Source of the DNA: Epithemia pelagica
Lineage: Eukaryota; Protista; Bacillariophyta
Reading direction: 5' to 3'
Assembly (NCBI GenBank): GCA_946965045.2
Contig: OX337228.1
Location: forward strand, 2,728,001 to 2,792,000
DNA: 64,000 bases
Shown here piece after piece: positions 1-64,000 of the stretch. The notes under the pieces were generated by a model, which had not been told where the DNA came from, ran no database searches, and saw only the letters and a list, made by a program, of their open reading frames with translations. Each line of letters opens with the position of its first letter. Position 1 is the first letter of the stretch. The position numbers and the translations under genes are program-made.

Positions 1-87
1 CAGAAGCCTGGCAAGAGGTGCGACCCTTCTTTAGTCAGTCCCACCACGCCTCTGAATTTTGAAAGGGACCATGTTGGTTATTGGGTG

Positions 88-708
88 TACTCGTAAGGGC
101 TGGGTAAGCCGATCCATGTTCGGCTAAGTAGGCTCAGTACATTAAGCTACGTAGTACTATTTTCATCACTGTAACAAGTGGGGCGAATGGTCACAAATCG
201 AAAACTTGCTGCCACGAGAAACAATGCAATCCGGAAACCATCGCTCGACAATGGTGGAAGCCATCACCCCCATGACCATAACTTCCTCAATAATAGAGCT
301 TGACTCGACCGCTTTGACAATAAGATTATTTACTACTAGAGTGACTATGCTTTCAATTCGGTCGAGTCACCGTTGAGAAATGAATGAGTTAGGAAGGTTT
401 TTGGATTACATCACCACAGAAAAATGAGTATACCTTTTGATCCAACGCGACAAATCTTCTGTAGCTGCAGAACACAGTAATACTAGCAAACTCAAACAAC
501 TTACAGTAGTAGGATGTTGATGCGATGCATCGGTAAATGCATGCGGCATCAACGGATCTCGCCGTCATCGTGGAGTGTTTTTGCATTTTTTCGGACTTCC
601 TACCATTTCAGGTAATACGTGTACTATGGGATTTTATGTACGCTACGTAGCTTTTGTACTGAACCTACTTAGCCGAACATGGATCGGCTTATCCAGCCCT
701 TACGAGTA
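88..708. mobile_element. MITE-like non-autonomous DNA transposon, about 65-bp TIRs, TA at both ends (Tc1/mariner-type footprint)
   Basis: 88-154 (TACTCGTAAGGGCTGGGTAAGCCGATCCATGTTCGGCTAAGTAGG...CTACGTAG) is the reverse complement of 643-708 with about 4 mismatches; both ends are bounded by TA; no transposase ORF inside. Confidence 0.85.
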
Positions 709-1126
709 ATGAAATGACAAAAGAACAAAGACCCAACGGACGGAGTTTGTAGAGTTTGATGTACCTGACAAAGGGTATTGTAAAGGGTGGCACAGGCACA
801 ACTCAGCGCATCGTCCAGCGTCATCGCCCGTATTCATAATATGAAAGCCTTAAGCGTGACACACATGCGTCAGTTTCGTATCGCCAGGATGTCGCAGAAA
901 CCATTATTTAGGCCTTAGACATCCAAATCTTCAGTGTTCTTCGGCGACTGACGACCCGAAACATTTTTCTTGCGCCCGCAACCGAGACATCCATCTCGCT
1001 CTCCCTTTCCCTCCATGGTTTTGGTTTTGTGTAACAAATAAAATGTTGGCGACCATCATGATTAGCCCTGGATCCAGTTGCCTGGAAGGAGAAGATATAG
1101 GAGACCAGTGGATAAGAGAGTCAAGT

Positions 1127-2086
1127 ATGATCCACCTATTTGCCGTGTTTGTCTTCTTCCTCCTCTGGAAACTACATAGGTGTCTTGGACGCACGCTGTT
1201 TGATGACATACTTGATAAATCTTCTTTCGCACGACAGGATGTCACGTCCTTGAATGGCAGTGTCAACTCTGTGGAAACCAACAAACAAGCAAGAATATCC
1301 AACTCTGAACAGATAACGATATCAAATGATTTGTGGCTTCAAAAGGAAGCTTCAGAGTCCACATCGGCTGAGAGGTCAAGATTCTTTGCTGCCAAAGGGG
1401 ACCAGGCAGCAAAATCTCTTCAACTGTACCTAAGTTGGCGAAAGCAATATTTCCTACTGGAGCAGGATATTGAGTATACGCCAACTGGAAATGAAGATCA
1501 AGACACCTGGAATATCTCAACACGTCTGGCATGTAAGATTCACAATGTCAAGAAGGAGGTTACGTTACCCCAATTTGTCAGAACCCACAAGTTGCCAACA
1601 TCCGATGGTGATCTTCGTGATGATCAAGGAGCTCGTATCTTTCATGTGACACCTGGTCGTATCGATGAGCGTTTGTGTGCAACGCCTACGTACGCAACTG
1701 CTCTGGCGATTTATCTCGACAAGAAATTGAGCCGTGAATCACTGGAAAAGATTGCGGTTGTTCTGGATGTTCGAGGTGGAATGGGATGGCGAAACTTGAA
1801 TGCTGCAAGTCAACTTCCCTTTATTCAGCACACATGTAGACTTCTTCTTGCAATGTTCCCGGAGCGCTTGTCAAGAGCCATTGTGTACCCCATTCCTGCT
1901 AGTTTTGTATGGTTGTGGTCCATTGCCTCGCGGTGCATTGATCCAAAAACAAGAAACAAGATCGGGGTGCTATCAGGCACTGCAACCATTCGAGCAAGGC
2001 CTCCAACTGATCAAATGCTAGCATACATGAGTGAAGAAACAGCAACTCGGTTGGAACAAGAGCGGGTGGACTCATTTGCTACGTAG
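1127..2086 (+). CDS. CRAL-TRIO (Sec14-like) lipid-binding protein with N-terminal hydrophobic anchor
   Basis: Motifs VVLDVRGG, AMFPERLSRAIVYPIPASFVWLWSIASRCIDPKTRNKI are typical of CRAL-TRIO. ATG at 1127 precedes a hydrophobic stretch; an upstream in-frame ATG exists at 1043. Confidence 0.85.
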   Translation: MIHLFAVFVFFLLWKLHRCLGRTLFDDILDKSSFARQDVTSLNGSVNSVETNKQARISNSEQITISNDLWLQKEASESTSAERSRFFAAKGDQAAKSLQLYLSWRKQYFLLEQDIEYTPTGNEDQDTWNISTRLACKIHNVKKEVTLPQFVRTHKLPTSDGDLRDDQGARIFHVTPGRIDERLCATPTYATALAIYLDKKLSRESLEKIAVVLDVRGGMGWRNLNAASQLPFIQHTCRLLLAMFPERLSRAIVYPIPASFVWLWSIASRCIDPKTRNKIGVLSGTATIRARPPTDQMLAYMSEETATRLEQERVDSFAT

Positions 2087-2237
2087 CAAAAGTTTGAAGC
2101 AAACAGACACTGATCAAGCCGAGGCGAAAGATTCACAAGGATCCTTGTACATAGGAAAAATCAATACTGTGGTTCTAGCGTATAATATTTCACATTATTT
2201 CCACCCCATCCCTCTCCTCTATTGAAGAAACGGTTCT

Positions 2238-3671
2238 TCAACTTTCGTAGCCTTCGAACAATCCTTGACTCAGCACCAAATTATACGGAAACGGTCTTGA
2301 AACCAATCGACCGCGTTTTCGGATACACAGACCTATTTCTTTGTCTACCAAGCTCTCCAATGTGGCTCGAATTGTATCAGCTTTGTCTCGAGTCAAAGGT
2401 TCTGAGACACCTCTGTAAACCATGAGATATACCATCAAGGGGACGAGAGATTGGTTACTCTCATCCATTCTGTTCGGGATGGTTTCTTTGATCGAATTTC
2501 TAGGTACATGTTTTAGCTCCCGAGCAGCAATTTCCGCCTTGATACCGTGCGGCAATCCTTCCTCTTCAAGCATTTTCAGAAGAAGATCACTTTCCTTGAA
2601 ATGTCGTTCCGTATATCCCAAGACGTCTAGTATTTCTGGTTCCAACTCAAGACGGATCTCATGCCGGCAACACAGTTGAAATTGCTCGTCGATTTCTCGC
2701 ATATTCTCTTTGTTGATAGGACCTTCTCTTTCAGGAACCATTGGTTGACCTGGAAGTCGAAACACATATCGTCTGGGCACTTCCTGAAACGTAGGAAACG
2801 GTCGATCGACACCACGGTGAGAGCTCAGGTTATAGTTCACTGCAAACGGCTCCACACGGTCTAGCAATAGCCCTGCGTCGTTGGCGTACATTGGTACGGT
2901 CCAGCTATCTCTCCATTCCTGCAAGTTAAGGGCTTCCAGTCCGCTTTGATCTTTCAACAAGGCCAAGTGAATTTCGCCACGTGTCGGCTCCAAAACTGTA
3001 GCGCAAGAGTTCAAAAATTCCTGCACGAGCCACCGATTTCGTCTATGATTTCTCTTTCCAGGCCAATGCGGAAAATTGAAGACGATACGATCAAGGCTGC
3101 CAGCCTGGAAATGGCTACTCAGATTTGTCGCATCAATACCAAACAAAACTTTGTGGCGTCTCCTCTGGCCACTGTGTTTCTCAACCCTCGACTGTTTGTC
3201 GGACAAGTCTACCCCACAGATAAGAGCTGTGTTGTTCACCGATTTGCGATAGACTCTTTGATGCGTCGTTTCATCTTCCAGTACTGTTGAGACGAGCTGT
3301 ACATGATCAGGGTTTAGCCTTGCCGCAATGGAGGCACTATAGGAAAGATCTCCGTCACCCACCACCAACCACACGGCCGGCTTGTCGTTGTCAGATGATG
3401 AAGTGATGTACGAGGGGAAAAGGGAGTCGCGTTCCAACTGGCTGTCGCTACATGACCGCAAGGGAGTTACTCTGATGCGAGAAGTGTAAAGTCTTTCTCT
3501 GCCATCATCCCCATAGTACGAGACAGACCATATTCTTGGTTTCAAGCAAGCCCTGTCCTTTCGAGCCGAGTAGTTTCGATTCGAGGTCCAAGGGTATCTA
3601 GCTGTGCTCTGAAACTGAATCAAAGCCCATGCGTTTGAAATCAGTACGACGACGTAAAAAATATTGTACAT
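2238..3671 (-). CDS. FDXACB1-like protein: BMT5/DUF2431 rRNA m3U methyltransferase-like domain plus C-terminal FDX-ACB-like domain, with signal peptide
   Basis: LVVGDGDLSYS, FGIDATNL, DRIVFNFPH, GEIHLAL, SHRGVDRPF match DUF2431; C-terminal CCRHEIRLEL and VYLMVYRGVSEPLTRDKADTIR resemble FDX-ACB. First ATG at 3671. Confidence 0.8.
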   Translation of the reverse strand: MYNIFYVVVLISNAWALIQFQSTARYPWTSNRNYSARKDRACLKPRIWSVSYYGDDGRERLYTSRIRVTPLRSCSDSQLERDSLFPSYITSSSDNDKPAVWLVVGDGDLSYSASIAARLNPDHVQLVSTVLEDETTHQRVYRKSVNNTALICGVDLSDKQSRVEKHSGQRRRHKVLFGIDATNLSSHFQAGSLDRIVFNFPHWPGKRNHRRNRWLVQEFLNSCATVLEPTRGEIHLALLKDQSGLEALNLQEWRDSWTVPMYANDAGLLLDRVEPFAVNYNLSSHRGVDRPFPTFQEVPRRYVFRLPGQPMVPEREGPINKENMREIDEQFQLCCRHEIRLELEPEILDVLGYTERHFKESDLLLKMLEEEGLPHGIKAEIAARELKHVPRNSIKETIPNRMDESNQSLVPLMVYLMVYRGVSEPLTRDKADTIRATLESLVDKEIGLCIRKRGRLVSRPFPYNLVLSQGLFEGYES

Positions 3672-3963
3672 TACTGCAAAAGGACGTTCCAAAGACGCTT
3701 GTTCATCTCGTTGTCAGTTCCGGAATGTGCCTTCGAAAATCTTTTCCATCGGAATTTATGAGAAAATCATCGCGTGTGGGTCGCCTGAAGGTATCACGTA
3801 AGGTTTGTCCCGTGCGTCTTTTTGTAGCGCGGGACTACCTACCGTGAAAAAGTGCGCAAGAGAAGACGACTCTCCGACACGAAGAAGACATCGTTCGCTT
3901 CCGGATTCCTTTCCGCGACCGTCAGATGAACCCCGCCAAACACAGCGCCACAATGAATTATGA

Positions 3964-6912
3964 ATGAGCCGTAGAGTCATCGATACGCTCTTTGACTTTG
4001 ACGGTATGGAAACAGGTCACTCCTCGGCCTCGATGTTAGTGGTTAATGGAGCATGGACCGTGTTCTTTGGTGCTCAGGCTTTTGCGTTACTGGCTTTGAT
4101 CACGCGGGTCCTTCGCATGCAAGAGATCTTTCGACGTTCTTCTTTTCTCAGTTTTCTTCACGATATCCAGAAAACATCGCCGGATCCTTTGATATTGTCC
4201 TCTTCAACATCGATCATTGGTTTCTTGGCTTCTGTGGTCACATTTGGACTTGTCGTGATCTACGCGCTTGTATGCGAGTACCAGCTGGTGTTCCGATCGA
4301 TATCGAAGCCCACGTTCGATCCTGATCAATTCAGTGCATGTCTTGTTGTTTGCTTCGGATTTGGTCTTTGTTACGAGGGAAAGAAAAAGACAACAACCCA
4401 ACCCCAGCCAAGTTTCGGTCAGTTGGAAAGAATACTTGAAGAAACCAAAGGTATTCTGCTGCTACTTTTTGTGCTTCATCGGTGTAGCCGTCATTCGGAT
4501 CCGAACGAGATTCTCCCGGAACGTGTATTCTATGCATTCTATACGTGGTGGACGAGTTTTACTCATGCCAATTACTTTCAAAAGACTGGGGATTTTGGAT
4601 GGAACGGAATCCTGCGGTCGTTGTGGAATCCGCTCTCGTTTCTACTCGTTTTTGGTTCGTCTACACATGGTGGAAATTGGATGAGGTATTTTCTCTGCTT
4701 TATCGAAGTCATGGCCCTTCTCGTGGCATATGTGGTGTGTCGTGTTGGCTCACCACCGCTGAATAGTACAAATCCCATACGGCGGCTTCAAATGAGTTGC
4801 TGTTCCATGGCAATTGTCTTTTTCCTGATATGGGATATGCCCACTAGCCATTGGTTCAGTTGGATCGTTGAAACATTCCTACGGGGGACAGGTTCGGATC
4901 AGGGTGATCACATCCATAGCACATTGCTAGAGTGGTATGTCCTGTCGACTCAGTATCATTGGTATGTTCTTTTCGGTATCTCTTTTTCCGTGAACTGGCC
5001 AAACACCCTTGTATGGATTGAGAGGGTTGACCGAGAGTGCAACCTTCATCTACGAAACGGTTTCTTTTCAGTGCTTGCTTGCACTGTTTCGTTGAGTGCT
5101 ATCAGCTTGGCTTCGTGGAAATGGCTTTCCATCTCAGAGGTCAAACGAGAAGCCCCGGTTCCTTTTGACTCGTCTTATATGGTGGTATGGACACCGTTGA
5201 TCCTGATGTACATTTACTTGCGAATATGCACAAATTGGATACGCCAACATTCTGTACGATTTTTTGAGCTGCTTGGAGAACACGCCTTGGAGGCGTACAT
5301 TTTGCACAATCACCTGGTTCTATGCTGTGACAATCGCAATCTTCTTTCCCTTCTTGCTCCTACCTGGCCGAAACTGAACATGATAATCGTCGTCACGATT
5401 TTCATTTTGGCGACCTTTTTGTTGTCGGCGGCCACCAGAGCGGTCAAAGGCATGTTGTTTCAGGATCCTGTAGCAAGTTCCAGGAACTTTGCCGGCATCT
5501 CGTTTTTCGCACTTTCGTGCCTTGTTCTCTCCACAGTTCTGCAGGTTTTCAATTTGTTAAATGTTTGGTTGGTTATGTTCCTTACGATCGGGATTGGCAT
5601 GACTATATATGTGCTAATCGTCCGCCTCACCGAAGGCAGCACGGTCGGCATTGGTGGCCATCAAGATCAAGTGCCCGCTCTCATTGGGACGCTCTTTGTT
5701 TGTGTTGCATGCATAGCCTGGCAATCGTTTCACGACAAAGGAGTGGCGTTGGGATGTCGTATACTGCTCCCAGCGGAATGTGCACAAGCAGTTCATCAGG
5801 GAATGTGGTTTCCCTTGGACGCTTGCAATGAAGCAAATCAGGCTTTCGCCTTCCATCAACATGGAGTTATATCCAGCGGGACTTGTGCCAATAGCGGTCC
5901 TACTGCTCTTACTTGGGGATGGCAAGAGACTCATCCCCGCCTCGATGCATGTCGTCCGACTCCCCGAGATGCTTCAACTTTGCTACGGCGCACCTTGAAG
6001 CACAGAAATATCACCTTTATTGGTGACAGTATGATTCGCCATTTGTACCACGCAACATGCAGGCAGGTTGGTCATCGGGAAGCGGGAGCGTACAATACCA
6101 GTTTGGGAAAATGGAGCGATTATAGTCGGGAGTACGTACCCAGCACTGTACTTGATTTTCGATGGGCACCGTATACAAGCCAGGTCATTCCACTCATACA
6201 GCAGCTCCAAGCAGGTTCCTCCATGAAACGCCCCGATGTTCTGGTTGTTGGGTGCGGTGCGTGGGATCTTCTGCACTTCACACGATCCCTGTCAAACCGA
6301 GCAGCATTGGATCTACGTATTAAACAACTAGCTCAAGAACTTGGAAGTTTGCAAAGGCTAGGACAATCTATTGTATGGGTAGAGCCCACAATAATCAACA
6401 CATGGGCCCTCACGAGCGATGACAAGAAAACGTACATGACGGAGGATCACATGACCAAAACGAGAAAACAGTACAAAGAGCATGGAGTCTTGCGTGCGGC
6501 CTCCTTTGTTTTGGATGGACAAGCTTTCTCTCGAGATCGCGTCGGCGAAAGTGTCGATGGTGTCCATTACCCACTCTCTGTTTATGATGGCGGCAGCCAA
6601 ATTTTGTTGAATGCTCTTGACTGGCTGCTACCACCAATCAAGGCACAGCAGAGGGATCCCGCCGTGGAAAGTTTGGTGAACCCGAATGCGGGACTTGTAG
6701 CTATGGTTCTCATTATTTGCATCATCTTTCTGGATTCATTCTTCGGAATTTCCTACGTATCTACGCTCTTTTTGTCTGGATCGACAAGTTTGGTAGACAC
6801 TCAAGGGCACATGAAGAATAAGACTAGCGACCACACACATCGAGCTCCGGAGGACCAAGAAATGGATACATTGTTGAACGACAAACGAATGGATACCATC
6901 GGAGACATATGA
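3964..6912 (+). CDS. Cas1p/RWA-like multi-TM O-acetyltransferase module fused to a C-terminal SGNH (TBL/PC-esterase-like) domain
   Basis: RWA-like blocks (YTWWTSFTHANYFQKTGDF, LEWY, YIYLRICT...LGEHALEAYILHNH), then NITFIGDSMIRHLY and DGVHYP (GDS and DxxH motifs), and a final TM segment. Confidence 0.8.
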   Translation: MSRRVIDTLFDFDGMETGHSSASMLVVNGAWTVFFGAQAFALLALITRVLRMQEIFRRSSFLSFLHDIQKTSPDPLILSSSTSIIGFLASVVTFGLVVIYALVCEYQLVFRSISKPTFDPDQFSACLVVCFGFGLCYEGKKKTTTQPQPSFGQLERILEETKGILLLLFVLHRCSRHSDPNEILPERVFYAFYTWWTSFTHANYFQKTGDFGWNGILRSLWNPLSFLLVFGSSTHGGNWMRYFLCFIEVMALLVAYVVCRVGSPPLNSTNPIRRLQMSCCSMAIVFFLIWDMPTSHWFSWIVETFLRGTGSDQGDHIHSTLLEWYVLSTQYHWYVLFGISFSVNWPNTLVWIERVDRECNLHLRNGFFSVLACTVSLSAISLASWKWLSISEVKREAPVPFDSSYMVVWTPLILMYIYLRICTNWIRQHSVRFFELLGEHALEAYILHNHLVLCCDNRNLLSLLAPTWPKLNMIIVVTIFILATFLLSAATRAVKGMLFQDPVASSRNFAGISFFALSCLVLSTVLQVFNLLNVWLVMFLTIGIGMTIYVLIVRLTEGSTVGIGGHQDQVPALIGTLFVCVACIAWQSFHDKGVALGCRILLPAECAQAVHQGMWFPLDACNEANQAFAFHQHGVISSGTCANSGPTALTWGWQETHPRLDACRPTPRDASTLLRRTLKHRNITFIGDSMIRHLYHATCRQVGHREAGAYNTSLGKWSDYSREYVPSTVLDFRWAPYTSQVIPLIQQLQAGSSMKRPDVLVVGCGAWDLLHFTRSLSNRAALDLRIKQLAQELGSLQRLGQSIVWVEPTIINTWALTSDDKKTYMTEDHMTKTRKQYKEHGVLRAASFVLDGQAFSRDRVGESVDGVHYPLSVYDGGSQILLNALDWLLPPIKAQQRDPAVESLVNPNAGLVAMVLIICIIFLDSFFGISYVSTLFLSGSTSLVDTQGHMKNKTSDHTHRAPEDQEMDTLLNDKRMDTIGDI

Positions 6913-6934
6913 TGTGCTTATAGTCGCATGTATG

Positions 6935-8188
6935 CTATGAAGGTTTGTAGTCAACAAATTGGGCAAATTCGTTTCGCTCTACAGCACGCAGTTTTTCTCC
7001 GACAGAGGTTCTGACACTGGTCCATGACTTTTTCGTTAGAGCTGCTTTATCCAATATGGCAGTAGCCTCTTCGAATGCAGCCTGTTCAGCGGTTCGGCCA
7101 CTTTGTTGGTCTTGTTCCTGGTCTTGTTCTACTTCCCTCATTTTGTCTTGAAATTCTGATAATTTCTCAAGCACAACGTCTTCAGGGTCAGATTCATCGG
7201 CAATCTGACCCAAGATGGCAACACTCTTGTAATCATCGTAACTCAGACCAATGGACGGAAGGGGTAGTCTCAAACACATTCGTGCGGCATCTCTGGATTC
7301 TTCAGCACGATTTGGAAAAGATGCTAGCACCTGTGCATAGTGAAGAAAAGTAGAACCGAACCCAGCAAATTTCTTGTTGCTTGCCTCCGCCGCAATCAAT
7401 GAAGACTGCTCATCTCCCTTCTCTCGATGCTGTTGTGACATGGCATCGTACAAGTCGGGGAAAGGACCAACACGAAGCAAAATGTACTTGTCAAGTCCAT
7501 ATCCCAGTTGAGCAACTGCCCCAGGTGTGTATGGAGCGTCGAGCGATGCGTCCGAAATCTTCCCCATACCAAGACCGCTGTTGTATATTTCAATACTTTC
7601 ATCTTCACCTTGCATTGCGTCGTCCCTTTCGCATGCGATTCTCCGCATCAAATGCTCGCTGTTCAAAGCAAGAAGTCTGAAGCCGGGTCCACCTAGTTTC
7701 GTCTCAACGATTGGCCACGGAAAGTTCTTGTTAGACTCCTCCGTTGAAGGGTTACGATAAGCACAAATGAATGCATCTGGCTGTGATGTTGACTGGGCTA
7801 TTGGAAACAAGTATGGATGCAAATTTGTCAGATCACTTCCCTCAGTTGCGTCATTGTCCGCCGCCAGGGATGCTGAAGCACCTCCAGTTAGGGCAGATAA
7901 CAGTTCTGGCATATCTTGTTCATGTAGTGAAGAAACTGGTTTCAAGTCGCCCGGCTTTCGACAATCCTGACTTCCCGGCGCACCATATTTTTGGAGAAGA
8001 GTTTGCAGTGTATCCAGACGAGAAAGGCAAGTTTCCAAGCTGAGAGACGACGATGTCAAAAATGCCCTGGTTTGAAGAACTCGCTGCTTCTGGTAGGGCA
8101 GGAATCCCTTTTGAGGAATGAACGCCGAAGTGGTGAAACGGCGGGGGATGGCCCACACGGCAGTCAGCAGCAGTTGGACCACCATCAT
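6935..8188 (-). CDS. PAB: Plastid ATP synthase assembly factor PAB homolog
   Basis: LHPYLFPIA, LLRVGPFPDLY, FAGFGSTFLHYA, EESRDAARMCLRLP match the PROTEIN IN CHLOROPLAST ATPASE BIOGENESIS family; presequence with SAF motif; first ATG at 8188. Confidence 0.8.
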   Translation of the reverse strand: MMVVQLLLTAVWAIPRRFTTSAFIPQKGFLPYQKQRVLQTRAFLTSSSLSLETCLSRLDTLQTLLQKYGAPGSQDCRKPGDLKPVSSLHEQDMPELLSALTGGASASLAADNDATEGSDLTNLHPYLFPIAQSTSQPDAFICAYRNPSTEESNKNFPWPIVETKLGGPGFRLLALNSEHLMRRIACERDDAMQGEDESIEIYNSGLGMGKISDASLDAPYTPGAVAQLGYGLDKYILLRVGPFPDLYDAMSQQHREKGDEQSSLIAAEASNKKFAGFGSTFLHYAQVLASFPNRAEESRDAARMCLRLPLPSIGLSYDDYKSVAILGQIADESDPEDVVLEKLSEFQDKMREVEQDQEQDQQSGRTAEQAAFEEATAILDKAALTKKSWTSVRTSVGEKLRAVERNEFAQFVDYKPS

Positions 8189-8423
8189 GGTTGAGCACAC
8201 ACCAATTCTCCTGAAAAGTGAGGAAGATTGGCAGAAAAACGACGGTGCACTCTCGTGACCTTACGCGTACGTGTTCGGCTTTCTGCGACTGATGCACCCC
8301 CCCCCGGAAATGCGTGGGTCTACCCCTCGAAGTTGAAAGGGCATCGTATTGTATAATCACTAATCACTACCCCCAAAATCACTTCCATTCAAGTCTCGTT
8401 CAAAGTTCGAAGGTGTCGAAGTT

Positions 8424-9806
8424 ATGCCGCAAACTCACGTCATTGACTTGTGTTCGGCATCAAGTGAGGAGGATGAAGAGCATTCCAGCAAGAAGATAAC
8501 TGAGAGGTCTAGTGCAATAACAGATTTGTCAAAGGATCGACCATCAACGGGCGGAAATCGGAAACGTGCACGACCAGCAGATCAAGAGGATGAGGTTGAC
8601 TGCCTGGTGTCAATGCGACATCCCAAGGCTTCAATGAAATCTCACGACGGTGGAAGGGCCAAACCGAAAATCTCTCATCCTGGTGAACTTGTTGTCCTGG
8701 AGGAAATCAAATCAAGCAAAGATTTTTGCCATTCTTCATTACCAATGACACAGCAACAAAATCCATTTGTGGCTGTTTACATTGAGGGAGATGGCGACAC
8801 GGCCATTGTGACAGATGGAATTGTGAACAATCTTCGTGCATATTGCCACACTATGGCAAACACCTCTTCGCAAAACAAACGATTCCTAGCTTCCTGTTGT
8901 CGATCGTCTGGTGACCACCCCGGTGCTGATCGTTTGAGTTGCCTCTGTCACATCCAACAAAAGGACAAATTCAGTTGTGGGTACCGAAACACGCAAATGC
9001 TTCTGGCGGCTCTTTGTAACTGGCTTTCTCCCGATCATCCCTATTTTGCACTATCTAACCAACACGTACGAGAGGCATCTCCAAGCGGACTATTTGCCAT
9101 CCCCTCCCTACAAACCCTTCAACGAATGATGGAATCAGGCTGGGCCATTGGACTGGATCCAGAGGGTGCTGCTCATTTCTCCGGAAGCATTGTGGGTAAA
9201 ACAAGCTGGATCGGTGCTGCAGAGGTATGGTCTTTGTTTGCTTATTGGAAAATGGACGCTTGTCTCGTACAATTTATTAAATGCCACGAGTCGAGACGCC
9301 TCTTGGGTTTCTTTTGCGCAGCCTACTTTTCACCACAATTTTCTTCCGCATGTTTGCATTGCTCGAGAGGAAGAATGAAATCGCGATCGTTTGTGGAACA
9401 ACTCCTAAAGTGTGCCGAACAAACGAGGTTGGAACGCGTTGTCCAGTCCAAGAAATCTTCTAATATTCCGGCGAAATCATCGTGTTCCTGTCTGATCCTA
9501 CCACTCTATCTACAATGGCAAGGCCATTCTGTCACGGTTGTGGGTGTAGAATCAGACTCGAAGGGACTGCCACGAAACCTTATTGTGTTGGATCCGCTGG
9601 CTGAAGGAAACCAATACAAACAGGACTGGAGTCGACGATATCCACCAAAAGCTCGTGTTCCTCTGGCCAAAGTAGAACGCAAGGATTGTCAACTAATTGT
9701 GGTTTCGCCTTTTGCGGCAAACCATCGACAGATCAATGCTGTCACAGCGGCTTCGGAAGCCGTACAGAGAGTAATCTATGGTGCCAATAAGAATGGAAAG
9801 ATATAG
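8424..9806 (+). CDS. ZUP1/Mug105-like peptidase C78 (deubiquitinase family)
   Basis: Catalytic SCGYRNTQML (Cys), LQWQGHSVTVVGVE (His), LIVLDP (Asp), and SWIGAAEV. Confidence 0.85.
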   Translation: MPQTHVIDLCSASSEEDEEHSSKKITERSSAITDLSKDRPSTGGNRKRARPADQEDEVDCLVSMRHPKASMKSHDGGRAKPKISHPGELVVLEEIKSSKDFCHSSLPMTQQQNPFVAVYIEGDGDTAIVTDGIVNNLRAYCHTMANTSSQNKRFLASCCRSSGDHPGADRLSCLCHIQQKDKFSCGYRNTQMLLAALCNWLSPDHPYFALSNQHVREASPSGLFAIPSLQTLQRMMESGWAIGLDPEGAAHFSGSIVGKTSWIGAAEVWSLFAYWKMDACLVQFIKCHESRRLLGFFCAAYFSPQFSSACLHCSRGRMKSRSFVEQLLKCAEQTRLERVVQSKKSSNIPAKSSCSCLILPLYLQWQGHSVTVVGVESDSKGLPRNLIVLDPLAEGNQYKQDWSRRYPPKARVPLAKVERKDCQLIVVSPFAANHRQINAVTAASEAVQRVIYGANKNGKI

Positions 9807-9817
9807 GATTGTGAGAT

Positions 9818-9867
9818 TACTCCTACTCCTACTCTAGCTAGAGTAGGAGTACTAGGAGTAGGAGTAG
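9818..9867. repeat. 49-bp foldback built from TACTCC units
   Basis: 9818-9831 TACTCCTACTCCTA is the reverse complement of 9853-9866; 9824-9851 is a perfect 28-bp palindrome. Confidence 0.9.
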
Positions 9868-9948
9868 TTGTTTGGGGAGACCAGGTAGCATGTGTAGGTG
9901 GTGGTAGCCGACGGGGCAATAGAACAGTTGCCATCGGTGTTTTCGATA

Positions 9949-10159
9949 CGCATCGTACCGCCCCCGGTCAAGAAGGGACCGACGGACGAACGCTGATCGA
10001 GTCATCGCACCCAAAGGAGTTCCTGGAAGAAGAGAGTGTGTTGGGACGGTCTTTGTGAAGACTGTCCCAACAAAGTTTCAACAATCATAAATTGTTGGAA
10101 AGAAGATTTGTGAAGGTCATCGTTGGATTTGATCACCCTACGGTTCTTTACATTCTTCT
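9949..10159 (+). repeat. Split direct repeat A1 (211 bp)
   Basis: Identical by eye to 18247-18457. Confidence 0.95.
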
Positions 10160-10206
10160 CCCTGTTCGACCGTGCCATCCACCTCATCCTTGTCTGCGTT
10201 TGCGTG

Positions 10207-12540
10207 ATGTTTGAGTGGGCAAGTACTCCGGATTCTTCGCCCTCCGTGGGGTCGTCAGGTGAGTCTGCTGTTTCTGTGACCGGGGGGGGGACCCTTCGTT
10301 CGGGTTCTCTCTTCGGTGTTGTTCGTATCGAACAAGATACCTTTGAGGCGTCTTGTCGGGGATTTATCGGGGCAGGGCAGCGCGTGTGCATTCGTACGGA
10401 TTGTTCCGTGGCATCACATGCATCCAAGAAGCACGAGTGGAGTAAGTTAGTCGGTGACGATACCTCGGGGATATTTATTCGCGGTGTCAGTGATTCTTCA
10501 AGTTCCGACGCTTCGGACGTTCTGTTTTGTCAACCGGTTCTTCAAGGCCACTACATTCGCACTCTGGATTGGAATGAAATGGAGTTAAGCCCGCGTTCTC
10601 TTGAGAGTTGGCAAGCAACGTTTGCATCACTCAAGCACGCGTCCTCCGAGTCGGGTGAAGGTGTGGATCTCACAACTGCAGCCAAGGTCATGGAAAACAC
10701 TAAGGCTGAAGTGAAGTTTGTAGCTATGACGCCCAACCCCAAGCGCAAAAAACGGGGACATCAAATGTTGGTGGAAACGGTGTCTAGTGAAGATGAAGAT
10801 GAGATGGGCGTCAAGAGTTCCTCAGTCGCTACTCCTCAGAAAAGACGTGTAGTTCCGTGGAAGGCTGTCCCTGAGGACATCGGAAAGGATCAGCCTACAC
10901 CTACTGTCAAAGTGTTGCAAGGTGGGGCTTGGACTAATTTAGTTACCAATGTCAACACGTTGCGTGAGGAACATGAGAAGGAGGGACAGGAAAGGGTAGT
11001 TCTGGAATCGACGCTGGACGGTGAAATCGAGAGGCTGCACGTGAAACTTTCGGTGATCCATGCTTTGTTGGGAGAGAGGTCCGAAGATTTTGGCACTCAG
11101 TCTGCTTTTGAAGTCTTGACACATTGTATGTCAACTGTGCGCGCTCTCCAAGGTTTGGTGGCCAAGCGACTGGAAGCTCCTCTGGATGCGGGTTTCTTGA
11201 ACCGGTTAGAGGAATTGGATCGAAAAATCGAACAAGCTGTGGCCTCTTCCAAGACGATGGTGCAAGAACGGTTGGATGATTTCTTTGCTGACCACAGTGA
11301 CTTTCGTAAGCAGTTTGTTAACCCAACCTTGCAACTTCTCGCGCGTTCCACGACGGATAAGACTGATCCAGGCGGAAAGTGGGCCGAGACGCTTGCCAAC
11401 CTCAAAACCAGGATCGAGAAAGTTGAGCAAGGTGGTGGAGGTTACCCAGTACATTCTGGTTCGACTACCACAAAGCCGCAGGGAGTCTCTTTTGGATGGC
11501 CCACGAGTTTGGTCTCCTCCGGAGGATGGTCTACCCAAGCAAGTTCTGATGGAAACCAATCGCAGTGGATTCAAGGAGAGTTCCAACGAATGAAAGAGGA
11601 AATCAATGAACTCAAGACTAGTATGAGAGATCTCCAACAACAATCGGAAACGGATGCTATTGTTGTTGGATCGATAGTTTTCCCTTCTCGCGGCTTTTGT
11701 GTGTCGTGGATGGCGCGTCATGCGGTCGAAGCAGACCCGCATGTGTTTGTGGACGCTGTATCGTTGTTGTCTCTAGCCACATCGGATGTGAGCTTGGACG
11801 AAGAACGCGCGGCAAATCTGCGGGCAACCACAGCCAAGGTTCGTGATAAGACGCCTTATCACACCGCATATATCGCGTCGTTTAGCCTGGAAGTACCACC
11901 ATTGCTTGGAAAAGGCGCGGACCAGTCGTTGACCACTAACTCAAGAGCTTTGGGAGGAGTACCGAAATTTGAAGACTTTCATCCGCCGTCCGGTCGCGAA
12001 GGAATACACCAACGCATTTTGGACCATGTTAAGGATGGGCGGAGGACCTTGGAACAAGCGATCGGCGACCTGTTTGCGTTTGGAACCGAGCCGGCTAGTG
12101 TCGCTCATGAATTGCTTTTGCAGAGCAAAACATTTTGGGACGACCTGTGCCACTGGATCATCAGGTATCATCAGCAAGTTCAAGCAGAAAGCGAGGCAAG
12201 TTGTCAAGAAGTGTGGATACTTATCTCACACTGCGTCCGAGCAGTCTTTCGAAGCTTGCGTGAAGCCAGGGCCCCAGGTCGAGCCACAAACACTCCTGCT
12301 GGGATGCTTTGGGGCACTTTGAGGGCCCATGAAGTTATGAAAGAATACAGGCAAGCGGATTTCAGCGGACATCCGAAGATAGCCCTCATTCTTCATGAGC
12401 ATCTGATCCGTTTTGCCACGCCGAGATCCAAGTTCTCTGCTTTGAAGGCTGGGTTGGAAGAACGCATGGACAAGTTACAGCGCTCTGTAAACTCGGTAGT
12501 TGCGGCTTCGAACAAAGGCGGAGGAAAGAAAAATGCATGA
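10207..12540 (+). CDS. Retroelement ORF1, gag-like, with N-terminal Cys/His knuckle and coiled coils
   Basis: First ATG at 10207; CRGFIGAGQRVCIRTDCSVASH (C-x8-C-x4-C-x4-H); heptad-rich central region; position upstream of RT. Confidence 0.8.
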   Translation: MFEWASTPDSSPSVGSSGESAVSVTGGGTLRSGSLFGVVRIEQDTFEASCRGFIGAGQRVCIRTDCSVASHASKKHEWSKLVGDDTSGIFIRGVSDSSSSDASDVLFCQPVLQGHYIRTLDWNEMELSPRSLESWQATFASLKHASSESGEGVDLTTAAKVMENTKAEVKFVAMTPNPKRKKRGHQMLVETVSSEDEDEMGVKSSSVATPQKRRVVPWKAVPEDIGKDQPTPTVKVLQGGAWTNLVTNVNTLREEHEKEGQERVVLESTLDGEIERLHVKLSVIHALLGERSEDFGTQSAFEVLTHCMSTVRALQGLVAKRLEAPLDAGFLNRLEELDRKIEQAVASSKTMVQERLDDFFADHSDFRKQFVNPTLQLLARSTTDKTDPGGKWAETLANLKTRIEKVEQGGGGYPVHSGSTTTKPQGVSFGWPTSLVSSGGWSTQASSDGNQSQWIQGEFQRMKEEINELKTSMRDLQQQSETDAIVVGSIVFPSRGFCVSWMARHAVEADPHVFVDAVSLLSLATSDVSLDEERAANLRATTAKVRDKTPYHTAYIASFSLEVPPLLGKGADQSLTTNSRALGGVPKFEDFHPPSGREGIHQRILDHVKDGRRTLEQAIGDLFAFGTEPASVAHELLLQSKTFWDDLCHWIIRYHQQVQAESEASCQEVWILISHCVRAVFRSLREARAPGRATNTPAGMLWGTLRAHEVMKEYRQADFSGHPKIALILHEHLIRFATPRSKFSALKAGLEERMDKLQRSVNSVVAASNKGGGKKNA

Positions 12541-12552
12541 GATGAAAGAGTT

Positions 12553-15500
12553 GTGAAATCACGGGAGGTTCGAAAAAGAAAGGCTGGGCAGAGGGTTGGC
12601 GATGTGGCGATGCGGAAGGAAAAGGTTGGAGAAGTATTTGATGTCGTGATGGCGAAGGATAATTGTTATGTAGAAAGAAGTTCGCCTTGCAACTCGCAAA
12701 CTGGAGTGGAAGAGCGGAAGATTACTCGTTTGCAAGTAGGACAAGGTAATTGTCGAATCGGATTGGCGAGCGGAGGGACACCCTTTTGGTTTTGGGCCGT
12801 CTCTTCGCTCGGCCAAATACAGTGGATTGATGTTCCAGAGGGACATTGGCATAATGGCGAAACGGGCTCGGAAGGATGGAGTCAATTGGCGATAGGACAA
12901 GAAGGAAAACGTACAAGAAATCGGGGATGCAAGAAGGCACGGATCTCATACACTGCCCCTCAAGCTTGGGACAAACGGTCTGATGTGGATGTAGTCCTGT
13001 TTGATGGAGGTTTGTCTCCTGGTCCAAGGCATCCCGTGTGGAAGATGGAGTCGGTGAAGGTGGTGTGTTGGATAGGAGGGAGAAAGGGCGCAGGACCGTA
13101 CGACAAGTCCCAATGGAACACGACGGTGATGCGTCTTTCTCATGATGAGTTGGGTGGTGTTACAACACAAGTGGCCATGATACATGTGGCGGAGCGTTCT
13201 GATGGTTCGACCAGAACACGGTTCGTTGATTGTTGGAGAAATTACATCGAAGGAGGTTTGAGGAAAACAACAATGAGTGGCGTTGTGGATTGTACGGTCC
13301 ATGGTCGACAATGCAAGGCGCCTCCGAGATACGAGCCGGGAGTTCACGAGAGAACCGTGATGGAGCGAAAGTTACATTGGAAAACTGACCAGTCTCGTGA
13401 GCATGTTTTGCCTTGCGTGTTTTCAAGGACTGATTGGGTGCAGAGAAAGTTGTCGTCACGAGAACTGGCAGTGGCGCTTGATTTTCCTGCAGAGTTGCAC
13501 AAACAAGCAACAGATGAGGAATTGAGATGTTGGATTCAAGAATTGAAGGTCCCATTCAAGTGCAGAGTCCAAGTGGCGATGTCACTGAAGGAATGGATGA
13601 GAGAAGAGGAAGATGGGGACGACGGTAGAATAGGAGAATCTAAAAAAGGAGTTAGTCCCTTTGTTTGCCGTGGAAAAGAAGAAGACGAGTTCGATGAATC
13701 ACGAATGACGGAAACCGAAGCGTTGTTGTCGGTTCCTGACGGTGATGAAGGAGTCGGATCTCTTAACATAGAGGAACGACGTGAGGACAGAAACCTCAAG
13801 GCAACAAAATCGGATGACGCGGCTATTCCAACTTACCTTTGGGATGACCGGATTTGTGACAAACTAGGGATTCGAGACGTGAAGAAACAAGCACATTGTG
13901 TCAAGGCTCTGGAGGTCATCCGACGGGGAGCCCTTAGATATTGGAAGCGCCTTGTTTGCTCGGATTTCTGGCGTTGGTGGCGATACCAACGATTTGATAT
14001 TGACGAGAGTGAGGACAAGAGTCGCAAGGAACGCACGATCGCAGCGGGATTGAGTGCTCTAGCACACGCTTCGGAGGCATCGTGGTGGGACTGGGACAAG
14101 GGTTCTTCACCCTTCTTCTGGAGAATCCCAGATGCACAATGGCTTCAAGAAATGCGCGATGGAATCTCTCCGATGTGGATTGGAGATCCACCGGCATATA
14201 GACGGAGACAGAAAGCAAATCCGGATGAGAAACAAAGAGCGTTTGAAACAAAGAAGCTCGCCAAGGTTCGACGTCGCGGATACATTGCCCCCACGAATGG
14301 CATAAAGTCACTTACGAGTTTCTTTTCCGTTCCCAAGGGCGAAGATGATATTCGTATGGTGTATGACGGAACCAAGAGTGGACTTAACGCCGCTCTATTC
14401 GCGCCTTGGTTCGGCTTGGGAAATGTTACGTCAATGTTGAGGACGGTAGAATCGAAAACTTGGTCGGCCGACAACGATTTCGGCGAAATGTTTTTAAATT
14501 TCTGGTTGCACCCTGATTTGCGAGCTTACACAGGAATTGACATTACCGAGTTGTTTCCTGACGAACTCAAGGCAAAGTTTGGTCGAACACGTCTTTGGGA
14601 AACCTGGTCTCGTTGCGCAATGGGGTTGACCACATCTCCATACCAGGCCACTCAAAATGCACAACGAGTAAAGCGTCTTATATTTGGAGACAGGTTAGAT
14701 CCGACGAACATTTTCGGTTGGGCTGACGTGCGATTGAACTTACCAGGTGATTCGGATTATGACCCGAGTCGGCCGTGGATTAGCAAGATTCGCGGGAACG
14801 GCGATATTGCGGCAGATGTCCATCCATATGTGGACGATCTGAGGGAGACAGCCCCTACGGAGGAAGAGGCCTGGTTGGCAGCGAGCAAGATGGCCAAGGG
14901 GGCGGCATACTACGGACTGCAGGATGCTGCACGGAAAAGGCGACCACCCAGTAGAACCCCCGGTGCATGGGCGGGAGCTGTGGTGGGAACGGACGAGAGG
15001 GGACAAGTATTCAAGACGGTGTCCCAGGAGCGTTGGAACAAAACGCGAGGTCATATAGCGACGTTGAGGAAATGGGCAGAGTCGGATCATAAGATCAACA
15101 GAAAAGAGCTCGAGCGAGTGAGAGGATTCTTGGTTTATGTGTCGTTGACCTTCGATACAATGGTACCTTACCTGAAGGGGATTCATCACACGTTGGAGTC
15201 TTGGCGAGACGATCGCGATGAGGAAGGATGGCGATTGCCCGAGAAAGATCGACGAAAGCGGAAACATAGCGAGAGCCAAGAGTCAAATGTCCCGCCGAAG
15301 GAGGTTGTGCAATCTCCAAGATTCAAAAGTGATGTGGCGGCGTTGAGTAATTTGACGAAAGATGAAACACCGCCAAGGATTCAGGCTCGTCCAATTGCGG
15401 GAGCGAAAGTGGCGATTGTATTTGGTGATGCTTCTGGCGAGGGTTTTGGATCCTCGCTGTGGCTGTATGGGGCAAATACAGTGGAGACAGAGCACGGACT

Positions 15501-16362
15501 GTGGACGCGAGAGTATGGCTCTCGTTCGTCGAACTATCGCGAATTGTATAACCTTGTGTTTCGTTTGGAAGCCTTGATTGACGATGGCACAATTCCAAGT
15601 GGCGCTGAAGTGTTTGTTTTCACTGATAATTCGACCGCGGAGTCCGCATTCTATAAAGGCACATCGTCATCTCGACTGCTGTTTGATCTTGTGCTCAGAA
15701 CAAAACGTTTGGAAATGTTGGGGAAGATATTTGTTCGGGTCATTTGGGTTGCTGGAACCCGAATGATAGAGCAGGGAACGGATGGTCTGTCTCGTGGGGA
15801 TCTGATGACGGGCGTGATGGCCGGGGGGAACATGCTCATGTATGTCCCACTCAATAAAACGGCCGAGGAGAGACAAACCGGTTTGGTAGATTGGTTGAAA
15901 AGTATCGCTCCGTCCATGAATTGGAAGGAGCTTACAGCAAAGGATTGGTTCGAGAGAGCTTTTGAGGATGATAACTTTGTTTGGATGCCGCCGCCAGCCA
16001 TTGCTGATGTTGCCGTGGACCAGTTGTGTGAATCACGACACATCCGCACACGAACCGGCCACATTTTCGTCTGCCCTGCCCTGATGACGAATAGGTGGCG
16101 AAAAAAGCTGGGAAAAGTGGCGGATTGCGTTTTTACTGTGCCAGTGGGAAGTGAATTGTGGAGGAAATCTCAACATGAACCTTTGATTGTTGCTTTTGTT
16201 TGCCCCTTTTTGCACAGGCGTCCGTGGCAAGTCAAACGGGCAAAATCAGTATTGGACCAAGTGGACCGGGAACTGCAAGAGCTGTGGCCATCCGGTGCTT
16301 CCTCTGTGCGGGATTGTTTGCGCAAACTTTGGTTGTACAAGGGGGACGAGCAAGACTTGTAA
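12553..16362 (+). CDS. Retroelement ORF2 (pol): C5-MTase-like N-terminus, reverse transcriptase, RNase H, DIRS MT-like tail
   Basis: RT: FFSVPKGEDDIRMVYDG, DFGEMFLNF, CAMGLTTSPY, YVDD. RNase H: FGDASG, SNYRELYNL, FTDNS, GTDGLSR. Tail: WMPPPAIA...HIFVCP. First in-frame ATG at 12610. Confidence 0.92.
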   Translation: MKSREVRKRKAGQRVGDVAMRKEKVGEVFDVVMAKDNCYVERSSPCNSQTGVEERKITRLQVGQGNCRIGLASGGTPFWFWAVSSLGQIQWIDVPEGHWHNGETGSEGWSQLAIGQEGKRTRNRGCKKARISYTAPQAWDKRSDVDVVLFDGGLSPGPRHPVWKMESVKVVCWIGGRKGAGPYDKSQWNTTVMRLSHDELGGVTTQVAMIHVAERSDGSTRTRFVDCWRNYIEGGLRKTTMSGVVDCTVHGRQCKAPPRYEPGVHERTVMERKLHWKTDQSREHVLPCVFSRTDWVQRKLSSRELAVALDFPAELHKQATDEELRCWIQELKVPFKCRVQVAMSLKEWMREEEDGDDGRIGESKKGVSPFVCRGKEEDEFDESRMTETEALLSVPDGDEGVGSLNIEERREDRNLKATKSDDAAIPTYLWDDRICDKLGIRDVKKQAHCVKALEVIRRGALRYWKRLVCSDFWRWWRYQRFDIDESEDKSRKERTIAAGLSALAHASEASWWDWDKGSSPFFWRIPDAQWLQEMRDGISPMWIGDPPAYRRRQKANPDEKQRAFETKKLAKVRRRGYIAPTNGIKSLTSFFSVPKGEDDIRMVYDGTKSGLNAALFAPWFGLGNVTSMLRTVESKTWSADNDFGEMFLNFWLHPDLRAYTGIDITELFPDELKAKFGRTRLWETWSRCAMGLTTSPYQATQNAQRVKRLIFGDRLDPTNIFGWADVRLNLPGDSDYDPSRPWISKIRGNGDIAADVHPYVDDLRETAPTEEEAWLAASKMAKGAAYYGLQDAARKRRPPSRTPGAWAGAVVGTDERGQVFKTVSQERWNKTRGHIATLRKWAESDHKINRKELERVRGFLVYVSLTFDTMVPYLKGIHHTLESWRDDRDEEGWRLPEKDRRKRKHSESQESNVPPKEVVQSPRFKSDVAALSNLTKDETPPRIQARPIAGAKVAIVFGDASGEGFGSSLWLYGANTVETEHGLWTREYGSRSSNYRELYNLVFRLEALIDDGTIPSGAEVFVFTDNSTAESAFYKGTSSSRLLFDLVLRTKRLEMLGKIFVRVIWVAGTRMIEQGTDGLSRGDLMTGVMAGGNMLMYVPLNKTAEERQTGLVDWLKSIAPSMNWKELTAKDWFERAFEDDNFVWMPPPAIADVAVDQLCESRHIRTRTGHIFVCPALMTNRWRKKLGKVADCVFTVPVGSELWRKSQHEPLIVAFVCPFLHRRPWQVKRAKSVLDQVDRELQELWPSGASSVRDCLRKLWLYKGDEQDL

Positions 16363-17764
16363 AGGCATTTGGCACGCCAAATGTTATCGGCAATTATCTG
16401 AAGATCAGTTCCCAGTGTACGAACCAGGAGATCTAGACGATGCTTTGTTGGATAGTGAATTGAATTGCGAGATGGCAGATGATGAGGGAAGGTTTCAAGA
16501 GGCGAGAATCGGCGACGACTTGATGTGCACTTTTCAGTGCGACGAATGCAGCTTCTTCAATCTTCAAGGCCGATATCCCTTCATGGCTAAAGAATCGGAC
16601 AAGCTGCTCATGTTGTGCATTCGGAGAGCGACATTGGATGCGTTCTGGTCCCGAGAAAGAGCAACTGTGGACAAGAACTGGCGAGAGATGAGAAGTCTGA
16701 TATCAACAGGCGAGGCCATGGGCATGGAGCATCCTTTGCCTTCCAGGGGGCCGTGCCCAACGAAAGATGAACAAGGACTTAATGTTGCTTGTTTGATGTT
16801 GATGAAGACTCTCAATCAAGGCCGCAACTCACGACACATCCAGTTTGAGTCGGCTCGAAAAGTGAGGTCGGTTGTCTCCAATTTCTATCACACTCTCCCA
16901 GGAGGAACAGGGCTTGCAACGGTGGGACAAGGAGAAAGAGGTGGATTGTTCTTCAGTGCTAGTACCACCAACAGTCATTGGTACAAAAGATTCATGACAG
17001 GCTGTCATCGAAGGATGGGAGATGTCTGGATTCCAGACCAAGCCACGACGTTGGATGAAGTCAAGGCCGGCCTGGAAATATTGGAGGAGGAATGGCAAGG
17101 TGGAGCGAAAGGCGCTCGTAAAACAGAACTAGCCTTGACTGGAGCTTTGGTAATTGCTGGATTTGTTGCGGCGCTTCGAGGTGAGGAAATTCCGCAAATA
17201 GACGTCGGACTCATGCGAAAATATTGGCAGGAAGGTCTGGATTATGCTCGTAAGAAGCATGTTCCATTGGCGCTTGCGGGTCGATTCAAGCAGACGAATG
17301 GCACCTTTAGGATTTACATCCACCCGTTGGCAGATGAAACTGCATCTGGAGTCAAGGTCAGGTTGTGGTTTGAACGCGCGATACGATGCTTAAACGACAG
17401 CAAGATCGTGTCGGGTCCAATGTTTCGAGTTACCAAACGTAAGGGACAGATCGCTCGAGCATCGGTGGGGGATTTGGATGTGCTGTTCCATGATTTATGG
17501 AAGCGTATCCAACATCGTCGGCCACATCTTATCGCGGAATCTACAAAGATAGAAGAGGCATACAGCGTGAGAAGATCCTTGAGACGAGGTGCAACCACAG
17601 AAGCCCAGAACAGGGGAATTCCGACAGACGTACTAGAGGCCAACAACAGGTGGAGGAAACACTTACGAGGAAGAGGAGTACTGCCCAATATGTCTATGGT
17701 GGAACGATACTCTGATGCCAAAGCGTCGGTTGAGACGCTGGTTCGATTTTCAGAATTGATGTAA
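16187..17764 (+). CDS. Retroelement ORF3, tyrosine recombinase with N-terminal Cys-rich finger
   Basis: ALRGEE (Arg I), RSLRRGATT (box II), NRW, MVERY (Tyr); open frame overlaps ORF2 by 176 nt in the +1 frame; first ATG only at 16472. Confidence 0.9.
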   Translation: MLLLFAPFCTGVRGKSNGQNQYWTKWTGNCKSCGHPVLPLCGIVCANFGCTRGTSKTCKGIWHAKCYRQLSEDQFPVYEPGDLDDALLDSELNCEMADDEGRFQEARIGDDLMCTFQCDECSFFNLQGRYPFMAKESDKLLMLCIRRATLDAFWSRERATVDKNWREMRSLISTGEAMGMEHPLPSRGPCPTKDEQGLNVACLMLMKTLNQGRNSRHIQFESARKVRSVVSNFYHTLPGGTGLATVGQGERGGLFFSASTTNSHWYKRFMTGCHRRMGDVWIPDQATTLDEVKAGLEILEEEWQGGAKGARKTELALTGALVIAGFVAALRGEEIPQIDVGLMRKYWQEGLDYARKKHVPLALAGRFKQTNGTFRIYIHPLADETASGVKVRLWFERAIRCLNDSKIVSGPMFRVTKRKGQIARASVGDLDVLFHDLWKRIQHRRPHLIAESTKIEEAYSVRRSLRRGATTEAQNRGIPTDVLEANNRWRKHLRGRGVLPNMSMVERYSDAKASVETLVRFSELM

Positions 17765-17830
17765 GAGAAGGAAAAATGAAGCAGAGGTGGAGGATACAGA
17801 TGAATATTGAAGAGAGGAACGACCACACGG

Positions 17831-18248
17831 GGTGAAGACTCGACTGCACTACCTAGTGGTGTATGTCCAGGTCGCTTATTGTCTGTCAGCTTGACTGTGG
17901 AAGAGGAGGGGGTTGTTCTCCGAGTTGGTTGCTTGGGGGTGGCACTCCACAGCAGCTGACTACTGTATTACTGCGAAGAGATTTCGAGAGTACAGACTCA
18001 CTTGTGAGTAAAAGGAGGATGGCTCACTGCTTGGACACACGCTCGCCCACAGCAAACGCGTACTGATCAGAATCTGGAGTTCTGGCAGCGCGGCGCGATT
18101 CCGGATCCCTCCCTAAACGGGATTGATGGGTGGGGGGCCTATACCCCCCCAGTGTTGGTTAAGTACTTAATTATAATATTTATCAATGAGCAGTTGAGTC
18201 AGGAACGACGAGGATTGCGATGTGAGGAAAAGTGAGGATCAAGTACCG
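17831..18248 (+). repeat. Split direct repeat B1 (418 bp)
   Basis: Identical by eye to 18477-18894; the ORF track gives the same 67-aa peptide in both copies. Confidence 0.95.
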
Positions 18249-18457
18249 CATCGTACCGCCCCCGGTCAAGAAGGGACCGACGGACGAACGCTGATCGAGT
18301 CATCGCACCCAAAGGAGTTCCTGGAAGAAGAGAGTGTGTTGGGACGGTCTTTGTGAAGACTGTCCCAACAAAGTTTCAACAATCATAAATTGTTGGAAAG
18401 AAGATTTGTGAAGGTCATCGTTGGATTTGATCACCCTACGGTTCTTTACATTCTTCT
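18247..18457 (+). repeat. Split direct repeat A2 (211 bp)
   Basis: Copy of 9949-10159; shares a CG overlap with the end of B1. Confidence 0.95.
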
Positions 18458-18476
18458 TTCGCCCCCCCGCCCGCCC

Positions 18477-18894
18477 GGTGAAGACTCGACTGCACTACCT
18501 AGTGGTGTATGTCCAGGTCGCTTATTGTCTGTCAGCTTGACTGTGGAAGAGGAGGGGGTTGTTCTCCGAGTTGGTTGCTTGGGGGTGGCACTCCACAGCA
18601 GCTGACTACTGTATTACTGCGAAGAGATTTCGAGAGTACAGACTCACTTGTGAGTAAAAGGAGGATGGCTCACTGCTTGGACACACGCTCGCCCACAGCA
18701 AACGCGTACTGATCAGAATCTGGAGTTCTGGCAGCGCGGCGCGATTCCGGATCCCTCCCTAAACGGGATTGATGGGTGGGGGGCCTATACCCCCCCAGTG
18801 TTGGTTAAGTACTTAATTATAATATTTATCAATGAGCAGTTGAGTCAGGAACGACGAGGATTGCGATGTGAGGAAAAGTGAGGATCAAGTACCG
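18477..18894 (+). repeat. Split direct repeat B2 (418 bp)
   Basis: Copy of 17831-18248; marks the right end of the element. Confidence 0.95.
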
Positions 18895-19096
18895 AGCTGG
18901 CCTCTCTCTTGAAAGTTGCATACTGCATGCCGACTGGTTTGCGCAATTTAATGGCTTCAAGCACTAATGCCCTTTCCCTGACAATGATTGCCCTCCCAAC
19001 CCGCGGATCAAACCCACTTCAACAAAACTTGGTTCACCGCTCACCGCTCCCTCACAAAAATCGAACTTTCAGAGTAGTCCAAAACAAATCTCGAAA

Positions 19097-20376
19097 ATGG
19101 AAACTGTGCATCTCACGATGAAATCTCTCTCCGTATCTGCGGTCCATATCTTGCATGAGAAACCAAATTTTAACAACGTCTTTTCCGTCATCATGGCAGC
19201 AGCTCTGTTTTGGGCTGTGTTTATTGGTGTATTTTCCCCGCTTCTCCGCCGGATCGTTCGTGACAAGCCCTGGTTCGTTGCGGCAGCAGAACGAGATTAT
19301 CGTGTGCAAGCTAAGAAAATGCATGAACAACTTGGTGTCCCTAAGACTTTGGATGAATACATTGCTCATTATTATCAAATGTGGCCATGGTTTCAACTCG
19401 TTGCCACCCAACATTTTGTGGGAGGCTTGCTCTGTGTACCCGCGGTCTTTCACGTTGGCGGTCTCGACCCTGTTGTGTCGTCCAACCTTGCCTGCCTGGC
19501 AATATTGAGCGAAGTTGGATGGGAAGTAGAAGATACAATTGGATGGATGTACCAGAGATACTTCACAAAGGATGGTTACCAGACAGTCCCCTTTGTCTTT
19601 GTCGTTTTTCTTGTTTTCCATCACAGCTTGGCGTCTTTCATCGGAGTGCCAATGGTCCTGTATTTTGGAGAGTCCTCTGTCTTGCACTGGCTCTGCTTCG
19701 ATTTACAGTTAGCTGCAGGTGTTGGAGTGGCCATTGGAGAATATACAAAAACACTCGATGTGTCCAAGCCCTCCCAACTGCTTCAGTTTCAGGTACTTTC
19801 ATTCACAGCACTTGTCATCATGGTGTGGACGCGAGGAATCCATTACTTCTATCTTGCTTTTGGAATTGTTCAAATGCTCTACACCGACAAACAATGGCTA
19901 ATGATGGCAGCTGCAGTTGTTATCGGACTAAGCTTCACTGTTTTTAGTTGGGTAAGTGACCTTGTTTCAAGCTTTGTCCATTTTCTTGTAATAAATTTTA
20001 CTGACCATCAATGATCCCTCTTTCCCCAAAGGTCATCTGCATTGTGCCTTATTACCGACGATTCGTCAAGTTTATCAACGCATCGGCTCGTCACCAATCA
20101 CTTGATGATGATGTTGGTGTTGTCGAACGCCGGCAGTCTATGCTAAACTTGGAAGCAGCGGCCGCCGAACTGGCTAATTTTCAAGATGATGTGTTGACCG
20201 AAGGCTTGTCCGGAGCATTTGTGACTACTTCAACACCCGCACGAAGAGTCACACTGCCTCCCAATTTTTACAGATCGAAACGTCCTTCTGCCATTCTTGG
20301 AGCCACGTCTTTGTCGGAACTTTCAAGGGCTTTGAATACAGTGCAATCAGAGCGACATTTAATCAAAAGGTCATAG
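19097..20376 (+). CDS. Multi-pass membrane protein, TLC-domain-like; intron 19952-20031
   Basis: About 7 hydrophobic segments with GWEVED and FHHS motifs; donor TGG|GTAAGT and acceptor AAG|GTC join the two ORF-track frames. Confidence 0.7.
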
Positions 20377-20510
20377 AACCTGGAGCTCTTCAAGCGAACA
20401 ATAGATGCATGGTTGATTTCTCAATTCCGTGCCTAGAAATAGATGTTTTAACTTGATCATTTAAAATACAGATACTCCTCGTTGAGCTCTAAGGCAAAAG
20501 AAAGAGTCAC

Positions 20511-21716
20511 TCATTTTTTCATATCGGAGAGTTTCTGTACGAGTGGTTCATCGTTTTCTTCCTTGCCCGTGTTCAACATACGAGGATGAGCTACGAGAGC
20601 GGAATCAATGTTTCCGTAACGGTACGTGTACTTTTTGTACCATTCCACTGTGGTTGAAAGGCCTTCTTCCCATGACCATTCTTCTTTCCATCCCAATTCA
20701 TGAAGCTTTGAGGAGTTGATAGTGTAACGCAAATCATTGAACTTACGGTCCGGCACATACGTAATCCATTTTTCTTCTTCTTTCTCACGTCCGAATTTAC
20801 GAAGCAGCGAGCGTGCAACTTCAATGTTGGGAACTTCATTTTTACCACCAATGTTGTAAACATGTCCAGGGGTACCCTTGTGAAGAATAACGTCAAATGC
20901 CGATGCCACGTCCTTCACATACAAAAAATTCCGAGTATTGGACCCGTCACCGTGAATGGTCAAGGGGATCTGCTTGAGTAACTGATTGGTGAACTTTGGA
21001 ATGAGCTTTTCTGGGAATTGATGGGGTCCGTAAACATTGTTGCCGCGGGTGATTAAGCAAGGCAATTTAAAGGAACGGAAGTAGGACTTGACCAAAAACT
21101 CGGCACCTGCCTTGGTCGCCGCATAAGGATTGGTGGGTTCCAATACATGTTCCTCCGACATTGGGTCGGTTTCAAAGTCCTCGCCCTCTCCGTAAACTTC
21201 ATCCGTCGAGACATGAATGAATCGGCGAATCGATGGACAGCATTTGGCGGACTCTAGCAACACATGCGTGCCATAAATATTGGTTTGCGTGAATGCAAAT
21301 GAATTTCCAAACGAGTTGTCGACATGAGTCTGGGCGGCGAAATGCATAATAGTGTCAATCTTTTCCTCGCGGAGCACATAAGAGACGAGATCTGGAGAGG
21401 CAATGTCACCCTTTACGAACTTGAAATTGGGCCGATCAAAGAGTTCTTCGAGATTTGCTAGGCAGGCACAATAATCCAACTTATCGTACACCACAATATT
21501 GTAGTTCGGATACTTTTGACATAGAAGGATGGCCACATGAGATGCAATGAAACCTGGATTTGAGACGTGTAACACGGTGTGAGATACGAATGTCATTGAT
21601 GTAGGCAAGCGGTGCATCAGAAAACATTACAACCATCCGACCAACTCACCCGCTCCTCCCGTCACAAGAATATTCTTGGGCTCGTAGGGATCGCCATTGG
21701 ATGAAGCTTCTGCCAT
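20511..21716 (-). CDS. UDP/dTDP-glucose 4,6-dehydratase (RmlB/RHM N-terminal type); intron 21554-21649
   Basis: NILVTGGA|GFIASH Rossmann motif after splicing; HFAAQTHVDNSF, HVSTDEVYG, YAATK, RGNNVYGP. Confidence 0.92.
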
Positions 21717-22145
21717 TTTAGGAGTTTCCAATTCAATGTAATAACAACAACGATACTCGAGAAGTGCGCAACAATTGCGCCAAGTCTTCTCGCTTGGCAA
21801 TGACCGTCATGGAAGACTTTGTGGCGACGAACGATCGGGCGAGACTTCCAAAGACGACGCTGGAAGGAGAAGGTGCATACATCAATGAAGATCCGATCCC
21901 CCAAGAAAGGCATGATCGATTTAGAGGTAACGCGTGCACATAATAGAGACTGCCGGGCGTGTACATAGGGACTTGCACGCATGCTTCTCATGCACGCACG
22001 GCGAGAAAAGCCGACGTTCAAAATTGGGTGTAAAGCCCGCACCCGCACCGGACCGGGTGCAAGTTTGACCCCCAAAAAGGCGAATGAATGAGCAAAAAAT
22101 AAAAAAACAACACAACCAATGATCGTTCTGTGATACCGTCATACG

Positions 22146-24854
22146 ATGCCTCTCTTGGACGATAGTCATGATGGTAATTCTGATCACGAAGAAAGTTCAC
22201 CTTCGTCCTATTTTGATGGACAAGACAAATTAGAGGATGCTGATTCAGACACACTTCGAATTCTATTGTCCACTGATAATCACCTAGGATATGAAGAGAA
22301 CGATGATGTGAGAGGCAAGTCGCATCAACACTGGTAGATGCCGTGACATTCTTTTGTTTAGAAATCTTACGTTGTCTTGATTCCGACACAGGATTGGATT
22401 CGTTCGTTGCATTCGAAGAAGTGTTGTACCTTGCCAGACGATATCGATGCGACATGGTGCTGTTGGCGGGAGATTTGTTTCATGAGAATCGTCCAAGTCG
22501 CCGAACACTTTACAAGACCATGGATATCTTACGTCGTTATACAATGGGTGATAATCCGGTTCAAGTTCAAATTTTGGGCAATCCGCAACCTATCAACTAC
22601 TTGAACCCCCATGTACGTTTTTGTCCCTTTCTCTCTTGCTTGCATGAAAATCTGTCTTGTTTCTCACTTGCTGGTATTTTTGACAGGTGTCAGTGGACTT
22701 ACCAATCTTTGGGATTCATGGCAACCACGATGATCCGAGTGAGTGTACTTGCAAAGCGGCGTTTCGGTTCCAATGACTACCTAATCCTAACTTTGGCGTA
22801 CGTGAATCACAGCTCGTGACGGCGGTGACTTATTAGCAGCGATGGATCTGTTGCACGTAAATTTATTGGTCAACTATTTTGGGCGACAAACGGAAGTATC
22901 ACAGGTACAAATCCCTCCCGTTCTTTTACAAAAAGGTTCCAGTCGCGTGGCCTTGTACGGTTTGGGAGCAATGCGGGAGGAACGTCTTCATCGCATGTGG
23001 CGCGAAGGAAAAGTATCTTTTCTACGTCCAGAACATGAAAATGGAAAGAGAACAGAAGAGGACGACGAAGAGGACGACGATAATCAAGAGGACGAAGATG
23101 AATTCTTTAACATTTTCGCCTTGCATCAAAACCGTGACGTAGGACGCGGTAGCAAGAACTGTGTTCAAGAATCCATGATCCCGGAATGGATGGATGTTGT
23201 TGTATGGGGACACGAGCATGAATGCCTCATTGACTTTACAGAATCAGTCCTAGGTACATTTCGAATTACACAACCTGGGTCGTCGGTGGCAACAAGTTTA
23301 GTCGCTGGCGAAGCTGTTACCAAGAAAATTGGCATCATGGACGTTCGAGGCAAAAACTTCCGTCTCCATACTGTGCCTTTAACACAAATCCGGTCATTTG
23401 TTACCAATGAAGTTGTCTTGTCGCAGCACAGGTCACGTCTTGATCCCGAAGACAATCGGATTGACATAAAAATCACGAGAGCTTTGGAAGAAGAAGTTCG
23501 ATTAATGATATTAAATGCGCAAGAGAAACAAGAGTCGATAAAGCAAGAAGCTGGCGCAGCAGGCAGCAACGTACCACAACTGATCGCCCAACAACAGGGC
23601 AAGGGGACGGGCACCCATCCATATCTCCGCTACACATTGGTACATCCAGAAAAGGTTCTTGTTCGAATTCGCGTAGAACATACAGGCTTTTCCACCCTGA
23701 ATAACCAACGCTTTGGCGCCAAATTTGTGGACGAGATTGCCAATAGCGACAATATTCTCCTTTTTCATCGCAGAAAGTCGGCGAGAGATCCTTCAGCTTC
23801 GAATGCCTCTGCTGGGGTGAAAGCAGCACGTGTGAAGATGAAGCAAATGGAACCTGAAGATTTGGAAGGCACGCATATGGAAGATTTAGTGAGAGATTTT
23901 TTGGAACTGCCCAACCAGTATGTTGCTCCAGGGTTGCGAAATGAAATTTATGTTTATTGGTGCTCAACCACATGTTTTCTTTTTCCTTACAGAAAGCTGA
24001 CAATTCTAGAAGAGAAGACACTCTCAGAAGCTATGGAGGCGTTTGTCGATAAGAATACCACACAATCTATACCCGATTCCACCCATGCACAATTGCGGCA
24101 CAAGCAAAAGACTTTAATCAAGAACAGAGACGTGAATCGAGGGTCTGAAGTTCGACAGGCGGTCGAGGAATCACAGCTAGACAACAAACGATCGTCGAGA
24201 TCCGGAGGCAGTGATGACGATGTCGCAGATGACGAGCCGTCCGGAGAAGTGGAGGAAGTTGGGGTTGATCGCAGCAAAAAGACTGGGACGAAGAAAGGAA
24301 GGACTGCGGATGACGATGAATCGGATAACGAAGACCGTATGAGTGTTTCGCCAGCGAAACGGAAACGAACTGGGACGAGTCGGACGACCTTATCGCAACG
24401 CCAACGCAATTCACTGGATGAGGACAGCGACGATGACCAAATATCTGCCAGTAAATCCCGTCCGGTAGGACGCTCAACATCGCGCCGTGCTGTTTCAAAA
24501 AAGAATTACCAAGTTGGACACAGTGATGACGAGGAGAATGTGGATGATGATGATGTCGTTGAAGTCGCTCAACCTAAGAAAAAATCAACTCGCGCTGTTC
24601 CAAAAAAGAAGTACAAAGTCGGAGATAGTGATGACGATGGTGTAGAAGTCGTTCAACCAAAGAAAAAATCAACTCGGGCTACTGCAAAGTCCACGAGACA
24701 ACGAGCGGCAGCATCTTCAAGCACACGGAAGCGATCTAGTAAAAAGACTTCCTATATGGAGAGCGAGGATGAGGACGACTTTAGTAGAGGAGGTTCATCA
24801 GGTGCATTCCTCGATGAAGATTGGGGCTCTGCTGCGACGAGGAGCCAACTTTGA
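22146..24854 (+). CDS. MRE11: MRE11 double-strand break repair nuclease; introns 22315-22391 (GC-AG), 22613-22686, 22739-22812, 23918-23992
   Basis: Phosphoesterase motifs TDNHLGY, GDLFH, HGNHDDP, LHQNR, WGHEHEC, QPGSSVATSL reconstructed by splicing. Confidence 0.95.
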
Positions 24855-24949
24855 GTATCCTCGCCTTACTAGAGGGACGGAGAAATGCAAAGTAGGATGA
24901 ATACTTTCCAATCCCTTCACATTTTTTCCGAAACCTTCTTAACCCCACT

Positions 24950-26176
24950 TTATTCTCCGTCTGGCTCTGAATCATCGTCTTCATCCAGTCCCATTGAATG
25001 CATCAAATTCATCAAAACAACTGCAGCATCTCCAGCCCTTTGACGTCTTTCTTCATCAGTCATTTTGCCTGATCGCGACATTTCCCTTATACTGGCGGCT
25101 TGTTTCAAGGCTCCATCAAGTTGATCCATTCTTCGTTCTTGATCACGTTCTTTCGCAATTTTTTCTCGATCACACGCGTCGTCAGTAGTGGAGAGCAATC
25201 TGTCGTCGTCTTCTGCTTCACTGTCTTGTAACAGAGCTTGTCGGGCTTGTTCCAACCTCGCTTCATCAGATATTTCAGCAGCTTTCTCCATTTCCTTCTC
25301 TTCCGAATCACCGTTGTTCAGTGATGGATCCAATGACTTTGCGAGAAGAGACGGATCCGGTGGAAGGTAATTGTTTTCTTCATTGGTCTTGCCATCCTCG
25401 TCATCTGCTATTCGTTGCTGTTGTGCAGTTTCTTGGTAGGACTGCTTCAACTGCTGGGTCTTTGACTTTTCCATGACTGCAGATGACCAGACAGTGCCAG
25501 CGATAGCCTCCACAATCCGAGCAAATCCCTCCTTGTCTCGTTCATCGTGCCCTTTCGCAAGACCCTGTGGACTAAGGTCAGCTTCTACATACTCATAACC
25601 ACGATCTAGGCACCATAGGATCCGCCTCGAATATTCCTCCTCGTACTCTCTTCCTCGCAATTCTGACGCATCCATGGGTCCCATGGAGACGCCTACACAT
25701 AGTCTCAGAAGATCACCTCCACCATTTTCAACAGCACGATCGTGCACAGAATTTAATGAATCGAAAGATGCAGCCAGAGACATGGGAAGGTCCGGATTCG
25801 AACGTGCAGCATCAAACGCCAGTACAATTCCATCTTCTTTGTGAAATAATCCATCCGTGACTTCTAGTCCGGCGGCATTGTCCCCTTCTGCGATCGGATT
25901 GTCGACTGATTGGAAGATGAGTTGGGCTTTAAAGTAGCGATTCGCCACTTGAAAGCGCCCTCCTGTTGTTTCAGAGAGCGTTCCTTGTTGATCTCCTTGC
26001 TCGTTGCCCCCTTGGGCAGCACTTTCGTCGACATCAGTTTCAATTGCCACTAAAAGCTCTTGATGTTTCCTATGAAAATGATCAAGCACAGCGTTTTTCA
26101 ATATGGTGGCCGAAACATTCTCGTGGGTTGGACCAAAGCGAAGAACCGAAAGATATGCCGTGGGAGAAGAGCCCAT
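24950..26176 (-). CDS. AAGAB: Alpha/gamma-adaptin-binding protein p34 (AAGAB/Irc6-like)
   Basis: NRYFKAQL, DGIVLAFD, WCLDRGYEYVE, GFARIVEAIAGTVWS, and a C-terminal helical acidic region. Confidence 0.75.
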   Translation of the reverse strand: MGSSPTAYLSVLRFGPTHENVSATILKNAVLDHFHRKHQELLVAIETDVDESAAQGGNEQGDQQGTLSETTGGRFQVANRYFKAQLIFQSVDNPIAEGDNAAGLEVTDGLFHKEDGIVLAFDAARSNPDLPMSLAASFDSLNSVHDRAVENGGGDLLRLCVGVSMGPMDASELRGREYEEEYSRRILWCLDRGYEYVEADLSPQGLAKGHDERDKEGFARIVEAIAGTVWSSAVMEKSKTQQLKQSYQETAQQQRIADDEDGKTNEENNYLPPDPSLLAKSLDPSLNNGDSEEKEMEKAAEISDEARLEQARQALLQDSEAEDDDRLLSTTDDACDREKIAKERDQERRMDQLDGALKQAASIREMSRSGKMTDEERRQRAGDAAVVLMNLMHSMGLDEDDDSEPDGE

Positions 26177-26448
26177 GGTCGTTCAAGTAAAAAGACAAGA
26201 AAAAGAGGAGTGGCAAAATTAAAAGCATTTTTGATTTTTTCTGGTAGTTTTTAAGCGACTCACGTGAGACGGACAATGCTATCCATCCCTGCCACCGCTC
26301 ATCTCCCAAGGGTTACTCCTAGATTTTATGGATTGCATCATCCCGACACCACAGTCAGTGTTGCATACTTCTGCTTCGTCTTGTGCCATTGTGTCTCCGT
26401 CATCTTTGAGGCCTACCCTCTTTCATTTATAACCACTGAAGCATACAG

Positions 26449-29400
26449 ATGCCATGGAAATGGCTTGGAGACTCACCTATCGCGCGAGAAATAAAAATGA
26501 GCAATGGTGGCGACAACCACGACCAAATCGCTCTGCTTCGACCACAAACAATACCACTGCATATTACTACCCATGAGCGTACGAGTTGGAGGTACATTCT
26601 TTTCTTGTTTGGCTTACTTTTTGTTGCAACTGTATCTTTCAATATACCTGTGATAGAACCTAGGGCATCAGTCCGACCATTGATTTCCTCCACTCTTTCG
26701 AAGACCTCCGCCACCTCCTTTACAGAAACAAGTCAAAGAATACGATTTTCCCTGTCGATGTTGCCGGATGGCCGAAGCTTCGATTCGGATGTAAACCGAC
26801 ACTTAGTATCCTTTTCAGATGATTCATTTGCTGATGGAGCAACCAGCAACGGAAACGAGGAAGGCGAGGACAACTTGCTGTCGCCGTCACCAGAGAAATC
26901 AGGTGCACCTCAGTCAACGTCCCCGCCCTATGAGTCTCTCGCAGACAACGTCAACGACGATCGAAAATCGTCTATGAACACAACAGCGATGAGGAATACG
27001 CCGATCATAAGTGGCCGTTCTTCTGGAGGGGCAGGCGGCTCTCGTTTTGCGGAGTCGACTTTGCTTCCTCCTCCACCAACATCTGGTCAGAACTCTAGCT
27101 CAACGACTGGTTTCAAACGAGTCCACATGAGACGAGGAAAGGATAACAGTCGGCATTACTATCAATTACGAAAGCCCTCTTCCTCGACCGTCGATGCGTC
27201 GAGCAGGGCCTCGTGGAGACCGTCGAACAAACGACCTCCCGTATCTCGTCTACGGACTGGCAAACAACATTCCATACCCCAAGCACCAGGGCGTCAACGC
27301 TTGAAGAACAACAGCCTGCGAAACTCGAACTCGTCGACTTCCTATTCATCGCTTTTACCGCCACCGTTGTCAAAATCAATGTGGACCGCTACAGACGATG
27401 GTGATAGCCCTCCCTCACCTGGTCTGTCGTCATGGGAAGATTTTTTGGGAACGGTTTCTTTAAGCGGAAACGTTCCATCCAGCTCATCGGAGTCCAGCAA
27501 CGTAACTAATCCTCCAAATGTTTCCTCACTTAATGCGACGGAAGGTGGTGATAACGATCCAAACCCAGGAGAGGATGAACAAAACCAAAACCCGGACGAA
27601 ACGGGTACACCAGGAGCTAAGGTACAACAACAATTGCCCGCATTTGGTGATCTCTTCCCTCCGTCTCTTGCGACGTCTCCCCCTAAAACTACTTCTCGCG
27701 TGTTCCAGCGGAGTCCGTTTTCTGTGTCGAGAGACGGCGGCTCTACATCGTCAGGGCCACTGGAAGGTGTACTACCAGTTTCCGATCTTTTCTATCACGT
27801 CGATGTTAACTTTGATTCGAGCGATCCATCTTCGGTGAACGGCGGACTCCAAAACTCCATGAATGGAAAAATTCACTCAGAGGAAGCCCTTTCCCCGCCG
27901 CAACCCAGTAAGGAGCAGCTCGAAATGATCAAAAAGGCTGGCAAAAGAAAGGAAACGGGAAGGAAGATGGTCCGTAGGGGCATGGAAATGTTGGTCGGTG
28001 GGGTCCCAATAAGCGCAGATCCACCACAGCGAGCATTAGAAATATATTACGAACATGACAAAGAGAATGGCGAGGAAAACTGGGCCTCTGCGATTTGTAC
28101 AAATACAGATGAATATGGTCCACTCCTTTGTCGTACCGAAGTAGACGCGGTTCCTTTGGTTGAGAGAGGACTTTTCTGTGAGTTCTTTGCGAATTACTCG
28201 ATCAAGTGGGAGATATGCCCTGATTACTTGAAGAGTATTGTGAAGAACTACGTAAATGAGCAGTCAATAGATGGGGAGATGGACAGGTTTGCCATATCTG
28301 AATCCCGCGATGGAACTCAGAATACTTCGTTTGCTGAAGTCGAAACCGAAAGTGATGATGAGGACGACGACCCATTTCTTCAGGACCATGTCCCAACGCA
28401 TGATGAAGAAGATGAGGAAGATGGAATGCTGTTGATACTTGTTCGCCCGCAGAGGGAAGGGGGTATGGCGATATCGACAGAAAGCGATACCGATGCAAAC
28501 CTAAGAAATTCAACCGATGAAGTAGCCTACGAGTTTCATATCGGAAAGGTCGAAATCGGAATCAACGTTTCTATTGAGCTGCTAAACTCAACTAATGCAG
28601 ATCGAAAAGACATCATGAAGTCAGTGCTGACGAATGGATTGATTTCGGCATTGGGAGACCAACTTATGGGAATGATTCCACGGATATCTCGGTTCGCCAT
28701 GTTTGGTCTGGATAACGGATCAACAAGAGTAGCAGCTGATTTTGTTGTTCGATGCACTGTGCAAGCAGGAATCCCCGATGAAGAAATTCTTCAAAGGGCA
28801 AAGCAACTGGCAGCCGCGTTTGCAATGTCTGCTGAAGGTGATATAGCTCTGGAAGCTTCCCATGCTTCACGGCTAGAATCTAGATGGTCACCTGAAATCA
28901 GGGAGCTTGTTGCTGAGGAATTTTTGGTGGATGACAATGACGATGAAGAGGAGGCGGGAACGTGTAGCCAGGATAGGGCGATGAACTGGACTCTGACTAG
29001 ATCTTCGCAAGTGGATACCCCGTCGAATGACGAGCAGGAGGACAACGCTGTTACCACACGCGAGTTCATCGAAGAGCCTGTTCCTTCTGCTTCCTCTTCT
29101 CGAGAGAGCGTGTTGTCAGTTCCCAGCGAAAGCATTCTTCTTCCTTCGAGTCGTGAAGAGCTGATCCTGTCAACCTCTACTTATGCAAATTATTCAGCGG
29201 ACAACGCTTTGTTTGCTCCGTACAAGGGAGAGCTGGGACTGCGTTTGGTGGATGCTGTTGTTCAGAGATATAAGGAGAGACATCCCCGCGTTATCGCCAT
29301 TGGTGACGTTCACGGCTGCATTGATGAGTTAAAAGATTTGCTTCGTCAATGTGACTACAGTCCTGGGGATCTTGTTGTCTTTTTAGGAGACCTCGTTTGC

Positions 29401-29964
29401 AAGGGCCCTGATAGCGTTTCTGTTGTCCAGATGGCTCGTGAAATTGGCGCTCTGGGTGTTCGTGGGAACCATGATTTTGAAGTGATTCGATGGCACAGGG
29501 CGATCATGGCGGGTGTGGATCCGCCAACTCCGCGCTCGGAGCACTTCTTCATTGCGTCCAGGCTTGGCAAGCAAGATGTTAAGTGGATGTGCAATCTACC
29601 ATGGTATATTTCAAGCAACGACCTCAGTGCTTTGTTTGTACACGCTGGATTTGTATCTGGGATACGCCTGTCAAAACAGAACCCTCGTCTCATGACCAAC
29701 ATGCGCTCCATTCTCCCCGACGGCACTGTGACCTCCAAATTTTTTAACAACTGGCCATGGGCTCGTCTGTGGGATGGCCCACAGACTGTACTGTTTGGCC
29801 ATGATGCTGATCGTGGTCTTCAGCAATACGAGCACGCCATTGGACTGGATACGGGCTGTGTGTATGGAGGACAGCTCACGGCCTGTATTTTGCCCGAACG
29901 TAGGTTTGTCAGTGTCAATGCTCGTCGAGAATATTTCAAGTACCGCCGGAAACACTACGACTAG
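26449..29964 (+). CDS. Large protein with N-terminal hydrophobic segment and C-terminal ApaH-like (ALPH) metallophosphoesterase domain
   Basis: IGDVHGC, GDLVCKGP, RGNHD, VHAG, VLFGHD, LDTGCVYGG; long low-complexity Ser/Pro linker. Confidence 0.85.
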   Translation: MPWKWLGDSPIAREIKMSNGGDNHDQIALLRPQTIPLHITTHERTSWRYILFLFGLLFVATVSFNIPVIEPRASVRPLISSTLSKTSATSFTETSQRIRFSLSMLPDGRSFDSDVNRHLVSFSDDSFADGATSNGNEEGEDNLLSPSPEKSGAPQSTSPPYESLADNVNDDRKSSMNTTAMRNTPIISGRSSGGAGGSRFAESTLLPPPPTSGQNSSSTTGFKRVHMRRGKDNSRHYYQLRKPSSSTVDASSRASWRPSNKRPPVSRLRTGKQHSIPQAPGRQRLKNNSLRNSNSSTSYSSLLPPPLSKSMWTATDDGDSPPSPGLSSWEDFLGTVSLSGNVPSSSSESSNVTNPPNVSSLNATEGGDNDPNPGEDEQNQNPDETGTPGAKVQQQLPAFGDLFPPSLATSPPKTTSRVFQRSPFSVSRDGGSTSSGPLEGVLPVSDLFYHVDVNFDSSDPSSVNGGLQNSMNGKIHSEEALSPPQPSKEQLEMIKKAGKRKETGRKMVRRGMEMLVGGVPISADPPQRALEIYYEHDKENGEENWASAICTNTDEYGPLLCRTEVDAVPLVERGLFCEFFANYSIKWEICPDYLKSIVKNYVNEQSIDGEMDRFAISESRDGTQNTSFAEVETESDDEDDDPFLQDHVPTHDEEDEEDGMLLILVRPQREGGMAISTESDTDANLRNSTDEVAYEFHIGKVEIGINVSIELLNSTNADRKDIMKSVLTNGLISALGDQLMGMIPRISRFAMFGLDNGSTRVAADFVVRCTVQAGIPDEEILQRAKQLAAAFAMSAEGDIALEASHASRLESRWSPEIRELVAEEFLVDDNDDEEEAGTCSQDRAMNWTLTRSSQVDTPSNDEQEDNAVTTREFIEEPVPSASSSRESVLSVPSESILLPSSREELILSTSTYANYSADNALFAPYKGELGLRLVDAVVQRYKERHPRVIAIGDVHGCIDELKDLLRQCDYSPGDLVVFLGDLVCKGPDSVSVVQMAREIGALGVRGNHDFEVIRWHRAIMAGVDPPTPRSEHFFIASRLGKQDVKWMCNLPWYISSNDLSALFVHAGFVSGIRLSKQNPRLMTNMRSILPDGTVTSKFFNNWPWARLWDGPQTVLFGHDADRGLQQYEHAIGLDTGCVYGGQLTACILPERRFVSVNARREYFKYRRKHYD

Positions 29965-30377
29965 AAAGGGCGACCTGCGAAGTGGGTCCTTGAGGGCATT
30001 TCCCCTTGCGACATTTCCTTTCGAAAACACTTTGGACCTGCACATAAGGAACTCGATGCAGTTTTCGCTGCAGTTCCTGTTCGACGTTTGTCGGAGTCCG
30101 GTTTGGCATTTTGAGTGGGTCCCACTCTGAGCCTCGGACCAACGTCTACTTTGATTGCGCAATTGATGGAACAAAGGAACAGGCCAATGAAAATCAGTTG
30201 TAACTAAGGGTTAATAAATCCGAAGCGGCAATTCTAGAACCAATTCCTGAAAGGGTGCCGTATCATGGGGAAAGCAAAAGACATGGCGAACAATATCGGT
30301 TTCCCTATGCAAAAGTGGTTTTGATTCAAAATCGCGAGTAGAATCTTATAGGTTGAAGTAGCCACAACTCATTGTAT

Positions 30378-31406
30378 TTAGCAAACTTGTTTGCTTTGAG
30401 AAGAAGATATCTGTTGGATGTAATTCTGATGACCAACGCAGGTTTTTCCTCCATCGGACAAGGTGGCAATATTGGCAACTTTTTTGTTGGACGTACGGGA
30501 CTTTCGTTTCGGAGAGTTGTTCCCATTGCTTGTGGCGGTCGTCGAAGGGGAAGTTGGCGTGGAACTTGGCCGTGTCGAGGAGGCTCGCAAGGTTAGCTGA
30601 CTAAAGGCCACTGCTGCTACGGCAGCTTTTCTCGCAATCCTCATTTGTTTCCGACGTTTTACCTTGGCTTTGAGTCGTTTCCGCAACGAGGAATGGCATT
30701 CTTGTTCTTTTTCTTCTTCTGTTGACGTCTGGCAACTGTTATTCGAGTCACATGAGGAACACAGGTCTCGCAACTCACGGGAAGGAAGATCACACAAGGA
30801 CAGCACTCTTGGAATTTCCCTATCCTCGTCCGAACTAGCTTGGATTTTGTCTCCTTCCATGCTACACGACAAGGAAACCCGATGCTTGTAAATATCATGG
30901 GCAAATTCCTGGATGACCGATATACTCGATGGTAAGTAATTCTTTTCTTGAGAATTCTGTGAAACATTTCTGGTAGACTGTTCATTGTCGGGAGCCAGAG
31001 CTAATGGCCCGTCCATGGCATTTATTGGTGGCGCATCAATCAAAATTTGTCCCGGTAGAGTCAAGGAATGCTGACAGGATTCCTCCTGTTGATAGACGTC
31101 AATAATCGCAACGGGATTGTGAACATTATCATCATCATTTTTCGCACAAACTTGTGGAGGTTCTTGCACGGTGGGGGAACTTGCGGGAATCTCGGCAAAA
31201 AAATTCTCTCGTACCACTTGCAAAGGATTTGACATGGATGTGATGGTTTGATGATTGGAAGAAGACAGGGACAAGTCTTCACAGTAATCGTACGAATCGT
31301 TGTCTCCCAGATGGCCGTCGTCATCGTCAAAATCGGACAAATTGCCTACCAACACAAAATCCTCGTCCTGAGGAACCGAATCGAGGAGAGCGACACTTTT
31401 CATCAT
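30378..31406 (-). CDS. Hypothetical low-complexity protein
   Basis: Long open frame (track start is TTG at 31574; first ATG at 31406); acidic N-terminus and basic helical C-terminal stretch; no family recognised. Confidence 0.55.
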   Translation of the reverse strand: MMKSVALLDSVPQDEDFVLVGNLSDFDDDDGHLGDNDSYDYCEDLSLSSSNHQTITSMSNPLQVVRENFFAEIPASSPTVQEPPQVCAKNDDDNVHNPVAIIDVYQQEESCQHSLTLPGQILIDAPPINAMDGPLALAPDNEQSTRNVSQNSQEKNYLPSSISVIQEFAHDIYKHRVSLSCSMEGDKIQASSDEDREIPRVLSLCDLPSRELRDLCSSCDSNNSCQTSTEEEKEQECHSSLRKRLKAKVKRRKQMRIARKAAVAAVAFSQLTLRASSTRPSSTPTSPSTTATSNGNNSPKRKSRTSNKKVANIATLSDGGKTCVGHQNYIQQISSSQSKQVC

Positions 31407-32157
31407 CTTGTCAAAGAACAAATCGTCGTCGAACTCTTGAAATGAGAGGTTTGATGCAGCAATCGAATGAGGATGAGAGACGTCAGCCCGCCTTCTAATT
31501 TCTAATGTTCTAATGCAGAGCGTTGTTTGGTTTCTCTCTCTCAAGTTCTTTTCTGTTTTGCTTTCTCTTCCCAATTGCGTGTCAAGAAAAAAATAATAGA
31601 AGACGGAGTTGAAGGTGGGGCATGACTTGTCATCTGTAATGCGTCAAGACGACAGAATTTGAGGGCCGTGTTCCGAATCCGGCCCGCCCCGCGCGATTGA
31701 CAGTAGAAAGAAAAGTACGTCAGACCATGTTCTCGTTCGAACAGACTCACTCCGCGACCGCGAATCGTTCTTCGATCATTAAGGTCGCTCTTGTATCTCT
31801 TATTTGGGATTCCCGTTTCCCGTCGAGAGCGGTCGCTGGTACCCTGCTGTTGAAGTTGGGATAGTCTGTAGGGGAAAGATGGGGAATATAAGAATGACTT
31901 TTTTGAGTAGTTCACGTTTCCTGTATGAACCAAAAGTGCTCTTTCATTCTTGCCTCGGTCGGTTTCTGTCCTGCGACCAACAGTGGCAGCAACAGCAGTG
32001 ACAGTGACCACTTTGTCTCCAACAGAGTCCAAGCTGCTTGGACTCTGGAGTCTGGAGTTTGTTATTGTTGTTTGTTTATAAATTGCATATCTTCCATACG
32101 GTGAAGAGAAAAGGCATCACTTGGCTGCAGCTCTGCTTGCGTGAACGATCGACATAA

Positions 32158-34134
32158 ATGACAAATCCACCATCGAACGATGCTGTACCCATGCGAGGTA
32201 CAGTCCGGCGCAGCAAGAGTGAGGAGGACTTTGCTTTGGCCTTTGGTGATGTACAACTGGACTTGGAAGGACCCGATGATGCCACCCCTTTGGCAGGACA
32301 AGGTCCAGATTATGAAGAACTCGCTGATTTTTCCGAGTACTGGGCGAATCCGGGCCTGCCCCCGAAGGATCCCACCACGCAAGCGAAATGGAACAAACAA
32401 CAGTTAATGCAGCAGCAACAACAACAGCCACAGCATCATACTTCTTCACATTCTCATCCTTCTTCTACGCTTCGGTCCATGTTGAGTGGTGCCACTTCTC
32501 CCACAGAAGCTGGAACGGAGACAGGGACTCATGCAAGTGAGTCATGGACGGGTACAACTACGGCCGCCGATGACATTGTGTCCACCTTGAGCAACGACAC
32601 GGACGGTGACTGCGACACGGCAAGTCGCTCATCTGTCAAACGACGCCGAATGACGCAAACCTCCTCATCTACGTCTTTTGGGTTCCAACCATTGGCCCAG
32701 GTGAAAGAAACTACCGATACTTCCCACGGTGCAGGAGGTGGAGAAACCGAGCCGGATGTCCGGCCATGGAAGGTGGATATCCCTGATCACGATGTCGTAT
32801 TAGGTGATACCCATGAACCTACATGGGGCACCAAAATATATCGAGACGTTCGAAAGCCCTATGCCAAGAAGACGATTACAAATGAACAACTGAAACAAGT
32901 GAAACAGCAGTTCCAAGAACGCCTAGAAAAAGAGTTAGGAAAGAAGCTACCATGTGTGCCTAGATTCTGGTGCAACAAAGAAATGAAAGCCAAAACAAAG
33001 CAGATACCAGTCTCGGGTTTTCTCAAAAATCGGCCAGGAATAACCTACGCATACGCTAAAGACGAAGCCATAAAAGACGATATCAAAAATGCATCGGCAA
33101 GACCACGGACAAGGATGGTCAAGCTCTTCACGTTCAAGGGAACTCTTGACGAAGTGGTCGATAAGGCCATGGAAGCTTGCGATGCATGGGTGGGTGATGA
33201 TATTGACAAGGAATTGTACGCCAAAGGATTCAAGGAAGACATTGCGCGGATGGTTCCGTGGAGGTTGGAGTACGTGGAGAAAAAGGAGGAATGTGAACAA
33301 AAAGCCTCATGTGAGTCGGTTATGAGAAGAACGCATCTCCGCGAAGCAAGGATTCACGAAACGCATGCAAATCACCTCGAAATGGCAATGGTGGAAATGA
33401 TCAATCAATTGGGAAATTTAATGATTGAGTCTCATCGAGTGGATACAAAGAAGACGTCAAAACCCACGGATGCTATGGAAGATATTTCTGCGACGGGAGG
33501 AATTCGGGTGTCGAAAGTTCGCTCTTCAGTATCTTCGGAATCACGTCGGTCCAGTGCTACAGCGAGGGGAGGAAGAAAACCGGTCGTTCCCACGGAAAAG
33601 AGAAAGAAGAAGTCACCCCCAAATCAAAGTACCAAGCCATCGGCCGTATCGGCATCATCCGCTTTTCGGCCTCCATCCGACATTCAGGATATGGATCTTT
33701 CTCCCATTGACGTTCGCAAGACAGTATCATTGGACAGGGCCGAACAACCCTTGGACGGTAAAACGAAAGGTTCTCGGAAAGATTTGTCTTCCATGTTTTC
33801 TCAGACACTCCGTATGGGTTCTTTGGAAGATTTGGGAGGCAATGGAGGCATGGCCATGGGAGGTGGACCGACAGCAAATGTTGCCAATGTGGCTGTTGTG
33901 ATGCCGCCAGGTCTTCCACGTGAAGTGAGACCAGGCGGTCCTGCAGATGAATTATCGGTTCTTTCCGCTCCCGATGACCTGAGTCTCTTGTTCATGGAGG
34001 CACGGGAATCAGCGATTCGCAGAGGAATTGACCACCCTGGAGCCCTGCCACAACCGGGACAAGTTGCCGATCGAACCAAGGCATTGCTGCAGCAAATGAA
34101 GATCAAGAGTGATATAAAACCGAATCCCAAATAA
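32158..34134 (+). CDS. Hypothetical protein with polyQ tract and possibly divergent DUF6824-like domain
   Basis: 658-aa ATG-started ORF; QQQQQQQ tract; HDVVLG...GTKIYR...PRFW loosely follows the DUF6824 pattern. Confidence 0.6.
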   Translation: MTNPPSNDAVPMRGTVRRSKSEEDFALAFGDVQLDLEGPDDATPLAGQGPDYEELADFSEYWANPGLPPKDPTTQAKWNKQQLMQQQQQQPQHHTSSHSHPSSTLRSMLSGATSPTEAGTETGTHASESWTGTTTAADDIVSTLSNDTDGDCDTASRSSVKRRRMTQTSSSTSFGFQPLAQVKETTDTSHGAGGGETEPDVRPWKVDIPDHDVVLGDTHEPTWGTKIYRDVRKPYAKKTITNEQLKQVKQQFQERLEKELGKKLPCVPRFWCNKEMKAKTKQIPVSGFLKNRPGITYAYAKDEAIKDDIKNASARPRTRMVKLFTFKGTLDEVVDKAMEACDAWVGDDIDKELYAKGFKEDIARMVPWRLEYVEKKEECEQKASCESVMRRTHLREARIHETHANHLEMAMVEMINQLGNLMIESHRVDTKKTSKPTDAMEDISATGGIRVSKVRSSVSSESRRSSATARGGRKPVVPTEKRKKKSPPNQSTKPSAVSASSAFRPPSDIQDMDLSPIDVRKTVSLDRAEQPLDGKTKGSRKDLSSMFSQTLRMGSLEDLGGNGGMAMGGGPTANVANVAVVMPPGLPREVRPGGPADELSVLSAPDDLSLLFMEARESAIRRGIDHPGALPQPGQVADRTKALLQQMKIKSDIKPNPK

Positions 34135-34381
34135 AGTGGACCATGCCTGTTATAATAATTGGAGTTCTTGTTTTGGACCCATGTTTGTTAAACATGATGG
34201 ATTTTCCAGACAAAGAAGATATAGACCATCATGTCGTAATATTTTGTTTGAATAATATTGTTGCTAAAAGCTACAAAAGGCGAATCGAAACATCTACGTG
34301 CTCTAAATCGAGCTGTCTTGGCAGTTGATCTCACTGGAAATCGAGCTTCTACAGACACAATTTTACGACGTCATTGTTGAA

Positions 34382-36227
<1,846 letters not shown>

Positions 36228-36555
36228 GGTATTCAAAAAGTCACGCTTCCAAGATTGTTTGTCGTCGTCGTTTCGTCGATGAAATGAGAACGACGAGAGA
36301 GGAGAACGTCACACATGCAAGAGTTGCTGTCGCCGCGTGTCGCTCGACGATGCGAAAAAGATTCTCCACCTAAAGATACGCGCGCTGGCCGCGCTAACTT
36401 TCCAGCTAACAGTCTTTGCATACGTCATCTAACCATAGGGGTGCGACCTTTACGCGTCCACACTGGACGAACCGAATCGAAAGCGTCCGGTGGTGCCCGG
36501 TGGCATTGATCGCGGTCATTGTGATCTTGTTCAAAATTTTCTTGATACTTTCACC

Positions 36556-37360
36556 ATGGTGCGCGCTTTCCACCTATTCCTGGCATCTCTATTGCTGTCG
36601 TCGGCTGTCAATGCAACCGATGAGTTGAATCCTCAACGGTTTGAAGAACTGACAAAATCGGGACAGAATGGAATGATCAAGTTCTACCAACCAGTACGTA
36701 GAAGGTCGACGACACCGACCGATTTTGCTTTCATACAACACTGTATCATTTCTAACCCTTAATTCGTTTTGTTTCTTCTTACAGTGGTGCGGGCACTGTA
36801 CACGAATGAAGGTGAGAAACGTACATGATGCCAGAGCTGCTTCGTGAATCGTCCGATGAGAGAGACGACTTTTGGACGATTGTTTTTGTGTCTGACCCTC
36901 ATTTTTTCTGGCTTTTCTTCATCGTCCCGTGATCTTGTTTACTCCTTATGTTTGAAATCAGCCTGATTGGGACAAGCTTGCCGAGAATGCGGACTCCAGC
37001 GTCTTTATTGCCGATGTCAACTGCTCCGACGAGGATGAGTTGTGTAGTCAAAATGGTGTGGGAGGATACCCTACCATTAAGGTTTGGAAGGATGGCAAAG
37101 TGGAAGATTATAATGGATCACGAGACTTTGACGGTTTGATGGACTATGTCAATGAAAACTTGGCAACTTTGTGCGACGTGGAAAAGCCTGATACGTGTTC
37201 CGAGAAAGCCCAAAAGTACATCACCAAATGGAAGGCGAAGGAGGCCGCCGACGTGGAGAAGGAAGCGGCACGATTGGAAGGAATGATGGGAAGTTCCATG
37301 GCGCCTGATCTGAAAAAGTGGCTTCGAGAGCGCCGCCAAGTGCTGCGTCAACTCAAATAA
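36556..37360 (+). CDS. Secreted/ER single-domain thioredoxin/PDI-like protein; introns 36694-36784 and 36812-36961
   Basis: Signal peptide MVRAFHLFLASLLLSSAVNA; spliced FYQP|WCGHCTRMK|PDW; GYPTIK. Confidence 0.9.
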
Positions 37361-37428
37361 GGCGTATCAGAATGAATCTAAATTATGGTTATGAGTTTAC
37401 ACATCATATGAAATCTTCCGATAATACT

Positions 37429-40400
37429 TTACGTAAGCTCGAATCCAGCTCCAGACTCGATAGCGTAGATGAGACGCTCCCGCAAAACTTTCTCGCTGCT
37501 GTAGGTTGGAAGTTTCAATGTATTGAAACAAGTACTTGATGTCGGAAGTTTGTCACCATCCCTCATTATGCCAACTCGCTGGGAATAAACCATTCTGTGA
37601 GTGCGGTACGCCTCATAAATAGACACGGTATCATCTCTAGTAAACGTACCTGGATTGTGAAGGGTGGGTTCAAGGATGCAAAGCCGAGCGGAGGCGGACG
37701 TTCACAACTAGTCACAAATCGTAACAGTGCGCTTTGGTGATTGCCATCCAATGAGGCAAACACCTTCCAGAACCGTGCAACGCTCCTGTCAATGGATGTG
37801 TATCCTCCCATATATCGAGTATGTTTGCGTAAGTCCTCCACGTCAATCTTGCCATCCGAGGCACCACTGATCAAAACCTGGAGCTCCGGCTCGTTAAACA
37901 AACGGAGCCAACCGGGATCTACAACGTCCCAGAGCCCTCTTGTGAAAGCCTCCGACTGTTCTTTAATCTGATCCACCACGTAATATTTCGCCACAAGACC
38001 AATATATCGTTGTTTGTTGGCATTGGTCACCTCAATATTGTTCCCGTTCGGGATAAGCGGGATTTCGCGTGTCCCACCAAAATCGTCCTTTGTGATGGTG
38101 AAAGTGAGACACAAGTCCTCAGCATCACCATCGTAGGTTTTCAGGAACATGAGATTGTTATAGAGCTGGGGGTCAATAGTGCTCAGATCTGGAAGCTGTA
38201 GAAGCCAACGACTGAATAAGATTGTCAACCTTGCGATAGCCAGACAGGTAGAATTTATGCGAGACGTACCATGTGCAAGAAATTGTAATCTCCGCGAAGA
38301 AAGCTCAGGAAGAAGTGAGCAAACCTTGGCTGGATTGTAATGCCCTCATAAAGCGCTTTACCACTGTCAAATACAGCACATGAGACAACTCAATTGCTTG
38401 AAACAAAAGAAATAGATGAAATCAAACTACTTACAGAATTCTCCCCAGGAACTCAAAAAGAACAAGGTGGTCTTGGCCGTGTGCCGACTTCGACATTGGG
38501 CTTGGGTACATGTAGTTGCCAGCTCCTTCAGTTACTTGGAACAGAGCATAGTTCGGGTCGAAAGCAATACCACAGAGATCAGTCCAAAATTCTTTGAATA
38601 ACCCTCCGGCATCAATTCCTGTTTCTTTGGCCCCAGCTTCATTGACATAGTGTACGGCGATGCGTTCTCTCATTCGGGGTCCAAGATGGTTCATTGTTGC
38701 TAAACCGTCTTCTAGAATCCGACCTCTGGTGATCACAGCAACACGAGCGGGCTTCAGAGGATTTGAATGGAAAGGGTTGGAAGAGTTAACACCTTGCAGT
38801 TCCTCCCGATTGGAACGGATAATTTTGTCAAAAAGTGATAAACGTCGTTTGAACGACACTAACATGGGACAAATACGGAGAACTGGTTCCGCCTTCAGAA
38901 GAGAAACATAGTCAGCATGAGAACTGCACGCGGAAATCTCCTTGTCCAACAAGCCTGGTTCGAGCCATGCTTTGGGCAGGCAGAGTGGCCGACGGCTAGA
39001 CCGATCGTACAGATCTCGGAACGACCGACTGGACGACGAAACTAGTGCCAATCCAAAATAGGTGGGCAAAGTTCCTGATGACACTTTAAGGTCAACAGAG
39101 CAAGCTCTGTGAAGAAGCTTCTTCAGAATCTTGATAACTCGACGAAGCTGATGCAACGGAAGTGGTCGGTCAAAATCGTGAATTTCGACATCATCGGTCA
39201 CAATCAATGTATGGGCCAAGGCTGCCACAAATATGTACAGTACAGCGGCACCGCGATTTGTTCCCCAAGAGGAGCCAGTCGTCGCTGATGATCCAACAGG
39301 TTTCTTCGTTTGACCTTGTCGTGGAATGCAGGACACCTCACGTAGGGGGATCTGTCCTTCCAACACTTCTTGTACAGCTTTGACGGTGGATTGATGAGAC
39401 TGGATGAGGCACCATGTTGCCTTGACAAGCTGTGTTGAGAAGCACAGCGTATTGAGAAGCGCCAAAGTGAATGCTTCGGGGAAAGCCGTCGCAGTTTCCT
39501 TGTCCTTTCGTTTCTCTTTGCGTTGCTCCGAAGCCTCCTTGCCCGCAATCTCGTCACGTCCTCCCCCACCACCCCAACGAGCAATCACTACGGAAAACAT
39601 TGCACAGAGAGAAACCAAGAGTTCGGGTGTATAGTCTTCCCTGCTTCTGCTGCCACCTGTCAAAACTGAGTCTTTGTCCGCCTCATCGGAGCCACTTGCC
39701 AAAGAACGTGATTGCGAAGAGGTATTTCTCAACACACCAACATTGCCATCCTTTGGTTTGCCTTTTGGCTTGGCACTACCTGAAGAAGACGAGGATAACA
39801 ATCCAGCGACTCCTTTTGAGAGCTTGCGCGCCCATTTGCTTGAATTCCAAAAGTTTTTGTTGCGGTCCATACGGGATTCCTTGGCTGCGAGTGAAATTGC
39901 CGACAAACCTGCTTCGTTGGCAATATCTTTTTCCATTTCCTTGTCCTTTTCAGTTTTGGTTAGCAACTGCTTTTCCAAGTCAAGACTTTTCGCATCAATA
40001 GCACAACTGAAAAGATTTCGAACAAACGAGTCAACAAACAGGGCCCTGCATTGGTCCAACACAACGACTGAAAGCACAATGGGAGTCGAGTGGCCGTTTC
40101 CGTCCGAAATCCGTTCAACGGCAGATTCTCGAGTAGAAAAAGTTCGAACAGGGATGGCATCCAACAACATGGAAAGTAAATCCGCATAGCTCTGAGCCCA
40201 ACTAAAGTTAATGGTGTTCAACGAGCTTCCATTGACGTGGGCGCTTGACTTGCCCATCTGTACAAGGTTCGCTAACAAACATTGTGTATTGGTTGCTGGA
40301 CAACACGTGAGAGGAACGTCGTCTGAGGGGAGTAAGAGGTCCAGCGGACTACCTTGGGTAGAGAGGTAGCGATGGAACGCAAATATCATGGTAAGAAAAG

Positions 40401-41772
40401 GTGGAATGCCCGTTTTGGGAGACGAAGTCAAGAGAAAGGCCAGCGCATTCGGTGATATTTTCCACACAAACAAAGGAACGGTGAGCACATGTGTGAGAAA
40501 TCGTCTCGAGATATTTTCAGCTTGGAAGTCGTAATCTTGGCTTTCCCATACAAATTGGACCAGTGACCCGGCCCTCTCTCTGGTCTTTTCCGCGAAACAG
40601 CCCTGTCGAAGACCTTCCGCTTGTGGTGGAATCGGATTCGGCCCTCCGATTAAAAACAGCAGATAATAGCGAACTGTCGCAATCAAGTCAAAGGACGACA
40701 GAAAGGAGAAATCATGAATCGGAGTGAGCATTCTATCCACTCCGTTGTGATATTGCTCTTTGGGATTCTTGGATGCGCTTGGTTCCACTGGAACAATGAC
40801 ATCCGATTCACAGTTTGTTGGATTTAAAATGGATCGAACAAACTGGAGACGATCGTCATCTCCTACGTGGCGTAAAAGTTCACGCAGAAATTCAAGACAA
40901 GTCGAAAAGCGGTCGTCGGGTGACTTGGGGTCAAATAGATTGACCACACAAAGATGGAGTAGTGATTTGAACCGTAGTCTTCCTTCTTTTGACTGCATCC
41001 AAACAATAAAAGGATTCATATCATCACTTTTCTTGTTGGACTCGTGGCCTTCTCCGCTTTTGCTGGACAATCGCAAGCTGGGTAGAAAGGTTAATTGTAG
41101 CATTTGCTTCAAATAGTCATTTACTTTTCCATGCGTATGGAGTCGCAATGTTCTGTTGGCTTCAACTCCTGGACGGTAAGCGATCCACAACAAAATGCGA
41201 ACAAGGCTTGTGGTCGTTGCTGGTGGAGGAACATAGGCAATGCCTTTCTTCTGCTTCAACATATCGCCCAATGTCCGCAAGTCACGGAGTCGTTGACTGA
41301 GGAGGACATTGAATTGTTGAAGCGAGTTCTGGATGGACCGACTTTGACGGTACGCGGCCTGGATCTGTAGAGCAGCCTTTCGTTGTTGAGCTTCCAAGGC
41401 TCGTTGGAGACGTTGCTCTTCTGCGCGCTCCACAGCCGTCAGCTTCTTCGCTGGACTCGAAGAAGTGGGGCCTGTTGTAGTAGGCAACAAAGAAGACTGC
41501 TGCGAGAGGGCAGTCGAAGCAATTTGTGTCGGGTCTTGTTTCTCCACGCTATTTACCGCAGGAACAGACATGGAAGTATCTGGAGTAGCCTGTGACGTGA
41601 CGGGTGACTTCTCGGATGAGACGGAGGCGGATACTGCCGGGGAGCTGTGCGTAGCGAATGACGCTGGTTTCGGGTTGTTGCTCGTCTTTTTCTGAAGCAT
41701 CTGTCGGCGCTTTGCTCGATTCGCCTCGGCCCGTTTGCGACCGGCATTTTCTGACAACTCTTCAGCAAACAT
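37429..41772 (-). CDS. HECT E3 ubiquitin ligase, UBE3B/UBE3C-like with IQ motif; introns 38364-38434, 38196-38269, 37579-37649
   Basis: IQAAYR IQ motif; [34 protein letters not shown] (catalytic Cys), C-terminal AGFELT. Confidence 0.93.
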
Positions 41773-42148
41773 GCTCGGATGGTTGGACAATGGTCACTGT
41801 CGTTTCAATGGATCCATATATGGGAGGTTGGTCGGGGACGCTCTCATTCATTCTATTCCTTTTTGCCGAATCCCGCGGGGAACGCGGGGGGTCTGACTTC
41901 GGAGCGACCCATTAGCGACTATATTGAGTCTTGGATATTAGTGATTCAACCATCGTGGAATAAGGTAGACGTCAGTCTTCCGTCGGCCGAACGGACCACC
42001 CCAGACATGATCTCCACAACTTTTGTTGGATCATAACGTCTTGTGGCCTTCCTGTTGTCATCCAAGAACTCCGAGAAAGGTCACAATATCCTCTCATCCA
42101 CCAATCGATTGAACCGTGACCTCTAGGTTGGTTGAACAAGTTGGTGGA

Positions 42149-45100
42149 ATGGGATTGAAGCAGGCTTCTTGTGGGAGCGGCAGGAAATCTGCTTTCTCCA
42201 CGAAAATCGTTCCGTCGACAGTGATTGCCATCATGGTCATGGTATTGCGGACTGGTCCCGTTCGTGCCTTCACCACAAAGCCATCCTTCTACAATCATGT
42301 CTTTGGCACAAAAGCTAGATCGTTGGCTTTCTCGATTGTTGAGAAGCGAGCCTTCGTGACATCCACGTTGCCCGGAACAACTCCTCGAGGCTTCCAGCAA
42401 ACACCCCTTCGGGCTTCCCCTCTCGAGCTGCGCCGCAGTTCTCGTCTGGCAGCAACAACGGACACTGATACGGTGTCGTCAGCTACAGAAATTGATTGTG
42501 ATGGGGCACCGTATGACATTATCAACAAAATGAAGGGTTTGGGTTCCTTTGAACCGTCGGATTTTGAAAAGGATGTCTATCAATGGTGGGAGAAATCTGG
42601 TTGCTTCTTACCAGATGCAAAACAAAAACGCCAGGTGGGAGAAAAGCCATATGTGCTACCAATGCCTCCCCCGAATGTGACAGGTCGATTGCATATGGGA
42701 CATGCCATCTTTGTCGCCTTGCAAGATGTCTTGGCTCGATTCCATCGCATGCGAGGACGTCCCGTCTTGTGGCTACCAGGGACCGATCACGCCAGTATTG
42801 CCACGCAGCTTCAGGTCGAGAAACGGCTTCAAGCAGAAGGACTTACTCGTGAAGAATTAGGAAGAGAGGAATTTCTCGTTCGTGCGTGGGAATATAAGGA
42901 GGAACAAAGTGGACACATTACTCGACAACTAAGGTCCTTGGGTGCCTCTGCGGACTGGAGTCGGGAACGATTCACATTAGATAAGGATTTGAGTGAAGCT
43001 GTGGCGGAAGCCTTTGTCAGGTTGTATGACAAAGGTCTTGTATACCGTGGAGAATACATGGTGAATTGGGCCCCCATGCTCAAGACGGCTGTGAGTGATT
43101 TGGAGGTGGAGTATTCCGAGGAGGAAGGAAAACTATACTTCTTCAAGTATACGGTGGAAGATAGTGATGGTGAGTTTCATCTTGAAAACCTGACTGGTCC
43201 ATGCGTCATGAGTTGTTAAACCCTGTTTATGTCTGCTCTCACTGTGGTTGCAGAGTTTCTCCCCGTGGCAACGACAAGGCCTGAGACAATATGTGGTGAC
43301 ACTGCTGTTTGTGTACACCCTGACGACGAACGGTACAAACACTTAGTTGGTAAGAATGTTGTCGTGCCCATGGGTGGAGGTCGTACCGTCCCTGTCATTG
43401 CCGACGAATACGTGGACATGGAATTCGGAACTGGAGCTTTGAAAATTACTCCCGGTCATGACCCGAATGACTATGCACTGGGGACGAAATACGATCTACC
43501 AATCATCAATATCATGAACAAAGATGGTTCCATGAACGCAAATGCCGGTGCTTACAATGGTCTTGATCGCTTCGAATGTCGAGAAAAGTTGTGGGCGGAT
43601 ATGGAGAATGAAGAACTCACCATTAAGGTTCAACCGCACACTCAACGTGTACCACGGTCCCAGCGGGGAGGGGAAGTCATTGAGCCCCTTGTAAGTCGTC
43701 AGTGGTTTGTGAAAACTGAAGGAATGGGCGCTAAAGCCCTAGAAGCCGTGCGAGGGGGCGACATCCAAGTAGTACCTCAACGGTTTGACAAACTTTGGTT
43801 CAACTGGTTGGAAGATATTCGTGATTGGTGTGTTTCGAGACAGCTTTGGTGGGGCCACCGTATTCCCGTCTGGTATGTTGGAGAAACGGGAGAAAGCGAA
43901 TTCATTGTAGCTCGCAACGAAGAAGAAGCACGTGCAAAAGCGGTTGAACGAGGATTCGCACAGGATGTTGTTTTGCGTCAAGACGAGGATGTACTGGACA
44001 CTTGGTTCAGCTCTGGTTTGTGGCCCTTTGCAACCGTTGGTTGGCCACAGGCACGCGAGGATGACGAAGATTCCGATCTGGCACGTTTCTTCCCAGCGAC
44101 CTGTCTTGAGACGGGACATGATATCTTGTTCTTCTGGGTGGCTCGAATGGTGATGATGTCCTTGGAGTTGACGGGGAAAAGCCCTTTCGATGTGATTTAT
44201 CTACATGGACTGGTACTTGCGGAAAACGGGGAAAAGATGTCCAAAACGAAAGGAAACGTGATTGACCCAATGGACACTGTGGACAAATTTGGTGCTGATA
44301 GTTTGCGATATTCACTTGTGACGGGAGTGACACCGGGTCTAGATGTTCCTCTCAACATGGACAAGATCCAAGCCAACAGAAATTTTGCCAACAAACTGTG
44401 GAATTGCTGCAAATTTGTCACTGGAAATGCCCTCAAAGATATCAGTGAACAAGACGAAGCTGATTTGGGCGTAACGGGACCACTTTCACAGGAAGAGTTT
44501 GACACACTGTCACTACCAGAACGTTTCATTGTTTCCAAGTGCCATGCACTCGTTTCAAGTGTTACCCAAGATATCGAGAGCTACCAGCTTGGGGCAGCAG
44601 GTAGCAAGGTCTACGAGTTCCTCTGGGATCAGTATGCCGATTGGTACGTTGAGATTTCTAAAACTCGTCTTTATGAAAGCCTCGGGGGAGATGATCCCGC
44701 CGCAGCAAAGGCTTCTCGACGAGTGCTAGTTTACGTGCTAGATACTTGTTTGCGGCTTCTTCATCCCTACATGCCATACGTCACCGAGCAGCTCTGGCAT
44801 CATCTCCCTCGTGCTCCAAAAGACGACTACCAATCAGCCTTTTCATTGATGCTTGCCGACTGGCCTCAGATGGATGATGAAACTCCGTTGGTGACAAGTG
44901 ACGAAGCGGTAGATCAATTTGAATGCTTCCAGGCACTTACTCGAAGTATCCGTAACGCCCGTGCAGAATACAATGTCGAGCCAGGAAAACGAATCAGTGC
45001 TGTTGTTGTGGCTCAAGGGGATATCCTGGACGCACTAAAGACGGAAATCAAGTCGCTAGCTTCGCTCGCGAAACTTGACATGGAGCAGCTTTCCGTACTG

Positions 45101-45406
45101 GACGCGGGATCAGAGGAAGCCCAGGCTGCTATTTCTGCAGACTCGGTAAAGCTGGTGATTCGTGATGGCGTGGAAGCATACCTACCCTTATCAGGATTAA
45201 TTGATCCTGAGAAAGAGCGACAGCGACTTACCAAACAGAGCGAGAAGCTTGAGAAAATGATAGGGAAATTGGCGGGACGTCTTCAATCAAAAGGGTTCAT
45301 AGACAAGGCTCCACAAAGCATTGTAGATGAGGCCAAGTCGGAACTTGCTGAACTCGAAGATCAAATGAAAAAGGTTAAGGAAAGTTTGGAAGGACTTCTA
45401 AAGTAG
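42149..45406 (+). CDS. VARS: Valyl-tRNA synthetase with organellar presequence; intron 43170-43253
   Basis: [13 protein letters not shown] (HIGH), [29 protein letters not shown]-terminal coiled coil; presequence with VRA-F. Confidence 0.96.
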
Positions 45407-45683
45407 AAAGCGATTGTTAAATCTAACTTCTCGTTACCCCCTCTCGGCTAGGCCCTTAGTCTACCTCAGGCTCCTTGAAATAGTATTTTCCAGCGTTCTG
45501 GAAAGGAACGAAAGGAAACTGGCATACTTTGAATCAAAATACTGTTTCATTCACAAATCATTGACTCCGCTAAGGAAGTAGCGACAAGTTCCGCGTGGCG
45601 ATTTATTCGGAGAAGATCCACCGCCGCCACTTATTGTGGGCAATCACATTTTGCTTTTTACGACATTGAGAATACACACCACC

Positions 45684-48036
45684 ATGGCGCGATCAAATTG
45701 GACGGCCACGATAGCATCCACTGCGATCCTTCTGAGTTTCGTATTCACTCAGACAAGGGCTTCTTTGTTTGGTCTCAGGCCAATTCGACGAGCAAAACTC
45801 TCGCCATCACTGATTGATCTTCGAGGAGGATCATCGAACTCGGACGAAAAGATTGATGGCGCCTGCATTGGAATCGACTTGGGAACAACATATTCATGTG
45901 TGGCGGTATGGAGAAACGACCGAGTAGATGTTTGTCCCAACGAGCAAGGAAACCGAATCACTCCTTCGTACGTCGCCTTTAGCAAAGATGGAACGCGCCT
46001 CGTTGGCGATGCGGCGAAAAATCAGGCAACAAGCAATCCCTCAGGGACGTTCTTTGATGTGAAACGACTAATTGGGAGAAAGTACACCGACACTACTGTC
46101 CAAAGTGACAAGGCTTTGTTTCCATTTGAGGTCAACCAAGATAGAGCGGGGAAGCCAGTATTGCGACTGTCGATGGATGAATTCAAGAAGCAATCGAAGA
46201 AAGATTTCACACCCGAAGAAATTTCTGGTATGGTGCTTCGTAAAATGAAAGAGACTGCAGAAACATATCTTGGAAAACCTGTGAAACATGCTGTCGTTAC
46301 TGTACCAGCATACTTCAATGATGCTCAGCGACAGGCAACAAAAGATGCAGGTACCATTGCTGGCCTTTCAATAGCACGTGTGATCAATGAACCAACAGCG
46401 GCAGCAATTGCATACGGCTTGGATAAACAAGATAGGGAAGAAAACATCCTTGTCTTTGATCTTGGTGGAGGTACATTTGATGTGACCTTGCTCAGTATTG
46501 ATCATGGGGTTTTTGAAGTGTTGGCGACTGCAGGAAACACACATTTGGGTGGCGAAGATTTTGATCATCGCCTGATGGAGTATTGTATAAGCCAGTTCAA
46601 GAGACAAACCGGAAATGATATAACGAGTGATAAACGAGCTGTTCAACGCCTGAGGAAGCAGTGCGAACTGGCCAAGAGAACTCTGTCCACACAGACATCG
46701 GCGACCATCGATTGTGAAGCTCTTGCCAACGGCGAAGATTTCACCACAACAATTTCGCGGGCAAAGTTCGAGGAACTTAACTTGGACCTGTTCAAAAAGA
46801 CTATGACTCCTGTGACACAAGTTTTGAAAGATGCGGGAATGAGCAAGAATGACGTACAACAGATCATTCTCGTCGGAGGGTCCACACGAATCCCGAAAAT
46901 TCAAGCTCTGTTGTCTGAATACTTTGGAGGAAAGGAGCTGAACAAAGGCATCAATCCAGACGAAGCAGTTGTAAGTTTGATTTGTCCTATCATTTTTGTT
47001 GTTGAGGATCGTGTCGAGGAAGAGATCCAGTAACGCTTGGCTTCTGAGAAGTATTCATTGGCCGGAGTAGTTACCGGGTTTACCCAATGAACGCTTTTGA
47101 TGCAATTTGTTACCATACTGAGACTGTTGTTGATCCATCTGTTCAGCTGTTGACCTTCTTACGAGATCATTTTGCTGACTCACTTTCCTCTTTCTTCTTC
47201 TCCGTCAGGCTTATGGGGCTGCTGTTCAGGGAGGTATTCTCAGTGGTGATGCGGCAGCCGCGACCAAAGATGTGTTGCTTCTTGACGTCGCGCCCTTGTC
47301 GCTTGGAATCGAAACAGCCGGAGGAGTAATGACGGCCCTCATCAAGCGAGGTACAACTATTCCTGTGAAGAAATCCCAAGTTTTCTCCACCTATGCCGAC
47401 AATCAGCCAGGCGTCAACATTCAAGTGTTTGAAGGTGAACGCAGTATGACCAAGTCCAACCGCTTGCTTGGCCAATTCGAACTGGGTGGTATCCCTCCTG
47501 CGCCTCGAGGCACACCGCAAATCGAAGTGAGCTTTGATGTCGATGCAAATGGAATTCTCAGCATCTCCGCATCGGACAAGGGAACTGGCAAAGTGGAGTC
47601 GTTGACCATTACCAGTGAGAAAGGTCGACTTTCGGAAGAGGAAATTGAACGAATGGTGAAGGAAGCCGAAGAGTTTGCCGAACAGGACGCAGCTGAAAAG
47701 GCAAAAGTGCAAGCACGCAACGATTTGGAGGCATATCTTTACAATTTGAAAAATACCATGAACGACAGCTTGGCATCCAAACTCTCGGACGAGGACAAAT
47801 CCAGTCTTTCCACGACAGTGGACGAAGCGCTGGTGTGGTTGGAGGACCATCCCGCCGCATCCAAGGAAGAATACGACGAAAAGCAAAAAGAAGTCGAGAC
47901 GGTCGCCAATCCAATCATGAAACGAGCCTATGAAAGTGCTGCCGGCGAAGCGGGAGGGAGTCCTGGTGGTGATGAAGACTGGCTCGGTGACGACGTCGAC
48001 GGCGCAGATGGACCTAGTGTGGAGGAGGTTGACTAA
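45684..48036 (+). CDS. HSP70: Hsp70 with N-terminal signal/transit peptide and C-terminal EEVD; intron 46971-47208
   Basis: [35 protein letters not shown]|[15 protein letters not shown], ends VEEVD. Confidence 0.96.
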
Positions 48037-48102
48037 TCTCAATTGCCAATAACACAATAGACTTCAAGACATATAGTATCGTGTGAAGGTACAATCTCTC
48101 TA

Positions 48103-50133
48103 TTATTCTCGTTCAAACACGCACACGCATTCGACATGATCGGATCCCGGAAACAGAATGTATCCCGTAGCACTCTTTAACAACCACCCCCCGCGACTGT
48201 TGAGTAACTTTTCCGAATCTCGGGCCAGTGCATCAAAGCCACAACTCACGTAGATGAGTGTGTTGACATCATTGGTCCAACTAATTCTCTCGTCGGGCAT
48301 GGACAAGAGAGTTGCCGATTCCACATAGGGTTGTTTGGGATCAAATGGTTTGCAGAGTTCATTCAACACTTCTTCGTCCAATCCTTTGCGTGGAGGGTCC
48401 ACAATCAAAACGTTGGCACCCAGTGCTTGGCCATGTTGAATCAGTGCGTCGACTGCCGATGCCGCCACATAGCTTGTTTTGGGACCACCACCACCAACTT
48501 CGTTGTCGTCCTGGTAAGTTGTAGCCAATACATTGGGTTCCTGTCCGGCTTGGACCATTTCCAAAAATGCACCCAAGGTTGTCTCCTGATGATCCACTGC
48601 CAATTCTCCCGACGGATGAGTTCCAGTCGACACAATTTTGGGGGGCAACGATTCTACCGCTCGAGCGAAACTCCGTGGATTGGCTGGATTCAAATCACTG
48701 CATCGGATCCATTCCAACGGTGTTCCCGCCTCGTCATGATGCACCAGAGCCGTCAAGCCCAAGACTCCGACACCGGCATAGAGTTCACAGACTTTGGAAT
48801 TCCCCGGAACGGCTTGCGCCACATTCAATGCCAAAATGTCAAAGCCATCCAAATTGCCTTGACGAAAGGTGAGTGGAGAAAAGTAAAAGTATCCCTGTTC
48901 TCCAATCGGAATGGGTTCTCGAATATACTCGTGACCCACAAGGCGATGCCATCGTTTGGGTGATCGATGAAAAATGTTATTGCCCAAACCATTGTTGCAA
49001 TGACACCATATACTATGCCACAAGTGTTTGTCCAATTTCATGAGTTCGTTTTTCAAGAGCGTCAATCCAGGATGTGTTTCTTTCAAATTTTCGGCATTCC
49101 ATACCAGTGTCAAACAAATAGTCCCCGTCGTTCGATCGACCTGGAGCTGTACATATCGCAAGCCTCCTTCTCTGGTTTCATCGACATAGGCCGGAGTGCC
49201 TACCGTTGCAGTAGCTTGTTCCAAGACTGCCACAGCCCGATTGATGGAGGGATGATGAACGGCACAATCTGGTATGGGAATGACGGTATGCGTGCCTCGC
49301 AAATACAATCCAAACATGCATCCATCTCCCCGTCTCCATCGGGATTGTTTGGGTGCCACCACCAATTTGGCCTGGGTACGCCAGTGGGTCAAACGAGAGG
49401 GCACCACGACTTGAAAAAACTGGTCCGAATCGTCCTGCTGGTGGCCGCCGTTGATCCGTTTTCGTTGAATGGCGGTACTGGAAAAATATCGTTGTGCGGC
49501 AAGGACACGATCCACCGTTCCCACATGACTCTGGACCATACATCCACTGCAATTTTCTTCGAAATGGGGACAGTCCATGGACCCCTGCAGACGTTCTTCT
49601 TGTACAGACGTTGCCGAATGGAAATCATAGTTGGTCAACAGTGGTCGAGCGACTGGTCGTCGTTGTGATGATGATGATGAGGAGGAGGAGGAGGAAGAGA
49701 CAGGATGGGATCCTCGTGTCGACTGTTGTAAAATTCGTGCTCGAGGTCGACTCTTATTCTTGTTGCCTTTCTTCTTGTGCTTCTTTTTCTTGTTGTTGTT
49801 GTTGTTGTTATAGTTATATGTTGTGGATTCCAATGACTCGCGTCGTCTGGTGGAACCAAGATGCGTGGGCGAATGCCATGAGGATAATGACGAAACAGTG
49901 ACGACAACGCTATCCTGTCGCTGTCGTTGTTGTGGTTGCAGCCGTTGCACCGTCGTTCCAGCACTGGTTGTGTGGTGCCCCACAGGAAAGGAATGAACGA
50001 GGAAAAAGGAACCGAAATTTGGGTCTTTCAGTCGTACCAGTGCCACAAGGACAATGTAGTTCCACCAATACGGAGTTGTTGTACGTCCCGAGTTTCGGCA
50101 AGGGACGTTGTTTCGTCTTCGTATCGTCGTCAT
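48103..50133 (-). CDS. RlmD/TrmA-family RNA m5U methyltransferase with long presequence (probably plastid)
   Basis: CPHFEENCSGC, FRQGN, ELYAGVGVLG, IVDPPRKGL, YVSCG, LFPGSDHVE. Confidence 0.88.
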   Translation of the reverse strand: MTTIRRRNNVPCRNSGRTTTPYWWNYIVLVALVRLKDPNFGSFFLVHSFPVGHHTTSAGTTVQRLQPQQRQRQDSVVVTVSSLSSWHSPTHLGSTRRRESLESTTYNYNNNNNNKKKKHKKKGNKNKSRPRARILQQSTRGSHPVSSSSSSSSSSSQRRPVARPLLTNYDFHSATSVQEERLQGSMDCPHFEENCSGCMVQSHVGTVDRVLAAQRYFSSTAIQRKRINGGHQQDDSDQFFQVVVPSRLTHWRTQAKLVVAPKQSRWRRGDGCMFGLYLRGTHTVIPIPDCAVHHPSINRAVAVLEQATATVGTPAYVDETREGGLRYVQLQVDRTTGTICLTLVWNAENLKETHPGLTLLKNELMKLDKHLWHSIWCHCNNGLGNNIFHRSPKRWHRLVGHEYIREPIPIGEQGYFYFSPLTFRQGNLDGFDILALNVAQAVPGNSKVCELYAGVGVLGLTALVHHDEAGTPLEWIRCSDLNPANPRSFARAVESLPPKIVSTGTHPSGELAVDHQETTLGAFLEMVQAGQEPNVLATTYQDDNEVGGGGPKTSYVAASAVDALIQHGQALGANVLIVDPPRKGLDEEVLNELCKPFDPKQPYVESATLLSMPDERISWTNDVNTLIYVSCGFDALARDSEKLLNSRGGWLLKSATGYILFPGSDHVECVCVFERE
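49666..49810. repeat. Trinucleotide microsatellites (GAT/GAG and TTG runs) encoding poly-Ser and poly-Asn in the RlmD-like presequence
   Basis: GATGATGATGATGAGGAGGAGGAGGAG and TTGTTGTTGTTGTTGTTG seen directly. Confidence 0.85.
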
Positions 50134-50391
50134 GGTCGGAATATGGTGATGTCCCTTCTATGTTGCGTTTTGTTCTTCGACGACGCGCGACCGAACCCCA
50201 GAGAAGATTTTTGGATGGATGTGATCGACATCGAATTTTGAAATTTGAAGTTTGGTGATGGTTTGACGTCACTGCGTCGAATTCCAATGAGTGGGATCTT
50301 TCGACCATGTCCAATCCCTCTCTTGTCGGCGGCTCCAGTCACATTTCCTTGTAAAGGTTTCCCCATCTCCTCAAGAGCAACGATCCCCATC

Positions 50392-51336
50392 ATGACGTCC
50401 CGTCGTCGACCATTGTGTGGCGGCGGCAAGTCCTGGACACTCGTGCTGGTGGTGGGTCTACATTTGTCGTCATCGTCGTTGTCGGCAGCATTTACACTCC
50501 CACCACATCTCCTCCCTCGCAGCAGCACCGTCGATTCGGATCGCAACTACAACGGTCGACGAGCGCCCATGGGTCACGCAATCCAGGAGGAGGAGGACGA
50601 CCATGACATGGAACCTACGACATGCAGCACCCAATCAACAACAACAATCATGACAAGAACGACTCGAACGTCGTTTCTATCGACGCTGGCTGGAATCGGT
50701 ACGTTCCTCCTGGGGTCATGGCGGCCCGATCATGCCTTGGCGGCGGCAGATTCCAGCACCGAGACCTCCTCGGAAGGTTTGACCGTCTTTCAACTCCCAT
50801 CTGGTATCAAGTATTTGGAACTCCATGAAGGATCCGGTCCGACTCCGGAATATGGTCAACTCTGTTCCATTGCCTACAAGGGATACATTAAACTTCCCGC
50901 CAACAAAAAGGATGCCAATCCCAAACCTCAACAATTTGATCAATCCTCGGCCTATTTGATTAAACATGGCAATGGACGAACCATTGCCGGTCTCGATGAA
51001 GGATTGCATACCATCAAGGTTGGAGGAACCCGCCGGATTATCATTCCACCCAAACTCGGTTATGTCACTTCGGGCATTGGACCCATTCCCGAATATCCGT
51101 GGGATCGTGCCAAATTGAATTCCCTCTTGGACCAAATGGTGGCCCTCCGAGGGGGTAAGGTCGTCTTTGAAGTCACCTTGTTATCGGCCATGGATGACGA
51201 AGCCGATCAAGGCTATTATCAAGATGGAAGTTTGTCACCCGAACAATTTGACAAACTTCGCGAGAGTATTCAACAACGAGCTGCTCAAGCCGCACAGGCG
51301 GCCGCCGAACAAGTGGCAGACGCATCCTCGCTGTAG
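50392..51336 (+). CDS. FKBP-type peptidyl-prolyl isomerase, probably thylakoid lumen
   Basis: SGIKYLELHEGSG, IAGLDEGL, KVGGTRRIIIPPKLGY, VVFEVTLL; signal (SAAF) plus a second hydrophobic segment ending ALA. Confidence 0.88.
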   Translation: MTSRRRPLCGGGKSWTLVLVVGLHLSSSSLSAAFTLPPHLLPRSSTVDSDRNYNGRRAPMGHAIQEEEDDHDMEPTTCSTQSTTTIMTRTTRTSFLSTLAGIGTFLLGSWRPDHALAAADSSTETSSEGLTVFQLPSGIKYLELHEGSGPTPEYGQLCSIAYKGYIKLPANKKDANPKPQQFDQSSAYLIKHGNGRTIAGLDEGLHTIKVGGTRRIIIPPKLGYVTSGIGPIPEYPWDRAKLNSLLDQMVALRGGKVVFEVTLLSAMDDEADQGYYQDGSLSPEQFDKLRESIQQRAAQAAQAAAEQVADASSL

Positions 51337-51516
51337 TTTTCATTCAAGAAAGCCGTCTGCACAAAAGTGTTGACCTAGAAATAGGTTTACAAGTAATTGC
51401 ACAGGCATATAACCTTACTAGGTAGTCACGTCGTAAGCGTTATACACAGGGTAAGATTGACAACTAAATGACATGCTAATAGGGCTTGCTCTTTTCGGTA
51501 CTGTACATAATAGGGT

Positions 51517-53758
51517 CTACTTGGATTGAGACGGTGTCGTGTTGTCAGTGGTAACATAGGTTGGAAAGACATGGGACAGGCCCCATTTCTCCATGCGTTT
51601 CGAGAGTTCGTCCTTGAGATATTTCTTGGCTCCTTTGATTTCATAAATCCAGGGAGCTGCCGACGAGATAAAGTCAAATTCGTCGTCCAAGGTTTTGCCC
51701 ACCCCACTCATTTGCGTCAGGGCACGGCCCACAAAGGCATATTCGGCCGGCAAGGTGAAATATTGCATCACTTCGGCATCTCGAACCTTTTGCTCCTTTT
51801 CTGCTGAAGGATCACTACTATTACTTGTCGTATTGGCCGTTTTCTGTTCCGTAGCCTTGAATTGGTAACCTCGTTCGGAAAGTCGTTTGCGATTAGCTTT
51901 GACCTTCCCCGTCTTGTAATTGTCCGCAATCTTGGCCCGCACTTTTGCCAGGTCCGAGTTTGGTTTCAACACACCCATTTTGGCAAAGGCATCCATGGAT
52001 TTGTCCACATCCAGGTCTACAATTGCTTCAATAATTTCCAGAATCCCATCCGCCTGGTTCTGCGTCGAGGTTGCTGCCTGTCCAAAGTCGTAAAAGACTA
52101 AACGTACCCGTTGCGCGGGCGCCGATTTCGAAGCGCCTCCGCTACTACGTTTCCCACCCTTGTTGGAATGTGGTGTGTTGGGAATCAACACTTCACAGCC
52201 CAAATTGCCTACAGGAAGGAGAACGACGGGATATGTTGAGAGACAAGAGCACCAACAACATTCTTTCCCTCGTTCAACTGTGCAACGTACCTGGATGGGG
52301 ATCGGTGCTGAAAAATCGGTTACAACAGAACTGGCGGAGATAGGAACGTCCGAGACAATCGGCAAGGTACTCTCGATCATAGGCAGTGACATTGGACGCG
52401 TCTAGTTGGGCGGTATTGGTAATCTTGATACTGGGAACATATTCCATGACAAGAACTTGTTCGGAACTAAGATTCCCGTAGACATAGGGCGCACGTAACC
52501 ATGAAGCCGCAGAAGGGAGCTCTTGTCCGTCCTGTGACTTGGCAGACGAAACAGAGGCCGGCCTTCCACCTCTATCGAGCCCGAAATCCTCACAAAATCG
52601 AATGCCATTGGCAGCTTCATCGCGGTAGTCAATTTCACGGTACAAAATCGCTTCAGCGTCCAAAAATATTTTCTCCCATGATTGCTCCACTCCGCCGACT
52701 TTGCCTGCTTTTCCACCAAATCGATCAACTGCTTTCGCAATCTTGGTCAAGAAGGCCAAATCTTGATCATAAATCTGTCGGAGGAATGGCCTTTGCAACT
52801 TGATGGCAACTGTTTCATTCGTCGATCTAAGAACTGCTCTGTGTACTTGACCCAAGCTCGCAGCAGCCAGAGGCTCAGTGTCAAAATCTCTGAAGGTCTC
52901 GTCAAATGAAGAAACAGCAGTATCGTTTGCATGGCCCTGGGACCACGCCGTATGTGCAAGCTTCAATGCCTTTTCGCCTGTCTGCGCTGGTATTTGATCT
53001 TGCAATCGTTCCAGCGATTTGATCCATGATTTCGGTAAGGATTCTTCTTGACAAGAGAGGATCTGACCCATTTTGCAGTAGAGTGGTCCAAGTTGTAGCA
53101 AGCCCTGTGTCAATATTCTGCCCGCCGATGCAACCAACTTTTCTCCACCCCAGAGTCGACTCAGGCACCACAATGGAGCGACTTGCAGAAACAACAACGA
53201 CATCAAGGCTCGTCCGCGAGCCCCAGGATGTTTCGCATATCTTTCCCATTCGGAAGTAGCGTCGGCACGCTGTCGACGGCGTACGGATACGCGATCACGA
53301 ACCAGAAGCGTCACGGCAACAAGACAAACGGCAAGTTGGATGACGCGTCGGGGTTTCCAGGACGCCATGGGAGAGATGGATGCCGTCGTTGCAGCCATGG
53401 CCGATCGTGCCGATAATAGCATCAAAGAAGTTGCCGAAATCAAACTTCGTTTCCATTTACGCCTTCGATACATCCGTGTCTCTGTGTATTGTTGACTAAA
53501 CAGGGCCGAGGTTCTCCCTTGATTGGAGGCACATTCTCGTTGTGTAAGAGCACACATGTGTCTGTTAGCCGTTGACCTTTTCCAAGCAGAATTCGATTTG
53601 AAAAGGCTACAACGATTTTGTTGGACCAAGAGGCACTCAGTGGGTGTCTGCCGCACCGTCGACAAGAATGCATAAACCGTCACATTGTCTAGCGAAACGA
53701 AAAGCAAAATGGCCCACCAGCTGTTAACAACAATACGCGCAAAACCAGCGGTAGCCAT
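51517..53758 (-). CDS. ABC1/ADCK (UbiB) atypical kinase, probably plastid; intron 52209-52290
   Basis: LGPLYCKMGQ, AAASLGQVHRA, VAIKLQRP, EIDY, TDPHPG|N, YDFG. Confidence 0.92.
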
Positions 53759-54364
53759 TGCTGTGCGAGATCAGAGTGTTGGACGCAGAACACTTGTTTA
53801 TGAAGATTGTCTTCTTGTCATGAACTTGATCACTAGAGGCCAGAAAAGATGATAGATGATGTCAACGCCCAACACACATCGTCAAAGTCGCCCAGAGAAT
53901 CCTCATTCCTCATGGCGATCGGGCAAATTATCAAGGAACCTACATTAGTGTTAGAGGTAGACGTAATTTTGCCTGACCGGCGTACGTAGATGCAAGCAGA
54001 ACGGATGAGCGAATAGATCTCGGTCGCGAGGAATCCCGGAAAACCGTCTCCGTTCGCAAACAACCTCGCACCCACGATCCGAAACGAACGTGCACGACCA
54101 ACATGGGCTACAACCCCGTGCTCAATCTGCTGCATTCTCCATATCGATATTAATAATAGTTAGTCATGAATTCGATGAGGTGTGTTTTTGGAGACACAAA
54201 ATGAGTCGAGGTTGCCCGGTTCGAAACAAGACGAGGAACACAAACCGTCAAAACGAGAAACGAGAACATAGAAGAAAGTGTCACCCATCCCACATTTTCT
54301 TGAGATTAAACCATTTGAAAACGAGACGCTTCCTAGTACATCATAACCAGTGAATCAATCAATC

Positions 54365-54955
54365 ATGACAGGACACAAGACATCAATAGTTCCTCCCGAA
54401 AATGGGGATGGACCCATCATTCGTGAGAACGACGTGTTGTTAGGACGAGGGGGACAAACCAACAAGCACGTGGGTAACAAACGATATCGTTCGATAGTCG
54501 TGGATCATCAACATGAATACCTCCGGGCTCGGAAAAAAGACAAAATCGTTATTGCTCGAAGAATCGTTGCCATCATCCATCAAAATGGTGGTCGCTTCCT
54601 GAAACAAATTCCGTCATCGCTTTGGGAGGAAGTTACGGATGAACGTGCTCAAGCCAAGACGTCACAAGCTCTTCGAGAAGGATTGGATGTACGGAACAGA
54701 ATGCAGAGACATTCCAAGATGCCACTCCGGGACAGTGAGTCGTGCAGTGAAGACTCGCCTCCAAGAAAGCGTGTGAAAACAACAAATTCCCACTTTGAAG
54801 CCACTGCATCAACTGCTCCTTCTTTGGTGAGCGTCGATGGGAACGGGGGAGAACTGCATTTGGAAGACCACCAAGAATGCCCCAAAGCGACGTCCTTTAT
54901 TAACTACCAGCGACAGCTGTCCAAGTCGGACGTTACAGATGCTTGTGCTGTGTAG
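54365..54955 (+). CDS. DUF6824-type diatom protein
   Basis: NDVLLGRGG..NKHVGNKRYR...GGRFLK...AKTSQALRE pattern. Confidence 0.85.
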   Translation: MTGHKTSIVPPENGDGPIIRENDVLLGRGGQTNKHVGNKRYRSIVVDHQHEYLRARKKDKIVIARRIVAIIHQNGGRFLKQIPSSLWEEVTDERAQAKTSQALREGLDVRNRMQRHSKMPLRDSESCSEDSPPRKRVKTTNSHFEATASTAPSLVSVDGNGGELHLEDHQECPKATSFINYQRQLSKSDVTDACAV

Positions 54956-55430
54956 CGATCAGCGATGCTCTCTGAGACTTTCGTTGCTCCGCTGATGTTA
55001 ATATACTGTTCAATTGGGAATTCTTGTCGAAATAGAAGACTTTGACCGCGTGTGGGATGCTGCATAATATAAAGATAAAGCCGACTTTTATATCTGTTGA
55101 CATCCTACTACCTGAGCATTTTCGTGGTTCTTATAAGGCATGCCGCATGGGCTCATCTGGATTGCAGTCGCCGTTTATTATAGGTTGAATATTGGAACAT
55201 AATCCTTTGATCCTGATTTAGGTGGCGAATGATTATTTGTCGACTCCATACCAACATTCAACATAGGGAGATGTGGTTTGATTGATTGGAGAAGGAATAG
55301 GTAGCTGTAGTTTGGCTACCGCTCTAAAGTTCTTGGTGGTGGGGTCATTCTCCTCCGCTCTGCCCCACTCTTCTCGTTTTACACTGCTGCCTTTGCATCA
55401 GTCTTCGACGTTCGATCAGCGACAACGACC

Positions 55431-55805
55431 ATGATGATGGCATCACGTGGAACAAGAGTCTTGGCCCAAGCTGCCAACCGCGGAGCCGTCCGTAAATTTT
55501 CGGCAGAACCGAAATTGCACAAAGCGAAGCATCATTGGACGGATTTGAAGGCCAAGCGTCCTGTTGACCACGACGATCTGCATGTACGTTGTTTTCGGGT
55601 CCATAAATTCAATTGCCACTGTTTGTCAGGTTTTGTTCAGGGGAACTCTAACTCTTCTTTGAATCTTTTACCGCAGCTCACCTTTCACCCTCCTTATAAC
55701 AGGACAACCATTACAATTATGGCTACCGTCATGGTGGCTATCGGATGGGGATCGGTTGAGATGGGCTATTGGCACCAGCAATACAAGCAGGGATATTGGA
55801 AATAA
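55431..55805 (+). CDS. Small single-TM protein with mitochondrial-type presequence; intron 55584-55676
   Basis: Arg/Ala-rich N-terminus (RGAVRKFS); GT-AG intron; one TM followed by HQQYKQGYWK. Confidence 0.75.
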   Translation: MMMASRGTRVLAQAANRGAVRKFSAEPKLHKAKHHWTDLKAKRPVDHDDLHVRCFRVHKFNCHCLSGFVQGNSNSSLNLLPQLTFHPPYNRTTITIMATVMVAIGWGSVEMGYWHQQYKQGYWK

Positions 55806-56679
55806 AAGGCTTGGCGTGTGTGGGCTTTAACTTCGTTTATTTCTCCTTGAGATTCACACAAATGATCATACTCCCAGTCCGCTAATCCATCGACGATACC
55901 CAGAAGTCATTTTATTGTAATGAATACAATAATAGTCGTTTCCTTACTGTCCTTTCGATGTGGAAAACGAAGCATAGTCCTCGTGTGATTGTGGACTTGA
56001 AACATAAAACATTGGGGACAATAGAACTCCATCGTCTCTCTGTTGTTCGGTGTTTGGGTCCATTAGCATCGATGGTTTTCTCGATTCCACATTTCAACAG
56101 TCTCTGGTCGACATTTCATCGCATTCTGTGCGAAATCTAACCAACAAACAACTCACGAATTTCGACGAGGTATCGGAAAGCTTTTTGCTCGCCTCGAATT
56201 CTGCCACGGCGCCATGGAAATAGAGCTTACTGCGTTGAATGAACCCAGTCATCGCGATGCAAGCCGGAATTTCTGCCGTTCTCTCTTTTCATATCCTGAC
56301 GGACAGGATGAGTAGGAGCGCCTTCAAGGGTGACGTGACGGAGGAATGGAATCTCTATTTTAGTTTTCCTACAGGCTTGACAATTGCCAATGGACAATTG
56401 CAGGGAGAGCTAGAGCTAGAGGTAGAGGGAACTTCTCTCTTATCTACCTACTCCGTGAAGATTCAAGATGGGTCCCTTGTAATTGTAAGAGAGTCCGGGA
56501 CTTACGCCCACCGATCATCGGTCGCGTCTACCTGCCCATAACCCTGGTCTGCGCACTTCGCGTTCGACTTCGAAGCAAACGTACTCAAATAAGTAATAAT
56601 AAGTACGAGATAAGAAGCGTCTAAAAGTCTAAAAAGGTCTAAATCTCAAATGAATGTTTCTCTTACAATATTACAATTG

Positions 56680-58321
56680 CGGATATCCGTACCCCCTAGC
56701 GGAAGGGTGAGTCCAGGTTGATCGTGATTCAAGGTTCACCCCCAAGGCTCGATCTCGCTCATCCGTCTTTGACCCAAACCCAAAATTTCATTACACACAT
56801 TCACTGCATCCACCACGGAGGGTGGAGGTGCAACAGACTACCATGTCGTCCTCCTAGTCTTCTTCGTCACACAAGCGACACCGTTGGTCCCAACGTGATG
56901 TTAGAGAATGTTATGGCGACGCAGAGACGAAAGCAACGTCCATAGCAAGCAGTATTGAAGCCGCCAACCATGGCACCATTATCGCCAAAAATCAAGGCTC
57001 CTTGTCCAAACCCACTGCTGCTGCTCCATCCTCCGTCCCTGGCAATGACCGTTCCCCTCCAGTCGATGCACCCTCTCCCAACCTTCCCGATGTCCCTGAG
57101 ATGAATTCTAGCAGAGACGAGGATGGTGGTTTTCACAACGGAGATTACACTGCAGACGTAGTATAACGTTGCACACTCATGTTTCCTTACTGGATACTAC
57201 CATTTCAGTGCTCACAGCTATTGGACAATGGCTGTCCTTCATCAATGAGGTTTGTGAGTCCTTGGACGATGGAGAAGACACAACGTTTTTGGATGCGGAA
57301 GGGCAGTGTCATGATTTGCTCAATAATGTAAAGGATTCAACCAAACAATGTGCTCAAAACCCGGAAGGTGGACTCATTCAAAGTTTGGAGACGGAGCTAT
57401 CCATTGGGGTTTGGAATTCTGGGGCCATTACATACAATCCGGTTGCAAGGTTCTCACACAGTCGACAAAAGGACTGAACAAAGGTTGAAATTTGTTGAGT
57501 AATAGTCTTGGCATGTAGAATGGTTCACTGGGACACCAAATAAGACAAGTACTCTGTAGAATGGTTCACCAAGTACTGGCGCTGGGACACCAATTGTTTC
57601 GGGGAAATAGGTTTTGAGGTGCTTTTGTTTGATTGATGCTTTGTCGCCACCCAACAGTGTCGATTCATCTGCATGGTCCATAATGTTGATGAACTCGCTT
57701 GTCCCATGACAATGGCCACCATTTGTGCTCTAGATGTACGATAATAAGGGGTAGGGACCACGGGAGGCATTCGAGCGGAAGCAAATGGATCCAGATCACA
57801 TTTTGGAGCAGGTTCATCTGTTCCGTGGTTGTTGGTGTTTGTAACGTATTGGTGGTGGTGGTTTGAAGCCGTAGAAGTGTCCGAGCAGTTCGTTTCAACG
57901 CCAGGACGGCCCATGAGGTGGGTAGGGATAGGGTCGACAACTCGGGTCGGATTGGGCGGGTGCATAATGGCGTCGGATGGATGGTTTTCGTTCGGGTTGT
58001 TGTTGCTTCCCATTGCATTGTCGTGGTACTGAGATCTAAATGGAAGCAGCGGGTCGGACCGGTTGGTTTCCACGCCAGGAGTGTCCCTTGGGTTGGTAGA
58101 GACAGGATGAACAACGCGGGTGGACTTCGGAGGGTCCATGGGTGCTGCTACAACCACAGCAAGATGGGCCTCGTGGTGTTTGCGTTGTGGTAGTTGTGAG
58201 TTTGGGTCAAAGTCGGAAAATCGCCAATTTTGAGAATCGCGCCTTGGGGGTGAGTATCAGAATGCTCCCTCTCTCATTCACGACCAGGACTCACCCTTCC
58301 GCTAGGGAGTACGGATATCCG
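56680..58321. mobile_element. Non-autonomous 1.64-kb TIR element with long imperfect TIRs, flanked by CGGATATCCG
   Basis: 56680-56714 vs 58287-58321 inverted (1 mismatch); further inverted blocks 56736-56753/58236-58253 and 56763-56782/58197-58216. Confidence 0.85.
57525..58139 (-). other. Cargo ORF inside the TIR element with a 58-aa internal duplication
   Basis: PPKSTRVVHP...PGVETNRSD and PPNPTRVVDP...PGVETNCSD, 174-nt period; no known domain. Confidence 0.45.
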
Positions 58322-58622
58322 ATAGACGAAGTTTAAGCCTCAATCTAGATCATACATGTACGATATGCGCGACTGCATGACGGGCATATCAATGATATGA
58401 GTGGACAGAACGTCACAGTGTCCATACCAACGGTGAATTCGCAAAACCAGATTGGATGGCCACGTTGCATTGTTTTGACATCATCAAGTACGCGATGGCG
58501 ATGTTGCAGAACTCGGAGGGGTTGGGTTTTGAGTATGCGCATTTCATTCCCTTTGTTTTGCTGATCGGTCGAGCTTGTCAACCATTGGATGGCAATGATC
58601 AATCAGCATCTCTTTCCTAGCG

Positions 58623-59300
58623 ATGACACAAAATACGGCACAAGTGCTCTCCCGTTCAATGGGGAAGCAGAGCGGAGACAGCGCACTTCCACAACGAACC
58701 ATTCTTGCTCCAAAGTCGTGCAGTAGATCACCCCTTGACTCGGAGGACCCCTCTCCAGTTGCGTACTTGCGGAGATTATTTGGCCTTTCTTCAGGGGGTC
58801 AACATATTCTTATTGGGAGGCATCTTCACTCTCCATGGGCAAAGCCGTCACAAGAAAACATTGATGCCTACAGTTTAGATGCTGTCAAAGCGATTCGTGA
58901 TCGGAATATCAGCAAGTTACGTGAAATGATTGAGGAAGGAACCTCACTGAATGCATGTAATCGCTTTGGTGAATCTCTGATGCACATGGCTTGTCGTCGC
59001 GGAGACGAGGAAATCGTAAGATTGCTTTTACTAGAGGGCAATGTTCGCCTTGATTTACGAGATGACTTTGGACGAACTCCTCTTCACGATGCCTGCTGGA
59101 CAAGTAAACCAAATTTTGTCGTCCTTGACTTACTTCTAAAGGTTTGTCCGCCAGAGTTGCTTCTCGCTGAAGATGTTCGGGGACATACACCATTTCATTA
59201 CGCTCGGAGAGAGCACTGGGATGGATGGCTTGATTTTCTCAAAGAAAGACAAGACAAATTGCTTGCAATGATATCCTCACATGCGCTTGTAGTTGGGTGA
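58623..59300 (+). CDS. Ankyrin-repeat protein
   Basis: GESLMHMACRRG, GRTPLHDACW, GHTPFHYA. Confidence 0.9.
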   Translation: MTQNTAQVLSRSMGKQSGDSALPQRTILAPKSCSRSPLDSEDPSPVAYLRRLFGLSSGGQHILIGRHLHSPWAKPSQENIDAYSLDAVKAIRDRNISKLREMIEEGTSLNACNRFGESLMHMACRRGDEEIVRLLLLEGNVRLDLRDDFGRTPLHDACWTSKPNFVVLDLLLKVCPPELLLAEDVRGHTPFHYARREHWDGWLDFLKERQDKLLAMISSHALVVG

Positions 59301-59900
59301 CGCACTGTTACTGCTATGGCAATCACCCGGGGGTAGTTTGACGCTTTGTGGAGGCTGTCTTTTCCAATAATCGCACCATTCATACTTTATGGAGACTCGG
59401 CTATGAAGCGCAACTGTGCGTCTGGGTCATTCATCGAGCGTGACAGTATGATAAACGATCATATCATGTTGTTGGTTGTGGAGGACAAGCCTCGGCTTTC
59501 TAGACATGGGCAAGCAGAATCCAATTTTCTAGAAGACAATAGATGACTTCGGTCCTAACGCAAAACGCAATAATAGAGCATCCCGATACTTCCTCGACTC
59601 ATACATTTTCTTCGATCCCTACTATCCTTTTCTCCCTATTCACTGTCCATGTGCATACGGTCCACGGTTGCAATGCGCCTTCGAAGTTCTACGATTGGAA
59701 TCGGAGTACTATTCCACCTCTGGTAAAGAAATTAATGCTAATGTTCCCAGAATGGATGTCGCTTATACGAAGAGGTTCACTTTGATAGTAACGTGAGTTT
59801 AATTTATCCGGTGACAACAAGAGCTGCCCTACTTTTAATCAAACACCATCAAAAAGACGTGCACACATATAGTCACAGAAGCTCTACGCTGGACGGGATC

Positions 59901-62051
59901 TTAGAATGTTTGTTGAGGCGGTTGTGCGGTTGGCGAAGGTCCACCAAAAGGGGTTGGTTGCGGTGCCCCATATGGACTTTGCTGTGGCGGAGGAGGGGCC
60001 CCGTATGGGGACGGCTGTGGAGGCGGAGGAGCTCCATATGGGTTCTGAGGAGGAGGAGCCCCGTAAGGACCGGGTTGTGGTGGAGGCGGCGCACCGTAGG
60101 GGCCTGGTGGTGGTGGTTGAGCCGCGGGAGCTCCGTACGGTTGTTGGGACGTAGGAGGAGCCCCGTAGGGATTCGGTGCTCCATACAGACCTTGTTGTTG
60201 AGGAGAAAGCACCAGCTGTTGTTGTTGTTGTTGATGGGGCGCTGTCACAGACAGGTCCATGGAGACAGAAGGAGCAACACTATGCTGCTGGACGGACACA
60301 TCGTCCCAATTGTCCATATCAAGCAAATCCGAGTCTTTCCCCTCTTTCTCAATATCATTGGACCCTGGTTGAGCGGCACCATTGGCAACTGCGTACTGCC
60401 GACGCTCTGTGTCGTTGCTCTCCGCAGGAAGATGCTGACGAGGTTGACCTGTCAAGCAAGCAACAAATAAACACAAGTTAGTGAAATGGAAAATCATTGT
60501 ATGACATGTCCAGACTCTACCAACCAAGCAAACTCGAACAAAACATGACGTACCACTGCGTTCACCTTCTTCGCTATCATCGGCACTTCTGGATGGTTGT
60601 GGTTGACGAACAGCACCGGTGGCTCGAATTCCATTATTTAGCGGAGTGTTTCGCATGCACTCAACAATGGCTTGACGAAGATCGTCCACTTCCTTCGGAT
60701 TGTAGGATCCAAATGCGGCAGCAATAGTTGGTCCATAGTCCATCCAGCGTTCGAGCTTGAATTGGCGAATCATTTTACTTCCATAAGTCTTCGTGCGGCT
60801 TTGTGTTACCTGGTACCCCCTCACACTAGGTTTGTACAAATCATGGACAAAGTTAACCGCCAGTTTGATAAGAAAGTTTCGCTGGGCCTGGTTGTGGTAG
60901 GGATTGTTGAGCCAGTCGTTAAAGTCCGACTGAGAGCGGAACCAAAGCATGGTGTGGGGACCGTACTGCACCCAATAGGCCTGTTTCCATTTCTTCATCA
61001 CAATGGTTCGGAACGAAATACGCGAAAGAACAAAGCCCTTCTTTCGAACAAGTTCTGGCTTTGGGAGAGGAGATGCACCCGGAACAACAGCCGTTCGCTG
61101 CAATTCACGGCCATATTCTGCTTGTTTCTGATCACGCTCCGTCTCTAAACGGCGCGTGGTATCTTGATCGCGATCTACATAATTCTGTTGGGGATCATGT
61201 CGGTTGACCGCTCCGTGGTCGCGAGCGACCGGTTTGGATGCACTATCGGGGTCGTAACGATCCAAGTGTTGCACCGATACCTGCTGCTGGGGTTGCGGAG
61301 GCGTGGGTTGGCTTTGGGGAGGAGGAGGAGCCGCAGCAGCAGCTTGAGGAACCAATTCTTGAGAAGGATAAGACTGCGGAGGAGGTGGAGCTTGTTGAGG
61401 TGGAGGAGGAGCTACAGGCTGTGGCACAATTGCTTGTGGCTGTGGCGGAGGAGGGGGTGGTGGAGCAAACGGGTCAAAGGACTTTGCTCCAGAAGCTGTA
61501 GAGCTAGGTGAGGCCACGCCCCAAGGAGAGCTTTGCTGCGCCGCAGGTACAATGGCACCAGGCGTGGAAGCAGCAAAGGGATTGTCTTGTTGCTGAGGAG
61601 GAGGAGGAGCAACGGCATAGGGATTCGATTGTTGAGGTGCAACAACCATTGCCGCGTTTCCAGGAGCGGCGGGGGGCATGCCGATATTGCTAGGAGGAAA
61701 ACCACCTCCAGCAAAGGTAGGCGATGGTTGTGGAGGGAGACCGGCATTCGGTGGTGGAGGCTGACCAAAAGGAGCCGGATGACCCCCTCCGGCCGGTGCC
61801 ATGGGTGACGGTGGAGGCCCACCGCCAGCACTAAAGGGATTATCACCCATTGCTCCAGGCACCGCATTGGAAGAGCCATTGGGAAAGGGTTGCTGAGACG
61901 CTTGCGCAGGGTACGGAGAAGGCACTTGGTTAGTCGGAGATGGCTGCTGTGGCGGCGGCGCTGAGGACATGGGATCGAAGGGATTGCCTGCCATGGGCTG
62001 TGAGCCGTTGGGAATGCCTCCAGGAGGCGGTGCAAATGGATTTCCTTCCAT
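59901..62051 (-). CDS. Pro/Gln-rich protein with central PH-like domain and NPF motifs; intron 60449-60553
   Basis: KKGFVLSRISFRTIVMKKWKQAYWVQYG...FRSQSDFNDW is PH-like; four NPF, one DPF, LLDMD; first ATG at 62051. Confidence 0.75.
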   Translation of the reverse strand: MEGNPFAPPPGGIPNGSQPMAGNPFDPMSSAPPPQQPSPTNQVPSPYPAQASQQPFPNGSSNAVPGAMGDNPFSAGGGPPPSPMAPAGGGHPAPFGQPPPPNAGLPPQPSPTFAGGGFPPSNIGMPPAAPGNAAMVVAPQQSNPYAVAPPPPQQQDNPFAASTPGAIVPAAQQSSPWGVASPSSTASGAKSFDPFAPPPPPPPQPQAIVPQPVAPPPPQQAPPPPQSYPSQELVPQAAAAAPPPPQSQPTPPQPQQQVSVQHLDRYDPDSASKPVARDHGAVNRHDPQQNYVDRDQDTTRRLETERDQKQAEYGRELQRTAVVPGASPLPKPELVRKKGFVLSRISFRTIVMKKWKQAYWVQYGPHTMLWFRSQSDFNDWLNNPYHNQAQRNFLIKLAVNFVHDLYKPSVRGYQVTQSRTKTYGSKMIRQFKLERWMDYGPTIAAAFGSYNPKEVDDLRQAIVECMRNTPLNNGIRATGAVRQPQPSRSADDSEEGERSGTSCFVRVCLVGRVWTCHTMIFHFTNLCLFVACLTGQPRQHLPAESNDTERRQYAVANGAAQPGSNDIEKEGKDSDLLDMDNWDDVSVQQHSVAPSVSMDLSVTAPHQQQQQQLVLSPQQQGLYGAPNPYGAPPTSQQPYGAPAAQPPPPGPYGAPPPPQPGPYGAPPPQNPYGAPPPPQPSPYGAPPPPQQSPYGAPQPTPFGGPSPTAQPPQQTF

Positions 62052-62649
62052 TGTTACAAAACAAGACAATAAAAAGCTCTATTCCCGATTGATTCTAAAT
62101 CTTTCCGAGTCAATCTTTTTCAAACCAAAGCTGTTCACCTCAGTGTTCACTTTTCACGGGCGTTGGCTGCGGCTACACAGTCCAAAGTCCAAAGTCCAAA
62201 ATGACAAAATCCAAAAATCCGTCCGTTGGCCTCGACGGAGCAACGAGCGACAACCCATCTTTCCGAAATACGAAACCTTTCGAATCGTTCCCGCTCGCTT
62301 TAGATGTCTCTCTTGCAAACAGAGCAGACTTTCCTACTCCTCTATCGGGAGTCGAGAATTGTATGAGAAACTATACCTCTCTAGAGAGCATCTGCGCTTC
62401 GACAGTTAATGGACTTCCTGTATACAGAACCGAGAGACGAGAAAGGAACAAGCTCGACTTCGCTGGTTAGGTGAGGGCAGGAAACGATCTTGGTACTTCC
62501 ATTCCTTTTCCCAGTCAAAACTTGAATCTAAACACTTTTGCGCCAATGTGGAAAACATTCCTCTAGAGTAGGTATCCGAATATTACGTGAAGGCGACTAG
62601 ATTGCTATCAACCACAGAAACCTGAATAGTCAGCCTTTGAAATCCTCCG

Positions 62650-64000
62650 CTAGGTATGATCTTCCGCAATGACAAAAACAGAACCTGTCTTGTCGTCGGC
62701 AACCGCAAGAGCCATAAAGTCTCGTAATAAGGCGAGGCTTTCGTGTTTGAGATTCTCATCATGCTCGCAGGTTTCATCGTCACACCTTTGTCCAACCGCT
62801 TCCATCAAGTCGGACAACAAATTCGAAAGCGAGGTACACGCATTATTCCCCTGGACCGCGAAATCTTGGTCAATATAGTGCGGCAGCATGAGCTTTAAAA
62901 ATTCCACATCGATTTGCAGTTGCTTAAAACCTGACCGGGAAAAGGCAAACAAGCGAACAGATTCCAATAGACCACGGAATGCCACCTTTAACATGAAAAA
63001 GATGAGAGCACTCCTCGAAAAGTCCATCTGCTCAGAAGGATGCAAATGAATACTCAATTTCTCCTTGAAAATACGCTCCACATCAATTTGAAGACTTGAT
63101 TTTAGACCAACGATCGAAGTACTGGACATGCCGACCATGCCATCGTCCAGTTCTGGAACGGGACCTGCTCGGCTTGGACCATCAAATATGTACGAGCATT
63201 CCATTGCGACAGCCTTGACAACTCCCAACGCCAAACATGTTGTCGCACGAGGCGAATCACAGGAATGATTTTCGTTGGACAAGCTTTCTAGACCCATGAC
63301 AAGAAGAGAGGCCGCTTCGGCGCCCTTTTGGGACGTGTAGAGAGCAAAGACACGCGACGCCGCAAGTCGGAACCGTAGCGTCACCTCATCGTCTTCGGAA
63401 GTTTTAGTTTCACCTAGTTCCCCTCCGGAAAACATGTGTCTCGCTCGTCGTTTGCCGGTACCCAAATGAGACGCCATGGATTGTTCTAAATTCTCACTCA
63501 AAGATCCTTGTGCCAATCGACACATTTCAGCAATCGCAATTATAAAGGCAATCTCCACCCCACCGCCGTCTTGTGGAACCCGTAACTCCAGACGCGCTGA
63601 TTTGATCAGCTCCATAATCGTTTCATTATCTTTCATTTCACTGCTTGCACCATACGCCATACCAAAACTTGTCGATGATTCAATGGGAGCCACAAAATTT
63701 TCATTAGTGGTTTCGTCCATTTCTTCCTCAATATCTTGAGCGACGTCTACCACCCACGCCTCTCCACCGGCCAGAACCTCGAGTGCGCTTGCAAGCCAGC
63801 TGGTGAATTCTTTTGTACTGTCTTGCACGGCCTCCTTGAGAACCGCGGAAATGTTTTCAGGATCTGCCTTGCCAGCCTCGTTGTTGTCGGTCCCGTCGCT
63901 CCGCGAGTTGGTTCCACTGGTACCTGCAAGGATACTGCGGATCGTATCATCGACCAACTGGAGGCAGTCCGACAGCGTAGTGCTCGCAACTGCACGCGCT
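62650..64000 (-). CDS. VPS51: VPS51 (GARP/EARP subunit), 3' part; 5' end lies beyond the window
   Basis: C-terminal LKVAFRGLLESVRLFAFSRSGFKQLQIDVEFL...LLSDLMEAVGQRC matches the Vps51/Ang2 C-terminus. Confidence 0.8.
   Translation of the reverse strand, partial: ARAVASTTLSDCLQLVDDTIRSILAGTSGTNSRSDGTDNNEAGKADPENISAVLKEAVQDSTKEFTSWLASALEVLAGGEAWVVDVAQDIEEEMDETTNENFVAPIESSTSFGMAYGASSEMKDNETIMELIKSARLELRVPQDGGGVEIAFIIAIAEMCRLAQGSLSENLEQSMASHLGTGKRRARHMFSGGELGETKTSEDDEVTLRFRLAASRVFALYTSQKGAEAASLLVMGLESLSNENHSCDSPRATTCLALGVVKAVAMECSYIFDGPSRAGPVPELDDGMVGMSSTSIVGLKSSLQIDVERIFKEKLSIHLHPSEQMDFSRSALIFFMLKVAFRGLLESVRLFAFSRSGFKQLQIDVEFLKLMLPHYIDQDFAVQGNNACTSLSNLLSDLMEAVGQRCDDETCEHDENLKHESLALLRDFMALAVADDKTGSVFVIAEDHT

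Follow-up and report, generated by a model that had tools for sequence, protein, structure and literature searches.

Known tyrosine recombinase retrotransposons and spliced retroelement mRNAs

The closest described systems are the PAT-like and Ngaro retrotransposons. According to the available text of PMC3266345, Ngaro elements are without a methyltransferase domain and ORF overlaps are usually absent; the ORFs of the Xenopus Ngaro do overlap, so that overlap alone is not discriminating. The available parts of the literature that we found do not say by what mechanism the overlapping tyrosine recombinase (YR) ORFs are translated in elements of the order DIRS: those of PMC3266345 and PMC6681497 name no route of expression for the YR ORF, and the string 'splic' is absent from the main text of PMC8547959 and PMC3783388. 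Our search of the literature gave no report of a spliced YR expression route.

The env subgenomic mRNA of avian leukosis/sarcoma virus retains the first gag codons, and foamy viruses express pol from a spliced mRNA. For plant Ty1/Copia elements, the available text of PMC5580714 describes a conserved splice which leads to a subgenomic short GAG RNA and sets protein ratios. Here we analysed a 64,000 nt stretch of Epithemia pelagica contig OX337228.1 (hereafter the window) and found a retrotransposon in which the YR is very probably made from a spliced subgenomic mRNA, with the gag ATG and 17 codons joined to the YR frame. An earlier note on this DNA had proposed that such an mRNA supplies the YR start codon, and this proposal is supported by the conservation of both splice sites and their phase far above synonymous-codon nulls. 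This evidence is comparative, and the splice reading rests on inference.

An intact split-direct-repeat element

All features described below are on the forward strand, with positions counted from the first nucleotide of the window. The segment 9949–18894 is an intact split-direct-repeat YR retrotransposon with the layout A1-ORFs-B1-A2-B2, delimited by a repeat search and by empty-site joints. Repeat A1 (9949–10159, 211 nt) is 100% identical to A2 (18247–18457), and B1 (17831–18248, 418 nt) is 100% identical to B2 (18477–18894), with CG at each end of the element and at the B1/A2 junction. The insertion is polymorphic, as an empty-site joint 9935 to 18893 was present in 3/3 DNA runs, all from one study. 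Contig depth shows peaks close to 10200 and 16100, from which no copy number can be read. The element has a YR in place of a DDE integrase together with RT/RNase H, which are features of the order DIRS, and it contains no inverted repeat of at least 25 nt, unlike DIRS1-like elements with their inverted terminal repeats and internal complementary region. Its named relatives are from diatoms, with relatives present in Epithemia, Fragilaria, Pseudo-nitzschia and Cylindrotheca, and none were found among the viral contigs or prokaryote genomes searched; a YR profile matched 751 clusters (50% identity clusters, E 1e-30), and the YR N-terminus as query in a region search gave three close relatives only.

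ORF1 (10207–12540, 777 aa, TGA stop) is a putative gag by its position, which a homologue also occupies 5' of ORF2 in relatives, and has no significant match to a Pfam family. ORF2 (pol, 12541–16362) follows in frame behind the ORF1 TGA. Its RT was assigned from a YVDD motif at 14827 and from sub-threshold RVT_1 matches in the ORF2 of 2/8 relatives (E 0.025 and 0.05), and is followed by an RNase H (about 15400–15830; Foldseek E 4e-6; VIA Z 13.6, rmsd 2.4 over 122) and a methyltransferase-like domain (about 15850–16300). For the latter, 13 of the top 50 rows cover model residues 150–320; 12 of them are alignments to SAM-dependent methyltransferases and one is to a DUF519 protein, with 6irx as best match (Z 6.6, rmsd 2.8 over 110) and Dam 2ore close by (Z 6.3, rmsd 3.2 over 98). 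With Z below 8 and Pfam blank, we have moderate confidence in a methyltransferase domain downstream of RT/RNase H, and because of this fold 3' of RNase H we assign the element, with the same moderate confidence, as more PAT-like than Ngaro. At the sequence level, neither Pfam nor PDB gave a match to ORF2, to ORF3 or to the RNase H-methyltransferase alignment.

The third ORF encodes a predicted tyrosine recombinase in the +1 frame, which is open from 16187 to the stop at 17764 and overlaps the end of ORF2 by 176 nt. Its model (pLDDT 83) has only Cre/Tre among the top 10 Foldseek matches (E 2e-4 to 4e-4), and PF00589 is found in 18% and 29% of the members of its Atlas neighbours. The motifs RGEE, SLRRG, NRW and RYS are present, with Ser at the HxxR position that is usually His. 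As the earlier note had stated, there is no in-frame ATG until 16472, and a Cys/His finger (16274–16384, CKSC from 16274 and WHAKC from 16370) lies upstream of it at the YR N-terminus. This finger is kept in all full-length relatives, and is clipped from the recombinase N-terminus by gene callers.

Predicted splice sites and the proposed route

The splice sites described in the earlier note were found at the positions given there. The ATG at 10207, the sole ATG from the start of the element to the donor, opens a predicted first coding exon (10207–10258, 52 coding nt) that consists of the ATG, 17 codons and one base, and that would be common to the gag and predicted YR mRNAs. It ends in the phase 1 donor CAG|GTGAGT (10256–10264, intron start 10259), which is the sole perfect MAG|GTRAGT in the 8.9 kb element and one of three in both strands of the 64 kb; a second phase 1 GTAAGT lies at 10442. 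A run of nine G (10282–10290) is located just inside the predicted intron (10259–16217, 5959 nt), which takes in the greater part of gag and almost the whole of pol. The acceptor, ...TTTTTGCACAG|G, closes an AG-free, pyrimidine-rich tract (16164–16217) with CAG at 16215–16217; no other AG occurs in 16164–16215, the AGs in 16160–16217 being those at 16162 and 16216 only. Among the 653 AGs of the element, the acceptor at 16217 ties with 16900 as the most pyrimidine-rich YAG, and has an AG-free run of 52 nt vs 33 nt at 16900. The tract holds a branch-like TTGAT (16183–16187), of which the TGA is a stop in the ORF3 frame. The predicted second exon (16218–17764) continues the frame after removal of the 5959 nt, and the joined frame is open for 532 aa up to the ORF3 stop. 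Inspection by eye of the purine-rich, in-frame ORF1/ORF2 border gave no acceptor that would feed ORF2.

We propose that the host spliceosome would join the donor at 10259 to the acceptor at 16217 and so remove 5959 nt of gag-pol, whereas the unspliced RNA would be both the gag/pol mRNA and the template for reverse transcription. Readthrough of the single TGA would give access to pol, and the G-run may tune splicing of the long intron or mark the unspliced RNA.

Conservation of acceptor, donor and G-run in related elements

The earlier note had proposed a comparison of donor, acceptor and phase in homologous elements, and in that comparison both sites proved to be conserved, each in phase 1, despite a median pairwise identity of 22% in the N-terminal 400 residues of ORF1. 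The acceptor was scored as the first AG after conserved ORF2 Glu-Pro codons, in the 46 elements left after dereplication at 80%, that of the window among them (YRs 31–56% identical to that of the window), against a null of 2000 synonymous recodings. A phase 1 first AG before the YR finger was found in 46/46 elements (null 19.2, max 30) and in 19/19 at 60% dereplication, and it was both YAG and phase 1 in 42/46 (null 10.5, max 21). The acceptor takes six different codon positions among the elements with the phase kept throughout, and of 236 ORF2 start points none but this one exceeded 59% phase agreement. Fourfold sites before the acceptor AG are 85% pyrimidine vs 51% elsewhere. Out-of-phase first AGs were seen, on later inspection, in three of the 12 loci dropped by the filter (L069, L076 and L079, from two families). 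The branch point motif CTRAY was present in 18/46 elements vs 9.6 and YTRAY in 25/46 vs 22.6, the latter not significant, which points weakly to a branch point.

For the donor, the highest-scoring site within the first 90 ORF1 codons was taken in each of 15 elements; six of these have ORF1 placed after ORF3 on the contig, whereby donor and acceptor may be from different copies, and three more (L035, L036 and L039) are close kin (56–64%). The best gag-leader donor was in phase 1 in 15/15, and matched 6 or 7 of the 7 consensus positions in 14/15 (null 1.3, max 7; other ORF1 windows 1/100), and all 15 donor-acceptor joins give open frames of 532–576 aa. Likewise, a run of at least six G no more than 54 nt from the donor was present in 14/15 elements (null 1.2, max 6; 5/528 other windows). 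These null comparisons argue that the conservation of donor, G-run and acceptor exceeds what the encoded amino acids demand. One element without ORF2, L021, has an in-frame ATG directly behind the ORF1 stop. The suggestion that it lost both sites on gaining its own ATG was dropped, as its donor matches 6/7 positions in phase 1 and, judged by eye, an AG-free tract leads up to an in-phase first AG.

Recombinase proteins with a gag-like leader

Two proteins, P0398 and P0331, each from a Logan contig (2059 nt and 1869 nt, respectively) of a run that may be DNA, start with Met and a Ser/Gly/acidic, gag-like leader that replaces the genomic reading. The switch to this leader is exactly 19 (P0398) and 18 (P0331) residues before the finger, which is where the acceptor lies in the loci closest to them, and the residue at the join is Asp and Gly, respectively, as a phase 1 AG|GT donor predicts. 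Neither leader matched any ORF1, a profile of both candidate leaders found only P0398 and P0331 themselves among 1209 candidates, and no leader-bearing form was present among the members of 10 clusters. The P0331 leader extends about 20 codons beyond a Ser-Gly-Glu stretch resembling the usual donor, and its join may be a deletion or use of a second donor. A joint 10258/16218, expected of a retroposed DNA copy of the spliced RNA, was not among the joints listed (15/32 and 15/55) for the contigs of the three DNA runs.

Alternative explanations

A Pol-YR fusion could be made by +1 ribosomal frameshifting in the ORF2/ORF3 overlap, with the conserved AGN as a slow A-site codon, as modelled by the Ty1 frameshift CUU-AGG-C. 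ORF3 is indeed in the +1 frame over ORF2 and the conserved AG opens an ORF2 codon, with CCC TTT TTG just upstream in the window and loosely slippery 4-mers in 33/46 elements (a count without control), and P0267 and P0284, each a single record, are in-frame ORF2-ORF3 fusions. Yet the codon before AGN can be any of 19 codons, with CTT in only 3/46, and conservation is limited to its last base (C/T), giving a YAG and not a slippery site; moreover, neither AGA nor AGG is a rare codon in these ORFs. We consider frameshifting very improbable, and it leaves the pyrimidine bias and the AG exclusion unexplained, as well as the G-run and the donor of matching phase 6 kb upstream.

Equally small is the chance that translation of the YR begins at an internal codon or at one other than AUG, for instance the ATG at 16472 served by an internal promoter, with the splice-like signals as by-products of coding. 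The catalytic domain is still included from 16472, the ORF2 strand is hydrophobic here and therefore T-rich by coding, and the ATG of L021 fits such a start, but this element retains its donor. An in-frame ATG before the first CxxC of the finger is absent in 31 and present in 13 of the 44 elements with a located CxxC, although these ATGs are scattered and 7/13 come from a conserved ORF2 codon pair. Furthermore, a start at 16472 would remove the conserved finger, and the nulls with amino acids fixed still fall far short. It is just as unlikely that the splice signals are real but have another role (destroying or limiting full-length RNA, alternative donors and acceptors, or short non-autonomous copies) with the joined protein not a working integrase, for while the GTAAGT at 10442 and the seemingly more 3' join of P0331 would fit, the donor-acceptor phase match in every element with both sites and the long open joined frames are needed only for a translated product.

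Implications and comparison with known systems

Spliced expression of the YR, by means of the conserved splice, would give the true recombinase N-terminus with its finger included. We also lean slightly towards a wider reading, in which a widespread algal YR family would use a single-AUG, retrovirus-like programme: termination would give Gag, readthrough of the UGA would give Gag-Pol, and a splice of 5.6–6.8 kb under the control of a conserved G-run in the intron would give the YR, with the host spliceosome setting the integrase-to-template ratio, convergent with env splicing. If true, a unicellular alga would be splicing a 6 kb alternative intron, transposition rate would be tied to host splicing, a large family (751 clusters) would have its annotation corrected, and an order without a described YR expression route would have a convergent counterpart of env splicing.

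As far as the available texts describe them, PAT-like elements (PMC3266345, PMC6681497) share with the present element the A1-B1-A2-B2 split direct repeats, the overlapping gag, RT-RNase H and YR ORFs, a methyltransferase-like domain after RNase H and the lack of a target-site duplication beyond a 2 bp common core, whereas the conserved gag-leader donor and YR acceptor are a feature of the present element. The repeat layout and ORF order are also those of Ngaro elements, stramenopiles included, in the accessible text on Cafeteria (PMC8547959), fungi (PMC3783388) and Ectocarpus (PMC12477816), from which the present element differs by its moderately supported methyltransferase-like fold and its 176 nt ORF2/ORF3 overlap. 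The earlier note had likened the predicted RNA to both retroviral env and copia subgenomic RNAs, and of these env is the nearer parallel. Plant Ty1/Copia elements are likewise retrotransposons with a conserved splice for a subgenomic mRNA, but according to the available text of PMC5580714 this splice is coupled to early termination, makes Gag only and not integrase, and supplies no start codon to a downstream enzyme. With retroviral env mRNAs the predicted YR mRNA shares a 5' donor near the gag start, an acceptor in the 3' end of pol, and a long gag-pol intron with the unspliced RNA kept as genome; it differs in that the element is protease-less and of non-LTR-type, and in that the predicted spliced product is a Cre-like tyrosine recombinase, the integration enzyme.

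Predicted splice sites and joined reading frame

An earlier note had proposed that, in the tyrosine-recombinase (YR) retrotransposon at 9949-18894, a donor in the leader of ORF1 (putative gag) is spliced to an acceptor at ORF3, thereby providing a start codon for the YR, and on rechecking the window sequence all its splice coordinates held. The ORF1 ATG at 10207 is the sole ATG between the element start and the donor CAG/GTGAGT, which is the single perfect MAG/GTRAGT of the element and would open a phase-1 intron at 10259. The predicted intron ends at 16217 behind 52 AG-free bases, and in pyrimidine richness this acceptor is the top YAG among the element's 653 AGs, tied with one other site. 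The predicted join would remove 5959 nt and leave an open frame of 532 aa. ORF3 does lack an early start, being open from 16187 with a Cys/His finger at 16274-16384 and a first ATG only at 16472; the finger is kept in full-length relatives, for which gene callers place the starts at scattered codons. Among elements drawn from the best 80 of 419 loci plus the window, an in-frame ATG before the finger is absent in 31/44, and an ORF3-frame stop lies just ahead of the acceptor in 36/46.

Conservation of the acceptor

A metagenome scan confirmed 419 loci with relatives, and the best 80 of them, together with the window, entered the acceptor analysis. The finger anchor was found in 77 of these 81 sequences, and 55 passed a filter for intact Glu/Asp-Pro codons, 70 stop-free flanking ORF2 (pol) codons and at least 150 nt upstream, leaving 46 elements after dereplication at 80% identity. 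The predicted conservation in homologues was borne out: the first AG past the Glu-Pro codons is in phase 1 for ORF3 in 46/46, where synonymous recodings with the same amino acids and family codon usage gave 19.2/46 (maximum 30 in 2000), although such nulls are not exact probabilities because related elements are not independent samples. Stricter dereplication gave 40/40 (70%), 31/31 (65%) and 19/19 (60%), and a YAG in phase 1 was present in 42/46 vs a null of 10.5, again from the best 80 of 419 loci plus the window. The acceptor lies at ORF2 codon 9, 11, 12, 13, 14 or 19 among the 46 elements, in phase at all six positions, and has therefore shifted by whole codons; with 236 alternative ORF2 start points the phase-1 share averaged 25% and never exceeded 59%. 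Fourfold sites in the tract carry a pyrimidine in 240/284 cases vs 51% elsewhere. Twelve of the 22 loci rejected by the filter were open to inspection: nine had the AG in phase and three did not (L069, L076 and L079, from two families). The branch point signal is weak: CTRAY occurs 18 times vs 9.6 expected, a count reached in 3 of 2000 recodings, and the YTRAY motif was not significant among the 46 elements.

A further YR relative (L031:94-310) has upstream DNA that is not ORF2, yet combines a phase-1 acceptor with a long pyrimidine tract and also shows a G-run; here a 170-nt intron from GTAAGT at 140 would link an ATG at 94 in frame.

Conservation of the donor and the G-run

Candidate ORF1 starts were chosen by eye in loci of at least 4.5 kb, giving 22 including the window, of which 15 were used. 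Left out were L029 (same as L028), L013 (not ORF1), L046 and L059 (5' end cut; L059 nonetheless has CAG/GTGAGT in phase 1), and L064 and L070 (ORF1 broken; L064 has a phase-1 GTAAGT by eye), while L021, which is without ORF2, was scored separately (donor 6/7, phase 1). As had been anticipated for homologues, the best donor of the first 90 codons is in phase 1 in 15/15 (null 8.5/15, maximum 14), and 14/15 combine this phase with agreement at 6 or 7 of the 7 consensus positions (null 1.3, maximum 7). A phase-1 near-consensus donor was found in 1/100 other ORF1 windows, and X-Gly-Glu/Lys is encoded in donor-like form at 0/61 places elsewhere. The donor lies 17 to 71 codons past the ATG, and the leaders that contain it have little else in common, the first 400 ORF1 residues having a median identity of 22%.

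Joining donor to acceptor gives open frames in 15/15, of 532-576 aa. In the nine elements with collinear sites the intron would span 5.6-6.8 kb, save for L039 at 7.9 kb, which carries a tandem duplication. The remaining six donor elements have their ORF1 placed after ORF3 on the contig, and it may stem from another copy. The L039 duplication (L039:2910-7381) is an exact 2236-nt repeat over the ORF1/ORF2 border, either natural or an assembly artefact.

A run of at least six G follows within 54 nt of the donor in 14/15 (10282-10290 in the window copy; null 1.2/15, maximum 6; other windows 5/528). PMC1326234 reports that the splicing of enlarged introns in mammals is enhanced when hnRNP F/H sites stand at their ends, and by analogy the G-run may aid splicing in diatoms; a packaging or structural role is equally possible.

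The L021 element (L021:1191-4925) is 4.9 kb with overlapping contig ends, has ORF1 and YR intact and ORF2 almost wholly deleted, and has gained an in-frame YR ATG directly past the ORF1 stop. It is likely non-autonomous.

Candidate products and routes of expression

Among 410 proteins surveyed, the finger anchor was present in 167; at least 48 residues precede the finger in 20 distinct proteins, most of these being, by eye, genomic read-through or gene-model fusions. In two, P0398 and P0331 (from Logan contigs 2059 and 1869 nt long), the sequence expected from the genome gives way to a Met-started Ser/Gly/acidic leader precisely at the acceptor residue of their closest loci, with Asp and Gly at the join, and in P0331 the join lies about 20 codons past a stretch resembling the usual donor. 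No ORF1 matching these leaders was found among the sequences compared and the contigs may come from DNA runs, so that as candidate spliced products they are suggestive only.

Two single records, P0267 and P0284, are in-frame ORF2-ORF3 fusions, and either favour a +1 frameshift in the ORF2/ORF3 overlap that would yield a Pol-YR fusion, or are indel errors. The codon preceding the AG is too variable for such a frameshift (19 codons, with CTT in 3/46), which would also leave the donor unexplained, and we regard it as very improbable. Splicing of the predicted intron is, by contrast, highly probable from the conserved sites, phase and open frame: a transcript from repeat A would, if kept whole, serve for Gag, Pol and template, and, if spliced, would join the gag leader to the YR. 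The ORF1 stop is TGA at 17/18 ORF1/ORF2 junctions (window 12538-12543 plus 17 related, L028 and L029 being one family), with ORF2 in frame behind it for at least 150 codons in 13/18, and this single in-frame TGA makes readthrough to Gag-Pol a candidate.

Element structure and comparison with known systems

The element carries split direct repeats A1, B1, A2 and B2 (211 and 418 nt, 100% identical). Contigs of the empty site, joining 9935 to 18893, are present in 3/3 sequencing runs (two samples of one study, possibly the same source as the window), and the insertion is polymorphic. The dinucleotide CG is found at both element ends (9935-9950, 18893-18894) and at the B1/A2 junction, matching what would be expected of a 2-bp recombinase crossover core. 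Upstream of the insertion site lies a CT/AG-rich near-palindromic tract at about 9820-9870. Elsewhere in the window, inverted-repeat pairs at 88-708 (54 nt, 96%) and 56680-58321 (39 nt, 95%) enclose 513 and 1564 nt, and are likely small DNA transposons.

The ORF3 model has a Cre-like fold; at 17576-17590 the recombinase has Ser-Leu-Arg-Arg in place of the family's usual His-x-x-Arg, as do many relatives. ORF2 ends in an RNase H fold (structure comparison, Z 13.6), followed by a methyltransferase-like fold at 15850-16300 (best Z 6.6, graded moderate), and reverse transcriptase (RT) is indicated by YVDD and weak Pfam matches in 2/8 relatives. The host is likely a diatom, since those relatives that carry a name belong to Epithemia, Fragilaria, Pseudo-nitzschia (JGI label Psemu1) and Cylindrotheca.

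Split direct repeats are described for PAT-like and Ngaro elements, which the methyltransferase domain tells apart (PMC3266345, PMC13465315 and PMC6681497, in the portions consulted); Ngaro is described there without it, whereas our element has the methyltransferase-like fold. For this reason PAT-like is the more fitting assignment, subject to an RT tree. Full-text searches brought up no paper describing expression of the YR by splicing in the order DIRS, with Repbase and the main 2004-2015 reviews, which could bear on novelty, outside its scope. The string 'splic' is absent from the main text of PMC8547959, PMC3783388, PMC9210276 and PMC3266345 and from 12/13 supplements of PMC6681497, and where it occurs in the passages seen of PMC7192593 and PMC5633606 a marker intron is meant. 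Section 6 of PMC4157794 and the available parts of PMC9341512 and PMC8226300 held nothing further on spliced YR expression, and in the accessible portion of the Ectocarpus curation table (PMC12477816) 'splic' first occurs in a row on a DNA transposon, which comes later than the Ngaro and PAT-like entries seen.

At the level of sequence, the splice-signal arrangement is a real, conserved feature of these elements. Analogous spliced expression is known for retroviral env and foamy-virus pol, which provide a precedent.
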